DNA from: Lentisphaerota bacterium | Lineage (GTDB): Bacteria > Verrucomicrobiota > Lentisphaeria > Oligosphaerales > PUNB01 | Length of the DNA stretch: 28,707 nucleotides | Direction of reading: 5' to 3' | NCBI GenBank assembly: GCA_003552565.1 | Contig: PUNB01000262.1 | Span: 1-28,707 of the forward strand | In this document: piece after piece, positions 1 through 28,707 of the stretch | Position numbering within the stretch: position 1 is the first letter of the stretch | How the letters are laid out: each line of letters opens with the position of its first letter | Made by a program: the position numbers and the translations under genes | Notes under the pieces: model-generated | What the model was told of the DNA's origin: nothing | Databases searched by the model: none | What the model saw: only the letters and a program-made list of their open reading frames with translations

Positions 1-315
1 GTACCCTGTCGCGGAGACGCTCCCAAGCTTGATCAGGAGCAGATAGCCCACTATTTAGCCGGAGTGCCGCAATGGCAGATGGTGGAAACTGACGGGGTGA
101 ACAAGATTTTCCGGATTTTTAAGTTCAAGGATTTTGCCGAAGCTTTAAAGTTCACTGACCAGGTCGGCGAACTGGCGGAGCGGGCCGGACACCATCCGGA
201 TATACTTCTGCAGTGGGGTAAGGTTACGGTGACTTGGTACAGCCATAAGATCGGCGGGCTGCATGAAAATGATTTTATTATGGCGGCCCGCACCGACCGG
301 CTGTATGAAGCATAA
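1..315 (+). CDS. pterin-4a-carbinolamine dehydratase (PCD/DCoH), 5' end outside window
   Basis: ORF open to window start. Frame-1 translation '...LDQEQIAHYLAGVPQWQMVETDGVNKIFRIFKFKDFAEALKFTDQVGELAERAGHHPDILLQWGKVTVTWYSHKIGGLHENDFIMAARTD' matches the PCD fold signature ([EA]xxxxHHP..., 'W..V.V.L.TH..GGL'). Confidence 0.85.
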   Translation, partial: VPCRGDAPKLDQEQIAHYLAGVPQWQMVETDGVNKIFRIFKFKDFAEALKFTDQVGELAERAGHHPDILLQWGKVTVTWYSHKIGGLHENDFIMAARTDRLYEA

Positions 316-381
316 AGTTGATTAGCCTGAGACCGTCCGGAAAGGGGTATTGTGTGTTTTGAGTTCAACTTTCTCCCGAAT

Positions 382-416
382 CCGCCTGAGGCGGATTAGA
401 GACAAGGTTTTTTCAG
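382..416 (+). terminator. palindrome 'AATCCGCCTGAGGCGGATT' + GACAAGG + T6, terminator-like element downstream of the PCD gene
   Basis: Perfect 8-bp stem with a 3-nt loop, followed 11 nt later by TTTTTT. The same element recurs at 14779-14815. Confidence 0.45.
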
Positions 417-420
417 CACA

Positions 421-655
421 AATTCGGCACACTACCCCTTTCCGGATGCCCTCTAGCTCGAGGTTATGCGAAAAGGGTTTTGTGGAGCTCACAAGCTCGA
501 AAGTGACTGTGCGTTCCACGGCCAATTGGATTAAGGCGAATGATTATGACGAAAGATTAGGGAAAAACGGGTGCGTCCCTTAATCTTTTGCCCTAATCTT
601 TCGCCTTAATCTCGTTTCCGACCCTTTTTCGCGGAGGATCTAGCTCCGCCGGGAA
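421..655 (+). repeat. structured ~230-bp interspersed repeat, copy L (motif A - hairpin core - motif A)
   Basis: About 135 bp of core is roughly 90% identical to the reverse complement of 2640-2790. The core itself is an imperfect ~90-nt hairpin ('GATTAAGGCGAA..GATTAGGG' / 'CCCTTAATC..TTCGCCTTAATC'). It is flanked by motif A at 435-458 and 622-645. Confidence 0.8.
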
Positions 656-761
656 CTATTTGAATACTTTGATCTGATTCCGTTAAGATTCCGTTAAATT
701 GGTAACCCAAAAAAGCGTTTTGATCGCTGATTCAACATTGTAAGAAAGTTTAGCGATTCAT

Positions 762-1955
762 ATGAAAAGATATGTGGTGCTGGCCGCGGCGACTGTGTTT
801 CAGCTGTGTCTGGGCGGTGTTTACGCCTGGAGTTATTTTCTTTCGCATTTAGAAAGAGCTTTCGGGATTCCCGAGGAAAGGTCTCAGAACATATTCGGGG
901 TATGTATTTTCGTTTTTACTCTTTGTATGATTCTTGGCGGCCGTCTGCAGCATCGCTGGGGACCTCGCCGAGTGGCTTTGCTTGGAGCTTTGCTATACGC
1001 CGGCGGTTATTTGGGCGCCGGTTTCTTTGCTTCTCGGTTCTGGCATTTTCTACTTTTCAAAGGGATAATCGAAGGTGCGGGAATCGGTTTCGGTTATGTA
1101 TGTCCCTTAATAACCGCTCTGAAATGGTTTCCTAATCGCAAAGGGCTGGTTACCGGCTTGGTGGTCGGCGGTTTCGGCGGCGGCGCGGTGGTTCTTTCTT
1201 CGGCGGCGCATGCTTTGCTGGCCGACGGTCGTGAGTTATCTCAGGCGTTTGTCATACTGGGATTCGGATATCTTGTTATTGCGGGCGGGGCGGCGGCGCT
1301 GTTGTCCTGGCCCAAAGAGGAGATGCGGACGCAAAAAGGAGATTCAACTGCTAAGCAGTCGGAAATGGCTTTGTCCGTCATGTTTAAGGATAGTCGTTTC
1401 CGAAGCCTGGTCATGGCGATGTTCGCCGGCACTTTCGGGGGATTGATGATTATTGGATCTCTGGCCGCGATTGGACGCGAAGGCGGGGTGGCGGAAGGTT
1501 ACGCGGTGCTGGCTATCAGTATTTTCGCGGTCGGAAACAGTCTTGGCCGGCTGATATGGGGAATGTTGATTGATCGTTTTGGCAAGATGACCATTCCGCT
1601 TTCGCTGCTCTTTCTGGCTTTGGCGTTGCTGGTGTTGCTGTTTACTCGAACCTCGAGCCCAGTCCTGTTTGTGGCCGCCGCCGGCTTAACCGGCTTCGGT
1701 TTCGGCGCCTGTTTTGTCCTCTATGCCGCCCAGACCGCGGTTTTCTTTGGCGCCGACTTGGTGGGGGTGGTTTATCCGATTGTCTTTGTCGTCGGTTATG
1801 GTATTCCGGGGATTGTCGGTCCGGGTGTCGGCGGATTTTTGCGTTACATGGCGGGAAATTACAGTTTGCCGATCGTTTTCGCCGCGCTCTTGGCCGCTGT
1901 CGGCGGGATGTTTTCGGTGTTTAATTTCTCCCGAGCCGCAAAGCAGGGCGGATAA
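762..1955 (+). CDS. MFS transporter, oxalate/formate antiporter (OFA)-like
   Basis: 397 aa with about 12 predicted TM helices. N-terminus 'MKRYVVLAAATVFQLCLGGVYAWSYF' and Gly-rich helices are typical of OFA-family MFS. Confidence 0.8.
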   Translation: MKRYVVLAAATVFQLCLGGVYAWSYFLSHLERAFGIPEERSQNIFGVCIFVFTLCMILGGRLQHRWGPRRVALLGALLYAGGYLGAGFFASRFWHFLLFKGIIEGAGIGFGYVCPLITALKWFPNRKGLVTGLVVGGFGGGAVVLSSAAHALLADGRELSQAFVILGFGYLVIAGGAAALLSWPKEEMRTQKGDSTAKQSEMALSVMFKDSRFRSLVMAMFAGTFGGLMIIGSLAAIGREGGVAEGYAVLAISIFAVGNSLGRLIWGMLIDRFGKMTIPLSLLFLALALLVLLFTRTSSPVLFVAAAGLTGFGFGACFVLYAAQTAVFFGADLVGVVYPIVFVVGYGIPGIVGPGVGGFLRYMAGNYSLPIVFAALLAAVGGMFSVFNFSRAAKQGG

Positions 1956-2070
1956 GAGTGTGGTGAGGGACTTTGGAGAACCGTCTTATTCTGATTAATT
2001 AAGGTTGGTTTGACAATCGCTTCCGCCGGGCGGGGCGGTGTTTGCTGAAAATTTAATGAAGGTAGAATAA

Positions 2071-2565
2071 ATGCGTAAATCCAGACAAGAGAAGACTGAG
2101 CCTCCATCCACTGAAATCAGGCATGTGCATAAGACCATGCTTGATTATATACCTTTCTGGCAGGGTATGGGTTTTGTACTGATGATTGTACTGGTTTGGG
2201 CGGTTTATCTTTTTGAACTGCCGGAGTATTTTTTTTCGAGGGAAACCGAGACGGACTGGTTCGGCCTCAGCCTGATCACGGCGGTTATTATTGTCATGGG
2301 GTTTGTGATTGTCGCTCACTCGTATGTTCAGCAGCGGCGAATCTTACAGGGGTTGCTGCGCGTCTGTTCCTATTGCAAAAAGGTCAAGATAAAACAGAGT
2401 GAAGAATGGATGCAGCTGGAATATTATGTGTCAGAAAATTCACTGGCGGATTTCACTCATGGTATTTGTCCCGATTGCCATCAGCGGGTGATGCGGGAAC
2501 TGGGGAAGGATAAGGAAGAGAGCGAAGGCGCCGTCGAATCCTCGGAAGCGGAAGAAGGAAATTGA
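2071..2565 (+). CDS. small membrane protein (2 TM) with C-terminal CxxC...CPxC zinc-ribbon-like domain
   Basis: 164 aa. Two hydrophobic helices (MGFVLMIVLVWAVYLF, LITAVIIVMGFVIVA), then 'CSYCKKVKIKQSEEWMQLEYYVSENSLADFTHGICPDCHQ', then an acidic tail. The start follows the AT-rich 'aaggtagaataaATG'. Confidence 0.55.
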   Translation: MRKSRQEKTEPPSTEIRHVHKTMLDYIPFWQGMGFVLMIVLVWAVYLFELPEYFFSRETETDWFGLSLITAVIIVMGFVIVAHSYVQQRRILQGLLRVCSYCKKVKIKQSEEWMQLEYYVSENSLADFTHGICPDCHQRVMRELGKDKEESEGAVESSEAEEGN

Positions 2566-2604
2566 GACTCTTTTTTGATTTATTTGGAGCTTGCGATTTT
2601 GAAT

Positions 2605-2820
2605 TCGGCATATTTAGCTCGACCCGTCCGTAAAGGGTTCGGAAACGAGATTAAGGCGAAAGATTAGGGCAAAAGATTAAGGGGCGCACCCGTTTTTCCC
2701 TAAGCTTTCGTCATAATCTTTCGCTTTAATCTAATTGGTCGTAAAACGCACAGCCACTTTCGAGCTTGTGGCGTCCAGTTCAAAATCTTCAACGAACCCT
2801 TTCCGGACGGTCTAGCTCAG
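2605..2820 (-). repeat. structured ~230-bp interspersed repeat, copy R (inverted relative to 421-655)
   Basis: The reverse complement of 2640-2790 aligns to 476-612. Motif A occurs at 2616-2637 (minus orientation) and 2797-2817 (plus orientation, overlapping the TGA stop of the 2817-3896 gene). Confidence 0.8.
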
Positions 2821-3896
2821 TCCTGTCCGAAACTCATTTCCTCGAAGAGGCCATGGAAACGATGTCCGTAGGTTTCGTTTTCCAGTATATGCGATTGCGC
2901 CAGCTTCCTAAGTTTTTCCCTTTCATTGGAATGGTGTAGGTGGAAACGGGCTTTTCGCGCCAGCTCATCGGGACTGCGGAAAGTGCTGACGAGACTGTTT
3001 AAAGGATGTAGTTCGTCGAGAAAAGGCAGTTCCTCGGTAATCTGAAATCCGCCCGCGGCGGGAATTTTAAAAAAGGCGGGATTCAGGCCGTTATGCTGGA
3101 GAAAGTCCTGGCCGCGAGTGTTAATAACTATAGACGAGCAGGCGTAGATTTTCAATTCACTAGGGGAGCGTATAGGACCTTTGTAGTTTATCCAGCGGTT
3201 GTCTTCCCAGCCTTTATCGCCCCAAACGTTCACTTTTATCCCGAGCGCTTCGCTGGTTTTGCAGGCCAGCTCTTCTTCGTAGTCGCCACGATCGCAGATA
3301 AGTGATACTTCAGCACTGTATTTTCGCTTTAGTCTGGTATTGATTTTTACTTTGCGGTGGTGGTGAAACGGGCAGGCGGCAAAAGGCAGGTGAGTGATAT
3401 TTTCGGCTCCCCGGGTACGCAGGGTCTGAACATCCTTTTGACAAGTCAGAGGCAGCGCGTCAACTAGAGAGTCCATTTCCAGCAGCTGCTGTATCTGTTC
3501 CTCGTTTCGCACCGGCGCGCCCCGCCAGTAAATTATCCTGATGATTGGGTTGATGTCTCTTATGTTCTCAACCGCTTCTCTGTCCAGTCTCCCTTGAAGG
3601 CTTATTACCAACGGAGTTTTATGGAGGTTTGCCAGGTTGATTAACTTGCGGTTGGACATTTTCGTCCAAGGTATAAACACACCTGGCCGCCGGGATTTGT
3701 TGAGGCGGTTGTACAGCCAGTCGGAGAGTCTGGAAATTGGGTCAGGACAGTTGTGAAAATGTATGGCTGATTCCAGCCCCAGGGAGAAAAGGCCGGCTTC
3801 GACTGCCCACGTCCACTGGTTATCCCCCATCGCGCCTTCAATTGTCGCCTGCTTCCGGCCGCTTGCGTTTGGCGGTCCTTCAAAAAATTTTCTCAT
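2817..3896 (-). CDS. CgeB-family (spore-maturation-protein-CgeB-like) glycosyltransferase-like protein
   Basis: The C-terminal '...ARFHLHHSNEREKLRKLAQSHILENETYGHRFHGLFEEM' resembles CgeB/Glyco_trans_1_2 family ends. I chose the start at MRKFFEG (ATG 3896). The longer ORF to 4022 would translate the upstream 12-mer repeat array. Confidence 0.55.
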   Translation of the reverse strand: MRKFFEGPPNASGRKQATIEGAMGDNQWTWAVEAGLFSLGLESAIHFHNCPDPISRLSDWLYNRLNKSRRPGVFIPWTKMSNRKLINLANLHKTPLVISLQGRLDREAVENIRDINPIIRIIYWRGAPVRNEEQIQQLLEMDSLVDALPLTCQKDVQTLRTRGAENITHLPFAACPFHHHRKVKINTRLKRKYSAEVSLICDRGDYEEELACKTSEALGIKVNVWGDKGWEDNRWINYKGPIRSPSELKIYACSSIVINTRGQDFLQHNGLNPAFFKIPAAGGFQITEELPFLDELHPLNSLVSTFRSPDELARKARFHLHHSNEREKLRKLAQSHILENETYGHRFHGLFEEMSFGQD

Positions 3897-4082
3897 GGGC
3901 GTTTTTCTAGAGGTTATGCGGAAAGGTTGATGTTCCGATTTGTGTTGGTTTAACCATTGTCTAGAACCTTGTCTCGCACCTTGTCGGGAACAAAAAACTG
4001 AATCGAAAAAAGTGCGCGACAAAGTGTTGTAACACCCGATTCTCTCTCGGGGTGCCCGGCGCGTCGCGCCACGAACCGGCGC

Positions 4083-4616
4083 TTATGTGAGGCTTCGCGT
4101 TGTTGGGCACGTTAAACTGCCGGAGTTCCAGCCGCTGGAGACTTGCTCGGCGGAAGGCTGTGTGTCGTTATCACGCCGCGGCTCCGGCGGTTCCAGCTTC
4201 ATTATTCCCGAGGCGGAAAAAAGAATCATACCGATAATAATCAGGGACAAGACGGCGTATCCCCACACGCCATTGCGAGCGAAGGCGTAGATAGTGGGTA
4301 TTAGTCCCCAGATGACAACCGTGGTTCCCAAAGTCAAACCGAAAATTATCAAGCCGTCCCCGGTAAAGAGTTCATTCCACCAAAGGGAATGTATAGAGGG
4401 GATAGAGCCATGCAGGATTTTCCAAATTTCCGGACCTGAGACTCCCTCGAAGATCATGGCGAAAGTGAAGTAGGGATTCAAGGCTGTATCCTCAGGACGG
4501 AGGACGGATATAATGATTCCGATCAAACAGATAACGCAAGTGGATAAGGTTATCCAATATACCACTTGTCCATAAATTCTGTTGTAAAGAGGCGCCACTG
4601 GTCTGTCTTCAGTCAT
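4083..4616 (-). CDS. DUF1634-family small membrane protein, partner of TauE/SafE
   Basis: 177 aa with 4 hydrophobic helices. It overlaps the upstream TauE/SafE gene by 8 nt, a known conserved pairing. The C-terminal about 20 codons run into a repeat/hairpin, so the true stop is uncertain. Confidence 0.55.
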   Translation of the reverse strand: MTEDRPVAPLYNRIYGQVVYWITLSTCVICLIGIIISVLRPEDTALNPYFTFAMIFEGVSGPEIWKILHGSIPSIHSLWWNELFTGDGLIIFGLTLGTTVVIWGLIPTIYAFARNGVWGYAVLSLIIIGMILFSASGIMKLEPPEPRRDNDTQPSAEQVSSGWNSGSLTCPTTRSLT

Positions 4617-5700
4617 GATTGGGTTCCTTGATCAGGCTGGTTCCCGCGAAGAGGAAAAGCAAAGCTAAAATCGAAAAATCCAGCCAATAGGGAGTGGGAT
4701 TAATCCAGTGAAACATAGCCATGGCTCTGGTTATCAGCCCCCAGGCGGAAAAGCCCATAAGCGCTATCAGCAGCCAGCGTATGAATCCGGCTTTTATTCG
4801 CACCAGCAATAACGATCCGGCCAGGCCTCCCGCGACAGTTCCCGCCAGCCAGGGAGCGGCAAAGAGGGGAATTAAAGCTCCCATCATGAAGTAAGGCCAG
4901 ATCGCTATACTGCCGCCCATCCCCACTAATGAAACGCTGTTGGCGGCGGCTACTTTTAAAGGAGCTCCGGCAATGAAATTCTGGAAAGGCACCATGGCCC
5001 AGCCGGCTCCCATGCCGAAAAATCCCGATATCAGGCCGACAATCAGGATAGACAAAAAAAGCCAGCCCATATGGATCAGATCGTAAACCATTACTTTGCC
5101 CAGCGAAGGTTCGTAATATGGTTGTCGCAGATTAAGCGCAATGGTGATTTTATCTGATTTTTTTATTTTCGGCCATTCGATTTTACGTCCGCCGAAAATG
5201 AAGTAGATCACCATGCACGTTATCAAAATACCCAGCAGCAGGCGCACTAAAGCTTCTCCAGTGTCTCCCAGATAGCTGGCCACCCAGATCGCGCTCAACG
5301 CTCCCGTGAAAGCCGCGGCTCCGAAAGCCACACACAAAAAGATAACCATTTTTAAATTGGCCAGACCGCTACGCATGACTGTGCCGGTCGCTATAAGACC
5401 GCTGAACACTCCTACTATCAGACCTGTGCTTCTGGCGATAAGACTATCCACTGGCGTAAAGCCCATTATCAGGGGGGAAAAGATCACTCCGCCGCCGATT
5501 CCGCCGATGATGGCCAGCATGGCGATGGCCGCACCCATAAGGAAAAAACCCAGGAGACAGCCGAGGAGAGATACACCGGCCATGCCCCCTTCCGGCGCGG
5601 GCAAGGTGATGGCGGCAACTCCGATTAGAATAAAGGAGAACACGGACAGCAACACAAGGATGTTCAGTACAAGCCAGGGGGGCTTAAACAGCTTATTCAT
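4609..5700 (-). CDS. TauE/SafE (DUF81) family anion/sulfite exporter-like membrane transporter
   Basis: 363 aa with two internally repeated 4-TM halves and Gly-rich helices ('GGIGGGVIFSPLIMGF', 'GMGAGWAMVPF'). Confidence 0.8.
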   Translation of the reverse strand: MNKLFKPPWLVLNILVLLSVFSFILIGVAAITLPAPEGGMAGVSLLGCLLGFFLMGAAIAMLAIIGGIGGGVIFSPLIMGFTPVDSLIARSTGLIVGVFSGLIATGTVMRSGLANLKMVIFLCVAFGAAAFTGALSAIWVASYLGDTGEALVRLLLGILITCMVIYFIFGGRKIEWPKIKKSDKITIALNLRQPYYEPSLGKVMVYDLIHMGWLFLSILIVGLISGFFGMGAGWAMVPFQNFIAGAPLKVAAANSVSLVGMGGSIAIWPYFMMGALIPLFAAPWLAGTVAGGLAGSLLLVRIKAGFIRWLLIALMGFSAWGLITRAMAMFHWINPTPYWLDFSILALLFLFAGTSLIKEPNHD

Positions 5701-5819
5701 TTTTTGTCCTTTATGTCATTCAAAAGTGCGAAAATATTTGTATATAAAATTGGTTTGCTGAAAATTAAGCAGTTTTATCTCCACTTTATTGCAATACAGA
5801 ATAATGCTCATGCTAACAA

Positions 5820-5897
<78 letters not shown>

Positions 5898-5961
5898 TAT
5901 GCGCCCGCGGAAGGTGCCTCGCAAAGAGCGGTTACTTTAACTGATAAATCGGCAAAGTCAA

Positions 5962-6882
5962 TTATTCCGCGAAAATCGCCCGGGCGAACATTTCCGGATC
6001 AAAAGGCTGCAGGTCCTCCATGCCTTCCCCCAGGCCGACGAACTGAATCGGGTAGCCCAGCTCTTCGCAGATGGAGACCGCCACTCCGCCCTTGCCAGAA
6101 CCGTCAAGCTTGGTGAGGATAAGCCCGGTCAACTGACATGCCTTGCCGAATTCCCGGGCTTGAATGAGAGCGTTGCCGCCGGTGGAAGCGTCGACCGTGA
6201 GCCAGACCTCATGCGGCGCTTCATGGATGAGCTTGGCCGCCGCGCGACGGACTTTGGCGAGTTCTTCCATTAAACCTTTATGGGTGTGCTGGCGCCCGGC
6301 GGTATCGATGATCACCACGTCGATACACCGCTGAATCGCGGTGTTGACGGCGTCGTAAACCACCGCCGCCGCGTCCGCGCCTTGACGGCTGGCGACCACT
6401 GGACAGTTCAGTCTCTCTCCCCAGACCTTCATTTGTTCGATGCCGGCGGCACGAAAAGTATCGCCGGCGGCGAGCAGAATGGATTTTCCGTCCTGCTGTA
6501 AGAGGTGCGCCAGTTTGGCCGCGGTGGTGGTTTTGCCGCTGCCGTTGACACCGGCCACCAGGATCACGGTCGGACCGTCAGGATTGAAATTGATCTCCGG
6601 CTTCTGGTGCTGATTCAGCAAACTGGAAATATCCTCCCGAGCCACTTGCAGGATATCTTCGGCGGTTTTCACCAAACCCCGCTGATAGCGGTCCCGCAGG
6701 TCGTCAACCAGCCGGGTGCTGACGGAAACTCCGAGGTCGGCGCTGATCAAAACAGCTTCCAGGTCTTCGAAAGATTCTTCAGTCCATTCACCGGTTTCAC
6801 TGAAGATGCTGTGCAGCCGGCGGACTATGGTGGTTTTAGTCCGCTGCAATCCGCGGCGAAAAACATTGAACACTGATTTCAT
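5962..6882 (-). CDS. ftsY: signal recognition particle receptor FtsY (NG domain only)
   Basis: 'GVNGSGKTTTAAKLA', 'DTAGR' and 'TKLDG' are SRP-GTPase motifs. The start overlaps the nusB stop (ATGA). Confidence 0.9.
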   Translation of the reverse strand: MKSVFNVFRRGLQRTKTTIVRRLHSIFSETGEWTEESFEDLEAVLISADLGVSVSTRLVDDLRDRYQRGLVKTAEDILQVAREDISSLLNQHQKPEINFNPDGPTVILVAGVNGSGKTTTAAKLAHLLQQDGKSILLAAGDTFRAAGIEQMKVWGERLNCPVVASRQGADAAAVVYDAVNTAIQRCIDVVIIDTAGRQHTHKGLMEELAKVRRAAAKLIHEAPHEVWLTVDASTGGNALIQAREFGKACQLTGLILTKLDGSGKGGVAVSICEELGYPIQFVGLGEGMEDLQPFDPEMFARAIFAE

Positions 6883-7364
6883 CGCAGCTCCTTGAGTGCG
6901 TCCAGCACACCGTTGATAAAGCGCGGAGAATCTTTGTCTCCGAATTGTTTGGCTAATTCCACCGCTTCATTGATCGAAACTCCCCGAGGAATATCCGGGC
7001 GGTGGATGATTTCATAAGCGGCCAGACGCAGAATATTACGGTCAATGGCCGACATTCTTTTGAGTGACCAGTTGCTGGCCGCTTCCTGTAGAATCTGGTC
7101 CAGGTTTTCTCGATGGTCAATGATTTCCCGAAGCGTTTCCCAAATGAATTGACGGGTTTTTTTGGAGATTTTTTCCTGTGGATTTTCCTCCAGTTCCCGG
7201 GTTTGCAGCCAGAAAGCTTCGGCCTTCTTTTCCGGCCAATCCCAGTCGTCGGCGGTGTCTGATTGGTAAAGGGTCTGGATAATACACTGGCGGGCGAAAC
7301 GGCGTTGACGCTGGAATTGTTCGCCGGAGCCGTTCCGGGCAGGACTGGTGTCAGCTTCGGTCAT
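6879..7364 (-). CDS. nusB: transcription antitermination factor NusB
   Basis: 161 aa. '[42 protein letters not shown]' is the conserved NusB C-terminal region. ATGA coupling to ribH upstream. Confidence 0.8.
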
Positions 7365-7852
7365 TGGGCCTCCGGCAGAGATTTCATCAGGTTCGCCATT
7401 TCGATGGCGGTCTGCGCCGCGCTGCCGCCGCGATTGCCGGCTTTGGTGCCGCTGCGTTCAATCGCCTGTTCCAGTGATTCCACCGTGACCACTCCGTAAA
7501 TCACCGGCAGACCTGTCTGCAATGAGATCTGCGCCAGGCTTTTAGCCACTTCCGAATTGACGTATTGCGCATGGGCGGTCGCTCCCTGGATAACCACCCC
7601 GAGAGCGATCACCGCGTCATAACGACCAGAGTCGGCCAAACGTTGAGCGATGGTGGGGATCTCGAATGATCCGGGACTCCAGGCCACCTCAATGTTCTCG
7701 CCGGTTCCGCCGTGGCGGACAATGCAGTCCAAGGCGCCGTCAAGAAGCTTGCTGGTGAAGAATTCATTGAAACGGCTGCAGACAATCGCGAATCGTAAGC
7801 CGGCAGCTTCCATCCTGCCTTCATAAACATTGCCTGGTTGTTTGTTGAGCAT
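7361..7852 (-). CDS. ribH: 6,7-dimethyl-8-ribityllumazine synthase
   Basis: '[31 protein letters not shown]...[18 protein letters not shown]' is the lumazine synthase signature. The ribH-nusB linkage is classic. Confidence 0.9.
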
Positions 7853-7895
7853 TTTTCGTTTTCTCCTTAGTTAGACCTCGTTCGGAAAGTGTTTT

Positions 7896-8063
7896 ATGCC
7901 CCCGCCGGGCTTGTCCCGGCGGAGCAGTAGATTGGTTTTCAGAAATTTGCAGACACCCCCCTCATTTCCGCGGCATGACGGCGAGCCGACATGCCGCGGA
8001 AAAAAAAGCTTGAACATTCTTTTATTTGCAATCTTTCGCTCCGCCGGGACAAGCCCGGCGGGG
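7896..8063. repeat. triad of GC-rich hairpins in the ribH / PLD-gene divergent intergenic region
   Basis: 'CCGCCGGGCTTGTCCCGGCGG' at 7902-7922 and its inverted partner 'CCGCCGGGACAAGCCCGGCGG' at 8041-8061 flank a central perfect hairpin 'CCGCGGCATG-N12-CATGCCGCGG' (7969-8000) followed by A8. Confidence 0.6.
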
Positions 8064-8176
8064 GCGTATGAACTTTAAGCCTCCGGAGATACCTTTTCGC
8101 ATACCCTCTAGCTATGATTACCCTAGTGCCAGAATTGTGGCGGTTAATATAGCGCGGGAATTAACTTTTTAAACTA

Positions 8177-9841
8177 TTGATTTTTCATAGTCTTTTTCGG
8201 CTGTATAGTATGGCTATGCGTTTCTGGCGTAAAATAGACAAAAAGGATTCTTCCGGCGATGGCAAGAAAAAAGCCGGCCGCACTCGCTGGCGCCGCCGTC
8301 TGGTGCTTTGCTGCCTGGGATTGCTGCTGACGATATATCTGCTCGGGCTGCTGCTGAATCTGGGCTCCGGCAATATCAGCGGTACGAATGTGGCCAGCCC
8401 GGTTATGTCTGTAAACCCCGAGAATCTACGGCTGCTGTTCGATATCACCGGTGTTGACGAGGAGGGGAGCAGGGTCACTGAACAGGAGATATTCGACACT
8501 TTGCTGGAGATGATTGAGGAGGCCGAAGAACAGATTATTCTGGATATGTTTCTAGTAAATCGTTTTCGGGGTCCGGAGGATGATGAGTTTTACCGGGATG
8601 TCACCCAGGAACTGGTGGAAGCTTTGGTCGAGACGAAACAGCGGAACCCGGAGATTTTTATTCTTTTCATTACCGATCCTATCAACAGTCTTTACCAAAC
8701 CTCCTGTCCGCCGGATCTGCTGCCTTTGAAAGAGGCGGGGGGACATGTGATACTGACAGATCTTCGACAGCTGCCCGACAGCAATTTTGTTTACTCTCCT
8801 TTCTATCGGGTGATCAGTTATTTCAACTTTGTGCTGGCGCCGGTCATGGATTTATCTTTCCTGCCGAATCCATTCGAGGAGCACGGGGAGAGTTTTTCGC
8901 CGCGGCAGTTGTCACGTTTACTGAATTTCAAAGCTAATCATCGCAAAGTGGCGGCGGTGCGGCGGGCTGACGGCAGCTGGCGCGCCCTGATCAGCTCCGG
9001 CAATCCCCACAGCGCCAGCAGCGCCCACGGCAATGTGGCGGTGGAACTGGCGCGGGAAGGACCGATACAGGAAATTGTGTTCAGTGAGTATAACCTGGCC
9101 AGGGCTTCGCTTTTGCGGAGACCGGAGCTGTATTTCGGTCCTGACGCCGCCATCAGGCTGGTGCGACAGCTGGAAGGAAAAATGCGGGATTGGCCTGGAG
9201 AAACTCCCGCTTATGAAGGGGAGGATAAAGTCCTGGTGCAGTATTTATCCGAAGAAAAAGTTGCTCGGCGATTGGTCCGTCTGCTGATCTCGGCTGAGGA
9301 AGGGGATAAGATTCAAATAATGATGTTTTACCTTTCCGATCCGGGGGTGATCTCGGAACTCAAAGAGGCCGTTCACCGCGGCGCTTCCGTCCGTCTCCTT
9401 CTGGACCCCAATAAAGATGCTTTTGGAAGAGAGAAGCATGGTGTTCCGAATCGAGTCACCGCGGCCCGGCTGTATAATTGGGCGACAGAGAAAGAAGAGC
9501 GCGATTTACATTTGCGCTGGTTTGACACGCATGGAGAACAGGCTCACTTTAAGGCTCTGAGAAAATTCAATGAAGACAAGGGAACCGAAAATCTGATGGT
9601 TGGTTCCTCCAATTTTACTATTCGTAATTTGCGCGATCAAAATCTTGAATCTGTTCTTTATTTGCGGAATGCGCGTCAAAAGGGAGAACAATTCGGAGAG
9701 GTGTTTGATCGGCTTTGGGATAACCAGGGGGAGCTGCATTACACGGTTGGTTATGAAAAATACCAGGCGGAAGGGATGCGTTTATCCTTTAAGGGGGCAA
9801 TGAAATTTATCGGCAACACCACCGGCCTTTGCACGTACTGA
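8177..9841 (+). CDS. phospholipase D-superfamily membrane protein (cardiolipin-synthase-like, degenerate HKD motifs)
   Basis: N-terminal Lys/Arg-rich segment, then TM helix 'LVLCCLGLLLTIYLLGLLLNL'. Two PLD-like motifs: 'NHRKVAAV...SSGNPHSASS' and 'HFKALRKF...GSSNFTIRNL'. An alternative start is the ATG at 8210. Confidence 0.6.
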   Translation: MIFHSLFRLYSMAMRFWRKIDKKDSSGDGKKKAGRTRWRRRLVLCCLGLLLTIYLLGLLLNLGSGNISGTNVASPVMSVNPENLRLLFDITGVDEEGSRVTEQEIFDTLLEMIEEAEEQIILDMFLVNRFRGPEDDEFYRDVTQELVEALVETKQRNPEIFILFITDPINSLYQTSCPPDLLPLKEAGGHVILTDLRQLPDSNFVYSPFYRVISYFNFVLAPVMDLSFLPNPFEEHGESFSPRQLSRLLNFKANHRKVAAVRRADGSWRALISSGNPHSASSAHGNVAVELAREGPIQEIVFSEYNLARASLLRRPELYFGPDAAIRLVRQLEGKMRDWPGETPAYEGEDKVLVQYLSEEKVARRLVRLLISAEEGDKIQIMMFYLSDPGVISELKEAVHRGASVRLLLDPNKDAFGREKHGVPNRVTAARLYNWATEKEERDLHLRWFDTHGEQAHFKALRKFNEDKGTENLMVGSSNFTIRNLRDQNLESVLYLRNARQKGEQFGEVFDRLWDNQGELHYTVGYEKYQAEGMRLSFKGAMKFIGNTTGLCTY

Positions 9842-9861
9842 TGTCTGCCGCGGGAAAACAG

Positions 9862-10719
9862 ATGAACACAATAATCACTCCGCGAAACAAAGCAACTAAT
9901 CGAGCAGTTCCGGCTTTCATTGCCGGTCTGTCACTGCTGACTATGTTGGCGGTTTCCCTGATTCCGGGAGCCAGGAATGTTGTAAGCGGCGGGGTTCGTC
10001 CGATTTTGAGCGGCTCCCGGCAGGGAGTCAATTGGGCAATGGAAGGAGTGCGCGGCATGATTCCGCTGTCGGCCATGGAACGACGGCGGCTGGAATCTTT
10101 ACAGGAGGAAGTATATCGTCTGCGCACTGAGCTTACGGTGGCGGAACAGGTTAAGGAGGAAAACAAACAATTGCGTCAACAATTGGAATTGGCGCCGATG
10201 GCCGGCTGGGAAAGATTGACGGCCTTGGTGATCGCCCGCGACCCGATTTCCTGGAATCGGCGTTTCCGGATCAATCGCGGCGCCAAACATGGGGTGATTG
10301 AGGGGAACCTGGTGCTGCGCGGTGATCAGGCGGTGGGAAGGGTGATTGAAGCGGGAGAGACAAGCTCCATGGTGGCCGTGTTGTCGAACCCGGAGTGCAG
10401 ATTGAGCGTCCGCCTGCGGGAACATGAAGTGACTGGAGTAATGATGGGGCTGGATCCCGCGGAAAACAGGTCCACACGCAGACCTATGGCCCGAATTGAT
10501 TATCTGCCGGTGGATGTGGATTACGAAAGCGGCGACATTGTTGAAACCTCCGGCCTCAGCGGTTTGGCGCCGGGCGGCATTGAGGTGGGACGGCTGCTGG
10601 CGGATGATAGGCGGCGGCAGAGTGAACCGGAAGAGCTTCCTTTCGCCCGTCTGAATATGGAACCGGTGGCGGAACTGAGTAACCTGAGAGTTGTCACAGT
10701 GCTGTCAGGCGGAGAATGA
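9862..10719 (+). CDS. mreC: rod-shape-determining protein MreC
   Basis: TM helix, coiled coil ('LQEEVYRLRTELTVAEQVKEENKQLRQQL'), then MreC beta domains ('VIARDPISWNRRFRINRGAKHGVIEGNLVL..GDQAVGRV', 'GDIVETSGLSGLAPGGIEVGRL'). I preferred the start at the internal ATG (MNTIITP) to avoid overlap with the upstream gene. The ORF-track start 9829 is possible. Confidence 0.75.
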   Translation: MNTIITPRNKATNRAVPAFIAGLSLLTMLAVSLIPGARNVVSGGVRPILSGSRQGVNWAMEGVRGMIPLSAMERRRLESLQEEVYRLRTELTVAEQVKEENKQLRQQLELAPMAGWERLTALVIARDPISWNRRFRINRGAKHGVIEGNLVLRGDQAVGRVIEAGETSSMVAVLSNPECRLSVRLREHEVTGVMMGLDPAENRSTRRPMARIDYLPVDVDYESGDIVETSGLSGLAPGGIEVGRLLADDRRRQSEPEELPFARLNMEPVAELSNLRVVTVLSGGE

Positions 10720-10765
10720 AATTAACGGAATCAGGACATAGTATGAAAAACATCGGGGTGTGTTA

Positions 10766-10984
10766 ATGAAATTGCGAATACCTAAAGACGGTGATCAGCT
10801 GCTGGAAATGGAATATCTGGAGATGCGGGCTCATCTTCTGGAAGTGGCCGCCGCCTTTGATCGTATTGAGCGGGCCGGAGGAACGTCTGACAGCCGCTTG
10901 GATCTGCTGCGCCGGCTTGGAAGGATCGCCGTGGAAGAGAAAAGTGATCGCGCCCAGCGGGTTCTGAATGAACTGTCCGAATGA
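10766..10984 (+). CDS. hypothetical small protein (72 aa, helical, charged)
   Basis: ORF 'MKLRIPKDGDQLLEMEYLEMRAHLLEVAAAFDRIERAGG...'. GGGGTG lies 6-11 nt upstream of the ATG (a GTG at 10760 is also possible). No family recognised. Confidence 0.4.
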   Translation: MKLRIPKDGDQLLEMEYLEMRAHLLEVAAAFDRIERAGGTSDSRLDLLRRLGRIAVEEKSDRAQRVLNELSE

Positions 10985-11319
10985 GTTTCGAGTCGGTATG
11001 GAATACAGGTTTCGGGTTTCAGAAAGGCTGTTTTGTACTTTCCTAGTCTCGCACCTTGTCTCGCACTTAGTCTGAAAAATGAGGAATCGACAGAAAACCA
11101 GACAAGGTGCGAGACAAAGTTTTATTTTTTTGTGCGTGTAGAGACTGCAAACACCTTTTCGCAGAGGGTCTAGCTATTAATAAGGTGTCAACTTTTAGTC
11201 AGGACTTGACACACCTGGACACTGAAACCTGAAACCACGAAGCCTCACATAAGTGAGTTTTATAATGAGATATTCGGCCGGCATTCGGACTTGGGAAACT
11301 AAAAAAAAGAAGTTATTTT

Positions 11320-12153
11320 ATGCGTATTATTGAACCACATATACATATGATTGCCCGTACGACAGCGGATTATGAACGGATGGCCAGAATGCACACGGTG
11401 GCGTGCTGTGAGCCTTCCTTCTGGGCCGGCTATGACCGAACTTCCGCGCTGGCTTTTCATGATTACTTTACCCATATCACCACTTTTGAACCGCAAAGAG
11501 CGGCGCAATACCTGATTGAGCATTATGCCTGGATATGCATGAATCCCAAGGAGGCTGACAATCTGTCTTTGGCCAAGGAGGTTGTTGCGTTTATACCGGA
11601 GTTTCTCGATAAACCCAATGTGCTGGGCATCGGAGAAATCGGTTTGAATAAAAATACCGATAATGAAATGGAAATCTTCACCATGCAGGTGGAAATGGCC
11701 GTGGAAAGGGATTTGCCGATGTGGATTCATGCTCCTCATCTGGATGATAAACTTAAAGGCACCCGCAAAATGATTGATTATCTGCGCGGCCACGGCGGGG
11801 TTGACCCGGAGAAAGTCTGCTTCGATCATGCTGAAGAACATACCGTGGGCATGATCAAGGACGCTGGTTTCTGGTCCTCCATGACCATTTATCCGATTAC
11901 TAAAAATTCTCCTAAGAGGGTGGTTGACATACTCGAAGTTTACGGCGCCGACCGCATGATGGTGGACGCTTCCGGAGACTGGGGGCCTTCGGATCCAGGC
12001 ACTTTGCATGACGCCGTCTTCGAGATGCGGAGAAGGGGGTACGATGATGACACGGTGGAGACGGTTTTTTATGATAATCCTTGTTACTTCCTTGGTCAAT
12101 CTCCGAAATTCCGCCCGCGGCCTCGAAAAAGCCGGGAGCAGGCCTGGAACTGA
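11320..12153 (+). CDS. TIM-barrel metal-dependent hydrolase (TatD/COG1099-like)
   Basis: N-terminal 'MRIIEPHIHM' metal-binding HxH motif. Further His/Asp ligands at 'WIHAPH' and 'CFDHAEEH'. The antisense 301-aa ORF was rejected. Confidence 0.6.
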   Translation: MRIIEPHIHMIARTTADYERMARMHTVACCEPSFWAGYDRTSALAFHDYFTHITTFEPQRAAQYLIEHYAWICMNPKEADNLSLAKEVVAFIPEFLDKPNVLGIGEIGLNKNTDNEMEIFTMQVEMAVERDLPMWIHAPHLDDKLKGTRKMIDYLRGHGGVDPEKVCFDHAEEHTVGMIKDAGFWSSMTIYPITKNSPKRVVDILEVYGADRMMVDASGDWGPSDPGTLHDAVFEMRRRGYDDDTVETVFYDNPCYFLGQSPKFRPRPRKSREQAWN

Positions 12154-12471
12154 ACACCTGACCGGGGCAGACGTGATTCGGCCGGGGCGTAATGTGTCAG
12201 TCATAGGAGCACGAATTTCCCACCTTTCACTGAAGCATTACTCCGAAACTGTCCATGCGCTTGCAATTACACGGATGCCAATTACTATTTCTGTTCCGGG
12301 GTATCTGGCGCCTTGCGCCGGGGGCGGGGCTTATCTGAAGCACAGTTTTGAATATTGAATGGTGAATATTGAACTTGGAATTTTTACCTGAAACCTGACA
12401 CCAGAAACCAAGCTGTTACCCATTCGTTTTGAGCAAGAGTCGCGTTTCATTCCAAACCAGCGGTGTAAAAA

Positions 12472-12678
12472 ATGATCAGCGAGAAGTTGTTATCTATCCT
12501 CGGGTGTCCGGCTTGTGAGCAGCGCCCCGCTCTTACACCGGTAAAAAAAGACGAGGGAGAATATCTGGCCTGCGAACAGTGCGGCCTGCTTTACCCGATT
12601 CGGGATGACATTCCGATTATGCTGGTTGATCAGGCGCTCCGTCCTTCCAAGGCGGCGGAGAGTTCCAAGCCTGAATAA
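12472..12678 (+). CDS. Trm112-like (DUF343/YcaR) small zinc-finger protein
   Basis: 'LLSILGCPACEQ...LACEQCGLLYPIRDDIPIMLVDQA' is the canonical Trm112p/YcaR motif. Confidence 0.75.
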   Translation: MISEKLLSILGCPACEQRPALTPVKKDEGEYLACEQCGLLYPIRDDIPIMLVDQALRPSKAAESSKPE

Positions 12679-12917
12679 TTCACGAGCCAAGATTACCGTC
12701 TGGCCACTTGCAGACTAAATAGAAAAAAAATAACATAACATGACAAAAATAAAACCACTGCGCGGACGGATTGTTCCGTCCGAATAAAATTCAAACCTTG
12801 TCCAGAACCTGAATCTATTTGGACTTTGGTTCAGGAGAAGGTTAGTTCCGTCATCCTTTGGAACGACTGTGTAATTGTTTCTAAACCGAAAACCCAAAAA
12901 CGCCAAGGAGCATAAAT

Positions 12918-13274
12918 ATGAGCACTGGTTATCATGAAGCAGGTTTAAGTCAGAAAACTCAGAATATCCATCGGGCCATCGCCAGTTTGCAGGAAGAACT
13001 GGAAGCGGTGGACTGGTATAATCAGCGCGCTGATGTGACTGAGGACGCGGAATTGAAAGCGGTTCTTGAACACAACCGCAATGAAGAGATTGAGCACGCC
13101 GGTATGCTGCTTGAATATCTCCGTCGCAATATGAGCGAGTTTGACGAGCAATTGTCGACCTACCTGTTTTCCACTCTGCCGATCACCCAGATCGAAGAGG
13201 CTGAAGAGGGCGGGGAAAATGACGCTCCCGGCGACGTCTCCAGCTCTGGCTTGGGCATTGGGAAAATGGATTAG
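12918..13274 (+). CDS. encapsulated ferritin-like protein (EncFtn/Flp) cargo with C-terminal encapsulin targeting peptide
   Basis: 'EELEAVDWYNQRADVTEDAELKAVLEHNRNEEIEHAGMLLEYLRR' is the EncFtn di-iron motif region. The Gly-rich linker ends in 'SSGLGIGKMD', resembling the family-1 cargo-loading peptide (GSLGIGxL). Confidence 0.8.
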   Translation: MSTGYHEAGLSQKTQNIHRAIASLQEELEAVDWYNQRADVTEDAELKAVLEHNRNEEIEHAGMLLEYLRRNMSEFDEQLSTYLFSTLPITQIEEAEEGGENDAPGDVSSSGLGIGKMD

Positions 13275-13346
13275 CTCAGTTCTTGATGCCTTGGTAGTGA
13301 ACTGATTTATTGCTTTGTATTATCAAAAAACATAAGGAAATGAAAG

Positions 13347-14153
13347 ATGGATATTTTAAAAAGATCACTGGCTCCAATCACTGACAGCGCCTGGAATGAG
13401 ATTGATCAGGAAGCGGCGCGCGTTTTGAGAGGCAATCTGGCTTTTCGCGGCCTGGTGGACTTCGTCGGACCCGAGGGCTGGGAGAAGGCGGCGGTCAATC
13501 TGGGCACCATGAAAGAAGGCGGCAAGCAGCTGGTGAAAGGAGTTAACTGGGGATTACGTCAGGTTCAGCCTTTGACCGAAATCAGAGTGCCCTTTTCTCT
13601 TGATATATGGGAGTTGGACAACTTGGAACGCGGCGCCCAGGCACCCGATCTGGACGCGGTCACGCAGGCGGCTCAACAAGGAGCGGTCTTTGAGGAAACG
13701 GCTGTTCTCAACGGTTTTTCCGAGGCTCAGATCACCGGCATCGGTCAGGCGGCCGGCAAACCGATCGGCATGTCCAAGAACCCAGCCGATTGCCTCGCCG
13801 CTTTTGAAGAAGGCATCGTGGCCTTGCAGAAGCAGGGAATCAACGGTCCATACCAGCTGGTTCTGGGAACGGAAGCCTATCAAATGATAATGGCCGGTGA
13901 TGATAAAGGTTATCCTCTGCACAAGCGCGTACAGGAATTGACCGGAACCGACATCAAATGGAGTCCGGCAGTGATGCAGGCGGGGATTATTTTAAGCTGT
14001 CGCGGCGGTGATTATGTCTTCACCTGCGGCCAGGATTTTTCCATCGGCTATCATTCACATTCAACCAAGGCGGTTAATCTGTTTTTAACCGAGTCTTTTA
14101 CTTTCCAGGTTCTGGAACCCGCGGCGGCGGTCAGTATATCCTGGAAAAAGTGA
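13347..14153 (+). CDS. family-1 encapsulin nanocompartment shell protein (linocin M18-like, HK97 fold)
   Basis: Collinear similarity to the T. maritima encapsulin: 'MDILKRSLAPITDSAWNEID', 'WGLRQVQPLTEIRVPFSLDIWELDNLERG', 'GPYQLVLGTEAYQ', 'GYPLHKRVQELTG', 'GQDFSIGYHSHSTKAVNLFLTESFTFQVLEP'. Confidence 0.9.
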   Translation: MDILKRSLAPITDSAWNEIDQEAARVLRGNLAFRGLVDFVGPEGWEKAAVNLGTMKEGGKQLVKGVNWGLRQVQPLTEIRVPFSLDIWELDNLERGAQAPDLDAVTQAAQQGAVFEETAVLNGFSEAQITGIGQAAGKPIGMSKNPADCLAAFEEGIVALQKQGINGPYQLVLGTEAYQMIMAGDDKGYPLHKRVQELTGTDIKWSPAVMQAGIILSCRGGDYVFTCGQDFSIGYHSHSTKAVNLFLTESFTFQVLEPAAAVSISWKK

Positions 14154-14215
14154 CGGTTTGGCCTGAAATAAATTGCGAGTCAAATTTGCCGCATGGCCGA
14201 ATTTGCATGCATTAA

Positions 14216-14662
14216 TCAGGCGTTTTTCTCGAGGATAATGGTGACTGGGCCGTCATTGGTCAAACTTACCCGCATATCGGCGGCGAAAATGCCAGTGGCG
14301 ACCTTCAGGCCGGTTGTGTCCTGGATGACCTGACTGAAGAGTTGATAAAGCGGGTCGGAAATTTCCGGCGGCGCCGCTTCCACAAAGCTGGGGCGGCGCC
14401 CTTTGGCACAGTCACCGTAAAGAGTGAACTGTGATACAACCATGATTTCGCCGCCGATATCCTGGACTGAACGATTCATGCGCTGCTGCTGATCCCGGAA
14501 GATCCTTAAATTGGCGCATTTGTCGGCGAGCCAGCGTGCTTCCTTTTCCGTGTCGTCATGGTGAACTCCCAGCAGAATAACCAGCCCCGGGCCGATTTCG
14601 CCGACAGTTTCATTGTCCACCTCCACTCGGGCATCCGTAACTCTCTGCACTACCGCTTTCAT
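14216..14662 (-). CDS. dtd: D-aminoacyl-tRNA deacylase
   Basis: 'MKAVVQRVTDARVEV...GPGLVILLGVHHDDTEKEARWLADKCANLRIFRD...SQFTLYGDCAKGRRPSF'. Confidence 0.9.
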   Translation of the reverse strand: MKAVVQRVTDARVEVDNETVGEIGPGLVILLGVHHDDTEKEARWLADKCANLRIFRDQQQRMNRSVQDIGGEIMVVSQFTLYGDCAKGRRPSFVEAAPPEISDPLYQLFSQVIQDTTGLKVATGIFAADMRVSLTNDGPVTIILEKNA

Positions 14663-14725
14663 TTTGTCTCTTTTCTTTTCGAGTGATTATATTCTGCGTC
14701 GGTTGTCAAGATTGTGTGAGACTTG

Positions 14726-14976
14726 GAATATATATCCTTGTCTCGAACCTTGTCTCGAACCTTGTCCCGAACCTTGTCCCTAATCCGCCTCAGGCGGATT
14801 AGGGACAAGGTTTTTTATGCCGCACCAGTCTCTCGCTCGGAGTATCAGGCTCCTCGAGCCAGCGGTCAGGCTTATGTGAAACTCAGCCTTGTCTACCTCA
14901 GGCGGATCTGGTTTTCTTTCGATTCCTCATTTTTCGGACTAAGTGCGAGACAAGGTGCGAGACAAGGTGAGCACAA
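14726..14976. repeat. composite structured element: 4x tandem 12-mer 'CCTTGTCTCGAA', a 12-bp-stem palindrome with T6, and inverted 12-mer copies at the far end
   Basis: 14736-14783 holds the tandem 12-mers. 14779-14815 is 'CCCTAATCCGCC-TCAG-GGCGGATTAGGG ACAAGGTTTTTT'. 14946-14970 is 'GTGCGAGACAAGGTGCGAGACAAGG', the inverse of the 12-mer. A 'GGCTTATGTGAAACTCAGCC' box lies at 14859-14878. Confidence 0.7.
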
Positions 14977-15007
14977 AATCAGGTCTCAACCCCTTTCCGG
15001 ACGGGCT

Positions 15008-15940
15008 CTATCTAAGGCTGTTTGCAGTGTTTTTCGAGGCGCGCGCCGCACCATGCCAGGTCCACACATTGCCGCTGAATTCTTTTTCAGCTTTTAACGC
15101 CGCGGCGGCTGCTTGTTCTTCAGAGTTGAACACGGCGAAAACCGTCGGGCCGCTGCCGGAAACATGGCTTGCCATGGAATCTTGATTCCGGAGGAAGTCA
15201 AAAAACATTTGTAATAGAGGAATTTTCTGCAAAAGCGGTTCGTTAAAACGAGTTCGAGTATTTCGGGCAATTTTTTCTAGATCCCCCTCCCACATTGCTT
15301 TTAATAAAGGTATGGAGGAGATTTCCATTAGGTCATCGAAACTTCCGCGGATTCGCTGATAAGCCCAGCCGGCGGAAACGGGGAGGCCGCCGGGGTTTAA
15401 CAATAGAATCGGAATAGAGCAGTTAAGTGTAACCGGATCCAGTTTATCGCCTATGCCGCGGGCTAAGGAGGGAAGGGGATTCAGGAAGAAGGGCGCGTCA
15501 GCTCCGAGTTGGCGGGCCATTTGATGGCGTCGGCTGTCACCAAGCGTGATTCCGGTTATCTCCTCCAGAGCATTCAGCACGGCGGCGCCGTCTGAACTGC
15601 CGCCGCCCAGGCCTGCGGCCACGGGTATTTTTTTATCGATGTGTATATGCCAGGCCGGGGGGATTTTTGCTTCTTCCGCAAAAGCAATTGCGGCCTGGTA
15701 AACCAAATTGGAGCTGTCAACTGGAACCTGCGGGTGGCTACAGGTGATTTCAGGCTCCCTGCCGTGGATAGGGGTTACAGTTATAGTATCACATAGATCC
15801 GGCAGCGGCAGAAAAACAGACTCCAACTCATGCATCCCGTCGGCTCTTTTGCCGCGAATGGCCAGGAACAGATTTATCTTCGCCGGTGTCTTAACGATTA
15901 CACTACGGATGGCAGCTGCTGAATGTTCTGTTTTTAACAT
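15008..15940 (-). CDS. ispE: 4-diphosphocytidyl-2-C-methyl-D-erythritol kinase
   Basis: 'PAKINLFLAIRGKRADGMHELESVF' and 'KIPVAAGLGGGSSDGAAVL' are GHMP-kinase/IspE motifs. The stop overlaps motif A (14990-15014). Confidence 0.85.
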   Translation of the reverse strand: MLKTEHSAAAIRSVIVKTPAKINLFLAIRGKRADGMHELESVFLPLPDLCDTITVTPIHGREPEITCSHPQVPVDSSNLVYQAAIAFAEEAKIPPAWHIHIDKKIPVAAGLGGGSSDGAAVLNALEEITGITLGDSRRHQMARQLGADAPFFLNPLPSLARGIGDKLDPVTLNCSIPILLLNPGGLPVSAGWAYQRIRGSFDDLMEISSIPLLKAMWEGDLEKIARNTRTRFNEPLLQKIPLLQMFFDFLRNQDSMASHVSGSGPTVFAVFNSEEQAAAAALKAEKEFSGNVWTWHGAARASKNTANSLR

Positions 15941-16076
15941 GTGGAGTTTAACAAGTCGTGTTGAATGAACAAAGGTTAAAGATATATTAGAGAATGATTG
16001 CTCTGTCGTTTTTTGTCTGTTTCCGGTGGTAATCTAATTCAAATGATAACAAATAAAAATTGACGAGGTGAATACA

Positions 16077-16724
16077 ATGAATAAATTGCGTTTTAGTGGT
16101 TTGATGATGATTTGTGCGGCCGCTTTGATTTTGAACGGCTGCGCTACAGGCGAAAGTGTGGTTTCTCCTGGATTCAGGGAAGCCAGTCCCGACCGAGTCG
16201 CGGTGGTTGATATCACCGGCGATATCAGAGGAGACGCGGTTAAGAACCAGGTGGAAGATTATCTTTCCATGGAGATGATGAAGAAAGGCTATCGGGTGGT
16301 TGAGCGCAGTCGCGTCCAGCAAGTTATGGAAGAACAGGATTTTCAGGTTTCCGACCGCACTTCCGCTCGGGAGGCGGCCAGGATCGGGGAAATCATGAAT
16401 ATTCCCGCCGTTATGATGCTTGATGTTAAAATTGACGGTGAAAAGCTCAGCCTCACCGGGCGGATGGTGGATTCGCAAACCGGAGAAGTTTTATGGATCG
16501 GCAGCGGCCGCGGCGGCACCGGTCGAACAATGGCCACTTTGGGCGGAGCCGTTACCGGCGGCTTGCTTGGAACTCAGGTTGGCGCTGGACGCGGTCGAGA
16601 CATTGCCACCGTTACCGGCGGCGTTTTGGGAGGAGCCGCCGGCTATACTCTGGCACCGCAGGCACAGCGGATGGTGCAGAGGGCGATTGGACAAATGGTC
16701 GATGAATTGCCGGACGCGCGTTGA
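16077..16724 (+). CDS. lipoprotein with C-terminal glycine-zipper domain (LpoB/CsgG-like N-domain?)
   Basis: Signal peptide + lipobox 'LILNGC'. N-domain 'VAVVDITGDIRGDAV..VEDYLSMEMMKKGYRVVERSRV'. C-terminal 'GAVTGGLLGTQVGAGRG..VTGGVLGGAAGY' glycine zipper. GAGGTG RBS lies 6 nt before the ATG at 16077 (a GTG at 16068 is also possible). Confidence 0.6.
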   Translation: MNKLRFSGLMMICAAALILNGCATGESVVSPGFREASPDRVAVVDITGDIRGDAVKNQVEDYLSMEMMKKGYRVVERSRVQQVMEEQDFQVSDRTSAREAARIGEIMNIPAVMMLDVKIDGEKLSLTGRMVDSQTGEVLWIGSGRGGTGRTMATLGGAVTGGLLGTQVGAGRGRDIATVTGGVLGGAAGYTLAPQAQRMVQRAIGQMVDELPDAR

Positions 16725-16874
16725 CGCTTGTGTGAGACTTTGTGGTTTCAGGTTTCAGTGTTCAGATGTCAGACAACAGAAACCATGCGAGACAAACTGT
16801 AGTAACGCATCCCATGGGACGCTTGTGAGTTTTTTTTAATTAATTTGCCTGTAACATGAAAGGATAAATGCTTA

Positions 16875-17519
16875 ATGTATGTCGGACGAATTGTAGCCGT
16901 CGGCCTGTCCCAGCAAGGGGCTTCGGCGGCGATGTATCGAGTCTCTTCCCGTTCCTTCCCCAATCGCCACGCAGTGATTCTCAATGAAACCGCGGCCATT
17001 GTCCCGAAACCGGGACACGAGGGGGATATTCAGAAAAACCCATATATCGCCTACAACTGTCTGCGTTTAACTGGCGAGTATGCTGTTGCCACCAACGGCA
17101 CTCAAACCGACCCTGTCTGTGAGAAACTTTCCGCCGGCCTGCCTCCGCGCGACGCTCTGGCTTCAGTGCTGCTGACCCTGGACTATGAAAAAGATGCCTA
17201 CAACACTCCCCGCATTGCCGCCGTGATTAATCGGCGCGGTGACTCCGCTTACCTAGGCATCGCGCGTCATGACGCGCTGCTGGTGCGGAAAATGGATCTC
17301 CAGCCCGGGAGGCTCTTTTATATCTGCACTTACGAGCATAACTTTCCGGATTCCAGTTTCGCGGATAATGATTTTGCCGTCAGTGATCCCCTTTCAGCTT
17401 GTGATTATTTGCTGGGGCAGGGGGTGTTCGCTGAATTTGAACGGCCGGTGACCGCGGCCTGCGCGGTGGCCGGAACCGACGGATTTTCTTTGGCGGCGCG
17501 GGAAGCGGTTTCGGGGTGA
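16875..17519 (+). CDS. purO: IMP cyclohydrolase, archaeal PurO type
   Basis: 'MYVGRIVAVG...YRVSSRSFPNR...NPYIAYNC...DALASVLLTLDYEKDAYNTPRIAAVIN...YLGIARHDALLVRK' is collinear with M. jannaschii PurO. Confidence 0.8.
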   Translation: MYVGRIVAVGLSQQGASAAMYRVSSRSFPNRHAVILNETAAIVPKPGHEGDIQKNPYIAYNCLRLTGEYAVATNGTQTDPVCEKLSAGLPPRDALASVLLTLDYEKDAYNTPRIAAVINRRGDSAYLGIARHDALLVRKMDLQPGRLFYICTYEHNFPDSSFADNDFAVSDPLSACDYLLGQGVFAEFERPVTAACAVAGTDGFSLAAREAVSG

Positions 17520-17532
17520 GAAAATATTGAGT

Positions 17533-17600
17533 TACCGCGCGGACGTATTATTACGTCCGGTATATTGGGCTACCGCGCGGACGTATTATTACGTCCGGTA
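17533..17600. repeat. two tandem 30-bp palindromic units 'TACCGCGCGGACGTATTATTACGTCCGGTA' separated by 8 bp
   Basis: Unit 1 at 17533-17562 and unit 2 at 17571-17600 are identical. Each contains the perfect palindrome CGGACGTA-ATTAT-TACGTCCG. They lie between the purO stop and the hisD start. Confidence 0.85.
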
Positions 17601-17691
17601 GACTTTACATTTGTCGTACTCAGGCACGTGCAATCTTACCGCGCAGCCAGCTGAAATTGGAAACAACTATCTTTCACGAAAAAATGAATTC

Positions 17692-18981
17692 ATGCGCACA
17701 TTCAAGCATACTCAATCGGATTTTACGGCGCGGTTGCAGGAACTGATAGACCGTCCGGCAGTCCCTCCGGGAATCGAAGAACGGGTGGCCGAGATTATCG
17801 AAGCTGTGGCTCGAGAAGGCGACGCGGCAATCAGCCGTTATGCCCGTGAAATCGACCAGGTTGAATTGACCTCGGAGAACTTCACTGTTCAACCGCGAGA
17901 GATAAAAAACTCCACCGAAAAGGTTTCAAGCAGTTTACGCCGGGCGATAGAACTGGCAGCCGCCCAGATTAAGCAGCTGGCCCGTCATCGAGTGCCGGTC
18001 GCCTGGCGCCAGTCTCCGCGCCCGGGGGTGGAGCTGGGAGAAACTTTTCATCCTCTTTCCCGCGTCGGCGCTTATGTTCCGGGGGGAACTGCGCCGCTGG
18101 TCTCGACGGTTCTTCATACCGCCGCTTTGGCTTCCGCCGCGGGAGTCGAAGAGATTATCCTGACGACACCGCCGGGACCCGAGGGGAGCGTTGATCCGGC
18201 TATTTTGTTCGCCGCCATGGAGTCCGGGACGGAGCAGGTCATGCGGCTCGGCGGAGTATACGGTGTCGCCGCTCTGGCGCTAGGCACGGAAACAGTTAAA
18301 AATGTGGAGAAAATAGTCGGCCCGGGCAATGCTTACGTGACTGCGGCCAAGCGCCAGCTTTACGGTCGGGTGGCCCTGGATATGGTTGCCGGCCCCTCCG
18401 AAATTATGGTCATTGGCGACGAGCAGGCCGATCCGCGCTGGGCGGCGGCGGATATGTTATCGCAGATTGAGCATGGCTCCGGCCATGAACAAGCGGTGCT
18501 GGCCAGTGATTCGGAAACCTGGCTGCGGCAGGTGGCGGATGAAGTTGAAAAGCAGTGTGCGCAACTGAGCCGTGGAGATTTCATTCGTCAGTGCCTGGAA
18601 CAGGGGGTTTACTTGTTATGTTTCCCCGATCTTCGGGAAGCCGCTGATTTCGCCGGCGCTTACGCTCCCGAGCATTTGGAACTGATGTGTGCCGGCGCTG
18701 ATGAGATGGCCTCTGAAATCAAGGCCGCCGGCGCGATTTTTATCGGGCCCTGGACTCCGGAACCGGTCGGTGATTTTGTCGCCGGTCCCAGTCATGTTCT
18801 GCCCACCGCCGGTGCCGCCCGTTTTTTCAGCGGCCTGACGGTGGAGCAGTTTTTTCGACGTATCAGTGTTGTCAAATATGAGCGGGAGGCCCTGCAAAGG
18901 GAGCTGCCGGCGATAACCGCATTGGCGGAAGCGGAAGGTCTCAGTGCTCATGGTCGCAGCGCCGCTATCCGTTTTGAATAA
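17692..18981 (+). CDS. hisD: histidinol dehydrogenase
   Basis: 'VGAYVPGGTAPLVSTVLHTAALASAAGV', 'IVGPGNAYVTAAKRQLYGRVALDMVAGPSEI' and 'QIEHGSGHEQAVL' are HisD signatures. I chose the start at MRTFKH (ATG 17692). Confidence 0.9.
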   Translation: MRTFKHTQSDFTARLQELIDRPAVPPGIEERVAEIIEAVAREGDAAISRYAREIDQVELTSENFTVQPREIKNSTEKVSSSLRRAIELAAAQIKQLARHRVPVAWRQSPRPGVELGETFHPLSRVGAYVPGGTAPLVSTVLHTAALASAAGVEEIILTTPPGPEGSVDPAILFAAMESGTEQVMRLGGVYGVAALALGTETVKNVEKIVGPGNAYVTAAKRQLYGRVALDMVAGPSEIMVIGDEQADPRWAAADMLSQIEHGSGHEQAVLASDSETWLRQVADEVEKQCAQLSRGDFIRQCLEQGVYLLCFPDLREAADFAGAYAPEHLELMCAGADEMASEIKAAGAIFIGPWTPEPVGDFVAGPSHVLPTAGAARFFSGLTVEQFFRRISVVKYEREALQRELPAITALAEAEGLSAHGRSAAIRFE

Positions 18982-18983
18982 TC

Positions 18984-19838
18984 ATGAATGAATATCTTAA
19001 ATCATCTGTGCTTGAATTGATCCGCCGGGCTTCCACAGACATGCCGGTGGATGTCGAACAGGCTTTACGAAAGGCGGCGGAAAGCGAAGAATCGGGCGGC
19101 AACGCTTATCGAACGCTGTCGGTGATGTTGGAAAATATTGAGCTGGCTCGAGACCGGAGCCGTCCTCTGTGCCAGGATACCGGTACGCTGCTGTTCTGGG
19201 TGGAGGCCGCGCCGAAACTGTGTCGGGAAGAATTTACCGCGGCGGCTCGGGAGGCGGTAAAAGAGGCTACGGAAAAAGGACTGCTGCGGCGGAATTGTGT
19301 GGATACTCTTAGCGGACGCGGTTCCGACGACAATTGGGGCAATGGTATGCCGGTGATTCATTGGAATACCAAGCCGGAGGGCGAATCCCGGGTTTCTCTG
19401 GTGCTGAAAGGCGGCGGCTGTGAGAATGTCGGCACACAGTATGCGCTGCCGGAAGAGCAGGTGGGAGCGGAAAGAGATTTGGAAGGGGTGCGTCGCTGTT
19501 GTCTGGATGCGGTTTGGCGGGCGCAGGGGCGCGGCTGTTCCCCAGGAGTGCTGGGAGTTTGTGTCGGCGGTGACCGGGCCAGCGGTTATCAGGAAAGCAA
19601 GCGTCAGTTTCTGCGAATCATTGGTGAACGCAGTCAGAATTCCCGTCTGGCGGCACTGGAGTCGCAAATTCTGGAACAGGCCAATCAATTGAATATCGGC
19701 CCCATGGGGGTCGGCGGCCGAACCGCTCTGCTGGATGTTTTTATCGGTTCTCTGGACCGGCTGCCGGCAAGCTATTTTGTAACTGTTTCTTATATGTGCT
19801 GGTCTTTTCGTCGCCAGTCGATGCAGTTGCCGGCTTGA
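18984..19838 (+). CDS. class-I fumarate hydratase / L(+)-tartrate dehydratase alpha subunit (Fe-S hydro-lyase, FumA/TtdA N-terminal type)
   Basis: 'CQDTGT', 'LKGGGCENVG', 'IGPMGVGGRTA' and the 'YMCW' Cys ligands. There is no beta-subunit gene adjacent. Confidence 0.8.
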   Translation: MNEYLKSSVLELIRRASTDMPVDVEQALRKAAESEESGGNAYRTLSVMLENIELARDRSRPLCQDTGTLLFWVEAAPKLCREEFTAAAREAVKEATEKGLLRRNCVDTLSGRGSDDNWGNGMPVIHWNTKPEGESRVSLVLKGGGCENVGTQYALPEEQVGAERDLEGVRRCCLDAVWRAQGRGCSPGVLGVCVGGDRASGYQESKRQFLRIIGERSQNSRLAALESQILEQANQLNIGPMGVGGRTALLDVFIGSLDRLPASYFVTVSYMCWSFRRQSMQLPA

Positions 19839-19904
19839 TGGAAGATTAAGGCTTTTTCTCAAAACGAATGAGTTGCTAATAGTTTTTCTTAGATTTTATG
19901 GGCA

Positions 19905-20190
19905 CCAGCTTGGTTTTAGATCTCAGGTTTCAGGTGTCAGGACTTGACAAGGCGGATCGTGCAGTGACCGATAAAGATAGTGGTTTAAGCGTAACCAAGT
20001 AAGTGTGAGACGAAGGGTGGGATGAAGAGGAAGCCGAAGTGTTTAGAAGAGAGGCCTGAAGCCCATGACACTTAACCCCCCACTTAATCGTACACTTGAG
20101 CCCACTCTTAGTTGGTTACGCTTAAGCAACCTGCTTGGGTACGAAATTCTGAAACCTGAAACCCGAAACCTGAACTCTGTCACGAACAAT
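19905..20190. repeat. structured intergenic element bounded by inverted motif-C heptamer runs, with an internal imperfect 25-bp inverted repeat
   Basis: Motif C '...CAGCTTGGTTTTAGATCTCAGGTTTCAGGTGTCAGGACTTGACAAGG' at 19905-19951. Its inverted counterpart 'CTGAAACCTGAAACCCGAAACCTGAAC' at 20148-20174. IR arms 19985-20009 vs 20104-20130 (TTAAGCGTAACCAA...). Confidence 0.65.
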
Positions 20191-20250
20191 GCATTATTTC
20201 TGAATGTGAATTGAAACAAGCTGTCCACTCAATTTGAAAAGGAATCTATT

Positions 20251-21600
20251 ATGACAACATTATTCGGTACTGATGGTATCCGGGGGCAGACCAATGCTTA
20301 CCCGGTGATTCCGGAAATCGCCCTCAGTTTGGGCAAGGCCTTGGCGCATGTTATGGAAGCAAAGGGGCATGGAACCTGTAAAGCGCTAATCGGCAAGGAT
20401 ACACGCCTTTCCGGGTACATGCTGGAAACAGCTTTGACCAGCGGCCTGGTGTCCATGGGTATGGATGTTTTTCTCGCCGGACCGATTCCCACTCCGGCGG
20501 TGGCGCACTTAACTAAAACCATGAACTGCGATGCGGGCATCATGCTGACGGCTTCACACAATCCCTTCGATGACAACGGCATAAAAATTTTCAATTCGGA
20601 AGGTTTTAAGCTTTCTGATGAACTGGAAAAGAAGATTGAGGAACATGTCCTCAGTGGAGAACTGGTGAGCGATCATATTCGCTCCGATAACCTGGGGAAA
20701 ACCTACCGTGTTGAGGATGCTCGCGGACGCTATATCGAATACGCAAAGAGCACTTCCCGCGGCCTGGAGCTGAACGGCATGAAGGTGGTGCTGGACTGCG
20801 CTAACGGCGCCGCTTATCAGATAGCTCCTTGGATATTCAAAGAACTCGGAGCGGAGGTGATAAAAATTTTCGCCTCTCCGGACGGTTATAACATCAATAA
20901 CAGTTGCGGAGCTTTGCATCCGGAAACTGTCGGCAAGGTGGTGGTCGAGAACGGAGCCGATTTGGGAATTGCCTTTGACGGCGACGCGGACCGTGTGGTC
21001 TTCTGTGACGCCGCCGGCAACGAAGTGGACGGCGACCGGGTTCTGGCCATGTGCGCGCTGGATCTCAAGTCCAGGGATGAATTGAATCACAACACTCTCG
21101 TGGTGACTTCCATGAGTAATCTCGGACTGGTGCGGAAAATGGAAGAAAACGGCATAAACGTTAAGACGACCGATGTCGGAGATCGTTTTGTAATTGAAGC
21201 CATGCGCGCCGGTAATTTCAACCTGGGCGGAGAGAAGTCCGGCCATTTGATTTTCGCTGATTACGCCACCACCGGTGACGGAATTGTCGGTGCCTTGCAA
21301 GTGCTTAGGCTGATGCGCGAAACCGGTAAGTCCCTGAGGGAGCTGGCGGACTGTTTCGATGAATACCCGCAGAAACTTCACAGTATGCAGGTGGGCGTTA
21401 AAAAACCGGTGGAGGAACAGCCCACGATGGTGGCCGAGATCGGCGCCTGCAAAGAAGCTCTCGGCGAAGAGGGCAGGGTGATTGTGCGCTACTCCGGCAC
21501 CGAAAATAAAATACGCTTTCTGGTGGAAGCGCCGTCGATTGAAACCGTGGACAGCTGGATTGAACGGCTGTGCGCCGCGGCTAAAAAGGATTTAGGTTGA
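20251..21600 (+). CDS. glmM: phosphoglucosamine mutase
   Basis: 'LFGTDGIRG', 'TASHNPFDDNGIKIF', 'GDGDADR' and 'GGEKSGH' are the alpha-D-phosphohexomutase/GlmM motifs. Confidence 0.9.
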   Translation: MTTLFGTDGIRGQTNAYPVIPEIALSLGKALAHVMEAKGHGTCKALIGKDTRLSGYMLETALTSGLVSMGMDVFLAGPIPTPAVAHLTKTMNCDAGIMLTASHNPFDDNGIKIFNSEGFKLSDELEKKIEEHVLSGELVSDHIRSDNLGKTYRVEDARGRYIEYAKSTSRGLELNGMKVVLDCANGAAYQIAPWIFKELGAEVIKIFASPDGYNINNSCGALHPETVGKVVVENGADLGIAFDGDADRVVFCDAAGNEVDGDRVLAMCALDLKSRDELNHNTLVVTSMSNLGLVRKMEENGINVKTTDVGDRFVIEAMRAGNFNLGGEKSGHLIFADYATTGDGIVGALQVLRLMRETGKSLRELADCFDEYPQKLHSMQVGVKKPVEEQPTMVAEIGACKEALGEEGRVIVRYSGTENKIRFLVEAPSIETVDSWIERLCAAAKKDLG

Positions 21601-22517
21601 TGAATTATCAAATTTTTTCACCGGCCGGCCGGGAAGACAAATGTCAGCCCATAACCATTGACCTGCCATTGACACAGACACCCCTAGGTAGCCGAGTTCT
21701 CAGTGACTGGACTGATATGAAAGCCCGCCGGGCTCTGGAGCAGAGAGAAGCTGGGGATGATGATTTGTGTTTGTATCTCTTTTCCGACTGCTGGTTTTCA
21801 GAGAATATTATCTCTCAGCTGATAACCCTGGAACGGCCTGGAGCTGTGAAAGACCGGCGGGGCGAAGTCATCGCCTGGCTGGGAACGGAAGGGGACACTG
21901 ATCCGGAGAACTTGCCCGATAAAGTTCTCAGTGCCGACGCTGACAGTTTTCGTATTCTATACCCGTGGGATCTTCTGAGAGCCCATGAACTGGCGGTCGG
22001 TTCATTGTCCGAGTCCGACCTCCAGGGGGATGTCAGCCCTTTGGCGGTTATCGAAGGAACAGCGGTCGTTGGTGCCGGTACTCGTCTGTTGCCGGGAGTC
22101 TTTATTGAGGGCAAGGTGGTTATCGGCAAAAATTGTAAGATCGGCCCCAACTGCTATCTGCGCGGCGGTACTTCCATCGGCGATAACTGCCATATAGGTC
22201 AGGCAGTGGAAATAAAAAATTCCCTGATCATGAACGGCTGTTCTCTCGGTCATCTGAGCTATTGCGGTGATTCAATCCTGGCGGAGAAAGTTAATTTCGG
22301 CGCCGGCACGATTACCGCCAATCTTCGCCATGATAACGGCGATCATCGTTCGATGATCGATGGGCAGCTAGTGAATACTGAAAGACGCAAATTCGGCACG
22401 GTGGTCGGCCGCGGTGTGCACACAGGCATTCACACCAGCATTTATCCGGGACGAAAATTCTGGCCCTCCACCGGCACTCGCCCCGGAGCGATCGTTGAAA
22501 AAGATGTTATGGAGTGA
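21600..22517 (+). CDS. left-handed beta-helix (hexapeptide-repeat) acetyltransferase-like protein, GlmU C-terminal-domain-like, no nucleotidyltransferase domain
   Basis: 'ILYPWDLL' linker motif, then hexapeptide repeats 'VIGKNCKIGPNCYLRGGTSIGDNCHIGQAVEIKNSLIM...NFGAGTITANLRHDNG'. The start overlaps the glmM stop (TGATG). Confidence 0.6.
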   Translation: MNYQIFSPAGREDKCQPITIDLPLTQTPLGSRVLSDWTDMKARRALEQREAGDDDLCLYLFSDCWFSENIISQLITLERPGAVKDRRGEVIAWLGTEGDTDPENLPDKVLSADADSFRILYPWDLLRAHELAVGSLSESDLQGDVSPLAVIEGTAVVGAGTRLLPGVFIEGKVVIGKNCKIGPNCYLRGGTSIGDNCHIGQAVEIKNSLIMNGCSLGHLSYCGDSILAEKVNFGAGTITANLRHDNGDHRSMIDGQLVNTERRKFGTVVGRGVHTGIHTSIYPGRKFWPSTGTRPGAIVEKDVME

Positions 22518-22870
22518 GGTTTCGTATTGTGGCTATAAAAACCTGGTGTCTCATACAAGCCCAGCCGCCGGCGCAAAGCGCCTGATACCCCGGATGGAAA
22601 CAGCGGCTAACGAAGAACCGTGACCCTATCCGTGTGTATCCGTGTTAATCCGTGGTGAAAAAAGGCAGAAAATAAAACCACGGATGGACACAGATTAACA
22701 CTGATATAAAATGGTTCGTTTCTAGTGGGAAAAACGGAGAACAAAACGACCGTGTTTCACATAAGCCTGATCGCCGGCGCGATGCACGCCGAATACCCTG
22801 AGGGTGAGACTGTTGCGGCATAAAAAACCTTGTCTCGAACCTTGTCCAGTTTTTTTTGACTTTTTGTGCC

Positions 22871-22910
22871 AAAAAAAAGAGCGTTCACCTTCGCGAGGGG
22901 GTGAACGCTC
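22871..22910 (-). terminator. rho-independent terminator of the secretin operon
   Basis: On the minus strand, an 11-bp perfect stem GAGCGTTCACC/GGTGAACGCTC with a 10-nt loop is followed immediately by T8. It lies 28 nt downstream of the secretin stop. Confidence 0.8.
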
Positions 22911-22937
22911 TAACAATAGCTATCTCATTTTTTCAGA

Positions 22938-25493
22938 TCAACGTCGAAAATCGGGAACTCCCGGAAGCGGCTGATCACGCACGGGCTGACCGGACGGATC
23001 CACCAAGTGTGCAGTTACAAAAATTAGCAGGTTCCGTTTTTCCGACTGCTTGCCCCTGCTCCTGAAAAGCCGTCCCAGAAGCGGTATGTCACCAAGTATC
23101 GGAACCTTGTCCTCAAACTCGAACAATTCTTCACCGATCATGCCGCCAAGGACCACTGTTTCACTATCGTAAACCAGCACTTGCGCATCAACTCTGCGAC
23201 GTTCAATTATCGGCATGGACGCTCGATATGATACACCGGTTCCTGGGTCCACAGTATCCAATTCTGTATCGTAACCAAGGAATTCAACTACCTGCGGGGT
23301 TAATTGCAAGTTGATAGTATAATTGTCCGGTTCAACTTCCGGTGTCACCTCCAGAATAACCCCCATCTCCTCTGCGTCTCCGAAAACCGGGGTTGAAGGT
23401 ATTACACTCTGTATCTGACCATCATCGTCAAACGTAAGTTCAGGTTCATTCCAATCTATCGGGAAATAACGTTCAGTAACAATTCTCATCGCTGCCGGCT
23501 CACCAGAAATAGTTGTAACTTTGGGGGCGGAAAGTATATCCGCTTTGTCGGATCGCTCCAAAGCGTTCAGTACCACGTCCAGTTCAAGATTTCCCAAGAC
23601 GGCAGCCGCCGAGAGGAAGTCTCCAGTGGCGCCTGTCGGCAAGGCATCTGAAACCGTACGAACTCCCGTGGTTAAATCGGACGCGTCAATATCCAGCCGC
23701 CTTGACCCGGAGCTGCTTTCGTAAGCTGTATGCCCCTGAGCGATAGCCCACTGCATTCCCATCTCCTGCAAAGCGTTCTGTGATACTTCAACAAACTTGG
23801 CTTCAATCATCACCTGCGTCGGAGTCGCCGCCAGTTCAGGAATCAGCTCTTCAATCCGCTGAATATTTTCAGCAGTATTATAAACCACAAGCCTTCCCGT
23901 GCGAGTATCGTAACGTATGCTTGAGCCTTCAGGAAATGACACTCCAAGGTCCCGGAAATAAGCCTTCACGTCATCCGGTGACACTTCCTCTCGTTCGGCA
24001 ATATCGGTATCCATCCCCCAAGGATCGTCATCATCTCTATCGTCAGTCCGCTCCCGCCTGAAAATACCCGGAGTGATAGAGAAAAATCGGGTGTACATCT
24101 CGCCAGCCGGCAATTCACGATCAGAGATGATCACCGCCCTCGGATCGATTACATAATGCAATCCGGCGGACATGGCAACAAACCGGATCACGTCCCCGAG
24201 CGGGACATTTTCCATATTCAATGTCAAAGCACCTATGTCCTGCACTTCCTCCGGCTCGTCAAAGTCGTCGAAATCATCAAAGTCATCCCTGTCGGGACGT
24301 CGTTCCAGTCGTGGAGCTGCATCAGGGTCATCGGCCAAATTCAACACGAAATTAACTCCTTCATCGTCAGGATCGAGTTCCCGACTCTGCCTTTGCAGAT
24401 AACCAACCACCTGATGAATGGTCGCTTCTTCAAATTCTACCCGCGGAATAATTATTTCACGCAGTTTCTGCCGAATGGCGGCATCCGGCGGGGCCTCTCT
24501 CTCCACCGGCCGGCCAGGCTCTACCATTTCCTCTTCCCTCTCCAGCGGCTTCACCGGCTGCGACCAAGTCCAAGTGGTCTCCGCCAGCATCTCTTCGCGA
24601 GTGGCTATCCGCCTTTCCTCGCCTTTATCATCGACCTTTTCCGCGATGCGACGCAGATAGCGCACCGCCACTAATGAATAGGGGTCTCGATCCAGAACCT
24701 CCTCAAATTGCTCCTTCGCCTCCATATAACGGCCGTTTTCATAAAGAATCTTCGCCTGTTCTTTCAGCACATCAATGTCGAACTCACGTTCCTCTTTCTC
24801 GGGGTCAACATCCTCCGGCCTTGTACGTGTCTGAAATTCAATATCCCGTCGCTGTTCTTCAAGCCTTTCCGCCATTCTATTGAACTCATCGGCTCTTCCC
24901 GGCAAGGTTTCGGCGGCCTCGCTCAGAACGTCCTGAGCATCATCCCACCTAGCCACATCCGCAGCCTCGCGAGCCTCTCTTTTTATGGTTTGCACCCACT
25001 GATTGTAAGCATCCCCGACGGAACGCTCGGTTGCATCAATGCGATTTCTCACATCCTCATCGACGCGGCTGACATTCTGTAATATCTCCTTGGCTTCTTG
25101 ATACTTATCAATCGCTTCCTGAAACTCGTTATCACGCAGATTCCGGTTAGCCCGTCTTTGCAAATCCTTGGCTCTTTCGAGCTGCTCCTGACGACGCACC
25201 TCCTCTTCACGGGAGAGGCGTTCATGCTCAGGCGCGTCTTCATCGACTTCCACGTCGTCAGGCTCATCGACCTCCACTTCAGGATCTTCAGCGACCTCAT
25301 GCTCTTCCGGTTCTTCAGCTTCCGGAGCCGCTTCAACCTCGGCGGGTTCAGGAGCAGCGTCCCGATCAAAGTCCCAGATGTCATTGTTATCATCACCTGA
25401 TACCACACCTGGACTGAATACCAGTGCCAGCAAAAAACAAAACCCAGCCGCAACCGCTAATTCACTACGTTCAATTAAAGCATTTTTCCGCAT
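22938..25493 (-). CDS. PilQ/GspD-family secretin with long acidic coiled-coil N-terminal region
   Basis: C-terminal secretin domain 'VLVYDSETVVLGGMIGE...VPILGDIPLLGRLFRS...RNLLIFVTAHLV'. Signal peptide 'MRKNALIERSELAVAAGFCFLLALVFSPGVVSG'. GGAGG RBS lies 7 nt before the ATG at 25493 (the ORF-track start 25526 is less likely). Confidence 0.85.
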   Translation of the reverse strand: MRKNALIERSELAVAAGFCFLLALVFSPGVVSGDDNNDIWDFDRDAAPEPAEVEAAPEAEEPEEHEVAEDPEVEVDEPDDVEVDEDAPEHERLSREEEVRRQEQLERAKDLQRRANRNLRDNEFQEAIDKYQEAKEILQNVSRVDEDVRNRIDATERSVGDAYNQWVQTIKREAREAADVARWDDAQDVLSEAAETLPGRADEFNRMAERLEEQRRDIEFQTRTRPEDVDPEKEEREFDIDVLKEQAKILYENGRYMEAKEQFEEVLDRDPYSLVAVRYLRRIAEKVDDKGEERRIATREEMLAETTWTWSQPVKPLEREEEMVEPGRPVEREAPPDAAIRQKLREIIIPRVEFEEATIHQVVGYLQRQSRELDPDDEGVNFVLNLADDPDAAPRLERRPDRDDFDDFDDFDEPEEVQDIGALTLNMENVPLGDVIRFVAMSAGLHYVIDPRAVIISDRELPAGEMYTRFFSITPGIFRRERTDDRDDDDPWGMDTDIAEREEVSPDDVKAYFRDLGVSFPEGSSIRYDTRTGRLVVYNTAENIQRIEELIPELAATPTQVMIEAKFVEVSQNALQEMGMQWAIAQGHTAYESSSGSRRLDIDASDLTTGVRTVSDALPTGATGDFLSAAAVLGNLELDVVLNALERSDKADILSAPKVTTISGEPAAMRIVTERYFPIDWNEPELTFDDDGQIQSVIPSTPVFGDAEEMGVILEVTPEVEPDNYTINLQLTPQVVEFLGYDTELDTVDPGTGVSYRASMPIIERRRVDAQVLVYDSETVVLGGMIGEELFEFEDKVPILGDIPLLGRLFRSRGKQSEKRNLLIFVTAHLVDPSGQPVRDQPLPGVPDFRR

Positions 25494-25636
25494 TCTTTCG
25501 CCTCCGCAAATTAGTTTTATCTTCATTCGTTTCTGTTCAATATTATAGGCACATTTTTCGCAAAGCCGTCAATATAACGGCATTTCCTGGCTTGTCCAGT
25601 TCAAGCCAACATTTCTTTTTACTCCATTGTCAGCTA

Positions 25637-26656
25637 TCACCAGTCAGCATCCAGCATTTCTTCTTCTTCAAATTCTTCCGGCAGCTCCAGCTGGTGTTCC
25701 GGCAGGGGCTGTTCTTCGCGCGGTCTTCTGCGACCAATTTCAATGATTCTTTCCGGATCCTCTTCCGGCCGCAGATGCACTGTTTCCGCGTCCCGCACCT
25801 CCACCTCGAAACTCCGCCGGGTTTCGTCAACATCCTCAAAATCAAGTGTATCGTTGGTGCTTACAGTGAAAGTTTTCTGAAACCTGTGATCCTGGGGGTC
25901 GGTCAACATCAGCCGCACACGCCAGGGTCCTACCTGAGCTTCTTCTCCGCGTACCAGCGTAACCGTTTCTCCATCCGGGCCGGTCAATTCCAATTCCGAC
26001 ACATCCACCGTTTCTTCCGCGCGAATACGCGGATTGTAGCGGGTTTCCTCTTTGTGTTCAAGACCGGTGATTTCAAAATCTTCACCATCCACATTAATGG
26101 TTTCGCCGACCCGCCTGAATCTGGTTCTTCGCCTGCCGTCAGCTCCACGCACGGAAAGCTGCAGATCCCACTCTTCCACGGGACGATCATCGAAAACAGT
26201 AACCCGTCGAAGTTCAGCCCCGAAGGTCTGCCTGCGGGCGCGGTGGATAAACATACGCCGCCTCAGAGGCGCCAAGTCATCATCCGGGTCTTCCCAAACT
26301 TCTTCCTGATCCGTATCGCAATATGGACATACTTCGGCATCCACCGGCAGCCAATGTTCACAATCTCGGTTAATGCACCACGCTTTAGCCGCCGGCCTGG
26401 AAGCGGTCGCATCTTCCGGCATATCCGGTTCCGCCCAGTCGACACTGGGTGCTTCCACGTAACGGTCCGCCTCGAAATCGGCGCTGTCCAATGCTGTAAG
26501 TTCTTCACCAACCGCTCTTTCCGGCAGTGACTCGCCCATGGCCACTTCCTCGTGCAGCTCTATCGACTGCGACAATAGCATAAACCCCCATACACACACG
26601 AAAATGATAAAAACCGACAGAATAATTTTTTCCCAGTGCTGTGTAATAAAATTCAT
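25637..26656 (-). CDS. hypothetical membrane-anchored protein with Cys4 zinc-ribbon and highly acidic C-terminal region (secretin-operon member)
   Basis: N-terminal TM 'IILSVFIIFVCVWGFMLL', then 'CINRDCEHWLPVDAEVCPYCDT', then Glu/Asp/Arg-rich sequence. The antisense 368-aa ORF was rejected (F/R/H-rich, mirror of the acidic codons). Confidence 0.5.
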   Translation of the reverse strand: MNFITQHWEKIILSVFIIFVCVWGFMLLSQSIELHEEVAMGESLPERAVGEELTALDSADFEADRYVEAPSVDWAEPDMPEDATASRPAAKAWCINRDCEHWLPVDAEVCPYCDTDQEEVWEDPDDDLAPLRRRMFIHRARRQTFGAELRRVTVFDDRPVEEWDLQLSVRGADGRRRTRFRRVGETINVDGEDFEITGLEHKEETRYNPRIRAEETVDVSELELTGPDGETVTLVRGEEAQVGPWRVRLMLTDPQDHRFQKTFTVSTNDTLDFEDVDETRRSFEVEVRDAETVHLRPEEDPERIIEIGRRRPREEQPLPEHQLELPEEFEEEEMLDADW

Positions 26657-26675
26657 TTCCTAATATCTCCCGGAT

Positions 26676-27554
26676 TTACTCCACATCAAACTCTATAAAA
26701 TGAATCGGCATCTCAAAGCTCACCGAATCATCGAAACGAACCAAACGTCGTTCCCTAACGGCCTCCTCTTCTGAATCAACTTCCCGATCTCCGCGCCGAT
26801 CATCTCGGGAACGGCTTCGGTCGCTTCGCCGATCACTGTCCCGCTGGATTTCCAGTTCCTCTCCGCGCCATTGAAAATAAGGAACATTGAAATAAAAATC
26901 CTGTTCAGCGTGAAGCTGATTGATCAAACTACGTATATTCCCCAACGAGCCCCGCAGTTCCAGATTAATTCGCATAACTCGATAACCGTCTTTATGAATT
27001 TCCCTTATCCCCGCTGGTCGATGCAAGGATCTCACCTCTTCCACACCGCTTCCCGCAACAAGCTCAGCCACCCTTTCCACCACCCGCAGCTGGCGCATCA
27101 AAGCAGGCGCCTCACGTGACGCCTCCGGCAAACCTGGTGCCTGGATAATCTCTTGAAAAGAAAACCCGCGGGCATCGTCATGAACTTCCACACCCGCCTG
27201 TTCAAATTCGGATCTAAGACTTCTAGCCACCGAGTCCAGCTGATTCTTAGCTTCGACCGCACTAACGGATTCGACTTCCAAAACAGAACGCTCCGCCAGA
27301 GCCTGTTTTAATTTTGACAGTTCATTTTCGAGCTGTTCAAGGTTTTCTCTGGCCTGTCGCAAATTCTCGTCAGTAACCCCAGGGCGTCGCTCGGCGACCC
27401 GGGAAAAATAGCTCTGATGGTCGGAATACTCCTCAGCCAGCTCTTCAACCTCGCTGCCAATCCGGCCGGAGACTGTCCACAAAGCCACAGCCAGTATCAC
27501 ACAAACCAGCAAAAATACAACGAAGCCTATATTTCTCTTTAATATATTCAGCAT
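26676..27554 (-). CDS. PilO-like type IV pilus assembly membrane protein (TM + coiled coil + PilO-like fold), Arg/Asp-rich insert
   Basis: TM 'IGFVVFLLVCVILAVALW', then coiled coil 'ENLRQARENLEQLENELSKLKQALAER'. 'MRINLELRGSLGNIRSLINQLHAEQDFYFNV' resembles the PilO C-domain. Low-complexity 'RDSDRRSDRSRSRDDRRGDRE'. Confidence 0.5.
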   Translation of the reverse strand: MLNILKRNIGFVVFLLVCVILAVALWTVSGRIGSEVEELAEEYSDHQSYFSRVAERRPGVTDENLRQARENLEQLENELSKLKQALAERSVLEVESVSAVEAKNQLDSVARSLRSEFEQAGVEVHDDARGFSFQEIIQAPGLPEASREAPALMRQLRVVERVAELVAGSGVEEVRSLHRPAGIREIHKDGYRVMRINLELRGSLGNIRSLINQLHAEQDFYFNVPYFQWRGEELEIQRDSDRRSDRSRSRDDRRGDREVDSEEEAVRERRLVRFDDSVSFEMPIHFIEFDVE

Positions 27555-27779
27555 AGTCCTAGCTCACTCTAAGTTTTTTATGGCTTTTTCTTAAAACAAA
27601 TGTTTATTAATAAAAGATTCTTTTCTGAAATTTCATCGGTAACAGCTTGGTTTCAGGTTTCTGGTGTCAGGGTATTAGTTAAATCCCAAATCTAAAATCA
27701 CAAATCTCATTGATGGAATATGGTTCGGGACAAAGTTGAACCCAGAGACACGCGAAACACCTTTTCGGATACCCTCAGG

Positions 27780-28707
27780 CTAGTATTCCAAGTCAATCGG
27801 CTCTTCGAGTCTTGCCCGGATAGTGAACGTTCTCAGATTAAACACCTGATCCGACACTTCGTATTCATCAAAATCGACCCGATCCTCAACGAAAACAGGC
27901 AATCTTCTCAACCTTGACAAAAGTACCTGTTCCGGACCGCGGCCGTTATCCGGAACCTCTTCAGGCGCCTCAATATCCTCGAGCTCATCGGCCGCCTCTT
28001 CGAGTTCTTCCCGCGCTAACTCTTCAAGCTCTTCATCCCCAACGTCTTGTCCGTCAATTCTAACTCCCGGCGGAAGTGAAAGACTGTGGCCGCGAACTGC
28101 TATGCCGGTGATTCTGCCTCTCGGGCCGCTTTCTTCCAGTTCAATCTCATCAGGATCTCTTTCTTCATCCTCGCGCCGCGGTTCATCGTCACGATCACGC
28201 CTCCTGCTGAAAGGACTGGCGGGAGCGTCGCGCTCGGGCCGGCGTTCCTCTTCTTCCTCTCTCAAATCCTCAAAAACCGGCCTGAATTCAGTGAACCACA
28301 ACCTTCCGGGTATTTCCGCTTCCACGGAATTAACCACCCGCACCCAATCTTCGCGTCTTCTCAGCAGGCGGTTCAATCGCTGGTACTGATCCTCGACATT
28401 GCTGATCTCGCTCTCCACCCCGCTCAATTCGCTCTCTTTCTCTTCCAGCTCTTGGCGCTGTTCCCGGAATTGTTCCACCACCGGCTCATAAACCTGAGCC
28501 ATGTACATATTGCTGAACAAAGAGAAGGTCAACAGCAAAAGTACGCACAAAGCCGCCGCTCCCAGCCATGTCTTCTTCTGCTCAAAAGCCACTAGTCGAC
28601 GTATGCGCCGCGGCAGGAGATTAACCTCAACCGGACAGGCCCCTCGATAACGCAGCGCCAAACCAACCGCCTGACTGAACCCATGGGCCTCGTTTTCCAA
28701 TCTTTCA
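27780..28707 (-). CDS. PilN-like pilus assembly protein, possibly fused to an upstream PilM-like domain. The 5' end is outside the window.
   Basis: The ORF is open to the window end. 'VNLLPRRIRRLVAFEQKKTWLGAAALCVLLLLTF' is a PilN N-terminus (INLLP motif + TM), then a coiled coil. The preceding 'GFSQAVGLALRY' resembles a PilM C-terminus. Long acidic/Arg tail. Confidence 0.55.
   Translation of the reverse strand, partial: ERLENEAHGFSQAVGLALRYRGACPVEVNLLPRRIRRLVAFEQKKTWLGAAALCVLLLLTFSLFSNMYMAQVYEPVVEQFREQRQELEEKESELSGVESEISNVEDQYQRLNRLLRRREDWVRVVNSVEAEIPGRLWFTEFRPVFEDLREEEEERRPERDAPASPFSRRRDRDDEPRREDEERDPDEIELEESGPRGRITGIAVRGHSLSLPPGVRIDGQDVGDEELEELAREELEEAADELEDIEAPEEVPDNGRGPEQVLLSRLRRLPVFVEDRVDFDEYEVSDQVFNLRTFTIRARLEEPIDLEY

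What the first reader, a model, noticed from the sequence alone, without database searches (positions are those of the whole stretch)
421..2820. Two inverted copies of a ~230-bp hairpin-core repeat bracket an MFS-transporter + zinc-ribbon membrane protein cassette
Sequence 476-612 and the reverse complement of 2640-2790 are about 90% identical over roughly 135 bp. The core itself folds as a long imperfect hairpin built from GATTAAGG/GATTAGGG half-sites. Each copy carries motif A (CCTTTYCG...CTCTAGCT) at both ends (435-458, 622-645; 2616-2637, 2797-2817). The 2.0 kb between the copies contains exactly two genes: the OFA-type MFS transporter and the CxxC...CPxC membrane protein. No transposase is present, so this is not a classical IS composite. 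Long inverted repeats flanking a gene pair are the substrate for site-specific or homologous inversion, and the geometry is also MITE-like (terminal motif + structured core). Either a cassette of possibly variable orientation or a pair of small structured RNAs would be worth knowing about.
Basis: seen in the sequence. Interest (0 to 1): 0.6.

Follow-up and report, generated by a model that had tools for sequence, protein, structure and literature searches.

The report
Dispersed hairpin repeat flanking two genes
The two inverted repeats are real, but they are two copies of a non-coding hairpin element scattered through many PVC-group bacterial genomes; longer versions of that element elsewhere enclose a small four-helix-bundle protein gene, and nothing suggests the transporter gene pair is a switchable cassette.

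Summary
Window 483-631 and 2629-2777 are 149-nt inverted copies at 90% identity. With gaps, the similarity runs about 180-190 nt (460-638 and 2621-2810).

Each copy has an 83-nt hairpin core built from 13-nt units (GATTARGG plus CRAAA). Each is bounded by inverted ends (motif A) and flanked by the same direct repeat, TAGCTC.

The core is not local. An exact-pattern scan found more than 107 stretches in at least 33 species-level MAGs (Kiritimatiellae, Victivallales, Lentisphaeria), almost all intergenic and in every gene configuration. Only the hairpin is conserved between genomes.

The helix shows no compensatory covariation. Mirrored units are preferentially mismatched (G·T or A·C).

In other genomes the same arrays enclose a PF05635 gene (23S-rRNA-intervening-sequence/Avd-like, four-helix bundle). 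This held for 7 of 7 homologues chosen by protein alone. A second protein subfamily carries a different repeat unit.

The window copies therefore look like ORF-less miniatures of an IVS-like element.

The MFS + zinc-ribbon pair is conserved in relatives without these repeats. The contig holds no recombinase or transposase, and no Rfam family matches. Inversion was not testable here.

The parts
322..458 (.). Neighbouring motif-A-bounded unit: A' at 322-346, terminator-like hairpin 367-409 followed by a T run, and A at 437-458. It abuts copy 1 and shares the TAGCTC junction with it.
   Evidence: Inverted pair 324-354/428-458 and palindrome 367-387/389-409. The hairpin is 89% identical to 14770-14816. 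Motif hits.
452..459 (+). Direct repeat TCTAGCTC on the left flank of copy 1 (TAGCTC = 454-459).
   Evidence: Read from the sequence. The same 8-mer recurs at 639-646.
460..480 (+). Left inverted end of copy 1 (motif A': GAGGTTATGCGAAAAGGGTTT).
   Evidence: Alignment of the two copies. Motif family.
481..528 (+). Spacer module shared only with copy 2. It was not found in any other genome.
   Evidence: blastn of the window against 107 loci matches only 528-633 and 2634-2739. The metagenome scan gave only a chance coding hit.
529..611 (+). Hairpin core of copy 1. Arms 529-562 and 578-611, each three 13-nt units (GATTARGG + 5 nt); loop 563-577.
   Evidence: 76-87% identical to hairpins in other genomes. 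Fold.
612..638 (+). Right inverted end of copy 1 (motif A: ...CCCTTTTTCGCGGAGGA).
639..646 (+). Direct repeat TCTAGCTC on the right flank of copy 1.
762..1955 (+). MFS transporter gene (397 aa). A passenger lying between the copies, not part of the element.
   Evidence: PF07690 E=1e-28. NCBIfam L-lactate MFS 284 bits and OFA family 181 bits, both below cut-off. Orthologue pair in L108/L109/L111 lacks these repeats.
2071..2565 (+). 164-aa membrane protein with a C-terminal CxxC...CPxC zinc-ribbon-like domain. Also a passenger.
   Evidence: No Pfam or NCBIfam hit. Homologues at 49-55% identity lie next to MFS genes.
2613..2620 (+). Direct repeat TTTAGCTC flanking copy 2 (TAGCTC = 2615-2620).
2621..2648 (-). 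Inverted end of copy 2 (GACCCGTCCGTAAAGGGTTCGG...). It pairs with 2793-2810.
   Evidence: Inverted pair 2624-2641/2793-2810, 94%. The whole unit folds as one hairpin closed by these ends.
2649..2731 (-). Hairpin core of copy 2, inverted relative to copy 1.
2732..2792 (-). Spacer module of copy 2, homologous to 481-528 with a 14-nt insertion.
2793..2810 (-). Other inverted end of copy 2 (CGAACCCTTTCCGGACGG).
2811..2818 (+). Direct repeat TCTAGCTC flanking copy 2. It overlaps the TGA stop (2817-2819, minus strand) of the glycosyltransferase-like gene.

Best explanation
The finding is two oppositely oriented copies of a non-coding, palindromic, dispersed repeat element of about 180-190 bp. The copies sit in two consecutive intergenic regions of an ordinary housekeeping chromosome segment.

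Each copy has three parts:
- inverted ends (motif A);
- a spacer specific to this genome;
- an 83-nt hairpin core whose arms are three 13-nt units (GATTARGG plus a 5-nt spacer).

Shown: the core is the ORF-less form of an element found across Kiritimatiellae and Lentisphaeria-type genomes. In the longer form, the same inverted arrays enclose a gene for a two-domain four-helix-bundle protein of family PF05635/TIGR02436. That is the family of proteins encoded in large 23S rRNA intervening sequences, and it resembles DGR Avd.

Inferred:
- The short hairpins arose from the gene-carrying form by loss of the ORF, and they spread or persist as its satellites.
- The four-helix-bundle protein recognises the repeat units.
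- When transcribed, the roughly 34-bp stem would be a double-stranded RNA substrate (RNase III type), as with rRNA intervening sequences. It could therefore affect processing or stability of neighbouring mRNAs.

On this reading, the bracketing of the MFS + zinc-ribbon genes is a by-product of two insertions or duplications. It is not a functional cassette.
For: Dispersal:
Up to 17 elements occur in the retrieved blocks of one MAG.
- 71 of 72 hairpins are intergenic, in all gene configurations.
- Isolated 8-mers are not enriched: 22 seen against 30 expected.

Only the hairpin is shared between genomes. Loops and flanks form genome-specific subfamilies with several copies per genome.

Insertion-like ends:
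- Inverted ends on both window copies.
- TAGCTC on both sides of both window copies.
- A related motif-A-bounded element in another genome (L044) is flanked by TAGTCAG on both sides. Its sister copy L097 has different flanks.

Link to a gene:
- The arms enclose PF05635 genes in L041, L050 and L087.
- 7 of 7 homologues chosen by protein alone (P0027, P0033, P0067, P0097, P0071, P0085, P0108; 42-83% identity) are flanked by 13-14-nt arrays with a GATTARG core. Units cluster at the gene.
- A second PF05635 subfamily (L001, L026) sits in arms made of a different unit, GTGTACGAGTAC. That unit also has an ORF-less version (L009).
- ORF-containing L050/L114 and ORF-less L007/L070 share an outer flank module.

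Not a cassette:
- Relatives keep MFS + zinc-ribbon without these repeats.
- The contig has no recombinase or transposase.
Against: - No PF05635 gene lies on this contig (tblastn). The rest of the source genome is not available, so a cognate protein in this organism is unproven.
- The mechanism of spread is unknown, and four-helix-bundle proteins are not known transposases.
- The direct repeat is the same (TAGCTC) at all four window ends. It could therefore be part of the element or a strict target rather than a duplication.
- Evidence for a true duplication rests mainly on one element in another genome (L044).
- Two copies 2 kb apart that are each other's closest relatives could reflect a local duplication tied to the gene pair rather than independent insertion.
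- Transcription and RNase III cleavage were not tested.
Confidence: 0.72

Rival explanations
1. Invertible cassette. The two roughly 190-bp inverted repeats recombine, by homologous or site-specific recombination, and flip the MFS + zinc-ribbon segment as a phase-variation switch.
For: The inverted geometry is real, at 90% identity. It includes a perfectly identical run of about 45 nt, read from the alignment. That is long enough for RecA-type recombination, on general knowledge.
Against: No recombinase gene is on the contig. The repeat is a dispersed family present in all gene contexts. Other modules form similar inverted pairs around unrelated genes. The upstream region 647-761 would invert together with the genes, so expression need not change. 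The gene pair is conserved without repeats in relatives.
Confidence: 0.05
2. Host-selected cis-acting RNA element. The hairpins act in transcripts as processing, stabilising or insulating structures between genes. Their stop codons in all three frames help end translation.
For: The predicted structure is very stable. The position is intergenic. The unit ends abut or overlap stop codons of four genes. The 13-nt period places TAA/TAG in all three frames on both strands (read from the sequence). Known rRNA intervening sequences with similar stems are RNase III substrates (PMC4990558).
Against: No compensatory covariation: 92.3% paired against 93.6% in shuffles. No orientation bias towards the neighbouring genes. 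No U-tract terminator follows the hairpin. No Rfam family matches. The sequence of the units, not their pairing, is what is conserved.
Confidence: 0.25
3. Arrays of protein-binding sites on DNA. The 13-nt units are iteron-like sites for the PF05635 protein or another factor, serving regulation or chromosome organisation rather than mobility.
For: The 8-mer is conserved across genomes of 51-70% GC while loops and flanks are free to change. The unit sequence co-varies with the protein subfamily. Pairing is not what is conserved.
Against: No binding data exist. A 13-bp period is off the helical repeat. This reading does not explain the inverted ends and direct repeats of the window units. PF05635 proteins have no demonstrated sequence-specific DNA binding (own knowledge; Avd binds nucleic acid non-specifically).
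Confidence: 0.25
4. Classical REP/REPIN element mobilised by a RAYT tyrosine transposase.
For: It is extragenic, palindromic and multi-copy, and mirrored halves differ. REP dimers likewise tend to be heterodimers (PMC3733652).
Against: There is no GTAG or CGTC tag. The stem is 34 bp with internal 13-nt periodicity, whereas REP stems are 5-13 bp. No recurrent transposase-like ORF was found near elements in 720 kb of loci.
Confidence: 0.04
5. A pair of independent small-RNA genes.
For: Stable fold.
Against: No Rfam match above noise: the best is a generic hairpin hit at 28.6 bits against a gathering score of 91. No promoter- or terminator-like signals bracket the units. No covariation. Random orientation relative to genes.
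Confidence: 0.04

Closest known systems
23S rRNA intervening sequences (IVS) with or without an S23p/PF05635 ORF (Leptospira, Coxiella, Salmonella)
   Same: Both have terminal inverted repeats forming a long, nearly perfect stem (28 bp in Coxiella). Both come in ORF-containing and ORF-less forms. The ORF belongs to the same protein family (PF05635). Both have a sporadic, selfish-looking distribution (PMC4990558; PMC10053308).
   Different: These elements lie between protein-coding genes, not in 23S rRNA helices. The arms are built of tandem 12-14-nt units with variable copy number. There are many copies per genome. The protein is usually a two-domain (245-aa) form. RNase III excision is untested.
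MITEs (non-autonomous miniature inverted-repeat elements, e.g. Correia/NEMIS, Nezha)
   Same: They are small, non-coding, multi-copy and intergenic, with inverted ends and flanking direct repeats. They look like deletion derivatives of a longer gene-carrying form.
   Different: The gene in the longer form is not a recognisable transposase. No parent IS with matching ends was found. The duplication is not proven for the window copies.
REP/BIME and REPIN elements
   Same: They are extragenic palindromes organised in mosaics with other motifs. Mirrored halves are preferentially different, as in REP heterodimers.
   Different: No GTAG or CGTC tag, a much longer stem, internal tandem periodicity, and no RAYT seen.
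BOX elements of Streptococcus pneumoniae (own knowledge)
   Same: Modular structure with a variable number of an internal tandem unit, and a strongly folding transcript.
   Different: No sequence relation. The BOX internal unit is 45 nt. BOX has no associated gene-carrying form.

Membership tests
MITE | Small (<~600 bp) and without coding capacity | tested here: met
   The units are about 180-190 bp. Only chance ORFs cross them.
MITE | Multiple dispersed copies in a genome | tested here: inconclusive
   The hairpin core is multi-copy in other genomes, e.g. at least 17 elements in the retrieved blocks of one MAG. For this organism only the 28.7-kb contig is available, and it holds 2 copies.
MITE | Terminal inverted repeats | tested here: met
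   2624-2641/2793-2810 pair at 94%. Copy 1 ends share GA...GCGAAAAGGGT. The motif occurs 8 times against 0.055 expected.
MITE | Target-site duplication that differs between insertions | tested here: inconclusive
   TAGCTC flanks both ends of both window copies, so the sequence is identical everywhere. L044 has TAGTCAG on both sides. The unit at 7868-8113 has TAGTTA on one side and TAGCTA on the other.
MITE | Autonomous partner encoding a transposase with the same ends | tested here: not met
   No transposase is on the contig. No recurrent one was found near elements in 720 kb. The longer forms carry a PF05635 gene instead.
23S rRNA intervening sequence (IVS) | Located within the 23S rRNA gene (helix 9, 25 or 45) | tested here: not met
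   Both copies lie between protein-coding genes. There is no rRNA on the contig.
23S rRNA intervening sequence (IVS) | Terminal inverted repeats forming a long stem | tested here: met
   34-nt arms, about 85% paired in the window and 92% across 36 elements.
23S rRNA intervening sequence (IVS) | Optional internal ORF of the PF05635 family | tested here: met
   Met for the long forms in other genomes. The window copies are the ORF-less form.
23S rRNA intervening sequence (IVS) | Excision from the transcript by RNase III | not testable with these tools
   Needs RNA end-mapping or an in vitro cleavage assay.
REP / REPIN | 20-40-nt palindrome with a GTAG or CGTC tag at one end | tested here: not met
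   The hairpin is 83 nt and bounded by AGA...TCT, with no tag. Definition taken from PMC3733652.
REP / REPIN | Associated RAYT (Y1 transposase) gene flanked by the repeats | tested here: inconclusive
   None seen among 588 ORFs of the retrieved loci, judged by clustering only. Whole genomes were not searched.
Invertible DNA switch (inverton) | Inverted repeats flanking the segment | tested here: met
Invertible DNA switch (inverton) | Dedicated site-specific recombinase nearby | tested here: not met
   Pfam scans of all large ORFs on the contig.
Invertible DNA switch (inverton) | Both orientations present in the population | not testable with these tools
   No reads are available.
Curated RNA family (Rfam 15) | Score at or above a family's gathering threshold | tested here: not met
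   Only tRNA-Val passes on the contig. The best hit in the region is mir-4788 at 28.6 bits against a threshold of 91.

The most novel reading that the evidence does not exclude
A previously undescribed class of hairpin-bounded elements exists in PVC bacteria. In it, a stand-alone PF05635 (IVS-protein/Avd-like) four-helix-bundle protein specifically recognises the 12-14-nt tandem units that form the inverted arms around its own gene. The many ORF-less hairpins, including the two in this window, would be its non-autonomous satellites. The rule that mirrored units form G·T or A·C rather than Watson-Crick pairs would be part of that recognition, or of hairpin tolerance. This would give a first function to stand-alone PF05635 proteins. 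It would also provide a model for the origin of rRNA intervening sequences.
Probability: 0.3. Interest if true: 0.75.

Novelty: new variant of a known kind. Interest (0 to 1): 0.5.

Why it matters
For this locus the result is deflationary. The transporter pair is not a mobile or switchable cassette, and annotators should treat the flanks as dispersed repeats.

The wider pattern has more value. One 8-mer-based hairpin is conserved in non-coding DNA of dozens of species whose genomes range from 51 to 70% GC. The same hairpin is tied to a family of small proteins that are abundant in genomes but have no assigned function outside DGRs.

The origin and mobility of bacterial rRNA intervening sequences have been open since about 1990. 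A chromosomal, multi-copy relative with both gene-carrying and miniature forms makes protein-repeat recognition and RNase III processing directly testable.

These repeats also fragment MAG assemblies and can be mistaken for CRISPR-like or regulatory features.

Tried and rejected
1. Looked for the source genome. The MFS and zinc-ribbon proteins are not on record in the contig index. The window is the whole 28,707-bp NCBI contig.

2. Scanned metagenomes with the genome-specific spacer (CAAGCTCGAAAGTGNCTGTGCG). The only hit was a chance match in a coding region. Copy number of the full 190-bp unit therefore stays unknown.

3. Searched viral contigs, plasmids and phages. Nothing was found.

4. Tried to infer a transcribed strand from G·T versus A·C mismatches. 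The hairpin has a polarity, but it does not follow neighbouring gene orientation: in tandem contexts, 5 same against 14 opposite, using crude ORF calls.

5. I first thought the A'-to-A units were co-oriented with transcription. I rejected this because the reverse complement of an A'...A unit is again A'...A, so the ends carry no strand information.

6. Slipped-register pairing (a 13-nt offset) explains the commonest mismatch pattern but not the second one (AGG|TTC). Rejected as the general rule.

7. DNA-uptake-sequence idea: isolated 8-mers are not enriched.

8. An apparent conserved N-terminus (MANILQER...) next to one subfamily turned out to be short non-coding ORFs of 18-25 aa.

9. Literature searches for the motif, or for repeats in Kiritimatiellae and Lentisphaerae, found no description.
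Full report
**Observation.** The inverted repeat is real. The repeat finder reports arms 483-631 and 2629-2777, 149 nt, 90% complementary and 1997 nt apart. A gapped alignment extends the homology to about 460-638 versus 2621-2810 with one 14-nt indel, and similarity ends there.

Each copy contains a hairpin: arms 529-562/578-611 and 2648-2682/2698-2732 with 15-nt loops. The arms are three 13-nt units, GATTARGG plus a 5-nt spacer. The two-unit pattern with up to 3 mismatches occurs 8 times in the window, all in the two copies, against 0.01 expected. Folding z-scores are -7.2 and -5.1.

Between the copies lie exactly two genes:
- an MFS transporter; PF07690 matches, and the best NCBIfam hits are the L-lactate and oxalate/formate families, both below cut-off;
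- a 164-aa membrane protein with a CxxC...CPxC tail and no family hit.

**Anatomy of the unit.** Each copy is bounded by an inverted pair of motif A:
- copy 1: GAGGTTATGCGAAAAGGG at 460-480 and CCCTTTTTCGCGGAGGA at 620-638;
- copy 2: 2621-2641 and 2793-2810, 94% complementary.

Immediately outside, both copies carry the same direct repeat on both sides: TCTAGCTC at 452-459 and 639-646, TTTAGCTC at 2613-2620 and TCTAGCTC at 2811-2818.

That unit encloses a terminator-like hairpin.

Motif A occurs 8 times on the contig against 0.055 expected. It bounds other hairpin modules at 7868-8113 and at about 10990-11175, and it ends at 15013 and 27781. In four cases it abuts or overlaps a stop codon.

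An A'...A unit reads the same on both strands, so these ends give no strand information.

**Context on the contig.** The contig is an ordinary housekeeping segment. It encodes PCD, TauE, tRNA-Val, FtsY, NusB, RibH, MreC, EncFtn plus encapsulin, Dtd, a GHMP kinase, PurO, HisD, fumarase, GlmM and a secretin. It has no transposase or recombinase.

Its intergenic regions are full of other hairpins made of short tandem units. A second long inverted pair, 11031-11102/14907-14978, brackets another gene group.

**The core elsewhere.** They come from at least 33 assemblies, nearly all labelled Kiritimatiellae, Victivallales, Lentisphaeria, Verrucomicrobia or PVC group. Genome GC ranges from 51 to 70%.

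- blastn of the whole window against these loci matches only 528-633 and 2634-2739, at 76-87% identity. The hairpin alone is shared. The spacer is specific to this genome, and motif A almost so.
- 71 of 72 hairpins are intergenic, in tandem, convergent and divergent gene contexts alike.
- Isolated units are not enriched.
- Loops and flanks fall into subfamilies with several copies within one genome.
- In one other genome, two copies (L097, L044) carry the hairpin between motif-A-like ends. L044 is flanked by TAGTCAG on both sides, while L097 has other flanks.
- No copy was found in viral contigs, plasmids or phages.

**Structure versus sequence.** On an alignment of 36 hairpins the 34 pairs are 92.3% paired. 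Shuffling partners among sequences gives 93.6%, and covariation is below the shuffles. Pairing as such is therefore not what evolves under constraint.

The A/G position of each 8-mer is anti-correlated with its mirror. There are 65 G·T or A·C cells against 17 Watson-Crick (Fisher p = 5e-8). The cells are not independent, but the trend holds in 15 of 17 assemblies and in two different unit patterns. A 13-nt slip explains only one of the two patterns.

Di Nocera et al. noted an unexplained preference for heterodimers in REP dimers, and they noted that long perfect hairpins are harmful (PMC3733652). Tolerance of the palindrome is one possible reason for the mismatches. Recognition of wobble geometry is another. 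I cannot decide between them.

No Rfam family matches.

**The link to a gene.** In L041 the two arms are 486 nt apart and enclose a 150-aa ORF that matches PF05635 (23S_rRNA_IVP; 42 bits, cut-off 33.8). L050 and L087 show the same arrangement with two-domain relatives.

Those three loci had been selected by the repeat, so I tested the reverse direction. I took homologues of the protein (124 at E ≤ 1e-10, mostly 245 aa and named 'four helix bundle protein') and fetched contexts for seven of them, at 42-83% identity. All seven are flanked by inverted arrays of 13-14-nt units with a GATTARG core. The units cluster at the gene. Spacers differ between lineages (CGAAA, TGAAT, TTTGGC, TAGAA), but the core persists.

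A second PF05635 subfamily (L001, L026) lies between arms of a different unit, GTGTACGAGTAC. That unit also has an ORF-less version in L009.

ORF-containing (L050, L114) and ORF-less (L007, L070) elements share a module outside the arm. Several ORF-less loops begin like the leader of the ORF form (TCAAGAG...). This is the pattern expected of deletion derivatives.

**Comparison with what is known.** PF05635 resembles DGR Avd and includes ORFs of large 23S rRNA intervening sequences (PMC10053308).

The Coxiella IVS is a 428-nt element with such an ORF. [quoted passage not shown] Its origin and mobility are unresolved (PMC4990558).

PF05635 genes have also been noticed wedged between cas genes (PMC3936711).

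The element here behaves like an IVS outside rRNA, with arms made of tandem units and with many miniature copies. It fails the defining location of an IVS. It lacks the tag and RAYT of REPs. It lacks the transposase partner of a MITE. I therefore file it as a new variant, not as a member of any of these. I found no description of it in six literature searches.

**The cassette idea.** Homologues of the zinc-ribbon protein (49-55% identity) sit next to MFS genes in three relatives without GATTARGG repeats. In L109 the MFS gene alone is bracketed by inverted copies of a different module.

Inverted pairs of intergenic modules around genes thus recur with different repeats and different genes.

The two window copies share a perfect run of about 45 nt, so rare homologous inversion is possible. 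There is no recombinase, however, and the presumed promoter region would invert with the genes.

**Limits.**
- The rest of this organism's genome is unavailable. Its copy number and its cognate protein are unknown.
- Gene calls in the loci were crude longest-ORF calls.
- The genome scan was truncated.
- Mobility is inferred from repeats and flanks, not from empty sites.
- Transcription and cleavage are untested.

**Verdict.** The most likely nature is an ORF-less, IVS-like hairpin element of a PVC-wide family linked to PF05635 genes.

Noticed in passing
window 3945-3991, 11032-11124, 14726-14784 with 14936-14968, 22818-22852: Hairpins and arrays built from a 12-nt unit, CCTTGTCTCG(A/C)A. The architecture matches the GATTARGG element but the unit differs. 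No copies were found in the retrieved loci of other genomes.
   Followed up: partly
window 11211-11253, 12386-12436, 16727-16769, 19884-19940, 20140-20175, 27621-27671: Modules with GGTTTCAG-type short tandem units shared among six intergenic regions, in both orientations. Some lie next to a TTGACA-like box.
   Followed up: no
window 11031-11102 and 14907-14978: A second long inverted pair (72 nt, 92%). It brackets an unknown gene, a Trm112-like ORF, EncFtn plus encapsulin, and Dtd. It also starts with a motif-A-like end.
   Followed up: partly
window 17524-17599 and 12747-12784: REP-like short palindrome GCGCGGACGTATTATTACGTCCGG, present as a tandem pair after purO with a relative elsewhere on the contig.
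   Followed up: no
window, whole contig: CTAG is under-represented: 24 seen against about 53 expected. Roughly ten of the 24 lie in the ends of the repeat units. Unit ends overlap the stop codons at 2817-2819, 15008-15010 and 27780-27782.
   Followed up: partly
L109 1-100 and 1630-1720: In a relative, the MFS orthologue alone is bracketed by inverted copies of a different module: a GACTTCGTGAC hairpin plus a terminator-like hairpin with a T run.
   Followed up: partly
L120 and L121 1100-2100: A PF05635 gene with a complete short hairpin on each side sits between two ORFs of more than 2500 aa. It may be splitting one giant TPR gene.
   Followed up: no
window 2071-2565: The C-terminal CxxC...CPxC domain of the small membrane protein recurs at the C-termini of PAS-domain and response-regulator proteins (E about 1e-8 to 1e-11). 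This suggests a shared signalling or output module.
   Followed up: no
window 12918-14153: An EncFtn-like cargo gene is followed by an encapsulin shell gene (Linocin_M18).
   Followed up: no
L004, L005, L002, L087: A few hairpin copies lie on contigs binned as Pseudomonadales, Brocadiaceae, Clostridia and Pirellulaceae MAGs. This could be mis-binning of PVC contigs or a wider distribution.
   Followed up: no

Follow-up and report, generated by a model that had tools for sequence, protein, structure and literature searches.

Intergenic boxes in the window

The stretch of DNA analysed here (the window; 28,707 nt of contig PUNB01000262.1 from a Lentisphaerota bacterium) includes genes for an MFS transporter, a glycosyltransferase, PLD-like and TatD-like proteins and IspE, together with an encapsulin operon, and between its genes a degenerate box of about 24 bp, Motif A, recurs. 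Nine copies had been listed in the original prediction and all nine are present, in position and in strand; three more, each on the minus strand (322-347, 453-478 and 7867-7892), bring the number to 12. A PWM trained solely on copies from other genomes and applied at a threshold of 10 bits returns 10 ungapped matches in the window, against a mean of 0.07 and a maximum of one in 200 second-order Markov simulations, so that the box is indeed non-random as first proposed; two further copies (2614-2638, minus; 2796-2819, plus) have a spacer that is 1-2 nt shorter. The literal pattern CCTTTYCG-N4-7-CTCTAGCT fits just two of the nine sites first listed letter for letter, owing to the degeneracy of the box, and does not occur in 100 shuffles; TCTAGCT alone is marginally enriched (five occurrences, 1.7 expected). 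All 12 copies start outside the main ORFs, that is, within about 5.0 kb (17.6 %) of the window, which upholds their intergenic placement, and the density of matches is 3.1 per 10 kb. Folding of the box yields minimum free energies of 0 to -0.5 kcal/mol with positive z-scores, no better than those of shuffled sequence, and the dyad symmetry around TCCGGA that had been ascribed to it is seen in some copies only, relatives reading TTCGGA, and is not a feature of the element. Rfam models at their gathering thresholds detect tRNA-Val alone in the window and nothing at the boxes; a scan of viral contigs for the box gave 30 singletons, which is the level of chance.

Eight of the copies form four inverted pairs, with their CCTTT ends inward and their CTAGCT ends outward, that bound non-coding units of 125-235 bp; the other four are solo ends. 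The original prediction of a free-standing site does not survive this arrangement. The units, which are very probably MITEs, and the solo ends are as follows (TIR, terminal inverted repeat; bits, PWM score).

329-453: probable MITE E1, 125 bp; left TIR 329-345 (minus) and right TIR 437-453 (plus), 19.8 and 29.6 bits; flanks TAGCCT (323-328) and TAGCTC (454-459), agreeing at 4/6 positions; interior with a long hairpin and then a T-run (367-413)
460-640: probable MITE E2, 181 bp; left TIR 460-476 (minus) and right TIR 623-640 (plus, one extra T); flanks TAGCTC at 454-459 and 641-646, a perfect non-palindromic 6-bp direct repeat
2621-2812: probable MITE E3, 192 bp; left TIR 2621-2636 (minus) and right TIR 2798-2812 (plus); flanks TAGCTC at 2615-2620 and 2813-2818, a perfect 6-bp direct repeat
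7874-8108: probable MITE E4, 235 bp; left TIR 7874-7890 (minus, degenerate) and right TIR 8092-8108 (plus), 13.9 and 32.0 bits; flanks TAGTTA (7868-7873) and TAGCTA (8109-8114), agreeing at 5/6 positions; interior with 40-nt inverted repeats (7895-7934 / 8029-8068)
3904-3926: solo end, minus; TIR 3910-3926 and 6-mer 3904-3909; 18.3 bits
11154-11176: solo end, plus, the site named in the original prediction; TIR 11154-11170 and TAGCTA 11171-11176; 30.0 bits
14992-15014: solo end, plus; TIR 14992-15008 and TATCTA 15009-15014; 28.0 bits
27760-27782: solo end, plus; TIR 27760-27776 and AGGCTA 27777-27782; 28.4 bits

E2 abuts E1 head-to-head, the 6-mer at 454-459 being common to both, and the right-hand repeat of E3 overlaps the TGA stop codon of the glycosyltransferase gene (2817-2819). 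E2 and E3 belong to one subfamily and run in opposite orientations; they are 90 % identical across 149 nt, which is the only sign of duplication within the window. Between these two units, E3 being inverted, are the gene for the MFS transporter (762-1955) and an unknown ORF of 164 aa (2071-2565), and since their four junction 6-mers are all TAGCTC, the segment 460-2812 looks like a composite-transposon-like cassette with a direct repeat of its own (454-2818).

The solo end at 3904-3926 stops 10 nt before the ATG (3896) of the gene originally described as CgeB-like, which encodes a glycosyltransferase (Pfam Glyco_trans_1_2); its interior, which has 12-nt GACAAGGT-type repeats, continues rightwards to about 4030, with no recognizable partner TIR. 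The interior of the end at 11154-11176 extends leftwards to about 11005, where the partner is badly decayed, and that of the end at 14992-15014, also leftwards, consists of tandem 12-mers and a hairpin with a 20-bp stem (14726-14978); positions 11031-11102 are complementary to 14907-14978 (92 %). Repeats of the 12-nt GACAAGGT type in the inward flank are common to the four solo ends and E1. No recognizable partner end was found in the window for the four solo copies among the 12, and a tblastn search of the window with the transposase described below gave neither a gene nor a fragment. As the window has no transposase gene, its copies are presumably MITEs or decayed ends that are mobilized in trans.

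Tandem 12-nt repeats, AACCTTGTCTCG and the inverted form CGAGACAAGGTG, are situated just inside the TIRs (14726-14784, 3945-3991, 11032-11078 and 22818-22852), and a similar 12-nt array of three copies, CGACAAAGCTCG, adjoins a TIR in an Akkermansia MAG (L042, 2140-2175); these subterminal repeats may be binding repeats for the transposase. The hairpins at 367-413 and 14770-14816 are 89 % identical, each with a 20-bp stem and then a T-run, and are terminator-like on the plus strand only.

The window contains several other repeats. A separate intergenic family, GGTTTCAGGTTTCAGG / CCTGAAACCTGAAACC, is found at 11211-11253, 12386-12436, 16727-16769, 19898-19945, 20144-20174 and 27622-27671, and resembles the CTGAACAC-type repeats that adjoin TIRs in PVC MAGs from soda lakes (L103, L104 and L110). 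A GC-rich GGCTTATGTGAGAC-type family occurs in several intergenic regions, in both orientations (12295-12343 / 22546-22594, 14838-14882, 22754-22782, 4081-4103 and 16726-16748). A 38-nt unit containing the palindrome CGGACGTATTATTACGTCCG is duplicated in tandem at 17524-17599 (95 % identical), with a third, diverged copy 4.8 kb away at 12747-12784, and the 412-nt intergenic region upstream of glmM has a 63-nt inverted repeat (19980-20042 / 20068-20130, 71 % complementary) with a 25-nt loop. The encapsulin operon at 12918-14153 comprises an EncFtn-like gene and a Linocin_M18 shell protein gene, the Pfam families being taken from the gene table of a short contig with the same proteins (L001), and is preceded by a small Trm112-like ORF (12472-12678).

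Anatomy of the box and its occurrence in other genomes

Positions 1-17 of the box are a 17-bp terminal inverted repeat, CCTTTTCGGAYRSSSTC, of the form CCTTTTCGGA-YRSSS-TC; positions 18-23 are a 6-bp target-site duplication with the consensus TAGCTA, and position 24 is a G that reflects a target preference (C on the other side), the implied target being approximately CTAGCTAG. The CTAGCT half to which the original prediction drew attention is conserved, but it combines the last two TIR bases (TC) with the five that open the duplicated target (TAGCT) and is mostly duplicated target DNA rather than part of the element.

The boundary between TIR and target is hidden in full-length copies of the parent element because positions 17-24 are mostly the palindrome CTAGCTAG; almost all of the full-length insertion sequence (IS) copies from soil have the palindromic TAGCTA, and there the duplication is inseparable from the TIR. 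Duplications of 4 bp (AGCT), 8 bp (CTAGCTAG), TA or 4 bp (CTAG) are thus indistinguishable in the IS copies, and it is MITE pairs with variant targets, from a set of 35 in other genomes, that settle the length at 6 bp. Within this set, 13 of the 19 deviations at position 18 recur as a direct repeat at position 23 of the opposite end and none recurs as an inverted repeat, position 17 is always C, and position 24 varies freely with no partner; examples are CGAGCTAG...CGAGCTAG, CCAGCTAG...CCAGCTAG and CCTGCTAA...CCTGCTAA. Beyond position 24 there is no direct repeat. Within the window the flanking 6-mers agree at all six positions for E2 and E3, at five for E4 and at four for E1. We read Motif A with confidence as a transposable-element end, made up of a TIR, a target-site duplication and a preferred flanking base. 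In the soil IS copies (L136-L215) the centre of the duplicated target, AGCT, is often AACT or AGTT, with 30 of 59 deviations being G>A or C>T at box positions 20-21, independently at the two ends; one cause, which is speculative, could be cytosine methylation at AGCT followed by deamination.

When 185,579 species-representative genomes were scanned with a more stringent version of the box, at least 101 stretches matched. About 80 of the 101 stretches listed derive from 24 MAGs labelled as Verrucomicrobia, Victivallales, Lentisphaeria, Kiritimatiellae, PVC group or Akkermansia, which places the family in no fewer than 24 MAGs with PVC labels; the stretches listed also include a few MAGs with other labels and the same paired architecture, and about a dozen isolated matches that resemble chance. 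The genome from which the window comes is not among the 101 stretches listed, as judged by BLAST of the window. In several of the stretches listed the boxes are paired, either inverted at a distance of 170-300 nt or head-to-head with their outer bases overlapping, and about 35 inverted-pair units from other genomes are arranged like E1-E4. In one MAG there are about four additional box matches per 10 kb, compared with no extra matches in chance-like and viral control loci.

When 110 copies from other genomes are compared, they cease to resemble one another beyond the outer edge, ...TCTAGCT(AG), while the sequence on the inward side is conserved within each genome only, a pattern that is, on sequence grounds, the signature of the terminus of a repeat element. 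The inner 10 nt of the box are highly conserved across distant genomes, and an interior of the E2/E3 type is about 75 % identical in a MAG of another species. Many box matches in the stretches listed lie within about 100 nt of a contig end, and short-read contigs of 0.6-2.4 kb that encode encapsulin, Dtd and IspE proteins identical to those of the window end inside repeats; both are signs of high copy number. The contigs concerned (L001 and L133-L135, matching 12367-14765 and 14985-16760 of the window; runs SRR490150 and ERZ27265998) stop in repeat-rich intergenic regions, and because their proteins are identical to those of the window, the source organism is present in the SRR490150 and ERZ27265998 samples, where the repeats fragment its assembly.

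The parent insertion sequence

On one contig from the genome scan (L083), two inverted boxes 1,990 nt apart bound a unit of about 2.0 kb with a DDE transposase between them, which scores 32 bits with Pfam DDE_Tnp_1 (cut-off 23) and matches NF033593 with an E value of 1e-59. At nine consecutive A (826-834) the gene divides into two overlapping ORFs, the soil copies having a single 541-aa ORF; the interruption could reflect programmed frameshifting, a sequencing error or an inactivating one. In four other MAGs (L084, L089, L096 and L128) a homologous transposase gene is followed, about 180-270 nt beyond its 3' end, by a box in right-end orientation, and in L123 a short fragment of such a gene is about 200 nt from a box. 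A metagenome scan, for which the query was an alignment of the box-associated transposases, returned 80 loci, of which about 60 are full-length elements of about 1.84-1.86 kb, each bounded by inverted boxes CCTTTTCGGAGAACCTCTAGCTAG. Full-length IS copies with the shared TIRs are those of L083 and of about 60 metagenomic contigs, that is, of genomes other than the window's own.

The 541-aa transposase of one soil copy (L139) aligns with positions 21-443 of the 444 in NF033593 ('ISNCY family transposase'; E 2e-77), at 260.6 bits against a curated cut-off of 325, and being below this cut-off it is best described as a relative rather than a certified member of NF033593, with the name of the IS group only approximate. 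The gathering score of 23 for DDE_Tnp_1 is exceeded (26.6 and 32 bits), and there are weaker matches of the L139 protein to the IS1182, IS5 and IS982 models. The nearest annotated proteins are 'ISNCY' transposases of the ISRm17 and ISRle10 families on rhizobial plasmids, with 26 % identity over 370 aa (E 1e-28) to an annotated ISRm17-family ISNCY transposase. On these alignments, the parent IS encodes an IS4/IS5-type DDE transposase of about 540 aa.

A named IS carrying this TIR was not found, one ISRm17-family gene that we examined had no evident terminal repeats of a similar kind, and literature searches on IS892, ISNCY and ISDol1 turned up no description of the element; the family is apparently unnamed, while its kind is thoroughly known. 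Elements of the ISDol1 group of ISNCY in ISfinder are 1.6-1.9 kb in length with 6-7 bp duplications, properties that would fit the 1.84-2.03 kb length and the 6-bp duplication here. IS1202 represents the other large ISNCY subgroup, with TnsB-like enzymes and TGT ends (PMC10132070; PMC8147514), and was ruled out as the meaning of 'ISNCY' on account of these TnsB-like transposases and TGT ends (PMC10132070).

The catalytic domain, DDE_Tnp_1, is shared with ISNCY elements (NF033593; ISRm17 and ISRle10 of rhizobia), over an alignment of nearly the whole model, although the score is 260 against the cut-off of 325 and the protein here is some 90 aa longer at its N-terminus. IS5 has the target YTAR (e.g. 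CTAG) with a 4-bp duplication, and IS630 the target CTAG with a TA duplication; the preference for a CTAG-containing palindromic target and the ends 5'-GA...TC-3' are thus common to these families and ours, but the duplication here is 6 bp rather than 4 or 2, and the best model is ISNCY rather than IS5 or IS1182. The non-coding units resemble well-known bacterial MITEs, such as the Correia elements of Neisseria and the IS630-derived elements of cyanobacteria, in being short (under ~600 bp) and non-coding with TIRs identical to those of a full-length IS, and in being flanked by target duplications, numerous, intergenic, often at gene ends and a cause of breaks in short-read assemblies. They differ from them in having a parent IS outside the IS630/Tc1 type and a 6-bp duplication (TAGCTA) in place of TA; the interiors are genome-specific mosaics of 12-13 nt tandem repeats and long hairpins, and the hosts are PVC bacteria.

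Target choice, alternative readings and significance

The stop-codon overlaps at 2817, 15008 and 27780 were correctly noted in the original prediction, and it is their differing registers that are informative. The ispE stop (15008-15010, minus) is formed by the last TIR base and the first two target bases, at box positions 17-19; the TAG stop of the minus-strand ORF 27780-28700 (27780-27782), which we read as pilN from the adjoining secretin gene although it has no Pfam match, lies inside the 6-mer at box positions 21-23; and the glycosyltransferase stop is at box positions 22-24. Such variation fits better with insertion at TAG-containing targets than with a fixed functional relation. Three copies lie on stop codons because TAG can be read on either strand of the target, TAGCTA; CTAG falls short by a factor of about five in the window (24 occurrences where base composition predicts 112, seven of the 24 being at box ends) while AGCT does not (114 against 112), and with CTAG so scarce and TAG in the target, stop codons are among the favoured landing sites. 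The contacts with gene ends would then reflect the TAG-containing target and not a function at gene ends. Since the terminal C, TAGCTA and G together rebuild CTAGCTAG, new copies often land against old ones and share a single 6-mer with them; head-to-head ends account for 13 of 155 in the genome loci and 21 of 138 in the IS loci, and in the window for E1 and E2.

It is highly likely, in our view, that the box is the TIR and duplicated target of MITEs derived from a DDE-transposase IS that is common in PVC-group bacteria. The data show how the copies are related and how they are built, that the target is duplicated, and that a transposase is linked to them; binding, cleavage and mobilization in trans may be added to this from what is known of DDE insertion sequences and MITEs. 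A transposase supplied by a full-length copy elsewhere in the genome would bind the conserved inner block CCTTTTCGGA and cleave after the terminal ...TC, and the element would integrate at a TAGCTA-like site by way of a 6-bp staggered cut; the copies in the window would be, or would once have been, mobilized in trans by such a full-length copy. The box is thus almost certainly a protein-binding site, as had been suggested, although its probable ligand is the transposase and the regulatory sense of that suggestion falls away.

The reading to which the original prediction inclined, that a host regulator binds the box as an independent site or that the box is an unusual promoter element controlling its neighbours, would account for the intergenic location, for the conservation of the inner 10 nt across distant genomes and for the copies that lie upstream of genes in the sense orientation (622-645, MFS; 8092-8113, PLD-like; 11154-11175, TatD-like; and 3907-3926, ten nt before the glycosyltransferase ATG). 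We think it very unlikely: four copies or more face the 3' ends of convergent genes, start codons are anywhere from 10 to 300 nt away, inverted pairs bound repeated units, about 60 independent contigs have the box on both sides of a transposase gene, and a target-site duplication comes after the box. Relative to gene starts, neither orientation nor spacing is consistent, as it would be for a promoter or operator; that the box is not a sigma-factor promoter had been recognized from the outset. Slightly less credible still is a palindrome of the REP/REPIN type spread by a single-copy RAYT, an IS200/IS605-like tyrosine transposase. The copies are indeed short, abundant, intergenic and often in inverted pairs, as in REPINs and BIMEs, and in being repeat-like they agree with the 'REP-like' label first applied to them; in the strict sense the label fails, for the box lacks self-complementarity (0 to -0.5 kcal/mol) and has no hairpin, paired copies are 90-450 nt apart core to core with unrelated interiors and no single tight hairpin, and the associated enzyme is a DDE rather than a Y1/RAYT transposase. 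A 6-bp target duplication is also present, and to our knowledge Y1-transposase elements (IS200/IS605) make none.

A variant of the MITE reading, in which some copies are now retained for the host as stop codons, terminator hairpins or transcript-end signals, we consider improbable, if less so than the two alternatives above. Three copies do overlap stops, that of ispE being in part the last base of the element, two related interiors have a hairpin with a 20-bp stem and then a T-run, and the E2/E3-type interior is about 75 % identical in the MAG of another species. However, the position of the stop within the box differs in all three cases, the T-run at 14770-14816 lies on the other strand from the genes on either side, and a terminator and promoter scan of the window showed no enrichment over shuffles, with 26 terminator-like sites against 20.9 +/- 4.6. 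Chance recurrence of a degenerate motif might be read into the two exact sites for the literal pattern and the five occurrences of TCTAGCT where 1.7 were expected, but the independent PWM gives 10 matches where 0.07 are expected, all 12 copies fall within 17.6 % of the sequence and the box recurs in at least 24 related MAGs, and we regard this explanation as negligible.

A candidate regulatory motif is thereby replaced by a mobile-element family with a 17-bp TIR, a 6-bp TAGCTA duplication and a DDE transposase, which is ordinary mobile DNA, of low interest for general biology and of modest interest to specialists in mobile elements and MAG annotation. More tentatively, and with more doubt than conviction, the parent element may represent an IS group not yet catalogued, with a strict palindromic target C|TAGCTA|G, rebuilding of the target with head-to-head pile-up, and MITEs that prefer TAG stops across Kiritimatiellia, Lentisphaeria and Verrucomicrobia; if so, about 3-4 ends per 10 kb would make it a major intergenic component that could reshape the ends of genes and transcripts. 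The family is frequent in poorly studied bacteria of the PVC group, it explains breaks of short-read assemblies in their intergenic regions, and it illustrates how a TAG-containing target steers insertions to stop codons. With the TIR consensus, repeats in such MAGs can be masked, full-length copies found and insertion polymorphisms detected at the strain level.

Follow-up and report, generated by a model that had tools for sequence, protein, structure and literature searches.

What does a bacterial chromosome gain from a gene for a small ferritin-like protein lying just upstream of a gene for an HK97-fold protein, and does the pair encode an encapsulin nanocompartment of the kind already characterised elsewhere? 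We considered this question for a stretch of 28,707 nucleotides, here called the window, in which a preliminary description had pointed to a family 1 encapsulin operon with an EncFtn cargo. Family membership, catalytic residues, targeting peptide, fold, and operon order together with its conservation are directly supported by the analyses presented below, and we conclude with high confidence that the EncFtn and shell genes form a two-gene chromosomal operon encoding a family 1 encapsulin nanocompartment for iron storage.

The elements of the locus, in order along the window, are as follows.

12762-12782, + strand: perfect hairpin separating the Trm112p-like gene from the EncFtn gene, GCGGACGG-attgtt-CCGTCCG
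12905-12910, + strand: Shine-Dalgarno sequence AAGGAG, read in the sequence, 7 nt ahead of the EncFtn ATG
12918-13274, + strand: EncFtn cargo gene, an ATG-initiated ORF of 118 aa encoding an encapsulated ferritin-like ferroxidase of the FLP-TP class
12939-13172, + strand: helical core of EncFtn, residues 8-85, holding the ferroxidase-centre and entry-site residues
13194-13247, + strand: flexible acidic/Gly-Ser-Ala-Pro linker, residues 93-110, EEAEEGGENDAPGDVSSS; of its 18 residues, 7 are acidic and 9 are G, S, A or P
13248-13271, + strand: targeting peptide GLGIGKMD at the C-terminus, residues 111-118, which includes the LGI anchor and a Lys
13334-13339, + strand: Shine-Dalgarno sequence AAGGAA, read in the sequence, inside the spacer and 7 nt ahead of the shell ATG
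13347-14153, + strand: family 1 encapsulin shell gene, an ATG-initiated ORF of 268 aa, HK97 fold

The ORF coordinates, the lengths of 118 and 268 aa and the 72-bp gap given in the preliminary description are exact; the gap runs from 13275 to 13346 in both the six-frame ORF list and the raw sequence. An independent Logan assembly of sequencing run SRR490150 (locus L087) differs from window positions 12367-14765 by 1 mismatch in 2399 nt and has four genes in common with the window, those for the Trm112p-like protein, EncFtn, the shell protein (Enc) and Dtd. The locus is therefore not an assembly artefact or a chimera.

The surroundings are those of an ordinary chromosome, with housekeeping neighbours around the EncFtn-Enc pair. 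On the 5' side of EncFtn lie genes for an MFS transporter, a glycosyltransferase, TauE, tRNA-Val, FtsY, NusB, RibH, a PLD-like protein, MreC, a TatD-like hydrolase and the Trm112p-like protein. The 3' side of Enc carries a convergent gene for a D-Tyr-tRNA deacylase (Dtd), followed by those for an IspE-like GHMP kinase, an IMP cyclohydrolase-like protein, HisD and fumarase and, farther on, for a phosphoglucosamine-mutase-like protein (GlmM) and then a secretin. The last of these is an 861-aa ORF with TPR repeats, for which a homology search gave no close named relatives. An Rfam search of the window returned tRNA only.

The identity of the cargo is clear from profile searches. The 118-aa protein matches the Pfam EncFtn-like model PF22277 with E=1e-37 and 128.2 bits (gathering score 27) and the NCBIfam model TIGR04535, 'encapsulin-associated ferritin-like protein', with E=1.1e-42 and 144.5 bits (cut-off 125). 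It misses the cut-offs of the NCBIfam EncB models, scoring 73.3 bits against 90 for NF058679 and 17.3 against 210 for NF058678, and since these cut-offs are not reached we file the cargo as EncFtn and not EncB. Among solved structures its best match is PDB 33bf/9rzu, 'Encapsulated ferritin-like protein' (E=2.1e-30), with further matches to 7oe2 from Haliangium ochraceum (E=2.8e-28) and 5da5 from Rhodospirillum rubrum (E=1.7e-26). Database searches retrieved more than 4,000 EncFtn homologues.

In the R. rubrum protein the di-iron ferroxidase centre consists of Glu32, Glu62 and His65, close to which lies Tyr39; Glu31 and Glu34 make up a secondary entry site (PMC5012862). We mapped these residues onto the window protein in an alignment of 120 database homologues and two structural references. 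The ferroxidase residues E32, Y39, E62 and H65 of R. rubrum correspond to E27, Y34, E57 and H60, and the entry-site residues E31 and E34 to E26 and E29; each of the six is kept in 119-120 of the 120 homologues. W33, H52, E56 and E59 of the core are also invariant or nearly so in this set, and all ten metal-site positions are conserved in the window protein. The ferroxidase motifs that had been proposed from the letters of the sequence thus survive explicit alignment, with the Glu/Glu/His residues, the Tyr and the entry-site glutamates all kept.

Beyond the helical core, the translation ends in ...EEAEEGGENDAPGDVSSSGLGIGKMD, and the SGLGIGKMD terminus that had been described as following a Gly/acidic linker is seen there as claimed, with the linker occupying residues 93-110. 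This is the arrangement expected of FLP-TP proteins, in which 10-40 disordered residues at the C-terminal end lead into a targeting sequence of consensus L(F)-x-V(I)-x-x-L(I), the minimal form being L-x-I(L)-x (PMC11202242). The window tail, L112-G-I-G-K-M117, fits this consensus with Met in place of Leu or Ile at the last position. For comparison, the T1 targeting-peptide consensus is DGSLGIGSLKG and the native Thermotoga maritima peptide is NTGGDLGIRK; in a docking and loading study the key contacts were made by the Leu-Gly-Ile anchor and a nearby Lys (PMC7925596).

How unusual is this particular ending? The LGIG motif lies within the last 20 residues of 95 of the 120 homologues. Among 170 distinct related tails that bear the motif, Lys occurs at +5 in 28 and Met at +6 in 24, and the commonest arrangement has one residue after +6. 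One homologue (P0122) ends in LGIGKLD, nearly identical to the window tail. The eight commonest terminal residues of the related tails do not include Asp, with which the window protein ends, and LGIG is missing from P0123 and P0124, the two homologues closest to it in the core, whose last residues are GKGILS. Because Lys at +5 and Met at +6 recur among the 170 tails, we regard GLGIGKMD as a common tail variant. The description of GLGIGK as a variant of GSLGIGSL is borne out in that form, the published T1 form being DGSLGIGSLKG (PMC7925596, PMC11202242). No other window ORF of 50 aa or more ends in a tail of the form L-G-[IVL]-[GRK].

The shell protein is equally well placed. It matches the Pfam model Linocin_M18 (PF04454) over its full length (model positions 1-253 of 253; E=3.5e-78; 262.8 bits, cut-off 24.3). 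The NCBIfam equivalog NF041155, which bears the title 'family 1 encapsulin nanocompartment shell protein', is likewise matched over its full length (1-261 of 261; E=4.1e-79; 265.6 bits, cut-off 100). A single Pfam domain spans the 268 aa, with no other Pfam matches and none of the fused extra domains that other encapsulin families typically have. The profile search that the preliminary description had put forward as its check has therefore been run for both proteins, and the shell passes Linocin_M18 and NF041155 just as the cargo passes PF22277 and TIGR04535.

Comparison with solved structures leads to the same family. The best match of the shell is 7odw from H. ochraceum (E=2.3e-66), and residues 1-263 align with residues 1-262 of the T. 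maritima shell (3dkt; E=8e-56) with no large indels, in agreement with the collinearity with T. maritima encapsulin that had been claimed for it. The T=1 shells of mycobacteria, Brevibacterium, Klebsiella and E. coli match at E<=1e-45, whereas the T=3 and T=4 shells of Myxococcus xanthus and Quasibacillus thermotolerans match only at 1e-8 to 1e-4. An AlphaFold2 model of the shell, built on 25 homologues, has a mean pLDDT of 84.9 and a pTM of 0.81. When it was compared with the PDB by Foldseek, the top 27 matches were T=1 family 1 shells (TM 0.75-0.88, 34-45% identity), with the T=3 and T=4 shells ranked below them at 17-22% identity and TM 0.67-0.76. Profiles, structure model and fold search agree in giving the protein an HK97 fold and membership of family 1. 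The best sequence and fold matches are all T=1, and the T=3 and T=4 shells are much more distant, which makes a T=1 prediction reasonable; by analogy with its nearest solved relatives, the shell most likely has a T=1, 60-mer architecture of ~24 nm.

We then considered how far the pairing of the two genes is conserved. We searched 86 related loci, drawn from collections of genomes and metagenomes, and the window itself (87 in all) with the shell and EncFtn HMMs. EncFtn lies directly 5' of the shell gene on the same strand in 81 of the 87 loci. In four of the six exceptions the sequence 5' of the shell gene is shorter than 130 bp; in the other two, L005 and L059, an upstream EncFtn is truly absent. 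L005 carries the closest homologue of the window shell, at 71% identity, and since it has no EncFtn upstream, cargo-shell pairing is not obligatory in this clade and orphan shells exist. In the set of species-representative genomes the nearest shell, and the sole relative found by the genome-collection scan, is that of a Candidatus Latescibacterota MAG (68% identity). Both exact proteins are already present in public collections.

The spacing of the genes is less typical than their order. At 72 bp, the spacer exceeds that of every other locus compared. Its median length over 72 loci is 0 bp, with overlapping or abutting genes as the usual arrangement; in the three closest EncFtn-bearing relatives (L001, L003 and L006) it measures 57-67 bp. 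A spacer of 72 bp implies that EncFtn and shell genes are not translationally coupled in the way they are in most relatives. We considered a regulatory RNA in this interval and rejected it, since only the Shine-Dalgarno sequence and the ATG are conserved in comparison with L001, L003 and L006 and the fold z-score is 0.00. The terminator scan found no terminator-like site in the spacer.

Signals flanking the pair are sparse. The perfect hairpin at 12762-12782 belongs to a small family with two more copies at 17539-17597; it was not called by the terminator scan because it lacks a T-run. It may act as a terminator or as an insulator against upstream transcription, in which case the EncFtn-Enc pair would have a promoter of its own. 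Consensus scans found neither a sigma-70-type promoter 5' of EncFtn nor an intrinsic terminator 3' of the shell gene, and the region 3' of the shell gene folds no better than shuffled sequence (z = -0.73). Regulation through a Fur box was also considered and set aside: the 7-1-7 pattern with <=3 mismatches has four matches in the window, none of them 5' of EncFtn.

A further question is whether the Trm112p-like gene upstream belongs to the system. This gene, for a small zinc-ribbon protein, lies 5' of EncFtn in the window and in one relative (L003/L004), where it is only 4 bp from EncFtn and is preceded by a gene for a His-rich YHS-domain metal-binding protein. A Trm112p-like HMM, a narrow one built from the two orthologous sequences, matches only the window and L003/L004 among the 87 loci. 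Because the other 84 have no match to it, we take the adjacency as lineage synteny and do not count the gene as a component of the system; a functional link to the compartment has, in our view, only a slight chance of being real. A further reading, in which the small clade of the window, L001, L003 and L006, with its spacers of 57-72 bp, would differ in its cargo:shell stoichiometry, or would use a zinc-ribbon protein (with or without the YHS protein) as an accessory in metal delivery, seems very improbable.

These features can be combined into a model for how the compartment would work. Characterised homologues are the source from which we infer its assembly and T number, the loading of cargo, the ferroxidase activity and the role in the cell. 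The EncFtn and shell genes would be expressed together, and EncFtn, a predicted two-helix ferritin-like protein, would assemble around Fe(II), forming di-iron ferroxidase centres across its dimer interfaces through E27, E57 and H60, with Y34 nearby. By homology to 5da5 and 7oe2, the product would be a ring, decameric in characterised relatives, that has no storage cavity of its own. The acidic linker would present the C-terminal GLGIGKMD, which, by analogy with solved complexes, would dock by its Leu-Gly-Ile anchor in a hydrophobic pocket where the P-domain and N-terminal helix of the shell protein face the lumen; the Lys alongside LGI may help to tether EncFtn to this inner side of the protomers. 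Around the cargo, sixty HK97-fold protomers would most likely self-assemble into a T=1 icosahedron of ~24 nm. Fe(II) passing in through the pores of the shell would be oxidised by EncFtn and accumulate in the lumen as a ferric mineral, and such sequestration of iron would be expected to reduce Fenton chemistry.

The model has to be weighed against other readings of the same two genes, two of which concern the nature of the shell protein. The HK97 fold is common to encapsulins and phage capsid proteins, and it is HK97-fold proteins that the fold search returns, as would be the case if the shell gene were a remnant or domesticated major capsid gene of an HK97-type prophage with a ferritin-like neighbour by coincidence. 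The top sequence and fold matches, however, are all encapsulins, and neither EncFtn nor the shell protein matches a PHROG family at E<=0.01. Phage genes are absent from the window, with no terminase, portal or protease among its ORFs, and the neighbours are instead FtsY, NusB, RibH, MreC, Dtd, IspE, HisD and GlmM; coincidence is also hard to reconcile with a cargo-shell pairing that recurs across 81 of 87 loci. The encapsulin matches, the lack of a PHROG match and the housekeeping context effectively refute a prophage-capsid origin, to which we assign a negligible probability. The same practically nil weight falls to the reading of the shell as a secreted bacteriocin, the function implied by the old names 'linocin M18' and 'maritimacin'. 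These labels persist in the Pfam family name and in several PDB molecule names, but the PDB entries in question are solved icosahedral nanocompartments, the current NCBIfam name is that of a family 1 encapsulin nanocompartment shell protein, and no export or immunity genes lie adjacent. The bacteriocin reading has been superseded by the structural literature.

Two other readings accept the compartment and concern its contents. EncFtn might be one of several cargos, or a minor one, with other tail-bearing proteins from elsewhere in the genome, such as a DyP peroxidase, a rubrerythrin or a hemerythrin, co-packaged and a role extending beyond iron storage. Such family 1 systems exist, M. xanthus EncA with EncB, EncC and EncD (PDB 8vjo, 7s8t) being a multi-cargo example (PMC11126975), and our view is limited to 28.7 kb of the genome; against this stand the single LGI-type tail among the window ORFs of at least 50 aa and the standard single-cargo EncFtn architecture, which is that of the 81 related loci. 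We consider additional cargo unlikely. It is also conceivable, though very improbable, that both proteins are made and remain uncoupled, the KMD tail being non-binding and EncFtn acting on its own as a ferroxidase, in the manner of the short FLPs (s-FLPs) that have no targeting peptide. The rarity of the terminal Asp, the GKGILS ends of P0123 and P0124 and a cargo-shell spacing longer than in most relatives would fit such an uncoupling. The tail nevertheless contains both the LGI anchor and the Lys, the reported drivers of binding (PMC7925596); its Lys at +5 and Met at +6 are recurrent, with LGIGKLD in P0122; and a linker followed by a tail is the architecture of FLP-TP and not of s-FLP proteins. 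A loaded iron-storage encapsulin is the reading that we retain.

What, then, does the locus add? It is an ordinary member of an already known, well-characterised system, and standard annotation pipelines would name it automatically; the assignment to a known type, family 1 encapsulin with EncFtn, agrees with the preliminary description, and that type is very widespread. Apart from two peculiarities at clade level, the long unstructured spacer and the Trm112p-like neighbour, the locus showed no unusual features. For the organism, an uncultured bacterium, the locus indicates an encapsulin-based iron store and oxidative-stress buffer, replacing classical ferritins or working alongside them. It also supplies one more natural pair of an LGIGKM-type targeting peptide and its shell, of possible minor use in encapsulin engineering. 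Beyond annotation its significance is small, and the questions that it raises could be tested equally well in the H. ochraceum, R. rubrum and T. maritima systems.

A comparison with these and other characterised systems places the locus more precisely. The most distant are the systems of M. xanthus (EncA with EncB, EncC and EncD; T=3) and Q. thermotolerans (encapsulin with IMEF; T=4), which are also iron-mineralising family 1 compartments with ferritin-like cargo. Their particles are larger and contain several cargos or an IMEF cargo, their shells are far from that of the window (E 1e-8 to 1e-4, 17-22% identity, TM 0.67-0.76), and EncC of M. xanthus matches the window cargo only weakly (7s8t, E=8.1e-06). 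The T. maritima shell ('maritimacin', 3dkt; T=1) is collinear with that of the window at 38-39% identity and TM 0.82, and is more distant from it than the H. ochraceum shell; the tail of its ferritin-like cargo reads LGIRK where the window has LGIGKMD, with the LGI anchor present in both.

Closer counterparts are found in H. ochraceum and R. rubrum. The H. ochraceum encapsulin (7odw/7oe2/7oeu) is the best solved shell match (E=2.3e-66, 45% identity, TM 0.86-0.87), and its EncFtn matches the window cargo with E=2.8e-28 and 50% identity over 110 columns. The two systems share the two-gene logic, the FLP-TP cargo class and an LGIG-type tail; the H. ochraceum protein ends in ...GSLGIGS and its shell is T=1 (PMC11202242), whereas the window protein has a shorter and more acidic linker and ends in GLGIGKMD. 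The EncFtn of R. rubrum (Rru_A0973, PDB 5da5) is 60.5% identical to the window protein over core residues 14-98, with E32/E62/H65/Y39 of the ferroxidase centre and E31/E34 of the entry site all kept. It forms a metal-dependent decamer with di-iron sites at the dimer interfaces, and the mineral is stored in the shell (PMC5012862). The mechanism that we propose for the window is the same as that of R. rubrum, in a different organism and with a different tail sequence.

Immediately upstream, the encapsulated ferritin gene (EncFtn) has a neighbour that recurs in one relative, the MAG contig PWOL01000216.1 (locus L003).

Window 12472-12678: Trm112p-like zinc-ribbon gene, 68 aa, upstream of EncFtn
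L003 2985-3575: Trm112p-like zinc-ribbon gene region

In PWOL01000216.1 the Trm112p-like gene lies 4 bp upstream of EncFtn and is itself preceded by a gene for a YHS-domain protein whose C-terminus is rich in His; no Trm112p-like gene was found in the other 84 encapsulin loci examined. EncFtn is missing upstream of two related shell genes, one of which is the closest shell homologue (71% identity).

L005 2468-2785: shell locus without upstream EncFtn
L059 1468-1633: shell locus without upstream EncFtn

In place of EncFtn, the shell gene in these two loci follows a gene for a CBS-domain protein or one for class II fumarase. These shells are orphans, with their cargo, if any, encoded elsewhere. 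P0123 and P0124, which come closest to the window's EncFtn over the core (87% identity), end in ...GKGILS instead of an LGIG-type tail. Such an ending may mean that the targeting peptide has diverged or that targeting has been lost.

Several repeat families occur in the window. A dispersed 12-mer, CTTGTCTCG[A/C]AC, was observed mainly as short tandem arrays located largely between long ORFs, typically with a plus-strand array followed 20-170 bp on by a minus-strand array.

Window 3956-4023, 11043-11118 and 14737-14966: 12-mer arrays
Window 16785, 22829 and 27723: single 12-mer copies
Window 14772-14816: perfect 18-bp hairpin with T-run, CCTTGTCCCTAATCCGCC-tca-GGCGGATTAGGGACAAGG-TTTTTTA, in the dtd-ispE intergenic region
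Window 12762-12782 and 17524-17600: hairpin family GCGGACG-N8-CGTCCG
Window 581-612: 13-mer tandem array, TAATCTTTCGCCC x2.5
Window 2648-2682: 13-mer tandem array, AGATTAAGGCAAA x2.7

Allowing up to 2 mismatches, the 12-mer has 19 copies in the window, vs 4.1 expected, a count reached by 0 of 100 shuffles. Among the 87 retrieved loci the exact 12-mer is confined to L087, an assembly of the window's own DNA. The repeat may represent a MITE/REP-like element or a series of binding sites for a regulator. The dtd-ispE hairpin is placed between two inverted arrays of this repeat, and a degenerate copy opens its stem. The GCGGACG-N8-CGTCCG family, probably of the REP-like or terminator type, has six strand-matches in the window (1.1 expected), with one copy upstream of EncFtn (12762-12782) and two within a 38-bp tandem duplication in the gap between the IMP cyclohydrolase-like gene and hisD (17524-17600). 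The two 13-mer arrays, whose units seem almost reverse complementary, flank an MFS transporter gene (Pfam) and an unannotated 164-aa ORF.

Two further genes of the window were noted.

Window 22938-25526, minus strand: secretin, 861 aa, with Secretin_N, Secretin and TPR domains
Window 16875-17519, plus strand: IMP cyclohydrolase-like gene (PurO-type, PF07826)

The nearest database relatives of the secretin are just 33-34% identical to it, an unusual degree of isolation for a type II/IV secretion-pilus secretin. PurO-type IMP cyclohydrolases are best known from archaea.

Follow-up and report, generated by a model that had tools for sequence, protein, structure and literature searches.

A mosaic of dispersed intergenic repeats between dtd and ispE in a Lentisphaerota bacterium, built in part from a tandem 12-mer that recurs in PVC genomes

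At least four dispersed modules make up the spacer between dtd and ispE as a mosaic, and each of them recurs elsewhere in the window (the whole 28,707-nucleotide stretch of contig PUNB01000262.1 analysed here). The 12-mer repeated within the spacer defines a previously undescribed repeat family of the BIME/STRR-like intergenic kind. The feature is best read as a local pile-up of four or more such modular repeats that would work through RNA structure, a reading to which we assign a probability of about 55%. The sequence word and its architecture, in which exactly phased 12-mers serve as hairpin arms, are common to three phylum-level PVC lineages. The 12-mer repeats fragment MAG assemblies, create spurious ORFs and lead to annotation errors; should a dedicated partner bind the unit, this would also offer a route into the gene-expression or genome-maintenance biology of a poorly studied, largely uncultured superphylum. 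Locally, dtd is predicted to have a strong antisense terminator on its upstream side.

The dtd–ispE spacer

The flanking genes and the parts of the spacer, in order along the plus strand, are as follows.

14216–14662, minus strand: dtd (PF02580)
14664–14735, no strand assigned: unique AT-rich sequence separating the array from the dtd start codon, with promoter-like hexamers on both strands
14664–14693, plus strand: sigma-70-like site, TTGTCT-18-TATATT, 9/12 (consensus scan)
14703–14732, plus strand: hexamer pair TTGTCA (14703–14708) and AATATA (14727–14732), read by eye from the sequence
14723–15097, plus strand: 'LSRTLSRT' ORF, the array translated through
14756–14727, minus strand: hexamer pair facing dtd, GAGACA (14756–14751, within a 12-mer)-18-TATATT (14732–14727)
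14736–14783, plus strand: 12-mer array, CCTTGTCYCKAA four times head to tail, with the C-rich strand as plus (TRF)
14769–14816, plus strand: module M1, terminator-shaped hairpin and T6, with an 89% copy at 367–413
14811–14885, minus strand: module M2, consisting of GTTTCACATAAGCC, a GC hairpin (GGCUC-GAG-GAGCC), GAUACUCCGAG..., then GCGGCATAAAAAA abutting the hairpin
14887–14907, plus strand: truncated left half of M1, CCTTGTCTACCTCAGGCGGAT, 81% identical to 14779–14799
14907–14978, minus strand: module M3, consisting of TTTTGTGCT, two units CCTTGTCTCGCA (14967–14944) and A-rich CTTAGTCCGAAAAATGAGGAATCGAAAGAAAACCAGA
14970–15015, plus strand: module M4, AGCACAAAATC...ACCCCTTTCCGGACGGGCTCTATCT, overlapping the ispE stop codon
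15008–15940, minus strand: ispE (PF00288/PF08544), stop codon 15008–15010

Repeat HSPs cover 219 of the 345 spacer bases, and the block interrupts independent short-read assemblies at either edge (~14765 and ~14985); the only identical contigs end within repeats. The closest ispE homologue reaches 52% identity, which leaves no relative near enough for a synteny comparison of the locus. As the initial annotation had recognised, the LSRT repeat protein is a spurious ORF that results from reading through the 12-mer array at 14723–15097.

The tandem array and the long-range fold

The four tandem 12-mers previously noted at 14736–14783 are borne out by the sequence and by TRF (period 12, 3.6 copies, 96% matches). 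The units at 14736–14747, 14748–14759, 14760–14771 and 14772–14783 read CCTTGTCTCGAA (twice), CCTTGTCCCGAA and CCTTGTCCCTAA, and the fourth doubles as the left arm of the M1 hairpin. The units abut and have no unique spacers, which sets the array apart from CRISPR. Its first 45 nt (14736–14780) match, at 100% identity, an array with unrelated flanks in a Lentisphaerae MAG (L036).

Two inverted units, TGCGAGACAAGG, lie ~130 nt beyond the hairpin; they had been reported at 14946–14970, and their positions are here corrected to 14944–14955 and 14956–14967. The 255-nt region folds with an outer stem around the hairpin (−113 kcal/mol, z = −8.35 on the plus strand; z = −7.6 on the minus strand), in agreement with the long enclosing stem that had been predicted. 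The arrays that form its arms, 14736–14767 and 14936–14967, are inverted and 88% complementary, with one mismatch per unit since the arms differ in sub-type (TCGAA on the left, TCGCA on the right). The long outer stem arises from two distinct modules placed side by side. The proposal that the whole ~250 nt is one element was given up, because the arms come from different modules and sub-types and no target-site duplication is present at the locus, where the flanks are GAATATATAT and TGAGCACAAA.

The M1 hairpin

The arms of M1, CCTTGTCCCTAATCCGCC (14772–14789) and GGCGGATTAGGGACAAGG (14793–14810), enclose the loop TCA (14790–14792) and form 18 perfect bp, or 20–21 bp when AA/TT and G.U are counted; T6 follows directly 3' of the stem on the plus strand (14811–14816). 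The palindrome and T-run had been described correctly, but with a stem of 12 bp, which is too short, and with one G counted twice in 'TCAG-GGCGG'. The fold is worth −38.9 kcal/mol (z = −9.8) on the plus strand and −37.7 kcal/mol on the minus strand, where the hairpin is followed by UUCGGG and has no U-tract. M1 is the best terminator-like site across 7 kb, and no plus-strand terminator of similar quality was found from the encapsulin stop (14153) to 14770.

The initial annotation was also right that hairpin and T-run are oriented for the plus strand while both flanking genes are on the minus strand, so M1 is not downstream of a co-oriented unit; two sister hairpins with T-runs do sit just 3' of co-oriented genes. 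M1 is the one part of the spacer that clearly looks functional, a very strong terminator-type hairpin that points against both of its neighbours. It shares with intrinsic terminators a GC-containing hairpin with an immediate U-tract, and differs from them in its unusually long stem of 21 perfect bp, in being antisense to both neighbours, and in having arms that are repeat units common to dozens of other loci. The hairpin core AATCCGCCTSAGGCGGATT was tried as a probe for the family, but a metagenome scan returned at least 120 matches in unrelated contexts, none with CCTTGTC/GACAAGG shoulders; this core is a generic hairpin, and the scan added no members to the family.

Modules and their sister copies

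All parts of the spacer but 14664–14735 recur in the window at 77–92% identity, and modules M1–M4 occur in varying combinations across it. Repeats occupy 28% of the intergenic DNA of the window versus 0.01% of the coding DNA. M2 has five copies in the window (83% in one match, 90% to 22754–22839, of which 14799–14882 is a copy). M3 is a 92% copy of 11031–11102, which is closed into a hairpin with a T-run; at 14907–14978 the 3' arm is degenerate, and the minus-strand fold of 14884–14972 is not significant (z −0.17). M4 has eight related copies in the window (77% in one match) and lies directly 3' of M1 at 415–458. The additional copies listed in the initial annotation were all found (369–413, 3955–4024, 11042–11119 and 22828–22849). 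The sister loci are given below.

367–458, plus strand: sister composite, a decayed M1 hairpin and T6 (369–413) followed by M4 (415–458); −17.4 kcal/mol
3955–4024, plus strand: three 12-mers plus an inverted unit, lacking a T-run and flanked by two minus-strand genes
11031–11130, plus strand: sister M3 as a full hairpin of 16–21 bp with 12-mer arms, followed by TTTTATTTTTTT; −31.9 kcal/mol, z −5.2
22754–22858, plus strand: M2 copy, then two 12-mers and T8, between convergent genes

The 367–458 composite lies 54 nt 3' of a co-oriented pterin-4a-carbinolamine dehydratase-like gene (64–315, plus strand), which is the position of a terminator, and the 11031–11130 hairpin is downstream of a co-oriented small ORF (10760–10984, plus strand). 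M2 was also considered as a structured RNA and rejected, as its five aligned copies share only the 5-bp hairpin and one compensatory pair, which is insufficient. Heptamer arrays (GGTTTCA) are also present in the window.

The 12-mer family in PVC bacteria

The consensus of the unit is C-Y-T-T-G-T-C-N-C-G-M-A. At up to two mismatches it has 19 matches in the window, against 3.06 ± 1.75 in shuffles, for a density of ~0.66 per kb on both strands; 17 of the 19 are in intergenic DNA, which makes up 15.7% of the window, and two are in coding DNA. The initial annotation named restriction of the 12-mer to a handful of copies in the window as a reason to abandon it; the 12-mer is instead multi-copy in many PVC genomes. 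Multiple copies of a 19-mer of two adjoining units occur in MAGs of Kiritimatiellia, Lentisphaerae and Verrucomicrobiota (Ca. Moanabacter) and in "PVC group" bins, with single matches outside PVC MAGs; for the Mb-scale Moanabacter contigs among them, misbinning is unlikely. Units are spaced by 12 nt in 113 of 115 steps and form arrays of 2–10 units, many of them solitary, with no inverted partner. Among otherwise homologous Lentisphaerae elements the copy number is 10, 2 or 1.5 units. Seventeen hairpins have CCTTGTC in the 5' arm and GACAAGG in the 3' arm; most 12-mer hairpins outside this lineage lack a T-run, so termination is not the general role of the family.

The 86 ORFs that neighbour the arrays are unrelated housekeeping genes with no function in common, and the C-rich strand shows no bias with respect to the gene strand (16 same, 18 opposite). 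Ca. Moanabacter has well-delimited elements of ~150 nt with 21–33 bp termini of two to three units and partly conserved interiors; the G-rich arm is on the outside in these elements and the C-rich arm at the dtd–ispE locus. One Kiritimatiellia species carries a 426-nt composite with a GACAAGG array that another lacks at the orthologous site (flanks 94–96% identical), and the edges of this insert are a duplicated 50-nt palindrome, with no short duplication. Kiritimatiellia arrays grade from CCTAATC-type to CCTTGTC-type units.

Two other leads were dropped. A scan of viral contigs for a phage link gave five matches, of which two are chance occurrences in coding DNA and three are coding-looking CCTTGTCCCGCA arrays; the unit also agrees at 10/12 positions with the complementary strand of the 16S rRNA 1492 region, a likeness with an estimated chance probability of ~0.1. 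Searches for intergenic repeats of PVC bacteria, Kiritimatiellota or Lentisphaerae found no earlier description in the searchable literature.

Small RNA, mobile element or binding-site array

The orientation of M1, with no plus-strand gene nearby, would be explained by an independent plus-strand small RNA of ~80–115 nt that starts in the AT-rich 14700–14738 and ends at the hairpin and U6 (14816); three unpaired CCUUGUC units in its 5' part could pair with GACAAGG RNAs or, as a cis-antisense RNA, with the dtd 5' UTR. The predicted fold of 14736–14816, a 33-nt mostly unpaired 5' region and then the terminator, has the usual layout of a trans-acting small RNA, and plus-strand promoter-like hexamers are found at 14664–14693 and 14703–14732. 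Such hexamers are weak evidence, however, because the consensus scan returns only about twice as many as shuffles do (12 versus 5.8 ± 2.8), and the Rfam scan that had been proposed (covariance models of Rfam 15, over 14663–15007) matched no family at the gathering score or even at E<=5. The sister M1 at 369–413 has no array or promoter ahead of it and is in a 3' UTR position, and modules occur in both orientations to genes in a family with no strand bias, which argues against a strand-specific product as the purpose of the family; a small RNA is unlikely. The initial annotation also raised a non-autonomous mobile element, for which the 12-mer arrays would be reiterated transposase-binding sites within terminal inverted repeats and a transposase common to PVC bacteria would act in trans to mobilise it. 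The inverted, 88% complementary arrays could be its arms, the delimited Moanabacter elements with their two- to three-unit termini have a suitable form, a constant unit with lineage-specific interiors is what a common transposase would produce, and the presence/absence polymorphism in Kiritimatiellia, the high copy number and the breaking of assemblies at the repeats all fit. Set against this, target-site duplications are missing both at the locus and at 10 Moanabacter elements, the Kiritimatiellia insert is bounded by its 50-nt palindrome duplicate, the arms at the locus derive from different modules and unit sub-types, arm polarity differs between lineages, and solitary arrays are frequent. 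No transposase enrichment was found among the 86 neighbouring ORFs (~300 kb covered), nor any RAYT (Y1 transposase) among the 25 families listed for them, and the 1.9-kb repeated IS of Moanabacter (L011), tried as a mobiliser, has ends unrelated to the 12-mer; GACAAGGTGCGA may resemble the IS5 terminal repeat, a likeness given no weight here. A classical MITE is not supported, and a transposable element of this general kind is improbable.

It is about equally improbable that the arrays are tandem binding sites of a conserved factor that recognises its sequence in DNA or nascent RNA, with the hairpins secondary. In favour of such sites, four PVC lineages preserve the entire 12-nt unit, not the core alone, phased at exactly 12 nt, the identical 45-nt array stands in an unrelated genome context, both strands are used at ~0.66 per kb, and inverted pairs occur at gene ends; but the arrays favour neither strand with respect to genes, the genes beside them have no function in common, the grading from CCTAATC to CCTTGTC in Kiritimatiellia resembles drift more than strict recognition, and no candidate protein was identified. 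The factor could be a nucleoid- or partition-type protein on tandem units, the receptor of a DNA-uptake signal, or Rho on phased C-rich hexamer pads. Known uptake sequences are common within coding DNA and are not tandem, whereas just 2 of the 19 sites here are coding. The C-rich strand, with C>G and a C every 12 nt, fits the rut heuristic for Rho (C every 11–13 nt), but arrays are usually 24–48 nt against the ~78 nt of a rut site (PMC6407284) and are often sequestered by their own complement. The wider claim that C-Y-T-T-G-T-C-N-C-G-M-A is the recognition module of a conserved factor in Kiritimatiellia, Lentisphaerae and Verrucomicrobiota, with a domesticated or trans-acting transposase, a tandem-unit oligomeriser, a DNA-uptake receptor or a phased loader such as Rho as candidates, is somewhat less doubtful, though still unlikely. 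If it holds, the arrays would form an intergenic system that spans the superphylum and has a defined biochemical partner, and would not be drifting junk, and the dtd–ispE block would be one multi-site assembly.

Proposed origin and action of the repeat pile-up

A pile-up of dispersed repeats that acts at the level of RNA structure accommodates the anatomy of the spacer as follows. Arrays would lengthen and shorten through slippage, local inverted duplication would give rise to hairpins, with the unit strand switching at the hairpin loops, and recombination at shared cores would shuffle modules; in this way the block 14817–14969 may have come to lie between two GACAAGG(T) repeats, exactly where M1 meets M4 in the 367–458 sister. 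Slippage and recombination alone leave the near-identity of the 12-mer across phyla unexplained, which suggests a sequence-specific partner or horizontal spread.

On the plus strand, the 21-bp hairpin with U6 would function as an intrinsic terminator that halts antisense or convergent transcription before it reaches ispE. Such transcription could originate in the AT-rich dtd promoter region or as read-through from the encapsulin operon; encapsulin is the nearest plus-strand gene (stop at 14153, ~660 nt upstream, with antisense dtd in between). The encapsulin–dtd gap contains a weak imperfect hairpin and then U5 (z −1.5), so some termination possibly occurs there already, which weakens the read-through idea. 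In the minus-strand ispE–dtd message, the nested stems, having no U-tract, would be an intercistronic structure like those of REP/BIME and would serve as a barrier to 3'-exonucleases or RNase III and not as a terminator. The perfect 21-bp stem exceeds typical terminators and may simply reflect a recent palindromic duplication that serves no selected function here; the 'wrong' orientation to both neighbours is equally expected from neutral insertion in random orientation.

Relation to known repeat families

The closest parallels are with the REP/BIME elements of Enterobacteria and Pseudomonas, which are likewise high-copy, intergenic, orientation-independent, hairpin-forming and mosaic in their modules, occupy intercistronic and gene-end positions as barriers at RNA 3' ends or as weak terminators, and also break assemblies. 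A REP unit is an imperfect palindrome of 20–40 nt (8–13 bp stem, short loop) with an unpaired GTAG or CGTC tag at one end (PMC3733652). The 12-mer, in contrast, is non-palindromic with no internal dyad and gives hairpins only from opposed arrays; it has no GTAG, and TGTC/CGTC falls inside the unit and not beside a stem-loop. It is moreover common to phylum-level lineages, and a RAYT-type transposase was not seen among the families listed for neighbouring ORFs.

Cyanobacterial STRR are short, tandemly repeated intergenic heptamers. Direct repeats of TAACTGA are found in Beggiatoaceae, Cyanobacteria and Bacteroidetes, a few nt upstream of start codons and in one orientation, with only one indirect repeat among 170 sets (PMC4679880). 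The 12-mer resembles both in having short head-to-tail units in many intergenic regions of distant phyla with no evident transfer mechanism and, as with TAACTGA, downstream genes with no common function; it differs in its unit of 12 nt, not 7, and in arrays that have no strand bias and are often paired into hairpins. The BOX modules of pneumococcus (45–59 nt, streptococci only) are similarly modular and intergenic, with one module variable in tandem number and with long stems, and have no sequence relation to the 12-mer. The DUS of Neisseria and USS of Pasteurellaceae are words of 10–12 nt that occur on both strands at ~1 per kb and whose inverted pairs are terminators. The 12-mer is similar as an over-represented word of this size on both strands whose inverted pairs form terminator hairpins, but DUS and USS are non-tandem and common inside genes, whereas the 12-mer is intergenic in 17 of 19 cases and mostly in arrays.

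The dtd-ispE spacer

Clustered in the spacer between dtd and ispE are members of a hairpin-repeat family that is found PVC-wide, is built from 12-nt tandem units, and has apparently not been described before. One of the hairpins is very strong, of terminator type, and oriented opposite (antisense) to both flanking genes. The features of the locus, with a copy of each repeat module (M1 to M4) elsewhere in the window, are as follows.

12918-14153, plus strand: EncFtn-encapsulin pair (PF22277, encapsulated ferritin; PF04454, encapsulin shell), convergent with dtd
14216-14662, minus strand: dtd (PF02580)
14770-14816: M1, hairpin plus T6; copy at 367-413 (89%)
14772-14789: M1 hairpin left arm, CCTTGTCCCTAATCCGCC, followed by the loop TCA
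14793-14810: M1 hairpin right arm, GGCGGATTAGGGACAAGG
14811-14816: T6
14799-14882: M2, read on the minus strand; copy at 22754-22839 (83-90%)
14887-14907: partial M1, a shortened left half (81%)
14907-14978: M3, with two inverted units; copy at 11031-11102 (92%)
14970-15013: M4; copy at 415-458 (77%)
15008-15940, minus strand: ispE (GHMP kinase)

The window is an entire NCBI contig (28,707 bp). Its host is a deep-branching, uncultured PVC bacterium, because no ispE homologue above 52% identity was found among 5.8 billion clusters and the relatives with names belong to Lentisphaerae, Victivallales, and Verrucomicrobiota.

The four tandem 12-mers noted in the initial annotation are read directly at 14736-14783 (CCTTGTCTCGAA twice, CCTTGTCCCGAA, and CCTTGTCCCTAA; TRF period 12, 3.6 copies, 96% matches), and a perfect palindrome has the fourth at the start of its left arm. 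The T-run described there is present as T6, but the stem, given as 12 bp, is in fact 18 bp, or 20-21 bp with the AA/TT on its flanks and one G.U pair included. This hairpin folds at -38.9 kcal/mol (z = -9.8) and is the top-ranked terminator-like site in a 7-kb scan. The two inverted units are also present (14944-14967, TGCGAGACAAGG), and the proposed long fold is borne out: over 255 nt, an outer stem encloses the M1 hairpin (z = -8.35 on the plus strand, -7.6 on the minus strand). Recurrence of the 12-mer elsewhere in the window is borne out by 19 copies at ≤2 mismatches versus 3.06 ± 1.75 in shuffles; 17 of the 19 are intergenic, intergenic DNA being 15.7% of the window. An Rfam scan gave no family matching the spacer region at gathering score or E≤5.

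A mosaic of dispersed modules

The reading of the spacer as one element of about 250 bp did not survive repeat analysis, in which nearly all of its parts have further, separate copies in the window. Repeat HSPs cover 219 of 345 spacer bases; window-wide, the repeated fraction is 28% of intergenic DNA versus only 0.01% of coding DNA. The left array is of TCGAA type and the right of TCGCA type, the outer stem being mismatched once per unit; this stem is the product of two different modules side by side.

Five M2-type copies occur in the window (4012-4103, 12262-12348, and 14806-14892 on the minus strand; 22541-22625 and 22748-22834 on the plus strand), containing CACATAAGCC, a conserved GGCGC/GCGCC hairpin with one compensatory change among the five (GGCUC/GAGCC), and GAUACCCCGGA. 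The TAA of one copy is the stop codon of gene 4083-4616. A motif of about 30 nt of M4 type, ACMCCTTTYCG(N6-8)CTCTAGCT, has eight related copies (322-348, 428-458, 454-487, 3905-3935, 8081-8117, 11148-11179, 14989-15015, and 27750-27785). Immediately after the stop codons of three genes (64-315, ispE, and 27780-28700) comes its complement (..CCGGAAAGGGGT); three other genes have the sense form 10-140 nt ahead of them.

M1 and M4 adjoin at 367-458; in the dtd-ispE spacer about 155 nt (M2 plus M3) intervene, flanked on both sides by GACAAGG(T), an arrangement that suggests recombination at the core they share. Assemblies of this organism from short reads end at about 14765 and 14985, the two block edges, as expected of high-copy repeats.

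The 12-mer family across PVC bacteria

Arrays were counted with two adjacent units (CCTTGTCYCGMACCTTGTC) as query against one genome per GTDB species; at least 75 stretches matched, with about 17 expected by chance in the whole collection by our estimate. Among the matches listed, non-PVC genomes have single matches each and PVC MAGs several loci each: Kiritimatiellia (JBAYXX, JBLRXB, JAQIBS, and JAQUCE), Lentisphaerae (CAJXKU, JAVVEH, and CAYQJG), Verrucomicrobiota (JBMCIU and, on Mb-scale contigs, two assemblies of Ca. Moanabacter, which is verrucomicrobial; PMC6256433), and "PVC group" bins (PXBF and PWZG). Three contigs binned to other phyla (L048, L055, and L074) have these modules too, originate from the same sediment samples, and were probably assigned to the wrong bins. 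Viral contigs gave chance or coding-type matches only.

Across loci the unit consensus is C-Y-T-T-G-T-C-N-C-G-M-A, although core conservation is partly built in by picking loci with the pattern itself; of 115 steps from unit to unit, 113 measure exactly 12 nt, and arrays have 2-10 units. One Lentisphaerae MAG has a 45-nt array 100% identical to 14736-14780 with unrelated flanks, and otherwise homologous Lentisphaerae elements have 10, 2, or 1.5 units. Hairpins with a C-rich array 5' and a G-rich array 3' number 17, most of those outside the window's lineage being without a T-run; the elements of Ca. Moanabacter (about 150 nt) have G-rich termini outside and partly conserved interiors. Kiritimatiellia arrays adjoin, and grade into, hairpins of GATTAGG/CCTAATC 12-mers, and the window hairpin is a hybrid of CCTTGTC and CCTAATC types. 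In one Kiritimatiellia species a composite insert of 426 nt, which includes a GACAAGG x3 array, is bracketed by two copies of a perfect-type palindrome of about 50 nt (TAGGTCCGATTTCCAATCGGACATGTCCGGTTGGAAACCGGACCTA; L051 5661-5710 and 6136-6187) that is dispersed in Kiritimatiellia MAGs (also L057 443-492, and L027); the orthologous site of another species, with flanks 94-96% identical, has a single palindrome and no insert.

The family is genome-wide, intergenic, and orientation-neutral, as judged from neighbouring genes, spacer types, and strands. ORFs lying no more than 1.5 kb from an array (86 in all) are housekeeping genes unrelated to one another, with no family in more than two and no enrichment of transposases; array spacers are co-directional, convergent, or divergent in 20, 9, and 5 cases (background 88, 22, and 29); and the C-rich strand matches the gene strand in 16 cases and opposes it in 18.

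Relation to known repeats and alternative explanations

Literature searches found no prior description of these repeats in PVC bacteria; as a general kind, they belong with the dispersed intergenic repeats. REP/BIME elements are closest by behaviour, being likewise mosaic, intergenic, hairpin-forming, and orientation-neutral, but a REP unit is a palindrome in itself, of 20-40 nt, with a GTAG/CGTC tag, and these defining features are lacking here (PMC3733652). Closest by architecture are short tandem intergenic repeats, namely cyanobacterial STRR and the TAACTGA heptamer arrays. The latter are also common to phyla far apart, without an obvious means of transfer (PMC4679880). Such units are 7 nt long, keep one orientation, and lie immediately before start codons. 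The pneumococcal BOX element has a module of variable tandem number, and DUS pairs occur in terminators; both are functional analogies, not families to which the 12-mer belongs.

The initial annotation had offered a small RNA or a non-autonomous mobile element; its reading of the spacer as a single element, sRNA, or MITE finds only partial support. A classical MITE is not supported: direct reading shows no target-site duplication at the dtd-ispE block, the two arms belong to different modules, no cognate transposase was found in the roughly 300 kb searched, and arm polarity is opposite between lineages. An independent plus-strand sRNA is a less likely possibility. 14736-14816 folds as a 33-nt open 5' region with three CCUUGUC units followed by the terminator, and the promoter matches in its favour are weak; the indifference of the family to orientation tells against a product of one particular strand. 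Retention of the whole 12-nt unit across phylum-level lineages would best be explained by a factor-binding array (protein site, uptake signal, or Rho pad). With C>G and a C every 11-13 nt, the C-rich strand agrees with a published rule of thumb for rut sites (PMC6407284). The objections are that most arrays are too short, that many pair with their own complement, and that they have no strand bias, are nearly absent from genes, and grade into other unit types. A dedicated 12-mer binding partner, if found, would raise interest in the family substantially.

Predicted activity at dtd-ispE

Within the repeat cluster, the M1 hairpin plus U6, with the form of a plus-strand intrinsic terminator, is the only part with predicted activity. 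Both T-run sister hairpins lie just downstream of co-oriented plus-strand genes (369-413 after 64-315, pterin-4a-carbinolamine dehydratase-like; 11042-11130 after 10760-10984), so the module occupies terminator positions in this genome. At dtd-ispE it would stop plus-strand transcripts from the dtd promoter region, an AT-rich stretch with promoter-like hexamers on each strand, and could also stop read-through out of the encapsulin operon. In the 62-nt encapsulin-dtd gap the only hairpin is weak and imperfect (z = -1.5), with U5 after it, and the terminator scan found no other plus-strand site before 14770.

On the minus strand the M1 hairpin is followed by UUCGGG, and an ispE-to-dtd message would pass it unterminated, carrying nested stems. 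In E. coli, REP/BIME in intercistronic positions act as exonuclease or RNase III barriers, a situation that these stems may resemble. The M3 copy has lost its 3' arm on the minus strand and has no significant fold (z = -0.17).

Other repeats

Two 149-nt copies, 90% complementary (483-631 and 2629-2777), surround a 2-kb segment with two plus-strand genes (762-1955, membrane transporter-like, and 2071-2565); each is a hairpin of 13-mer tandem units (GATTAAGGCGAAA/CCTTAATCTTTCG), and PVC-group contigs L026 and L055 have 13-mer hairpins like them. Heptamer arrays CTGAAAC/GGTTTCA (11222-11236, 12386-12409, and 20149-20174 on the plus strand; 27649-27671, 16744-16758, and 19912-19941 on the complement) are embedded in a longer conserved module, ACAYCTGRACACTGAAACCTGAAACCACRAAG..., with a possible promoter or regulatory role; the CTGAAAC strand of four of them precedes a start codon (11320, 12472, 20251, and, on the minus strand, 27554) by 63-95 nt. 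A 38-nt unit with its own hairpin (CGGACGTATTATTACGTCCG) occurs twice in tandem between two plus-strand genes (17524-17600); a third copy, which has diverged, precedes the EncFtn gene (12747-12784). At 22627-22710, 10-mer tandem units (TATCCGTGTG) pair with their own complement as a hairpin. Ca. Moanabacter, too, has tandem units of ATCCGTG type (L065, about 2460-2490); PVC lineages thus have more than one family of short units in common. A near-threshold Rfam match to the HPnc0260 antisense RNA (5739-5868, plus strand; 58.5 bits, gathering score 59) overlaps a tRNA gene on the opposite strand (5833-5906) and is probably a tRNA-related artefact.

The hairpin core AATCCGCCTSAGGCGGATT, tried as a family marker, was rejected as a generic hairpin, with at least 120 metagenome matches in unrelated contexts, none with 12-mer shoulders. 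In many unrelated metagenome contigs (L097, L101, L118, L123, L125, L141, L150, L159, L161, L175, L176, L180, L189, and others) it lies next to a conserved TAGAAGCYATCTCA motif, the two forming a repeat family separate from the 12-mer family. Contig L074, with repeat content closely related to that of the window, has a long CATTACG/CATTACA heptamer tandem array at its end (2423-2589), upstream of a glycoside-hydrolase-like gene. The related IMG/VR contigs L200, L201, and L202 have 3-6 tandem CCTTGTCCCGCA units, the number varying between contigs; these are apparently inside a coding region, and their complement would encode Gly/Ala/Gln-rich repeats.

Follow-up and report, generated by a model that had tools for sequence, protein, structure and literature searches.

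A tandemly duplicated extragenic hairpin with REP-like features between purO and hisD in a Lentisphaerota-like bacterium

The window analysed here, that is, the whole stretch of DNA under study, is one entire NCBI contig of 28,707 nt. On its + strand, a purO-like gene for an archaeal-type IMP cyclohydrolase precedes hisD, the gene for histidinol dehydrogenase, which is followed on the same strand by a gene for a fumarate hydratase subunit and then by a phosphoglucosamine-mutase-like gene (Table 1). A metabolic link between purO and histidine synthesis is plausible, as the AICAR released by the latter re-enters purine synthesis. The start codon of hisD was placed at the ATG at 17692 and not at the TTG at 17611, since the homologues are mostly 429–437 aa long and cover 100% of the resulting 429-aa product. 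Between the two genes lies a spacer of 172 nt (17520–17691) that accommodates a short repeat array, which starts 4 nt past the purO TGA and leaves 91 nt to the hisD ATG. Measured from the purO stop, the first 30-mer and its outer stem begin at 13 nt and the inner stem at 20 nt. None of the three + strand frames of the array contains a stop codon.

The named HisD homologues are Lentisphaerota/Victivallales MAG proteins with 53–59% identity, and the three closest homologues reach 64–65%. Two of these three (L121 and L122) keep the order purO-hisD-fumA, with purO–hisD spacers of 131 and 53 nt, and the third (L123) keeps hisD-fumA. After subtraction of the 77-nt array, the spacer of the window measures 95 nt, which is within the range of the relatives. 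Because the purO-hisD-fumarase order is common to two relatives, the array probably lies inside an operon, and purO and hisD would be co-transcribed, as inferred from this gene order. The hairpin described below is absent from the spacer 5' of hisD in all three relatives, as well as from the rest of the loci fetched from them.

Table 1. Features of the purO–hisD region and of the second hairpin locus (positions of the window)
Feature	Position	Strand	Basis
trm112-like gene	12472-12678	+	
single related hairpin GCGCGGACGgATTgTTcCGTCCG (shared core including 5' GCG)	12760..12782	+	
EncFtn, encapsulated ferritin	12918-13274	+	PF22277
encapsulin shell	13347-14153	+	PF04454
purO-like gene, archaeal-type IMP cyclohydrolase	16875..17519	+	Pfam PF07826, E = 8.6e-58
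38-bp tandem repeat, 2.0 copies, unit ATATTGrGyTACCGCGCGGACGTATTATTACGTCCGGT	17524..17600	+	Tandem Repeats Finder, direct-repeat family D5, unit-by-unit comparison
unit 1, 30-mer TACCGCGCGGACGTATTATTACGTCCGGTA; inner stem-loop 17540-17559	17533..17562	+	
unit 2, identical 30-mer; inner stem-loop 17578-17597	17571..17600	+	
TTACCGCGC, third copy of the unit's 5' edge (plus one base), out of register with the array	17636..17644	+	
hisD, histidinol dehydrogenase	17692..18981	+	Pfam PF00815, E = 5e-143; homologue lengths

The 30-mer TACCGCGCGGACGTATTATTACGTCCGGTA occurs exactly twice in the window, both times on the + strand and with 0 mismatches, and it found 0 matches in 100 dinucleotide-preserving shuffles. 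The copies are separated by the 8-nt linker TATTGGGC. Two exact 30-mers with an 8-nt spacer had been described in the initial annotation, and both statements hold. The same annotation had regarded the repeat as a tandem unit of 30 bp. The tandem identity stands, but the unit is larger, since Tandem Repeats Finder reports a period of 38 bp (94% matches, score 140), with the linker as part of the repeat: ATATTGAGT, the 9 nt 5' of unit 1, equals the corresponding linker sequence ATATTGGGC at 7 of 9 positions. The two 38-mers differ at 2 positions, both of them in the linker, and the 30-nt palindromic part is 100% identical. The probability that both mismatches fall into the linker by chance is about 0.04–0.05. 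This distribution hints at a constraint on the palindromic part, which would be compatible with a protein-binding site and with a structure alike.

The 5' edge of the unit occurs a third time, as TTACCGCGC, 36 nt 3' of the array; the chance expectation for this is about 5% by a rough estimate. TACCGCGC is present in three copies in the window, all of them in the purO–hisD spacer. The isolated copy at 17636–17644 could be the remnant of an older unit or a chance occurrence. The occurrences of TTACCGCGC at 17532 and 17636 could have been the 9-bp target duplication of an insertion, but this idea was rejected, as the intervening segment has no terminal inverted repeats and a 9-mer match of this kind has a chance of some 5%.

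Each unit comprises a perfect 8-bp stem, CGGACGTA/TACGTCCG, and a 4-nt loop. The loop had initially been read as ATTAT; between the two arms there is TTAT. Folded as sense RNA, the stem grows to 10 bp with one bulged G and reaches −14.1 kcal/mol, compared with −11.6 kcal/mol for the antisense RNA and −8.9 kcal/mol for single-stranded DNA. Both units carry an asymmetric 5' GCGC on the same strand and are thus direct repeats. For the pattern CGGACG-N6-10-CGTCCG, 0.03 matches are expected in the window and three are present. The contig is generally rich in perfect hairpins with stems of 8 bp or more (11, compared with 2.75 in shuffles), and 9 of the 11 are intergenic. In the Rfam search, only a tRNA exceeded the gathering threshold in the window. 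At E values up to 10, the region 17300–17800 gave two chance-level matches, both outside the array, so that a known Rfam family was dismissed for lack of a match at the array.

The third hairpin of this kind is found upstream of the operon for EncFtn and the encapsulin shell (12918–14153). It lies in the intergenic region 12679–12917, 81 nt past the stop codon of the trm112-like gene and 135 nt before the EncFtn ATG, and has the same orientation relative to the flanking + strand genes as the hisD copies. The hairpin proper, CGGACGGATTGTTCCGTCCG, occupies 12763–12782. Its existence had been noted before, at 12761–12780, which is two bases off. As RNA, it folds with −15.3 kcal/mol, and its tail is A-rich. 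Compared with the hisD copies, 20 of the 23 positions of the shared core are equal. Of the three differences, one is an A to G change in the loop, and the other two are compensatory, replacing a T-A pair of the stem by a G-C pair. The same single hairpin was recovered unchanged in an independent assembly, on the Logan contig L124 (run SRR490150), which is 99.96% identical to the window over 2399 nt. A double change that preserves base pairing is of the kind expected from a folded single strand, either selected or copied as such, and is unexpected for the half-sites of one protein. Although this is a single event, the covariation is suggestive of a fold rather than a protein site, and it suggests that the fold may have been maintained or actively propagated. 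A covariance model built from the three hairpin copies was run against the window and the loci fetched from the relatives, and found no additional members.

The same organism, with about 99.96% identity, is represented both in run SRR490150 and in the ENA assembly ERZ27265998. A contig of the latter (L001) covers positions 15346–17600 of the window with one mismatch in 2255 nt (99.96%). Past unit 2, where the window reads GACTTTACA, the contig enters a third unit with TATTGGGC-TACCGCGCGGACGTAT and then ends. This amounts to at least 2.7 units, compared with 2.0 in the window. Either at least three units exist in the population from which this contig was assembled, or the assembler mis-resolved the repeat; both could account for an extra unit at a contig end. 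Under either reading, at least two units are present in two separate assemblies. It is likely, judging from this pair of near-identical sequences, that the copy number of the array varies.

A scan of genome contigs with the pattern GCGCGGACGNANNNNTNCGTCCG returned at least 116 stretches; among the matches listed, all 116 that were fetched are unrelated single matches or self-palindromes, and none of the matches listed is on a contig of the source genome. The matches listed lie mostly in G+C-rich genomes, for which the pattern is too loose, and the two PVC-group loci among them (L042 and L111) are both inside long ORFs. A tighter pattern had three matches in JGI metagenome contigs, all unrelated, and a pattern scan of viral contigs gave none. 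The 76-aa translation of a hypothetical long array, compared with 5.8 billion proteins, gave no indication of longer arrays annotated as spurious ORFs, and proteins encoded close to the ends of the window had no exact match in protein look-ups.

Repetitive extragenic palindromes (REPs) are defined as extragenic, palindromic and short (about 14–40 nt) sequences that share a consensus and occur in many copies per genome (PMC12306157). The first four of these five properties apply to the element described here, as judged within the 28.7-kb contig. All three copies are intergenic (17520–17691 and 12679–12917). They form a stem-loop with a perfect 8-bp stem and a 4-nt loop. Their length is 20 nt for the stem-loop, 23 nt for the shared core and 30 nt for the extended unit. 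The consensus of 20 common positions out of 23 is shared between two independent loci. As for the fifth property, the contig has three copies at two loci, whereas REPs number hundreds per genome. The likeness to the REPs of enterobacteria and pseudomonads (PMC12306157, PMC3116915) includes the short length of 20–30 nt, the extragenic location, the stem-loop with a recurring consensus, and the position just past a stop codon between co-directional genes. Some REPs of P. fluorescens SBW25 are also arranged in tandem arrays that include flanking sequence (PMC3116915), much as the hairpin and its linker were duplicated together here. On the other hand, no described REP consensus was recognised in the sequence, and the host belongs to a different phylum. 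REPINs consist of two inverted REPs that form a larger hairpin (PMC3116915, PMC3337134). The units described here are direct and not inverted, so that a REPIN or BIME was rejected. In the REPIN/RAYT system, the genome contains a gene for a RAYT, a Y1 transposase, often flanked by repeats (PMC3116915, PMC3337134); Pfam revealed no RAYT or Y1_Tnp domain in the 28 ORFs of the window that were scanned.

A second resemblance is to the mycobacterial interspersed repetitive units (MIRU-VNTR). These are direct tandem repeats of some tens of bases that reside between the cistrons of operons, all with the same orientation to transcription, and differ in copy number between close genomes, which would parallel the extra unit at the end of contig L001. 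MIRUs are, however, 46–101 bp long, are no simple hairpins, and often contain stop and start codons that overlap for translational coupling, whereas the unit described here is a 38-bp hairpin repeat without such overlapping coupling signals.

Taken together, these properties slightly favour the interpretation of the element as a REP-like, extragenic stem-loop that is specific to the lineage, that was duplicated in tandem along with its linker and that acts, if it is active at all, as an RNA hairpin (estimated probability about 0.55). Its core would be GCG-CGGACGNA-TTRT-TNCGTCCG. The head-to-tail duplication, including the 8-nt linker, would most likely have occurred by replication slippage, and the outcome would be a small array of 38-bp units, probably variable in copy number and MIRU/VNTR-like. 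The array is presumed to be transcribed on the purO(-hisD) message, on which each unit is predicted to fold with about −14 kcal/mol. The hairpins may then block 3'-exonucleases, stabilise the upstream purO segment, and might partly uncouple the expression of purO from that of hisD. An influence on translation is also conceivable. In E. coli, ribosomes terminating at a stop codon are disturbed by REPs that lie no more than 15 nt away (cited in PMC12306157). As the distance from the purO stop is 13 nt for the outer stem and 20 nt for the inner one, such interference would be possible but borderline.

The initial annotation had offered two explanations, a REP-type element as the alternative and, in first place, a tandem operator at which each 20–30-bp palindrome binds a dimeric transcription factor, so that two dimers repress or activate a hisD promoter in or just 3' of the array. 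The former is the better fit, and the latter is given little probability here. Like known tandem palindromic operators of dimeric repressors, the array consists of two adjacent perfect palindromes upstream of a biosynthetic gene, 91–159 nt before the hisD ATG, and the identity of the palindromic part, with both mismatches left to the linker, would fit a binding site. The spacing does not fit as well. The palindromes had been described as in phase, but a period of 38 bp corresponds to 3.62 helical turns, which sets their centres about 223 degrees apart and thus out of phase. The only copy of the hairpin elsewhere in the window precedes EncFtn and encapsulin and not a his, amino-acid or otherwise functionally related gene, and in this paralogue at an unrelated operon both half-sites have changed symmetrically and in a compensatory manner. 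Near-identical sequences appear to differ in their number of units, and the element is missing 5' of hisD in L121, L122 and L123, the first two of which have the purO-hisD order. Moreover, the array abuts the purO stop in an apparently operon-internal spacer. In the Pfam scan of 28 ORFs of the window, no domain of a DNA-binding regulator was identified. A search for sigma-70-like promoters in 16700–17800 found none, which is weak evidence against an operator, as the consensus may not be that of this phylum. A Bacteroidetes-type promoter was also considered, and TACATTTG at 17606 does fit the −7 box TAnnTTTG, but the window has no excess of such matches (13 against 12.4 expected). A histidine-specific operator is therefore not supported, and, if the REP-like reading holds, an annotation of the array as a his operator should be avoided. 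The control of hisD by a classical leader peptide can be dismissed as well. In agreement with what had been noted at the outset, each + strand reading frame of the spacer contains at most one His codon and none has a His run, so that a his leader-peptide attenuator was rejected. A CRISPR array was likewise discarded: the array has two units, whose spacer of 8 nt is repeated as well, and no cas domains were detected by Pfam in the 28 window ORFs scanned.

Two G+C-rich stems directly past a stop codon are also reminiscent of intrinsic (rho-independent) terminators. Tandem hairpins without a U-tract might stop or pause RNA polymerase, possibly with the help of a protein factor, and thereby insulate purO from hisD or tune read-through, and a variable number of hairpins would make this read-through graded. 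The tail 3' of unit 2 is moderately T-rich (GACTTTACATTTGT). Nevertheless, such a terminator or attenuator is improbable. The hairpin tails GTATATTGGGCT and GTAGACTTTACA contain no T/U run, the hairpin at 12763 has an A-rich tail, and a terminator scan detected no terminator-like site at the array, which bears out the earlier remark that a T-tract terminator is lacking. Canonical terminators with a hairpin and a T-run do exist elsewhere in the window, at 376–413 and 14770–14816. The spacers of the relatives, which are as short as 53 nt, further suggest that purO and hisD are normally co-transcribed. A somewhat less remote, though still unlikely, explanation is that the array has no role in expression at all and is a by-product of the recent slippage duplication of a stable hairpin, neutral or slightly deleterious and kept by drift. 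The near-identical units speak for a young duplication, the copy number is apparently unstable, the element is absent in the relatives, and the genome tolerates many other short tandem repeats in its spacers. It is harder to reconcile with this explanation that compensatory substitution has kept the stem of the paralogue at 12760–12782, which an independent assembly shows in the same form. A hairpin of −14 kcal/mol whose outer stem starts 13 nt past a stop codon would also be unlikely to escape ribosomes and RNases, by analogy with the E. coli REPs (PMC12306157). At the other extreme, the array might be a copy-variable regulator, in which gain or loss of units by slippage tunes the stability of the purO–hisD message or the read-through from one gene into the other, in the manner of a phase-variable attenuator of a housekeeping operon, or the site of a hitherto undescribed RAYT-like protein system of Lentisphaerota that recognises hairpins in single-stranded DNA or RNA. 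The idea is highly speculative; two of the REP papers cited here contained no description of a REP/RAYT system in Lentisphaerota.

If the REP-like reading holds, the array represents one more lineage-specific extragenic hairpin repeat from a poorly sampled bacterium of the PVC group, with little consequence beyond annotation. In practical terms, it could serve for strain typing of this uncultured organism, as a candidate VNTR locus, and arrays of this kind are places where short-read assemblies break or mis-count.

The spacers of the contig are unusually crowded with other short dispersed and tandem repeats, so that short repeats of this kind appear typical of the genome. The 12-nt unit CCTTGTCTCGAA forms tandems of 2–4 copies in five intergenic regions (3952–3985, 11042–11073, 14736–14778, 14943–14969, where it is inverted, and 22826–22851). 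These arrays often flank terminator-like hairpins, such as the one at 14770–14816, and the Logan contig L124 ends within the array at 14736, as expected for a multi-copy repeat. Heptamer arrays of GGTTTCA/CTGAAAC with 2–4 copies occupy six spacers (11222–11236, 12386–12409, 16744–16758, 19912–19941, 20149–20174 and 27649–27671), and the Logan contigs L124 and L125 begin or end in such arrays, at window positions 12367 and 16760. Inverted GGTTTCA arrays are also located on both sides of a long imperfect hairpin of about 145 nt (19983–20128) in the 412-nt spacer between the fumarase gene and glmM. With −57.4 kcal/mol (z = −4.6) and no Rfam match, this hairpin looks like a MITE or a structured RNA.

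Close to one end of the window, a 149-nt inverted repeat (483–631 and 2629–2777; 90% complementary), which consists partly of 13-nt GATTAAGGCGAAA units, brackets an MFS transporter gene and a 164-aa ORF (762–2565) in a cassette-like arrangement. A motif of about 25 nt, CCCCTTTCCGGAyGssCTCTAGCT(A) or its variant CCTTTTCGCA...CTAGCTAT, recurs at 322–348 (on the − strand), 428–458, 2790–2816, 8090–8119, 11155–11181, 14989–15015 and 27760–27787. Some copies precede + strand genes by about 60–140 nt, and others, in the opposite orientation, directly adjoin the 3' end of a gene; the motif may be a promoter or a repeat element. Finally, the spacer between the divergent ribH and PLD-like genes contains a 40-nt inverted repeat (7895–7934 and 8029–8068; 90%) around a strong hairpin that is accompanied by an A-run (about 7966–8006).

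Follow-up and report, generated by a model that had tools for sequence, protein, structure and literature searches.

A distant relative of the Akkermansia Amuc_1098-1101 (MUL2) type-IV-pilus-like cluster at the end of a Lentisphaerota contig

The four genes at one end of the window, by which we mean the whole stretch of DNA analysed (28,707 bp, the entire record), raise the question of whether they encode an ordinary type IV pilus alignment complex, an exporter of the type II kind, or a relative of the Amuc_1098-1102 cluster of Akkermansia muciniphila. In this study, ORF calling recovered four co-directional ORFs on the minus strand, running from 28707 to 22938 and numbered here genes 1 to 4, at the coordinates that the initial annotation had listed (Table 1). 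The four genes form a real operon, and the strong terminator that had been proposed to close it was likewise recovered, with a z-score of -4.1 against shuffled sequences. Genes 1 and 2 are separated by 225 nt, and genes 3 and 4 by 110 nt. Two loci served for comparison: L003, the closest related locus, which lies in another assembly, and L001, a Pfam-verified canonical pilMNOPQ operon that came from a contig scan with the secretin, a scan which returned only unrelated secretins. The 225-nt gap is not conserved with L003 and gave no match in an Rfam search; a 63-aa ORF was called between genes 1 and 2 in L003, and its counterpart is absent from the window.

Table 1. Coordinates of the operon, its genes and their domains in the window
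Feature	Position	Strand	Description
Gene 1, 3' part	27780..28707	-	308 codons, truncated by the contig end; ORF open to the window end
PilM (actin-like) domain, C-terminal tail	28647..28706	-	In-frame, '...GFSQAVGLALRY'; aligns with the PilM_2 end in the L003 orthologue
PilN-type N-terminal motif VNLLP	28611..28625	-	In L001, the Pfam-verified PilN has 'IEINLLP' at the aligned position
Gene 1 single TM helix (WLGAAALCVLLLLTFSLF)	28515..28568	-	Read from the translation; aligns with the PilN TM segment
Gene 2, 292 aa	26676..27554	-	Amuc_1100-family, PilO-like bitopic protein
Gene 3, 339 aa	25637..26656	-	Probable, divergent member of the Amuc_1099 family; TM helix at the N-terminus, Cys4 knuckle, C-terminal region all beta
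Gene 3 Cys4 motif, C94-x4-C99-x10-C110-x2-C113	26318..26377	-	Four Cys at least 90% conserved among 82 family members; pLDDT 82-87
Gene 3 all-beta region, residues ~131-310	25727..26266	-	Contains the HR-like domain
Gene 4, 862 aa	22938..25526	-	Probable Amuc_1098-family secretin
Secretin N-terminal extension	24444..25493	-	Signal peptide, acidic linker, helical/TPR region of ~350 aa
Secretin N0 domain, residues ~362-500	24027..24443	-	hhalign of the family profile to the L001 PilQ N0
Secretin N1 domain (Secretin_N, PF03958)	23832..23984	-	28.9 bits against a cut-off of 28.2, residues 515-565; colinear with PilQ N1
Secretin pore domain (PF00263)	22998..23564	-	124 bits, E 4.6e-36, residues 655-843
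Intrinsic terminator	22871..22911	-	3' of gene 4, closes the operon; 12-bp stem, -20.2 kcal/mol, then U8

The annotated neighbours in the window are housekeeping genes (FtsY, NusB, MreC, HisD, fumarase and GlmM), and, as the initial annotation had it, no PilB, PilC, PilT or pilin gene was detected elsewhere in the window. Also present there are an encapsulin gene and some ORFs that matched no family. An exact-sequence look-up of the secretin and of gene 3 retrieved no second contig.

We observed that the cluster is a distant relative of Akkermansia Amuc_1098-1101 ("MUL2"), and therefore a known kind rather than a new system. The gene order is conserved in 27 related loci, where it reads Amuc_1102-like, PilM fusion, Amuc_1100-like, Amuc_1099-like and secretin, and the window holds 1101-1100-1099-1098 in that order on one strand, its proteins being 54-59% identical to their same-order orthologues in another assembly. 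An Amuc_1102 gene that passes the NF042424 model (91.5 against a cut-off of 55) is present in L003, and Amuc_1102-like genes were found in sixteen other related loci. This supports the earlier suggestion that the locus resembles the Akkermansia Amuc_1098-1102 cluster more than canonical pilMNOPQ, as do the matches of genes 1, 2 and 4 to the NCBIfam Amuc_1101, Amuc_1100 and Amuc_1098 families, whose scores all fall below the curated equivalog cut-offs. Of the Pfam searches proposed with that suggestion, the one for the secretin succeeded and those for PilN and PilO failed, a failure that had been named beforehand as refuting and that formally counts as such, but is overridden by family-specific models, profiles and folds. 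Previous work described the A. muciniphila cluster proteins as abundant in the membrane and cell-envelope fraction (PMC5332112) and the cluster as defining MUL2, important for mucin acquisition (bioRxiv 10.64898/2025.12.30.696933), with a synteny that is kept in aquatic Akkermansiaceae and Verrucomicrobiales (PMC13174399).

During analysis of gene 1, the fragment in the window was recognized as the C-terminal half of a PilM-PilN fusion, probably of the Amuc_1101 type, and consists in order of the last ~20 PilM residues, the NLLP motif, a TM helix, a coiled coil and a PilN-like core that carries acidic insertions. The residues 'GFSQAVGLALRY' are followed in frame by 'VNLLPRRIRR' and the TM helix, with no stop or restart between them. 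The fragment matches NCBIfam Amuc_1101_fam at E 2.1e-22 over profile positions 331-531 of 608, scoring 79.7 against an equivalog cut-off of 650 as a partial protein, and it aligns at 59% identity with residues 332-640 of the L003 protein, which has 640 aa. That full-length orthologue itself scores 466 bits with the same model, also below 650; Pfam PilM_2 covers its residues 10-350, and TIGR01175 pilM matches it above cut-off. In 21 related loci the homologue of gene 1 is a single ORF, 582-641 aa long. The family HMM matches both the PilM and the PilN of L001, the canonical PilN being matched by HMM positions 368-595 with 44.8 bits. The PilM-PilN fusion, as first proposed from the window fragment, is thus real and typical of the family.

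The assignment of gene 2 as PilO-like was also borne out. The protein displays a TM helix, a coiled coil and a core of two alpha-beta-beta units with a charged insertion, it matches NCBIfam Amuc_1100_fam (62, below the equivalog cut-off of 180), and its predicted structure has the PilO fold with Amuc_1100 as best structural match, in a low-confidence model (pLDDT 54, from a 3-sequence alignment). [quoted passage not shown] When the profile of gene 2 was compared with one PilO, the result was only weakly positive, and PDB sequence searches with gene 2, as single sequence or profile, gave no match. Word-index homology searches returned just 2-3 close relatives for genes 2 and 3, and an exhaustive profile search was needed.

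Gene 3, which sits between the Amuc_1100-like gene and the secretin as in related loci, had been described as a TM helix and four-Cys ribbon of no recognisable family. The helix and the cysteines (C94, C99, C110 and C113) are indeed present; the second part of that description is wrong. There is no direct match between gene 3 and the NCBIfam Amuc_1099 model NF042425, but the exhaustive search with a profile built from gene 3 retrieved 102 cluster representatives; of the 82 family members that were aligned, 77 match NF042425, making gene 3 in all likelihood a divergent Amuc_1099 protein. The Cys4 motif is predicted, from the inferred topology, to lie on the periplasmic side, and the all-beta region may comprise two tandem small beta domains. 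The GspC-GspD complex 3oss was the top fold match; a Foldseek search of gene 3 against the PDB gave no significant match, and neither did profile comparison with a PilP. Gene 3 is probably the PilP/GspC equivalent of the operon, in a family that the 2026 MUL2 paper still calls uncharacterized.

Gene 4 was confirmed as a secretin by its Pfam Secretin domain, and its best-scoring model is NCBIfam Amuc_1098_fam (NF042912; E 1e-123, 414 bits against an equivalog cut-off of 750). Judged from the orthologue sequence, its start is probably Met12 at 25493, giving 851 aa. The initial annotation had held that an acidic coiled coil of 450 aa replaces the N0 and N1 domains, and this is not the case: both are present at residues 362-575. 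A profile of 16 family secretins showed residues 362-844 to be colinear with the canonical PilQ N0, N1 and secretin domains (hhalign probability 99.6). N0 is interrupted by a 31-residue acidic insertion (residues 395-432), and weak Pfam N0/STN matches were observed at residues 426-483; the N0/STN domain of the L001 PilQ covers residues 664-731. The helical/TPR region, with TPR_2 and TPR_1 matches at residues 252-282, is confined to the first ~360 residues and is a feature of the family, as the extension is covered by Amuc_1098_fam profile positions 20-490 and is 54% identical to the L003 orthologue. It stands in place of the AMIN domains of PilQ, and no AMIN match was found in gene 4 with Pfam.

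Comparatively, the cluster shares with A. muciniphila Amuc_1098-1102 the gene order, probably the same five families (the Amuc_1102 gene being expected beyond the contig end), the fused PilM-PilN, the PilO-fold Amuc_1100, the secretin with a long helical/TPR N-region and the absence of an adjacent ATPase. It differs in being very divergent, with scores below the equivalog cut-offs and no match of the Amuc_1099 model to gene 3. The two DxDxDG thrombospondin-type-3 repeats that most of the Amuc_1099 family possess are also absent from gene 3 and its three closest relatives. Furthermore, the extracytoplasmic parts of the cluster proteins are hyper-acidic (pI 4.4-5.1, 19-25% D+E, compared with ~13% in the window's typical housekeeping proteins), and charged insertions occur in the PilN-like core, the PilO-like core and the secretin N0. 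Low-complexity acidic stretches were also seen in these proteins.

A type II secretion-like exporter, in which genes 1, 2, 3 and 4 would be GspL, GspM, GspC and GspD and would serve, for example, glycoside hydrolase secretion, deserves attention. GspL carries an actin-like domain, a TM helix and a periplasmic ferredoxin-like domain in one chain, which makes it architecturally a PilM-PilN fusion like gene 1, and GspC is a TM-anchored HR-domain protein that binds the N0 of GspD. Moreover, TIGR02517 GspD gives the secretin a higher score (179 bits) than does TIGR02515 PilQ (152 bits, cut-off 284). We nevertheless regard such an exporter as improbable, as the GspD score is far below its cut-off of 351, the cytoplasmic domain of the relatives matches PilM_2 and TIGR01175 pilM above cut-offs, with no T2SSL match in full-length gene 1 relatives at E<=0.1, and the genes follow the order M-N-O-P-Q rather than gspC-D...L-M. 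No gspE, gspF, gspG-K or pseudopilin genes were found in the window or in the flanks of the 27 related loci, gene 3 has neither a PDZ nor a coiled-coil C-terminal domain, and the associated Amuc_1102 protein has been described as pilin-like (PMC13174399).

A type IVa pilus alignment complex of the ordinary kind, diverged in sequence and serving twitching motility or DNA uptake, would fit the pilMNOPQ order of functions and the PilM, PilN, PilO and PilP-like folds or profiles, since the cluster shares with Pseudomonas, Myxococcus and L001 the PilM_2 domain, the NLLP motif with TM helix and core, the PilO fold, an HR-like domain at the PilP position and an N0-N1-secretin. Canonical PilP, however, is a lipoprotein with an HR beta domain, and gene 3 is instead anchored by its TM helix, contains the Cys4 motif and lacks a lipobox. 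Every relative has PilM and PilN in a single polypeptide, an AMIN domain is missing from the secretin, which has a TPR/helical region, and Pfam PilN (PF05137), PilO (PF04350) and PilP (PF04351) do not match at E<=1, while the same models match L001. The Akkermansia-specific models score best for genes 1, 2 and 4, and the relatives of gene 3 match the Amuc_1099 model. No pilB, pilC, pilT or classical pilin genes are linked to the cluster, and the linked pilin in the relatives is of the Amuc_1102 type rather than one with a class III signal peptide; altogether, we consider this explanation very unlikely. As for chance reading frames or a decayed, functionless remnant, the 225-nt and 110-nt gaps are wider than is usual within an operon and the proteins contain low-complexity acidic stretches, but all four genes have significant family matches, the frames are intact, a clean terminator follows, and the identity to same-order orthologues in another assembly refutes the idea, leaving it next to no probability.

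On the grounds of homology, domain folds and conserved gene order, we consider it highly probable that these genes form the distal part of an operon encoding an Akkermansia-type (MUL2) type-IV-pilus-like, envelope-spanning complex. In the gene 1 protein, an actin-like PilM domain in the cytoplasm, most of it encoded beyond the contig end, would be followed by the NLLP motif, the TM helix and a periplasmic coiled coil and PilN-like core, and gene 2, with its TM helix, coiled coil and ferredoxin-like core, would be its PilO-like partner. Gene 3, anchored by its TM helix, would present the Cys4 knuckle and a GspC/PilP-type HR beta domain; domains of this type dock onto the secretin N0 in known systems. 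Gene 4 would form the outer-membrane secretin (N0-N1-pore) with its family-specific helical/TPR extension, so that the four proteins may build an inner-to-outer-membrane scaffold, through putative contacts, for a presumed filament of Amuc_1102-like subunits. The Amuc_1102-like gene is expected just upstream, beyond the contig end, and the ATPase and platform, with the energy that they would supply, would come from elsewhere in the genome; around the 27 loci no gene for an ATPase, platform protein or prepilin peptidase was found, which counts against this reading and leaves the filament presumptive.

The role of MUL2 in mucin and glycan acquisition comes from A. muciniphila genetics only (bioRxiv 10.64898/2025.12.30.696933; PMC13174399). 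By analogy, the apparatus may serve the capture or uptake of, or attachment to, extracellular glycans or glycoproteins; the present host is probably not a gut bacterium, and mucin should not be taken as the substrate by default. A bolder reading, which we hold only as a tentative and rather unlikely proposal, is that Amuc_1099 is the missing PilP/GspC-type coupler and that the Amuc_1098-1102 module, consisting of a GspL-like fused PilMN, PilO, a TM-anchored Cys4 and HR protein, a TPR-secretin and an archaeal-like pilin, is a distinct class of type-IV-filament machine with no ATPase of its own, for polymer capture or import rather than export or motility, the window representing a hyper-acidic lineage that has lost the Ca-binding repeats.

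For genome annotation, the locus is otherwise of an expected and already described kind, and it places the module in a lineage so divergent that the curated annotation models fail to name it. A. muciniphila needs the corresponding cluster to acquire mucin, and the proteins encoded there, the immunomodulatory Amuc_1100 among them, include some of the most abundant in its envelope. This relative and the 27 loci indicate that the core module is a complete PilM/N-O-P-Q-type scaffold in which the PilM-PilN fusion and the TPR-secretin are invariant, whereas the module can do without the Ca-binding repeats and the second secretin. The HR domain that docks onto the secretin probably comes from Amuc_1099, and the interactions that may be expected in Akkermansia are those of the HR domain with N0 and of the periplasmic part of gene 1 with gene 2.

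In this study, four genes on the minus strand were found to be closed by a strong terminator, as the initial annotation had described; they form a real operon, a divergent member of the already named Amuc_1098-1102 kind (MUL2) of Akkermansia muciniphila. The intergenic gaps measure, in gene order, 225, 19 and 110 nt, and for the terminator hairpin the computed folding energy is -20.2 kcal/mol, with z -4.1 relative to shuffled sequences. The public record contains no sequence beyond the 28,707 bp of the window, so gene 1 could not be extended. The initial annotation had proposed that its PilN and PilO assignments be judged by HMM searches, and Pfam indeed gave no PilN, PilO or PilP match on genes 1 to 4, recognizing the secretin alone (Secretin 124 bits, Secretin_N 28.9 bits, with TPR matches below or just at the cut-offs); the NCBIfam Amuc models, however, match genes 1, 2 and 4, so that the proposed resemblance to the Akkermansia locus is now confirmed by test. 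As all these scores fall below the equivalog cut-offs, the proteins are homologues and not close orthologues of the Akkermansia ones.

Features of the window, with NCBIfam matches of the four operon genes
Feature	Position	Strand	Description	NCBIfam match
Operon, genes 1-4	22938-28707	-
Gene 1	27780 to window end	-	reading frame open, 308 codons	Amuc_1101_fam 'PilM-like pilus complex protein', E 2e-22, profile 331-531 of 608; cut-off 650 bits
Gene 1-2 gap	27555-27779
Gene 2	26676-27554	-	292 aa	Amuc_1100_fam, E 5e-17, 62 bits; cut-off 180 bits
Gene 3	25637-26656	-	339 aa	none
Sigma-70-like site	25571-25608		TGGACA-16-TATATT, 10/12 matches
Gene 4	22938-25526	-	862 aa	Amuc_1098_fam, E 1e-123, 414 bits; cut-off 750 bits
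Terminator	22911-22871	-	G+C-rich 12-bp hairpin, then eight U; 26 nt past gene 4 stop
IMP cyclohydrolase-like gene (PurO, PF07826)	16875-17519	+	E 8.6e-58
Encapsulin shell protein gene	13347-14153	+	Pfam Linocin_M18, E 3.5e-78
tRNA-Val(CAC)	5830-5906	-	sole RNA gene detected in window

The suggested PilM-PilN fusion stood up well. Both 'GFSQAVGLALRY' and 'VNLLPRRIRR' are present in gene 1 in the same frame, and in 21 loci the homologue is a single protein of 582-641 aa. In the closest related locus, L003 (GCA_003551605.1), this protein has 640 aa, with Pfam PilM_2 over residues 10-350 and TIGR01175 pilM above cut-off, and the fragment in the window aligns with its residues 332-640. Against a Myxococcota MAG with a Pfam-verified pilM-pilN-pilO-pilP-pilQ operon (L001), positions 3-364 of the gene 1 family HMM match PilM, while positions 368-488 and 531-595 match the separate PilN (44.8 bits) in an alignment that spans the NLLP motif, the TM helix, the coiled coil and the 'LWLT' core motif. 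The one-frame motifs, the homologue lengths and the HMM matches to PilM and PilN together show that the fusion is real, visible in the window and a trait of the family. GspL of type II secretion has the same architecture.

Gene 2 is PilO-like, as first proposed. [quoted passage not shown] A PilO fold would imply inner-membrane anchoring of the Amuc_1100-type protein; surface exposure has been reported for it.

Gene 3 had been thought to lack a recognizable family, which did not hold. When 1.84 billion cluster representatives were searched with a profile made from gene 3 and two close relatives, 102 proteins were retrieved, most of them of about 400 aa. Common to them are an N-terminal 'M-FLKRHYEKIIL' with a TM helix, four conserved Cys, and an invariant Trp in the C-terminal domain; NCBIfam Amuc_1099_fam matches 77 of the 82 aligned members, and NCBIfam throspo3_MtsD also matches 35 of the 82. 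Most of these proteins carry, after the Cys4 motif, two DxDxDG thrombospondin-type-3-like (Ca-binding) repeats (family alignments A2 and A4). Gene 3 and its three nearest relatives have lost them, together a segment of about 55 residues, in a lineage-specific manner. The Cys4 segment may form either a zinc knuckle or two disulfides. The AF2 model (82 sequences) has a mean pLDDT of 85, reaching about 97 over the all-beta residues 130-310. Gene 3 appears PilP/GspC-like; in support, it occupies exactly the pilP position, and gene 4 carries the N0 domain that is its presumed partner.

For gene 4, the initial annotation had an acidic N-region instead of N0/N1. With probability 99.6, a 16-secretin family profile aligned window residues 362-844 with residues 663-1064 of PilQ, a stretch made up of N0, N1 and pore, so that claim was wrong; N0/N1 are general to the secretin family, and here N0 holds a 31-residue acidic insertion. 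The first approximately 350 residues (signal peptide, acidic linker and helical/TPR region) fall within the Amuc_1098 model, are conserved in L003, and stand at the place of the AMIN domains in PilQ.

L003, with 54-59% identity protein by protein, encodes FloA, an Amuc_1102-family gene, the PilM-like gene, an Amuc_1100-family gene, a gene 3 orthologue and a secretin start. In three loci reached through distant Amuc_1099 relatives and 23 metagenome loci, parsed with iterated HMMs, the order was always (Amuc_1102-like), PilM fusion, Amuc_1100-like, Amuc_1099-like, secretin, and none had an adjoining ATPase or platform gene. In 13 related loci (including L004, L005, L010, L012, L015, L017, L019, L021-L024 and L027) a second secretin paralogue, mostly of about 750-840 aa where complete, comes right after the first, whereas the window has the terminator there. 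The gene 1-2 gap is unusually long, as in L003 (4062-4300, about 240 nt); other loci have roughly 0-40 nt at this place. The two long gaps showed no sequence likeness and no Rfam match, and that of L003 contains G+C-rich repeats and a 63-aa gene call, probably spurious. The sigma-70-like site, overlapped by a 7-bp hairpin, lies within the 110 nt that separate gene 3 from the secretin gene and could be an internal promoter.

Elsewhere in the window, most annotated genes have housekeeping roles (MFS transporter, glycosyltransferase, TauE, FtsY, NusB, lumazine synthase, PLD-like, MreC, D-Tyr deacylase, GHMP kinase, PurO-like, HisD, fumarase, GlmM and LbH transferase), plus one encapsulin; several ORFs have no family match. 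Among them no pilin, PilB/T or PilC was found, in agreement with the initial annotation. No encapsulin cargo gene was identified, with no ORF of at least 120 aa directly upstream (12205-13346). PurO-type IMP cyclohydrolases are typically met in archaea and less often in bacteria. The four envelope-complex proteins have pI 4.35-5.05 and 19-25% D+E, and are thus much more acidic than ordinary housekeeping proteins encoded on the same contig, HisD, FtsY and GlmM among them (pI about 5-5.7, about 13% D+E); the excess lies largely in insertions within the PilN-like, PilO-like and N0 domains, and such hyper-acidic periplasmic parts may be an adaptation to a saline habitat.

Taken together, genes 1 to 4 would supply every part of a scaffold that reaches from the inner to the outer membrane, PilM/N-O-P-Q or GspL-M-C-D in type; it is T4aP-like in gene order and PilM-type cytoplasmic domain, T2SS-like in the fused gene 1 and in having an HR protein with a TM anchor. 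The function of the operon in the window is inferred by homology only. High abundance of the cluster proteins has been described for the membrane and cell-envelope fraction of A. muciniphila (PMC5332112), and MUL2 is reported important for mucin acquisition (bioRxiv 10.64898/2025.12.30.696933; PMC12418764) and proposed to build a pilus for particle attachment, with synteny conserved across Akkermansiaceae and other Verrucomicrobiales and amuc_1099 and amuc_1100 still listed as uncharacterized (PMC13174399). To this our data make a modest addition: a probable PilP/GspC-like assignment for the Amuc_1099 family, a PilM-PilN fusion and N0/N1 domains shown to be family-wide, a lineage-specific loss of Ca-binding repeats, and hyper-acidic extracytoplasmic parts.

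What the first reader, a model, noticed from the sequence alone, without database searches (positions are those of the whole stretch)
22938..28700. Extreme acidic / Arg-Asp low-complexity inserts in all four proteins of the secretin operon
Seen directly in the translations. Secretin: 'DDFDDFDDFDEPEEV', 'ERTDDRDDDDPWGMDTD', and a long 'EPAEVEAAPEAEEPEEHEVAEDPEVEVDEPDDVEVDED' run after the signal peptide. 339-aa protein: 'EEDPERIIEIGRRRPREEQPLPEHQLELPEEFEEEEMLDADW'. PilO-like: 'RDSDRRSDRSRSRDDRRGDREVDSEEE'. PilN-like: 'EEEEERRPERDAPASPFSRRRDRDDEPRREDEERDPDEIELEE' and 'EELEELAREELEEAADELEDIEAPEE'. Such co-ordinated charge-rich disordered segments across every subunit of one machine are unusual for T4P/T2SS components. 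They suggest cation (Ca2+/Mg2+/metal) binding, electrostatic interaction with a highly charged substrate, or phase-separating/'entropic bristle' linkers spanning a wide periplasm.
Basis: seen in the sequence. Interest (0 to 1): 0.55.

Follow-up and report, generated by a model that had tools for sequence, protein, structure and literature searches.

The report
Hyper-acidic pilus machine, likely soda-lake bacterium
The four genes encode the periplasmic scaffold and outer-membrane pore of an Akkermansia-type pilus machine from a Lentisphaerota bacterium; its floppy loops, present across the whole family, and its folded periplasmic parts have become extremely acidic and lysine-free, most likely as an adaptation to salty, alkaline brine rather than a new function.

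Summary
Highly charged segments cover 13-32% of the four operon proteins, against 0.4% of the 21 other ORFs on the contig.

The operon is the Amuc_1098-1101-type type IV pilus-like machine of PVC bacteria. It encodes a truncated PilM-PilN fusion, an Amuc_1100/PilO-like protein, a previously unnamed PilP/GspC-like protein, and a TPR-secretin.

Every "insert" sits at a site that is variable and low-complexity in all relatives, so the loops are inherited. Only their D/E/R, Lys-free composition is lineage-specific.

The shift also affects conserved core columns: the secretin ranks 1st of 146 family representatives for acidity. In a 57-60% identical relative, the shift is confined to the periplasmic half of the PilM-PilN fusion. 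That relative is a MAG from a salt-saturated soda lake.

The best reading is adaptation of periplasm-exposed protein to a haloalkaline environment, seen most strongly in unconstrained disordered loops. Cation binding, charge-block phase separation and extra-long spacers find no support.

By-products: a family-wide acidic "D-x-F/W" motif loop in the secretin N0 domain, and loss of Ca-binding TSP3 repeats in this lineage. Interest is moderate to low.

The parts
22938..25526 (-). Secretin (862 aa; database start at M12 gives 851 aa). Amuc_1098-like: signal peptide, acidic tail, TPR-like helical domain, N0, N1, secretin domain.
   Evidence: Pfam Secretin 4.6e-36, Secretin_N, TPR. NCBIfam Amuc_1098_fam 1e-123, below cutoff. 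AF2 model.
25224..25394 (-). Acidic N-terminal run of the mature secretin (residues 45-101; D+E about 0.4-0.5, K+R 0.01-0.05 depending on the exact bounds).
   Evidence: pLDDT < 50 for residues 37-99. NCPR -0.44. 75 of 146 family members have a tail of at least 40 aa here, with median D+E 0.25.
24228..24338 (-). Site 2: disordered loop between strands beta2 and beta3 of the N0 domain (residues 397-433). It contains DDFDDFDDF (24243-24287).
   Evidence: pLDDT < 50 for residues 402-430, flanked by E392-396 and E434-442. 116 of 147 family members carry an insert of at least 25 aa here, with an enriched D-x-F/W motif. Weak 9-nt periodicity.
23973..24068 (-). Site 3: acidic N0-N1 linker (residues 487-518; RRERTDDRDDDDPWGMDTD...).
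   Evidence: pLDDT < 50 at residues 497-511. It is G/D-rich and variable in all relatives.
25637..26656 (-). 339-aa PilP/GspC-like protein: N-terminal TM helix, CxxC...CxxC zinc-ribbon-like motif (26318-26377), all-beta HR-like domain (25730-26257), acidic tail (25640-25729).
26676..27554 (-). 292-aa Amuc_1100-family / PilO-like protein (N-terminal TM anchor). An Arg/Asp/Ser insert lies before the last beta-strand (residues 236-268, nt 26751-26849).
   Evidence: NCBIfam Amuc_1100_fam 5.4e-17, below cutoff. The 57%-identical orthologue in L005 carries Pfam PF28028 Amuc_1100. The insert site is variable (26-101 aa) in all 13 family members aligned.
27780..28707 (-). C-terminal 308 codons of a PilM-PilN fusion (Amuc_1101 family), cut by the contig end: TM helix (28497-28565), periplasmic PilN-like domain with insert 1 (28113-28271) and insert 2 (27933-28049).
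   Evidence: No in-frame stop before the contig end. NCBIfam Amuc_1101_fam 7e-22, profile positions 333-531 of 608. The full-length orthologue in L005 has PilM_2 at 2e-39. Insert 1 is present, at 16-62 aa, in all 16 aligned.

Best explanation
The operon encodes the trans-envelope scaffold and pore of the PVC-type (Akkermansia Amuc_1098-1101-like) type IV pilus-like machine. Its parts are a PilM-PilN fusion, a PilO-like Amuc_1100 homologue, a PilP/GspC-like connector and a TPR-secretin.

In this protein family every subunit carries intrinsically disordered, low-complexity loops, linkers or tails at fixed topological positions, all on the periplasmic side. Length and sequence are free to vary there, apart from short aromatic motifs. 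The window's 'inserts' are those inherited loops.

What is special to this lineage is a compartment-specific change in composition. Everything exposed to the periplasm, folded cores included, has gained Asp/Glu, lost almost all Lys, and uses Arg where a positive charge is kept. The unconstrained loops show the change most strongly.

The most likely cause (inferred) is life in saline, alkaline brine with a 'salt-out' cytoplasm. Excess hydrated carboxylates keep periplasm-exposed protein soluble and flexible at high ionic strength. Arg keeps its charge at pH around 10, where Lys would not. On this reading the loops act as hydrated flexible spacers and motif carriers, not as a new charged functional module.

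Shown: family identity, positional conservation of the loops, predicted disorder, the core and loop shift, its restriction to the periplasmic half in a relative, and the habitat of that relative. Inferred: that habitat drove the shift, and that the window's own organism lives in such a habitat.
For: Identity of the machine.

Inserts sit at family-wide variable sites. These are secretin sites 1-3 in 146 representatives and PilN insert 1, the p292 insert and the p339 tail in 13-16 operons. In relatives these sites are rich in S/T/N/Q/A/P/G/K; only the window and L005 are D/E/R with K = 0.

Predicted disorder: pLDDT < 50 exactly at the secretin inserts and the p339 tail, and all seven segments fall on the disordered side of the Uversky plot.

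Core columns are shifted too. D+E is 0.206 vs 0.144+-0.013 (secretin), 0.193 vs 0.111+-0.020 (PilN), 0.173 vs 0.132+-0.011 (p292) and 0.230 vs 0.133+-0.022 (p339). K is 0.013-0.028 vs 0.07-0.10. The secretin ranks 1 of 146 in both core and variable columns.

Internal control in the L005 PilM-PilN fusion. The cytoplasmic part has D+E 0.121 vs 0.126+-0.008. The periplasmic part has D+E 0.228 vs 0.127+-0.026, R 0.138 vs 0.060 and K 0.030 vs 0.091.

Habitat. L005 is WGS PUNA01, 'Lentisphaerae bacterium B1Sed10_208R2', from Bitter-1, a salt-saturated (400 g/L) soda lake (PMC6146748 Additional file 4 and site description).

Precedent. Periplasmic proteins are the acidic exception in the salt-out halophile Chromohalobacter salexigens (PMC3817357). 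Externally exposed proteins of alkaliphiles have fewer basic and more acidic residues (PMC7143216).

The window's periplasmic MreC also shows the K-to-R swap: K 0.007-0.017 vs 0.03-0.108 and R 0.12-0.13 vs 0.015-0.076 in four solved MreCs. Cytoplasmic ORFs of the window are ordinary.

The composition is held at protein level, with mixed synonymous codons and no DNA repeats.
Against: The habitat of the window's own organism is unknown. The link rests on a relative that is only 57-60% identical, and the origin of a second relative (SRR490150) could not be traced.

The two other envelope proteins on the contig, MreC and a CsgG-like lipoprotein, are Lys-poor but not hyper-acidic (D+E 0.12). Strong acidification could therefore be specific to the machine; n = 2 is too small to decide.

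The MreC comparison is with phylogenetically distant orthologues and is confounded by GC content.

The literature on alkaliphiles reports fewer basic residues overall, whereas Arg is increased here.

The secretin loops are acidic family-wide (site 2: D+E 24%, K+R 2.4%). For that protein, acidity has a function or cause unrelated to habitat.
Confidence: 0.6

Rival explanations
1. Machine-specific electrostatic function. The acidic loops line the periplasmic cage of the pilus machine in order to bind cations, or to repel or guide a charged fibre or substrate. The coordinated charge is selected for what the machine does, not for where the cell lives.
For: Within the contig, hyper-acidity is confined to the four machine proteins; MreC and the lipoprotein are not hyper-acidic. 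The secretin N0 loop and N-terminal tail are acidic across the whole family (D+E 24% and K+R 2.4% at site 2; N-terminal tails have median D+E 0.25). They carry a conserved D-x-F/W motif: 204 observed vs 104.8+-8.9 in shuffles. Orthologues of p339 carry TSP3 Ca-binding repeats, so divalent cations matter to this machine elsewhere.
Against: Outside the secretin, relatives have neutral or basic loops at the same sites, so acidity is not a requirement of the machine. There are no EF-hand, TSP3 or RTX-type motifs in the window proteins, and the TSP3 repeats are missing in this lineage. Some segments are near-neutral Arg/Asp polyampholytes (p292 insert NCPR -0.06), which makes them poor cation binders. 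The shift also affects folded cores and includes a K-to-R swap shared with MreC. From general knowledge, free Ca2+ and Mg2+ are very scarce in soda brines.
Confidence: 0.2
2. Neutral drift or mutational bias. Unconstrained disordered loops wander in composition, for example by expansion of GAN/CGN codons, and this lineage happened to drift towards D/E/R.
For: Loop 'flavour' differs by genome and is shared among subunits within a genome. L003 has poly-Gly in the PilN, p292 and secretin loops; L002 and L010 are K/S/T-rich; L015 and L016 are A/P-rich. Charge order is no different from random.
Against: There are no DNA-level repeats except a weak 9-nt DDF periodicity, and synonymous codons are mixed. 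The flavour and some motifs (DAPASPF, PDNGRGPEQ) persist between relatives only 57-60% identical. Conserved core columns shift by 3.5-5 SD. The shift is restricted to the periplasmic half of one polypeptide. There are 0 Lys in about 300 loop residues, although Lys codons are used elsewhere on the contig.
Confidence: 0.1
3. Blocky-charge phase separation, or extra-long 'entropic bristle' linkers that span an unusually wide periplasm.
For: High fraction of charged residues (0.49-0.69) and predicted disorder.
Against: Kappa is 0.12-0.32 and within shuffle expectation (|z| < 2), so there are no charge blocks. The window's loops are within the range seen in relatives: p292 41 aa vs 26-101, PilN insert 1 55 aa vs 16-62, secretin site 2 37 aa vs a median of 39.
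Confidence: 0.05
4. Global proteome bias: all proteins of the organism are like this, as in a salt-in halophile.
For: Most cytoplasmic ORFs are mildly acidic (pI 5.0-5.6).
Against: The 21 other ORFs have D+E of 0.03-0.17 (one at 0.21) and 0.4% coverage by charged segments. The cytoplasmic PilM part in the relative is normal.
Confidence: 0.03

Closest known systems
Akkermansia muciniphila Amuc_1098-Amuc_1102 type IV pilus-like gene cluster (PilQ-type secretin Amuc_1098, Amuc_1100, PilM-like Amuc_1101)
   Same: Three of the four proteins hit the NCBIfam models for Amuc_1098, Amuc_1100 and Amuc_1101. The relative L005 also has Pfam Amuc_1100 and Amuc_1102 genes in the same order. Amuc_1098 is a 907-aa outer-membrane secretin with an N-terminal TPR region followed by a secretin domain (PMC4960237), which is the architecture found here.
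   Different: All scores are below the curated family cutoffs: 414 vs 750, 62 vs 180, and 78 vs 650 for the fragment. These are therefore distant Lentisphaerota relatives, not equivalogs. The third gene (p339) matches no named family. The composition is hyper-acidic and Lys-poor. My recollection that Amuc_1100 has an Ala/Pro-rich segment at the site of the p292 insert was not verified here.
Classical PilMNOPQ alignment subcomplex and secretin of type IVa pili, and GspC-GspD of type II secretion
   Different: PilM and PilN are fused. The connector is anchored by a TM helix and carries a zinc-ribbon-like motif; relatives also carry TSP3 repeats, and it is not a lipoprotein. The secretin has a TPR-like domain where AMIN domains would be. 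Long disordered loops occur inside N0 and inside the PilN/PilO-like cores. A classical PilMNOPQ locus from Verrucomicrobiota (L004) has D+E of only 0.09-0.11.
Acidic periplasmic or external proteins of salt-out halophiles and alkaliphiles (e.g. Chromohalobacter periplasmic proteins, including its highly acidic beta-lactamase; external cytochromes of alkaliphiles)
   Same: A compartment-specific excess of Asp/Glu and depletion of Lys in proteins exposed to the medium, alongside an ordinary cytoplasmic proteome. Literature: PMC3817357, PMC4356365 (title and abstract), PMC7143216.
   Different: Here the shift is documented for a whole multi-subunit envelope machine and is most extreme in its disordered loops. 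Arg is enriched rather than reduced. The habitat is known only for a relative.

Membership tests
Bacterial secretin (Pfam PF00263) | C-terminal secretin domain scoring above the Pfam gathering threshold | tested here: met
   124.4 bits vs cutoff 27.5, residues 655-843. Secretin_N scores 28.9 vs 28.2. The AF2 model shows a beta-rich C-terminal domain with pLDDT about 90.
Amuc_1098 family type IV pilus outer membrane protein (NCBIfam NF042912) | Whole-protein score above the curated equivalog cutoff | tested here: not met
   414.1 bits vs cutoff 750, although E = 1e-123 over profile positions 20-490 of 805. It is a distant relative, not an equivalog.
Amuc_1098 family type IV pilus outer membrane protein (NCBIfam NF042912) | N-terminal TPR-like region followed by N0, N1 and a secretin domain, encoded next to Amuc_1100- and Amuc_1101-like genes | tested here: met
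   TPR hits and helical domain at residues 102-321. Operon order is PilMN, Amuc_1100-like, p339, secretin. The same order is found in 13 other loci.
Amuc_1100 family pilus-like protein (NCBIfam NF038287 / Pfam PF28028) | Match to the family model above cutoff | tested here: not met
   62.2 bits vs cutoff 180 (E = 5.4e-17, residues 15-185). The 57%-identical orthologue in L005 has a precomputed PF28028 hit. A profile of 13 family members reaches the PDB Amuc_1100 chains 6lad and 6kny only at E 0.5-0.6.
Amuc_1101 family PilM-like protein (NCBIfam NF045709) | N-terminal PilM (actin-like ATPase fold) fused to a TM helix and a periplasmic PilN-like domain | tested here: inconclusive
   Only the C-terminal 308 residues lie on the contig. 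They align to profile positions 333-531 of 608 at E = 7e-22, 78 bits vs cutoff 650. The full-length orthologue in L005 has PilM_2 at 135.9 bits.
PilP / GspC homology-region (HR) connector proteins | Small beta-sandwich HR fold that binds the secretin N0 domain, encoded between the PilO-like gene and the secretin | tested here: met
Calcium-binding repeat proteins (bacterial TSP3 repeats, EF-hand-like DxDxDG) | Recognisable DxDxDGxxDxxE-type repeats | tested here: not met
   No TSP3_bac hit in window p339 at E <= 0.1. Orthologues have them: L020 at 6.8e-8 and L015 at 2.3e-5. The window and L005 have gaps at both repeats in the alignment.
Halo(alkali)philic adaptation of medium-exposed proteins | Excess Asp/Glu and depleted Lys relative to orthologues, restricted to the extracytoplasmic compartment | tested here: met
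   Core columns are shifted 3.5-5 SD in D+E, with K at 0.013-0.028 vs 0.07-0.10. The cytoplasmic PilM part of the L005 fusion is normal and the periplasmic part is shifted. Cytoplasmic ORFs of the window are ordinary.
Halo(alkali)philic adaptation of medium-exposed proteins | The organism lives at high salinity and/or high pH | tested here: inconclusive
   The relative L005 (PUNA01) is a MAG from salt-saturated soda lake Bitter-1. The source of the window's own contig could not be retrieved.

The most novel reading that the evidence does not exclude
The disordered loops may form a functional mesh rather than acting as passive spacers. The secretin N0 loop carries a family-wide acidic D-x-F/W repeat. 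The PilN-like loop carries a conserved aromatic motif flanked by basic residues (SPF[SG]RRR, S[IL]FGR[KR]R). These could be interacting short linear motifs that build a dynamic, FG-nucleoporin-like or electrostatic seal or gate inside the periplasmic cage of the PVC pilus machine. In the soda-lake lineage this mesh would have been re-tuned to Arg/Asp/Glu chemistry that still works at saturating salt and pH 10. The same lineage lacks the TSP3 Ca-binding repeats that p339 carries in relatives.
Probability: 0.1. Interest if true: 0.7.

Novelty: new member of a known kind. Interest (0 to 1): 0.33.

Why it matters
The Amuc_1098-1102 cluster is best known for Amuc_1100, the Akkermansia surface protein studied for its effects on the host. 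The machine it belongs to is barely characterised.

This case shows three things about that machine:
- It is widespread in Lentisphaerota with a conserved five-gene logic.
- Its unnamed third gene is a PilP/GspC-type connector.
- All subunits carry positionally fixed disordered loops whose chemistry tracks lineage.

The hyper-acidic, Lys-free version is a natural example of how a whole envelope-spanning machine, and above all its disordered parts, is re-coded. The relative's habitat suggests saturating soda brine as the cause. It does not point to a new type of system.

Tried and rejected
1. Exact look-ups of the window's secretin and p339 to find the source record and more of the genome found nothing on record. 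A whole-proteome test was therefore impossible.
2. The word-indexed protein search was swamped by low-complexity words and returned only 3-6 hits per query. The exhaustive HMMER search of representatives gave the family instead.
3. The genome-contig scan returned only 3 loci. The metagenome scan used a generic secretin motif, so only about 13 of 80 loci held full operons.
4. Literature search for GCA_003551605, SRR490150 and GCA_046766335 found nothing in main texts. PUNA was then found in a supplement.
5. PDB sequence searches with p292 and p339 gave nothing significant.
7. The 225-nt gap between the PilMN gene and p292 was compared with the gap in L005. It is not conserved, and the promoter/terminator scan was at chance level.
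8. DNA slippage as the origin of the inserts was rejected.
9. Blocky charge patterning was rejected.

Full report
**1. What is there**

The window is a complete 28,707-bp NCBI contig. Its last 5.8 kb carries four co-directional genes on the minus strand:
- a secretin, 22938-25526, 862 aa;
- a 339-aa protein, 25637-26656;
- a 292-aa protein, 26676-27554;
- an ORF at 27780-28707 that has no stop upstream and runs off the contig end.

**2. Is the composition unusual for this contig?**

Yes. D+E is 0.19-0.25 in the four proteins, against 0.03-0.17 in the other ORFs; the one exception is a 118-aa encapsulated ferritin at 0.21. Segments with at least 60% charged residues cover 23, 13, 17 and 32% of the four proteins, against 0.4% of 6030 residues in the 21 other ORFs. 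Four of four operon proteins have such a segment, against 1 of 21 others (Fisher p = 4e-4).

The inserts hold 42 Arg and no Lys. They use mixed synonymous codons and show no DNA-level repeats beyond a weak 9-nt periodicity under DDFDDFDDF.

**3. Identity of the machine**

- The secretin has Pfam Secretin, Secretin_N and TPR hits. Its best NCBIfam match is the Amuc_1098 family (E = 1e-123, below the equivalog cutoff).
- The 292-aa protein matches the Amuc_1100 family (5e-17).
- The truncated ORF matches positions 333-531 of 608 of the PilM-like Amuc_1101 family.
- A relative that is 57-60% identical (L005, WGS PUNA01000193) has the full order: Amuc_1102-like, PilM-PilN fusion (640 aa, PilM_2 at 2e-39), Amuc_1100 (PF28028), the p339 homologue, then the secretin.
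- Thirteen further metagenomic or MAG loci, mostly Lentisphaerota-like, share the order PilMN, p292-like, p339-like, secretin(s).
- The 339-aa protein had no family. Its AF2 model has a TM helix, a low-confidence region containing a CxxC...CxxC motif, a confident all-beta domain (134-309) and a disordered tail.

The operon is therefore a PilM-N / PilO-like / PilP-like / PilQ-like set of the Akkermansia Amuc_1098-1101 type. The published description of Amuc_1098 as a TPR-plus-secretin outer-membrane PilQ fits (PMC4960237).

**4. The 'inserts' are inherited loops**

An exhaustive HMMER search gave 34,731 secretin hits; the best 150 representatives form the Amuc_1098-like family. I aligned 146 of them, plus locus-derived secretins.

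*Secretin site 2.*
- The window's site 2 (residues 397-433) is a loop of at least 25 aa in 116 of 147 members, with a median of 39 aa.
- The pooled composition is A/G/P 45%, D+E 24% and K+R 2.4%.
- The motif [DE][DEGPA]?[FW] is enriched: 204 observed vs 104.8+-8.9 in shuffles, and 0 of 1000 shuffles reached the observed count. Asp sits two residues before 111 of 249 Phe/Trp.
- Examples are ADDPF repeats, GDDFGDDF, WGDDDDAWGDDDD and GGFDDGGFGGD. The window's DDFDDFDDF is the local form.

*Other secretin sites.*
- A sub-branch with an 11-aa site-2 loop carries an [DE][DE]FF..TF motif at site 3 instead.
- Half the family has an acidic N-terminal tail of at least 40 aa (median D+E 0.25, K+R 0.02).
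- The AF2 model (40-sequence MSA, mean pLDDT 74.7) gives pLDDT < 50 at residues 37-99, 402-430 and 497-511. It places site 2 between strands beta2 and beta3 of N0.

*The other three proteins.*
- PilN insert 1 (16-62 aa), the insert before the last strand of the Amuc_1100-like protein (26-101 aa) and the p339 tail are present in essentially all relatives.
- In relatives they are rich in S/T/N/Q/A/P/G/K, with D+E of 0.05-0.2. Only the window and L005 are D/E/R with no Lys.
- PilN insert 2 is shared with only some relatives (L005, L003, L016).
- Loop lengths in the window are within the family range.

**5. The shift is not confined to the loops**

In alignment columns occupied by at least 80% of sequences, the window's proteins are 3.5-5 SD more acidic than orthologues:

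| Protein | Window D+E | Orthologues D+E |
|---|---|---|
| Secretin | 0.206 | 0.144+-0.013 |
| PilN-like | 0.193 | 0.111+-0.020 |
| p292 | 0.173 | 0.132+-0.011 |
| p339 | 0.230 | 0.133+-0.022 |

Lys is 0.013-0.028 against 0.07-0.10, and Arg is raised. Among 146 secretin representatives the window ranks first for D+E in both core and variable columns.

The PilM-PilN fusion of L005 gives an internal control. Its cytoplasmic PilM part is normal (D+E 0.121 vs 0.126+-0.008). Its periplasmic part is shifted (D+E 0.228 vs 0.127+-0.026, R 0.138 vs 0.060, K 0.030 vs 0.091). The change is therefore specific to the compartment.

**6. Physical character of the segments**

FCR is 0.49-0.69 and NCPR is -0.06 to -0.44. 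Kappa is 0.12-0.32, indistinguishable from shuffles. All segments lie on the disordered side of the charge-hydropathy plot. They are well-mixed strong polyelectrolytes or polyampholytes, expected to be expanded and highly hydrated. They have no charge blocks and no canonical Ca-binding motifs.

Orthologues of p339 carry bacterial TSP3 Ca-binding repeats. These are missing in the window and in L005.

**7. Cause**

PUNA00000000 is 'Lentisphaerae bacterium B1Sed10_208R2', a MAG from the sediment of Bitter-1, a salt-saturated (400 g/L) soda lake (PMC6146748 Additional file 4 and methods). Acidic periplasmic proteins alongside an ordinary cytoplasmic proteome are documented for salt-out halophiles (PMC3817357). 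Externally exposed proteins of alkaliphiles have fewer basic and more acidic residues (PMC7143216).

From general chemistry, Arg keeps its charge at pH 10 while Lys largely does not. That would explain loops that are Lys-free but rich in Arg. Also from general knowledge, soda brines hold very little free Ca2+. That would fit the loss of the TSP3 repeats and argues against a Ca/Mg-binding role.

The window's periplasmic MreC also shows the K-to-R swap and a mild rise in acidity relative to four solved MreCs. Neither MreC nor a CsgG-like lipoprotein is hyper-acidic. With only two controls, I cannot exclude that the strongest acidification is specific to the machine. The habitat of the window's own organism is unknown.

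**8. Verdict**

The best explanation (confidence 0.6) is that family-wide disordered periplasmic loops, and the folded periplasmic cores with them, were re-coded to Asp/Glu/Arg in a probably haloalkaliphilic Lentisphaerota lineage.

Rivals:

| Rival explanation | Confidence |
|---|---|
| Machine-specific electrostatic or cation role | 0.2 |
| Neutral drift | 0.1 |
| Phase separation or wide-periplasm spacers | 0.05 |
| Global proteome bias | 0.03 |

This is a new, compositionally extreme member of a known kind of machine. The most interesting residue is the conserved acidic-aromatic motif loop in the secretin N0 domain, whose function is unknown.

Noticed in passing
window 24228-24338 (secretin residues 397-433); family representatives P0007-P0155: The disordered loop between beta2 and beta3 of the secretin N0 domain carries a family-wide acidic-aromatic motif (D-x-F/W; for example DDPF, DDF, GGFDD, WGDDDD). 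It is often repeated 2-6 times and is about twofold enriched over composition-matched shuffles. As far as I could find, it has not been described.
   Followed up: partly
window 28113-28271 (PilN-like insert 1); L002, L005, L010, L011, L020, L041 orthologues: Inside the otherwise unconserved PilN-like insert there is a recurring aromatic motif followed by basic residues: SPFSRRR, SPFGRPS, SIFGRKR, SLFGRRR, PIFGKQR. 'DAPASPF' and 'PDNGRGPEQ' are conserved between the window and L005. These may be short linear motifs.
   Followed up: no
window 25637-26656 and orthologues (L002 5855-7186, L015 7108-8238, L020 8343-9698, etc.): The unnamed third gene of the operon is a PilP/GspC-like connector with a TM anchor and a CxxC...CxxC zinc-ribbon-like motif. 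In most relatives it also has two bacterial TSP3 (Ca-binding) repeats; these are missing in the window and in its soda-lake relative.
   Followed up: partly
L002, L009-L014, L018-L026, L028, L031, L036, L041, L043: Most relatives encode two, and occasionally three, tandem Amuc_1098-like secretins. One has a short site-2 loop and a long site-3 linker; the other has the reverse. The window has a single secretin.
   Followed up: no
L003 6651-12406: In one Lentisphaerales MAG the homologous loops of three subunits all contain runs of 7-9 Gly. Loop 'flavour' is therefore shared among subunits within a genome in other lineages too.
   Followed up: partly
window 12918-14153 (+): An encapsulated-ferritin gene (EncFtn-like, 1e-37) lies directly upstream of a 268-aa ORF that looks like a family-1 encapsulin shell protein. 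The pair would form an iron-storage nanocompartment operon. The shell ORF was judged by eye only.
   Followed up: no
window 27555-27779: An AT-rich 225-nt gap between the PilM-PilN gene and the Amuc_1100-like gene holds small tandem repeats (27649-27707). It is not conserved with the equivalent gap in L005, which holds a 63-aa Arg-rich ORF call. It may contain an internal promoter.
   Followed up: partly
window 9829-10719 (+): The periplasmic MreC is strongly Lys-depleted and Arg-enriched relative to solved MreC structures (K 0.01-0.02, R 0.12-0.13) without being hyper-acidic.
   Followed up: partly

Follow-up and report, generated by a model that had tools for sequence, protein, structure and literature searches.

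Correia elements of Neisseria and the BIME/REP of enterobacteria are small, abundant, intergenic and partly palindromic repeats, which build mosaics and can affect the expression of neighboring genes. REPs are imperfect palindromes of 20-40 bp with a GTAG or CGTC head and a RAYT partner, and they produce no target duplication. The STRR of cyanobacteria are intergenic direct repeats of heptamers. The nearest described free-standing intergenic heptamers are the TAACTGA repeats of Beggiatoaceae, Cyanobacteria, and Bacteroidetes (PMC4679880). ISL3 elements, exemplified by ISArsp7 (PMC6305408) and a Microcystis MITE (PMC11448079), have ends starting GGCTCTTCG and 8-bp direct repeats. Coxiella burnetii's 23S rRNA intervening sequence (IVS) is a 428-nt selfish element with an S23p ORF and a 28-bp terminal inverted-repeat stem that is cut by RNase III; tandem GACAGAT heptamers, two or three depending on the strain, lie beside the ORF start, and a transposon origin has been proposed but is yet to be shown (PMC4990558). 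The heptamer runs of the Lentisphaerota sequence analyzed here are, in our assessment, likely to be the slippage-prone tandem-repeat segments that a small selfish DNA element carries in its two inverted arms.

The window, i.e., the whole stretch of 28,707 nt, has a G+C content of 52% and carries housekeeping genes, including ftsY, mreC, an encapsulin gene with EncFtn, dtd, purO-hisD-fumarase-glmM, and a secretin operon. The regions between these genes are long and crowded with several unrelated families of short repeats (12-mers, 13-mers, GC hairpins); GC-rich hairpin modules are present, for example, at 22556-22600 and 12305-12340. The heptamer runs described in the earlier note are real: with up to two mismatches, GTTTCAGGTTTCWGG gave 11 matches versus 0.20 expected, a number that none of 100 shuffles reached, and the three-unit pattern GTKTCNGGTKTCNGGTKTCNG matched three times versus 0.00 expected. 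Merging of the pattern matches resulted in seven runs (Table 1), whose coordinates agree with those first given to within a few bases. At least seven intergenic regions had been counted; all seven runs are indeed intergenic, but they occupy five regions. The regions 10976-11298 and 19839-20250 hold one inverted pair each, with the runs about 200 bp apart. Rfam, applied to the window at the gathering threshold and at E <= 1, gave no match on any repeat; it found only a tRNA-Val with a sub-threshold antisense match over it, and no rRNA.

Table 1. Heptamer runs (merged pattern matches), element copies and boxes in the window
Feature	Position	Strand	Description
Run 1	11006-11024	+	Right-type array of E2
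Run 2	11215-11237	-	Left-type array of E2
Run 3	12386-12409	-	In E4
Run 4	16745-16772	+	In E5
Run 5	19914-19941	+	In E1
Run 6	20148-20176	-	In E1
Run 7	27651-27671	+	In E3
E1	19850-20246	+	Complete, 397 bp; from left to right: left arm and G-sense array, palindromic core, C-sense array and right arm
E1 left arm	19850-19913	+	GGCTTTTTCTCAAAACGAATGAG...CAGCTTGG
E1 left array	19914-19941	+	G-sense, 4 units, two degenerate: TTTTAGA TCTCAGG TTTCAGG TGTCAGG
E1 box	19936-19949	+	GTCAGGACTTGACA
E1 core	19980-20130		63-nt inverted repeat arms 19980-20042 / 20068-20130, 71% complementary
E1 right array	20148-20176	+	C-sense: CTGAAAC CTGAAAC CCGAAAC CTGAAC
E1 right arm	20177-20246	+	Terminus ...TTTGAAAAGGAATC; AAGGA, Shine-Dalgarno-like; glmM ATG at 20251
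E2	11006-11262	-	Degenerate, reverse orientation; outer module CTCACTTATGTGAGGCTTCG at 11238-11262
E2 box	11198-11211		GTCAGGACTTGACA
E3	27582-27671	+	Diverged left arm 27582-27650 and 3-unit array 27651-27671 (TTTCAGG TTTCTGG TGTCAGG)
E4	12386-12441	-	Short, internally deleted left arm GACTCTTGCTCAAAACGAATGGGTAACAGCTTGG and 3-unit array
E5	16725-16772	+	Alternative outer module CGCTTGTGTGAGACTTTGTG and array GTTTCAG GTTTCAG TGTTCAG ATGTCAG
Second box, copy 1	4080-4091		GGCTTATGTGAG, at most one mismatch
Second box, copy 2	14869-14880		GGCTTATGTGAG, at most one mismatch
Second box, copy 3	22756-22767	-	GGCTTATGTGAG, at most one mismatch
Second box, variant	11238-11249		CACTTATGTGAG, abuts a run
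Second box, variant	16725-16736		CGCTTGTGTGAG, abuts a run

The modules are not confined to the window, since more than 30 copies with constant order and orientation of arms and arrays were found in at least five other Lentisphaeria MAGs. The modular mosaic of dispersed small intergenic repeats of the MITE/Correia kind that had been proposed is thus supported as a family. The Lentisphaeria MAGs sharing these repeats originate from hypersaline soda-lake sediment (survey PMC6146748). A scan of 185,579 species-representative genomes with CAGCTTGGTTTCWGGTKTCWGG revealed 27 loci, with 23 in two Lentisphaeria MAGs, one in a Victivallales MAG, and one in a MAG labelled Hydrogenedentota. Three matches in Streptococcus represented an unrelated hairpin and were rejected. 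Most of the scan matches were located within 200 bp of contig ends and pointed outward, which is the signature of a multicopy repeat that breaks assemblies; the family breaks short-read assemblies, as contigs of two MAGs and of the Logan assembly for the window's organism end in these repeats, and this bears on MAG quality in this clade. The left terminus gave one match in JGI metagenomes (L149) and none in IMG/VR, and blastn of an arm with its array against plasmids yielded only chance-level matches to small Salmonella plasmids. A literature search returned no description of the family and nothing relevant for the heptamer sequences or for MITEs of Lentisphaerae.

Among the copies, the arms share 76-97% identity and the flanks are unrelated; in aligned copies there is a sharp left boundary at GGCTCTTTCTCAAAACGAATGGG, with unrelated sequence upstream. 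A canonical element starts with the terminus GGCTCTTTCTCA and a left arm of about 65 bp ending in CAGCTTGG, followed by (TTTCAGG/TGTCAGG)n. This left array is followed by AGAGAATAATG, which contains a Shine-Dalgarno sequence, and by a short ORF. The element is completed by (CCTGAAA/CCCGAAA)n and a right arm of about 85 bp ending in ...CCCACTCAAAGTGAGAAAGAACC, with the terminus TGAGAAAGAACC. Element sizes range from 246 to 500 bp, canonical copies being about 330-500 bp long. The ends form terminal inverted repeats, since GGCTCTTTCTCAAAACGAATGGGT and the reverse complement of the right end, GGTTCTTTCTCACTTTGAGTGGGT, agree at 18 of 24 positions by eye, and the left-arm HMM has a weak cross-match to the right arm on the opposite strand (E 2.4).

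The window contains one complete cargo-less copy, E1, and at least four fragments, MITE-like relics that together cover all seven runs. Three runs adjoin the left arm of about 65 bp and one the right arm of about 85 bp, while the runs at 11006, 11215, and 16745 are without canonical arms. E3, the locus of the earlier note, has its left terminus 27 bp away from where the minus-strand gene 26676-27554 starts; its left arm was matched by nhmmer with E 1.5e-6 (27580-27650) and is 75-79% identical to about 20 copies, and no right arm is present. The arm of E4, which lies upstream of a Trm112-like ORF (ATG 12468), was matched with E 5.3e-6 (12412-12442, minus strand) and is 92-97% identical over 37 nt to more than 20 loci. 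E2 comprises a left-type array, a box, a core of the palindromic 12-mer CCTTGTCTCGCA, and a right-type array with an attached stub resembling the start of the right arm; its inverted arrays are 199 nt apart and 93% complementary. E5 is located upstream of the IMP cyclohydrolase gene. Instead of canonical arms, the runs of E2 and E5 have a common alternative outer module, TGTGAGRCTTYGTGG.

E1 occupies the gap that separates the stop of fumarase (19838) from the start of glmM (20251). Its arms were matched by the HMMs at 19847-19913 (left, E 1.7e-18) and 20163-20246 (right, E 2.1e-22) and share 84-93% identity with copies from other genomes. In BLAST comparisons, the segment 19838-19942 resembled about 25 loci with 81-91% identity, and the segment 20145-20250 resembled six places with 84-93%; beyond these two stretches and the arms of E3 and E4, the remainder of the window had no BLAST similarity to the related loci. 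The core module TTGGTTACGCTTAAGC is present in one more locus (L128), and no four-helix-bundle ORF was found in the E1 core. The predicted RNA fold of E1 had an energy of -115.9 kcal/mol versus -99.1 for shuffles (z -2.85).

Relatives have kept the gene order purO-hisD-fumarase-glmM-hexapeptide transferase, but where the window has 412 bp between fumarase and glmM, the spacer of L152/L153 measures 24 bp and that of L156-158 measures 17 bp. The closest relatives of the window GlmM are proteins of MAGs with 72-77% identity, and the identity to a Lentisphaerae MAG is 65%. Copies therefore vary in presence and absence, as this site is filled in the window and empty in relatives, whose GlmM identity is only 72-77%. 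The 63 kb of syntenic sequence from the relatives contained no arm and no run of two or more units; the MAG supplying L152 has a copy of the family on another contig (L161). No target duplication is recognizable at E1 (AAGATTAA versus TATTATGA), which has 84-91% identity to the other copies and is probably an old insertion. The sole Shine-Dalgarno-like sequence for glmM, AAGGA, lies in the right terminus of the element, GAAAAGGAATC, 4 nt before the ATG. E1 could thus donate a ribosome-binding site to glmM, and a similar arrangement is found at L159, where the 8-bp duplication includes the downstream start codon.

In other genomes, four independent insertions are flanked by 8-bp target duplications, three of them perfect and one matching at 7/8 positions: TATTTTTA (L146 and its orthologue L162), GTTTTTTT (L163), CTATGAAA (L159:132-377), and TCAATCTT/TCAATATT (L134). 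The L163 copy was inserted within the T-tract of a terminator-like hairpin, and at L160 no target duplication was recognizable. The 8 nt adjoining the termini are 84% A+T (39 distinct flanks) versus 42% for the loci, and the gene orientation at left termini is mixed, with 10 gene starts versus 12 gene ends according to crude ORF calls. The element thus inserts into AT-rich intergenic sites, duplicating 8 bp. It has the features of MITEs: terminal inverted repeats, a target duplication of fixed length, small multicopy units lacking a transposase gene, and empty sites.

A transposase with matching ends was not found in 284 kb of related loci, in the window, or in the ORF search, in which the copies yielded only products of 60-82 aa. 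The search for an autonomous copy, with inverted GGYTCTT ends 0.9-3.5 kb apart, returned only the L160 composite, which contains a PDDEXK_3 gene and no transposase. A DDE transposase acting in trans would move the copies; given the GGCTCTT start of the ends and the 8-bp duplication, the ISL3 family is its most likely origin. The link to ISL3 is drawn from seven common terminal bases and the length of the duplication. The end of L151, GGTTCTTTCGCG, and that of ISArsp7, GGCTCTTCGCG, both start with GGCTCTT, after which the element ends continue with TCTCA and the ISL3 ends with CG..., so that the match is limited to the first seven bases. Like the ISL3-related MITEs, the elements are non-autonomous, multicopy and intergenic, with 8-bp direct target repeats; unlike them, they have heptamer arrays inside and a cargo gene that does not encode a transposase, and a transposase with these ends was not found in the sequences searched.

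The short ORF had no significant match in Pfam and was absent from the window by tblastn. It is kept in the divergent, GC-richer copy L151, with dN/dS of 0.07 and 5/7/25 differences at codon positions 1/2/3; the pattern of substitutions is that of a cargo protein evidently under purifying selection. A profile search against 1.84 billion representative proteins retrieved 155 clusters, nearly all of 40-120 aa. Longer members of this family were assigned above threshold to PF05635 (23S rRNA intervening-sequence protein) and TIGR02436 (four-helix-bundle protein). Residues 91-155 of one protein, P0173, are 43-45% identical to the ORFs of the MAGs (E about 1e-13). The MAG ORF consists of the first six residues of the full gene, the last helix of the domain, and the conserved C-terminal extension, and since it covers three separate parts of the full gene, it is an internally deleted gene. 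The AlphaFold model of the short ORF contained only a helical hairpin (pLDDT 71).

Full-length genes of two further lineages are also bracketed by inverted heptamer arrays; the association was checked in four lineages at the DNA level. In L164, such a gene lies between aldolase and ldh, enclosed by (GGTCAGA)n ... (TCTGACC)n and devoid of arms, and in L166 the arrangement is (GGTTCAG)n-AGGAGG-ATG ... (CCTGAAC)n. As the L164 cassette has arrays without arms, the two could represent layers that are separable and differ in mechanism. C-sense arrays contain TGA in all three frames within three units and would end the cargo ORF. The tails xET, xDT, xEP, xEH, and xEL occur in 59 of 148 family members versus 7 of 120 controls; such tails would be expected of an ORF that reads into a C-sense array and stops at its TGA.

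The predicted RNA fold of L146 had an energy of -103.3 kcal/mol versus -80.4 for shuffles (z -4.3), with arrays and termini paired, and that of L164 had z -1.6. Predicted pairing of the termini and arrays would close the element. If transcribed, the inverted arms and arrays would form a long duplex resembling the terminal stem of rRNA IVS, which RNase III could cut. Other likenesses to the rRNA IVS of Coxiella burnetii and Leptospira (PMC4990558) are a selfish insert of about 430 nt, an inverted-repeat stem enclosing an ORF, the PF05635/TIGR02436 assignment of this often decaying ORF, and a variable number of heptamers by the ORF start (2 versus 3 in Coxiella, 2 versus 4 in L162/L146). On the contrary, the copies described here all lie between protein-coding genes rather than in 23S rRNA helix 25 or 45, and target-site duplications as well as insertion polymorphism occur among them. 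Their arrays are present on both sides, inverted and up to 17 units long, and the unit is GGTTTCA/GGTGTCA rather than GACAGAT. The window copies have lost the ORF, while canonical copies keep an internally deleted ORF of the PF05635 type.

The arrays are variable. The 28 left arrays comprise 2-17 units of only TTTCAGG (93) and TGTCAGG (46), and the seven right arrays comprise 1-5 units, only complements of TTTCGGG (13) and TTTCAGG (9). L146 and L162, an orthologous insertion in two independently assembled MAGs, are identical over about 500 nt except for two differences, a 14-nt (two-unit) indel in the left array (4 versus 2 units) and one substitution in the right array. Such changes fit replication slippage within each arm, by which the arrays would grow and shrink. 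Unit variants are arm-specific, TGTCAGG being restricted to left and TTTCGGG to right arrays; as these variants are not complementary, covariation lends no support to an RNA stem kept by selection.

It is rather unlikely that the arrays are functional leader or binding repeats similar to TAACTGA, bound by a protein or the ribosome and controlling translation of the next gene, with the arms being incidental. In every canonical copy, the cargo ORF has a Shine-Dalgarno sequence that overlaps the last G-sense unit (TCAGGAGAGAATAATG), and likewise in L166; in L140 and several IMG/VR contigs, start codons follow C-sense arrays at a distance of 3-35 nt. However, only three of the seven window runs point to a gene start, at a distance of 58-95 nt and each via an arm, and two runs abut gene 3' ends. 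ORF starts lie downstream in the C-sense direction in 94 versus 67 of 134 cases among the matches listed, which is a crude and weakly asymmetric count. The number of units, 2-17, reveals no evident constraint, and the arrays travel together with terminal inverted repeats and target duplications. TAACTGA repeats were described just upstream of start codons (PMC4679880), while the arrays found here have no consistent site just upstream of host starts. Both TAACTGA repeats (PMC4679880) and cyanobacterial STRR resemble these arrays in being tandem heptamers, with two to tens of copies, strictly intergenic, and scattered over the phylogeny in a patchy way that suggests horizontal spread. The C-sense unit has the CTGA core in common with TAACTGA (CTGAAAC versus CTGATAA). 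Nevertheless, the unit here is CTGAAAC or CTGACAC and matches TAACTGA at 5/7 positions in the best register, and the arrays occur as inverted pairs inside an element that has terminal inverted repeats and makes target duplications.

The two conserved boxes said to be joined to the runs bear on the possibility that the elements serve as mobile promoter cassettes whose TTGACA, as a -35 hexamer, would drive neighboring genes. The first box, GTCAGGACTTGACA, is present in two exact copies, a few bases from the positions initially given, and contains TTGACA within a near-palindrome, TGTCA-N5-TGACA. It reads as a head-to-head junction of a G-sense unit and a C-sense heptamer unit, and TTGACA is apparently a by-product of the C-sense unit CCTGACA; this unit and CCTGAAA are one or two mismatches off TTGACA. 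The proposal that it represents a perfect sigma-70 -35 element was not supported, because neither the promoter scan nor inspection revealed a -10 hexamer 16-18 bp from either TTGACA. The scan gave 19 sites for the window versus 13.1 +/- 3.1 expected and zero sigma-70-like sites in one canonical copy. Although five of six right termini face gene starts, the orientation of the box relative to the neighboring run is opposite in its two copies, and the box was not found in any related locus, so a promoter function of this kind appears very unlikely. The second box, GGCTTATGTGAG, is likewise real, but none of its three copies adjoins a run, and only the variants CACTTATGTGAG and CGCTTGTGTGAG do; being mostly apart from the runs, it is therefore mostly a separate repeat module.

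The likeness to BIME/REP or Correia elements of different sequence, suggested in the earlier note, stands for a mosaic of the Correia/MITE type and not for REP/BIME. The elements described here are small, abundant, intergenic and partly palindromic mosaics, as the Correia and BIME repeats are; they differ in having no sequence similarity to them, an 8-bp rather than a TA dinucleotide duplication, variable-number heptamer arrays inside, and a structure other than that of RAYT-type palindromes. The intergenic mosaic of short palindromic modules, together with the other GC-rich hairpin modules of the window, could recall REP/BIME-type repeats handled by RAYT (TnpA-REP) instead of a DDE transposase, but terminal inverted repeats of about 12-40 bp starting with GG, 8-bp target duplications, the absence of a GTAG or CGTC head tetranucleotide at the ends (GGCTC.../...GAACC), and the size of 250-500 bp, far above that of REPs, make this hardly credible. 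An equally slim chance is left for the runs being ordinary microsatellites that arose independently at each site, which is contradicted because the flanks are conserved: four of seven runs lie within arms that have more than 30 homologous copies elsewhere, unit types are arm-specific, and the 63 kb of syntenic sequence lacks runs of two or more units, even though similar arrays occur in small Salmonella plasmids at chance level and, by the loose three-unit pattern, in at least 120 IMG/VR contigs, many of them unrelated and, among the matches listed, with no arms and no four-helix-bundle ORF.

The best-supported account is that an intervening-sequence-type four-helix-bundle cassette gave rise to a mobile, MITE-like derivative, with the window copies being cargo-less relics. 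Recombination and nested insertion at the repeats would create the mosaic. A more speculative reading, which taken as a whole we consider improbable, is that the elements are free-living, actively transposing rRNA IVS, and that an S23p/four-helix-bundle cassette has the inverted arrays as its functional ends. In this scenario, a stem cleavable by RNase III would let the cassette sit in operons or rRNA while the host transcript is spared, and the small protein would use its conserved C-terminal extension to act on the arrays, in mobility or in maintenance. The operon examples are fumarase-glmM in the window and aldolase-ldh in L164. If this reading is true, the 30-year-old proposal that IVS are transposon remnants becomes directly testable.

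The MITE-like family brings together three subjects that had been described apart, namely tandem heptamers between genes, transposition of the MITE type with target duplications, and S23p genes in rRNA IVS, and offers material for testing the transposon origin of intervening sequences. By separating glmM from fumarase and putatively supplying the ribosome-binding site of glmM, E1 provides a concrete case of a mobile element rewiring the leader of an essential gene. Decayed copies of small mobile cassettes make up much of the intergenic DNA, which is unusually long in this genome.

The intergenic regions of the window contain several repeat families besides the heptamer arrays. A second family is built from the 12-mer CCTTGTCTCGAA/CCTTGTCTCGCA, the copies of which are both direct and inverted. 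At 14770-14812, this family forms a hairpin with a 20-bp stem followed by a T-run, which was the top terminator-like site of the scan. A 13-mer tandem family, consisting of GATTAAGGCGAAA and its complement, forms a long palindrome centred on GGGTGCGTCCC. Between purO and hisD, a 38-bp unit with the hairpin CGCGCGGACGTATTATTACGTCCG occurs as two tandem copies (17524-17599) that are 95% identical. The recurrent module ACACCTTTTCGCAGAGGGTCTAGCTA/CCCCTTTCCGGACGGTCTAGC frequently adjoins a minus-strand gene at its 3' end, and a piece related to it lies before the left terminus of an element copy at L125, a locus outside the window. The coordinates of the repeats and of the gene-bearing element copies are listed below.

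Coordinates of repeat families in the window and of gene-bearing element copies
Feature	Location	Remark
12-mer CCTTGTCTCGAA/CCTTGTCTCGCA family	window 3945-3991, 11032-11078, 11100-11120, 14726-14816, 14936-14968, 22818-22852	
Near copy of the 12-mer-family repeat	window 367-413	
13-mer palindrome (GATTAAGGCGAAA/GGGTGCGTCCC)	window 529-625 and 2636-2732	two copies, opposite orientations
Third, diverged copy of the CGCGCGGACGTATTATTACGTCCG hairpin unit	window 12747-12784	upstream of EncFtn gene
Module ACACCTTTTCGCAGAGGGTCTAGCTA/CCCCTTTCCGGACGGTCTAGC	window 8078-8117, 11140-11179, 27746-27785; also 415-458, 2790-2816, 14970-15013	
PDDEXK_3 composite entry	L159:4240-4556 and L160:300-704	
Element copies carrying the ORF	L146:4030-4359, L161:3700-4037, L163:1360-1790, L151	other genomes, outside the window

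The sequencing run SRR490150 contains the organism of the window, represented in its Logan assembly by contigs L001 and L150. Short-read contigs of this run end at window positions 12367, 14765, 20165, and ~22593, all four within repeat modules. Within its first 30 nt, L150 departs from the window at three positions, each time toward the consensus of the element family, which suggests either strain variation or cross-talk with a different copy.

Among the genes, a ferritin-cargo encapsulin operon was found at 12918-14153, in which an EncFtn-like gene precedes the gene for a Linocin_M18 encapsulin shell; a small Trm112-like ORF lies upstream. A match to the Rfam antisense RNA HPnc0260 (5739-5868, plus strand), scoring slightly under the threshold (58.5 versus 59 bits), shares part of its span with tRNA-Val, which is encoded on the opposite, minus strand (5830-5906), and therefore probably reflects mere complementarity to this tRNA.

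Other modules are nested in or adjoin copies of the MITE-like element. The 22-mer CCTGAATAATTCACGAGCCAAG, which overlaps the Trm112-like ORF's stop codon in the window (12670-12691), is the start of another dispersed element nested in the cores of five MAG copies (L124, L129, L139, L141, and L148) and free-standing in L136 and L142. The short dispersed module GGCCGAATTCGCATGAATTAATCAGG, present in the window as GGCCGAATTTGCATGCATTAA at 14195-14215, recurs adjoining or within element copies in MAG loci (L129, L141, and L163 flanks). The core of one element copy harbors a PDDEXK_3 (PF13366) gene and tandem repeats of the ACGAAATAC type; this copy is a 1.5-kb composite with the usual element termini at its ends.

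Arrays of at least three GTKTCNG units were found in at least 120 viral-labelled IMG/VR contigs with G+C contents of 29%–71%. Among the IMG/VR matches listed, arrays with an inverted partner within 400 bp followed the order G-sense then C-sense in 11 cases and the reverse in none, and neither the element arms nor the four-helix-bundle ORF was present in these contigs.

The ORF in the canonical element encodes 60–82 amino acids and is under purifying selection (dN/dS 0.07). Its C-terminal extension is conserved (LP..RRW.V.E...YG...P.GWP) and defines an unannotated family of 155 clusters at 50% identity. The ORF is an internally deleted four-helix-bundle gene of PF05635/TIGR02436.
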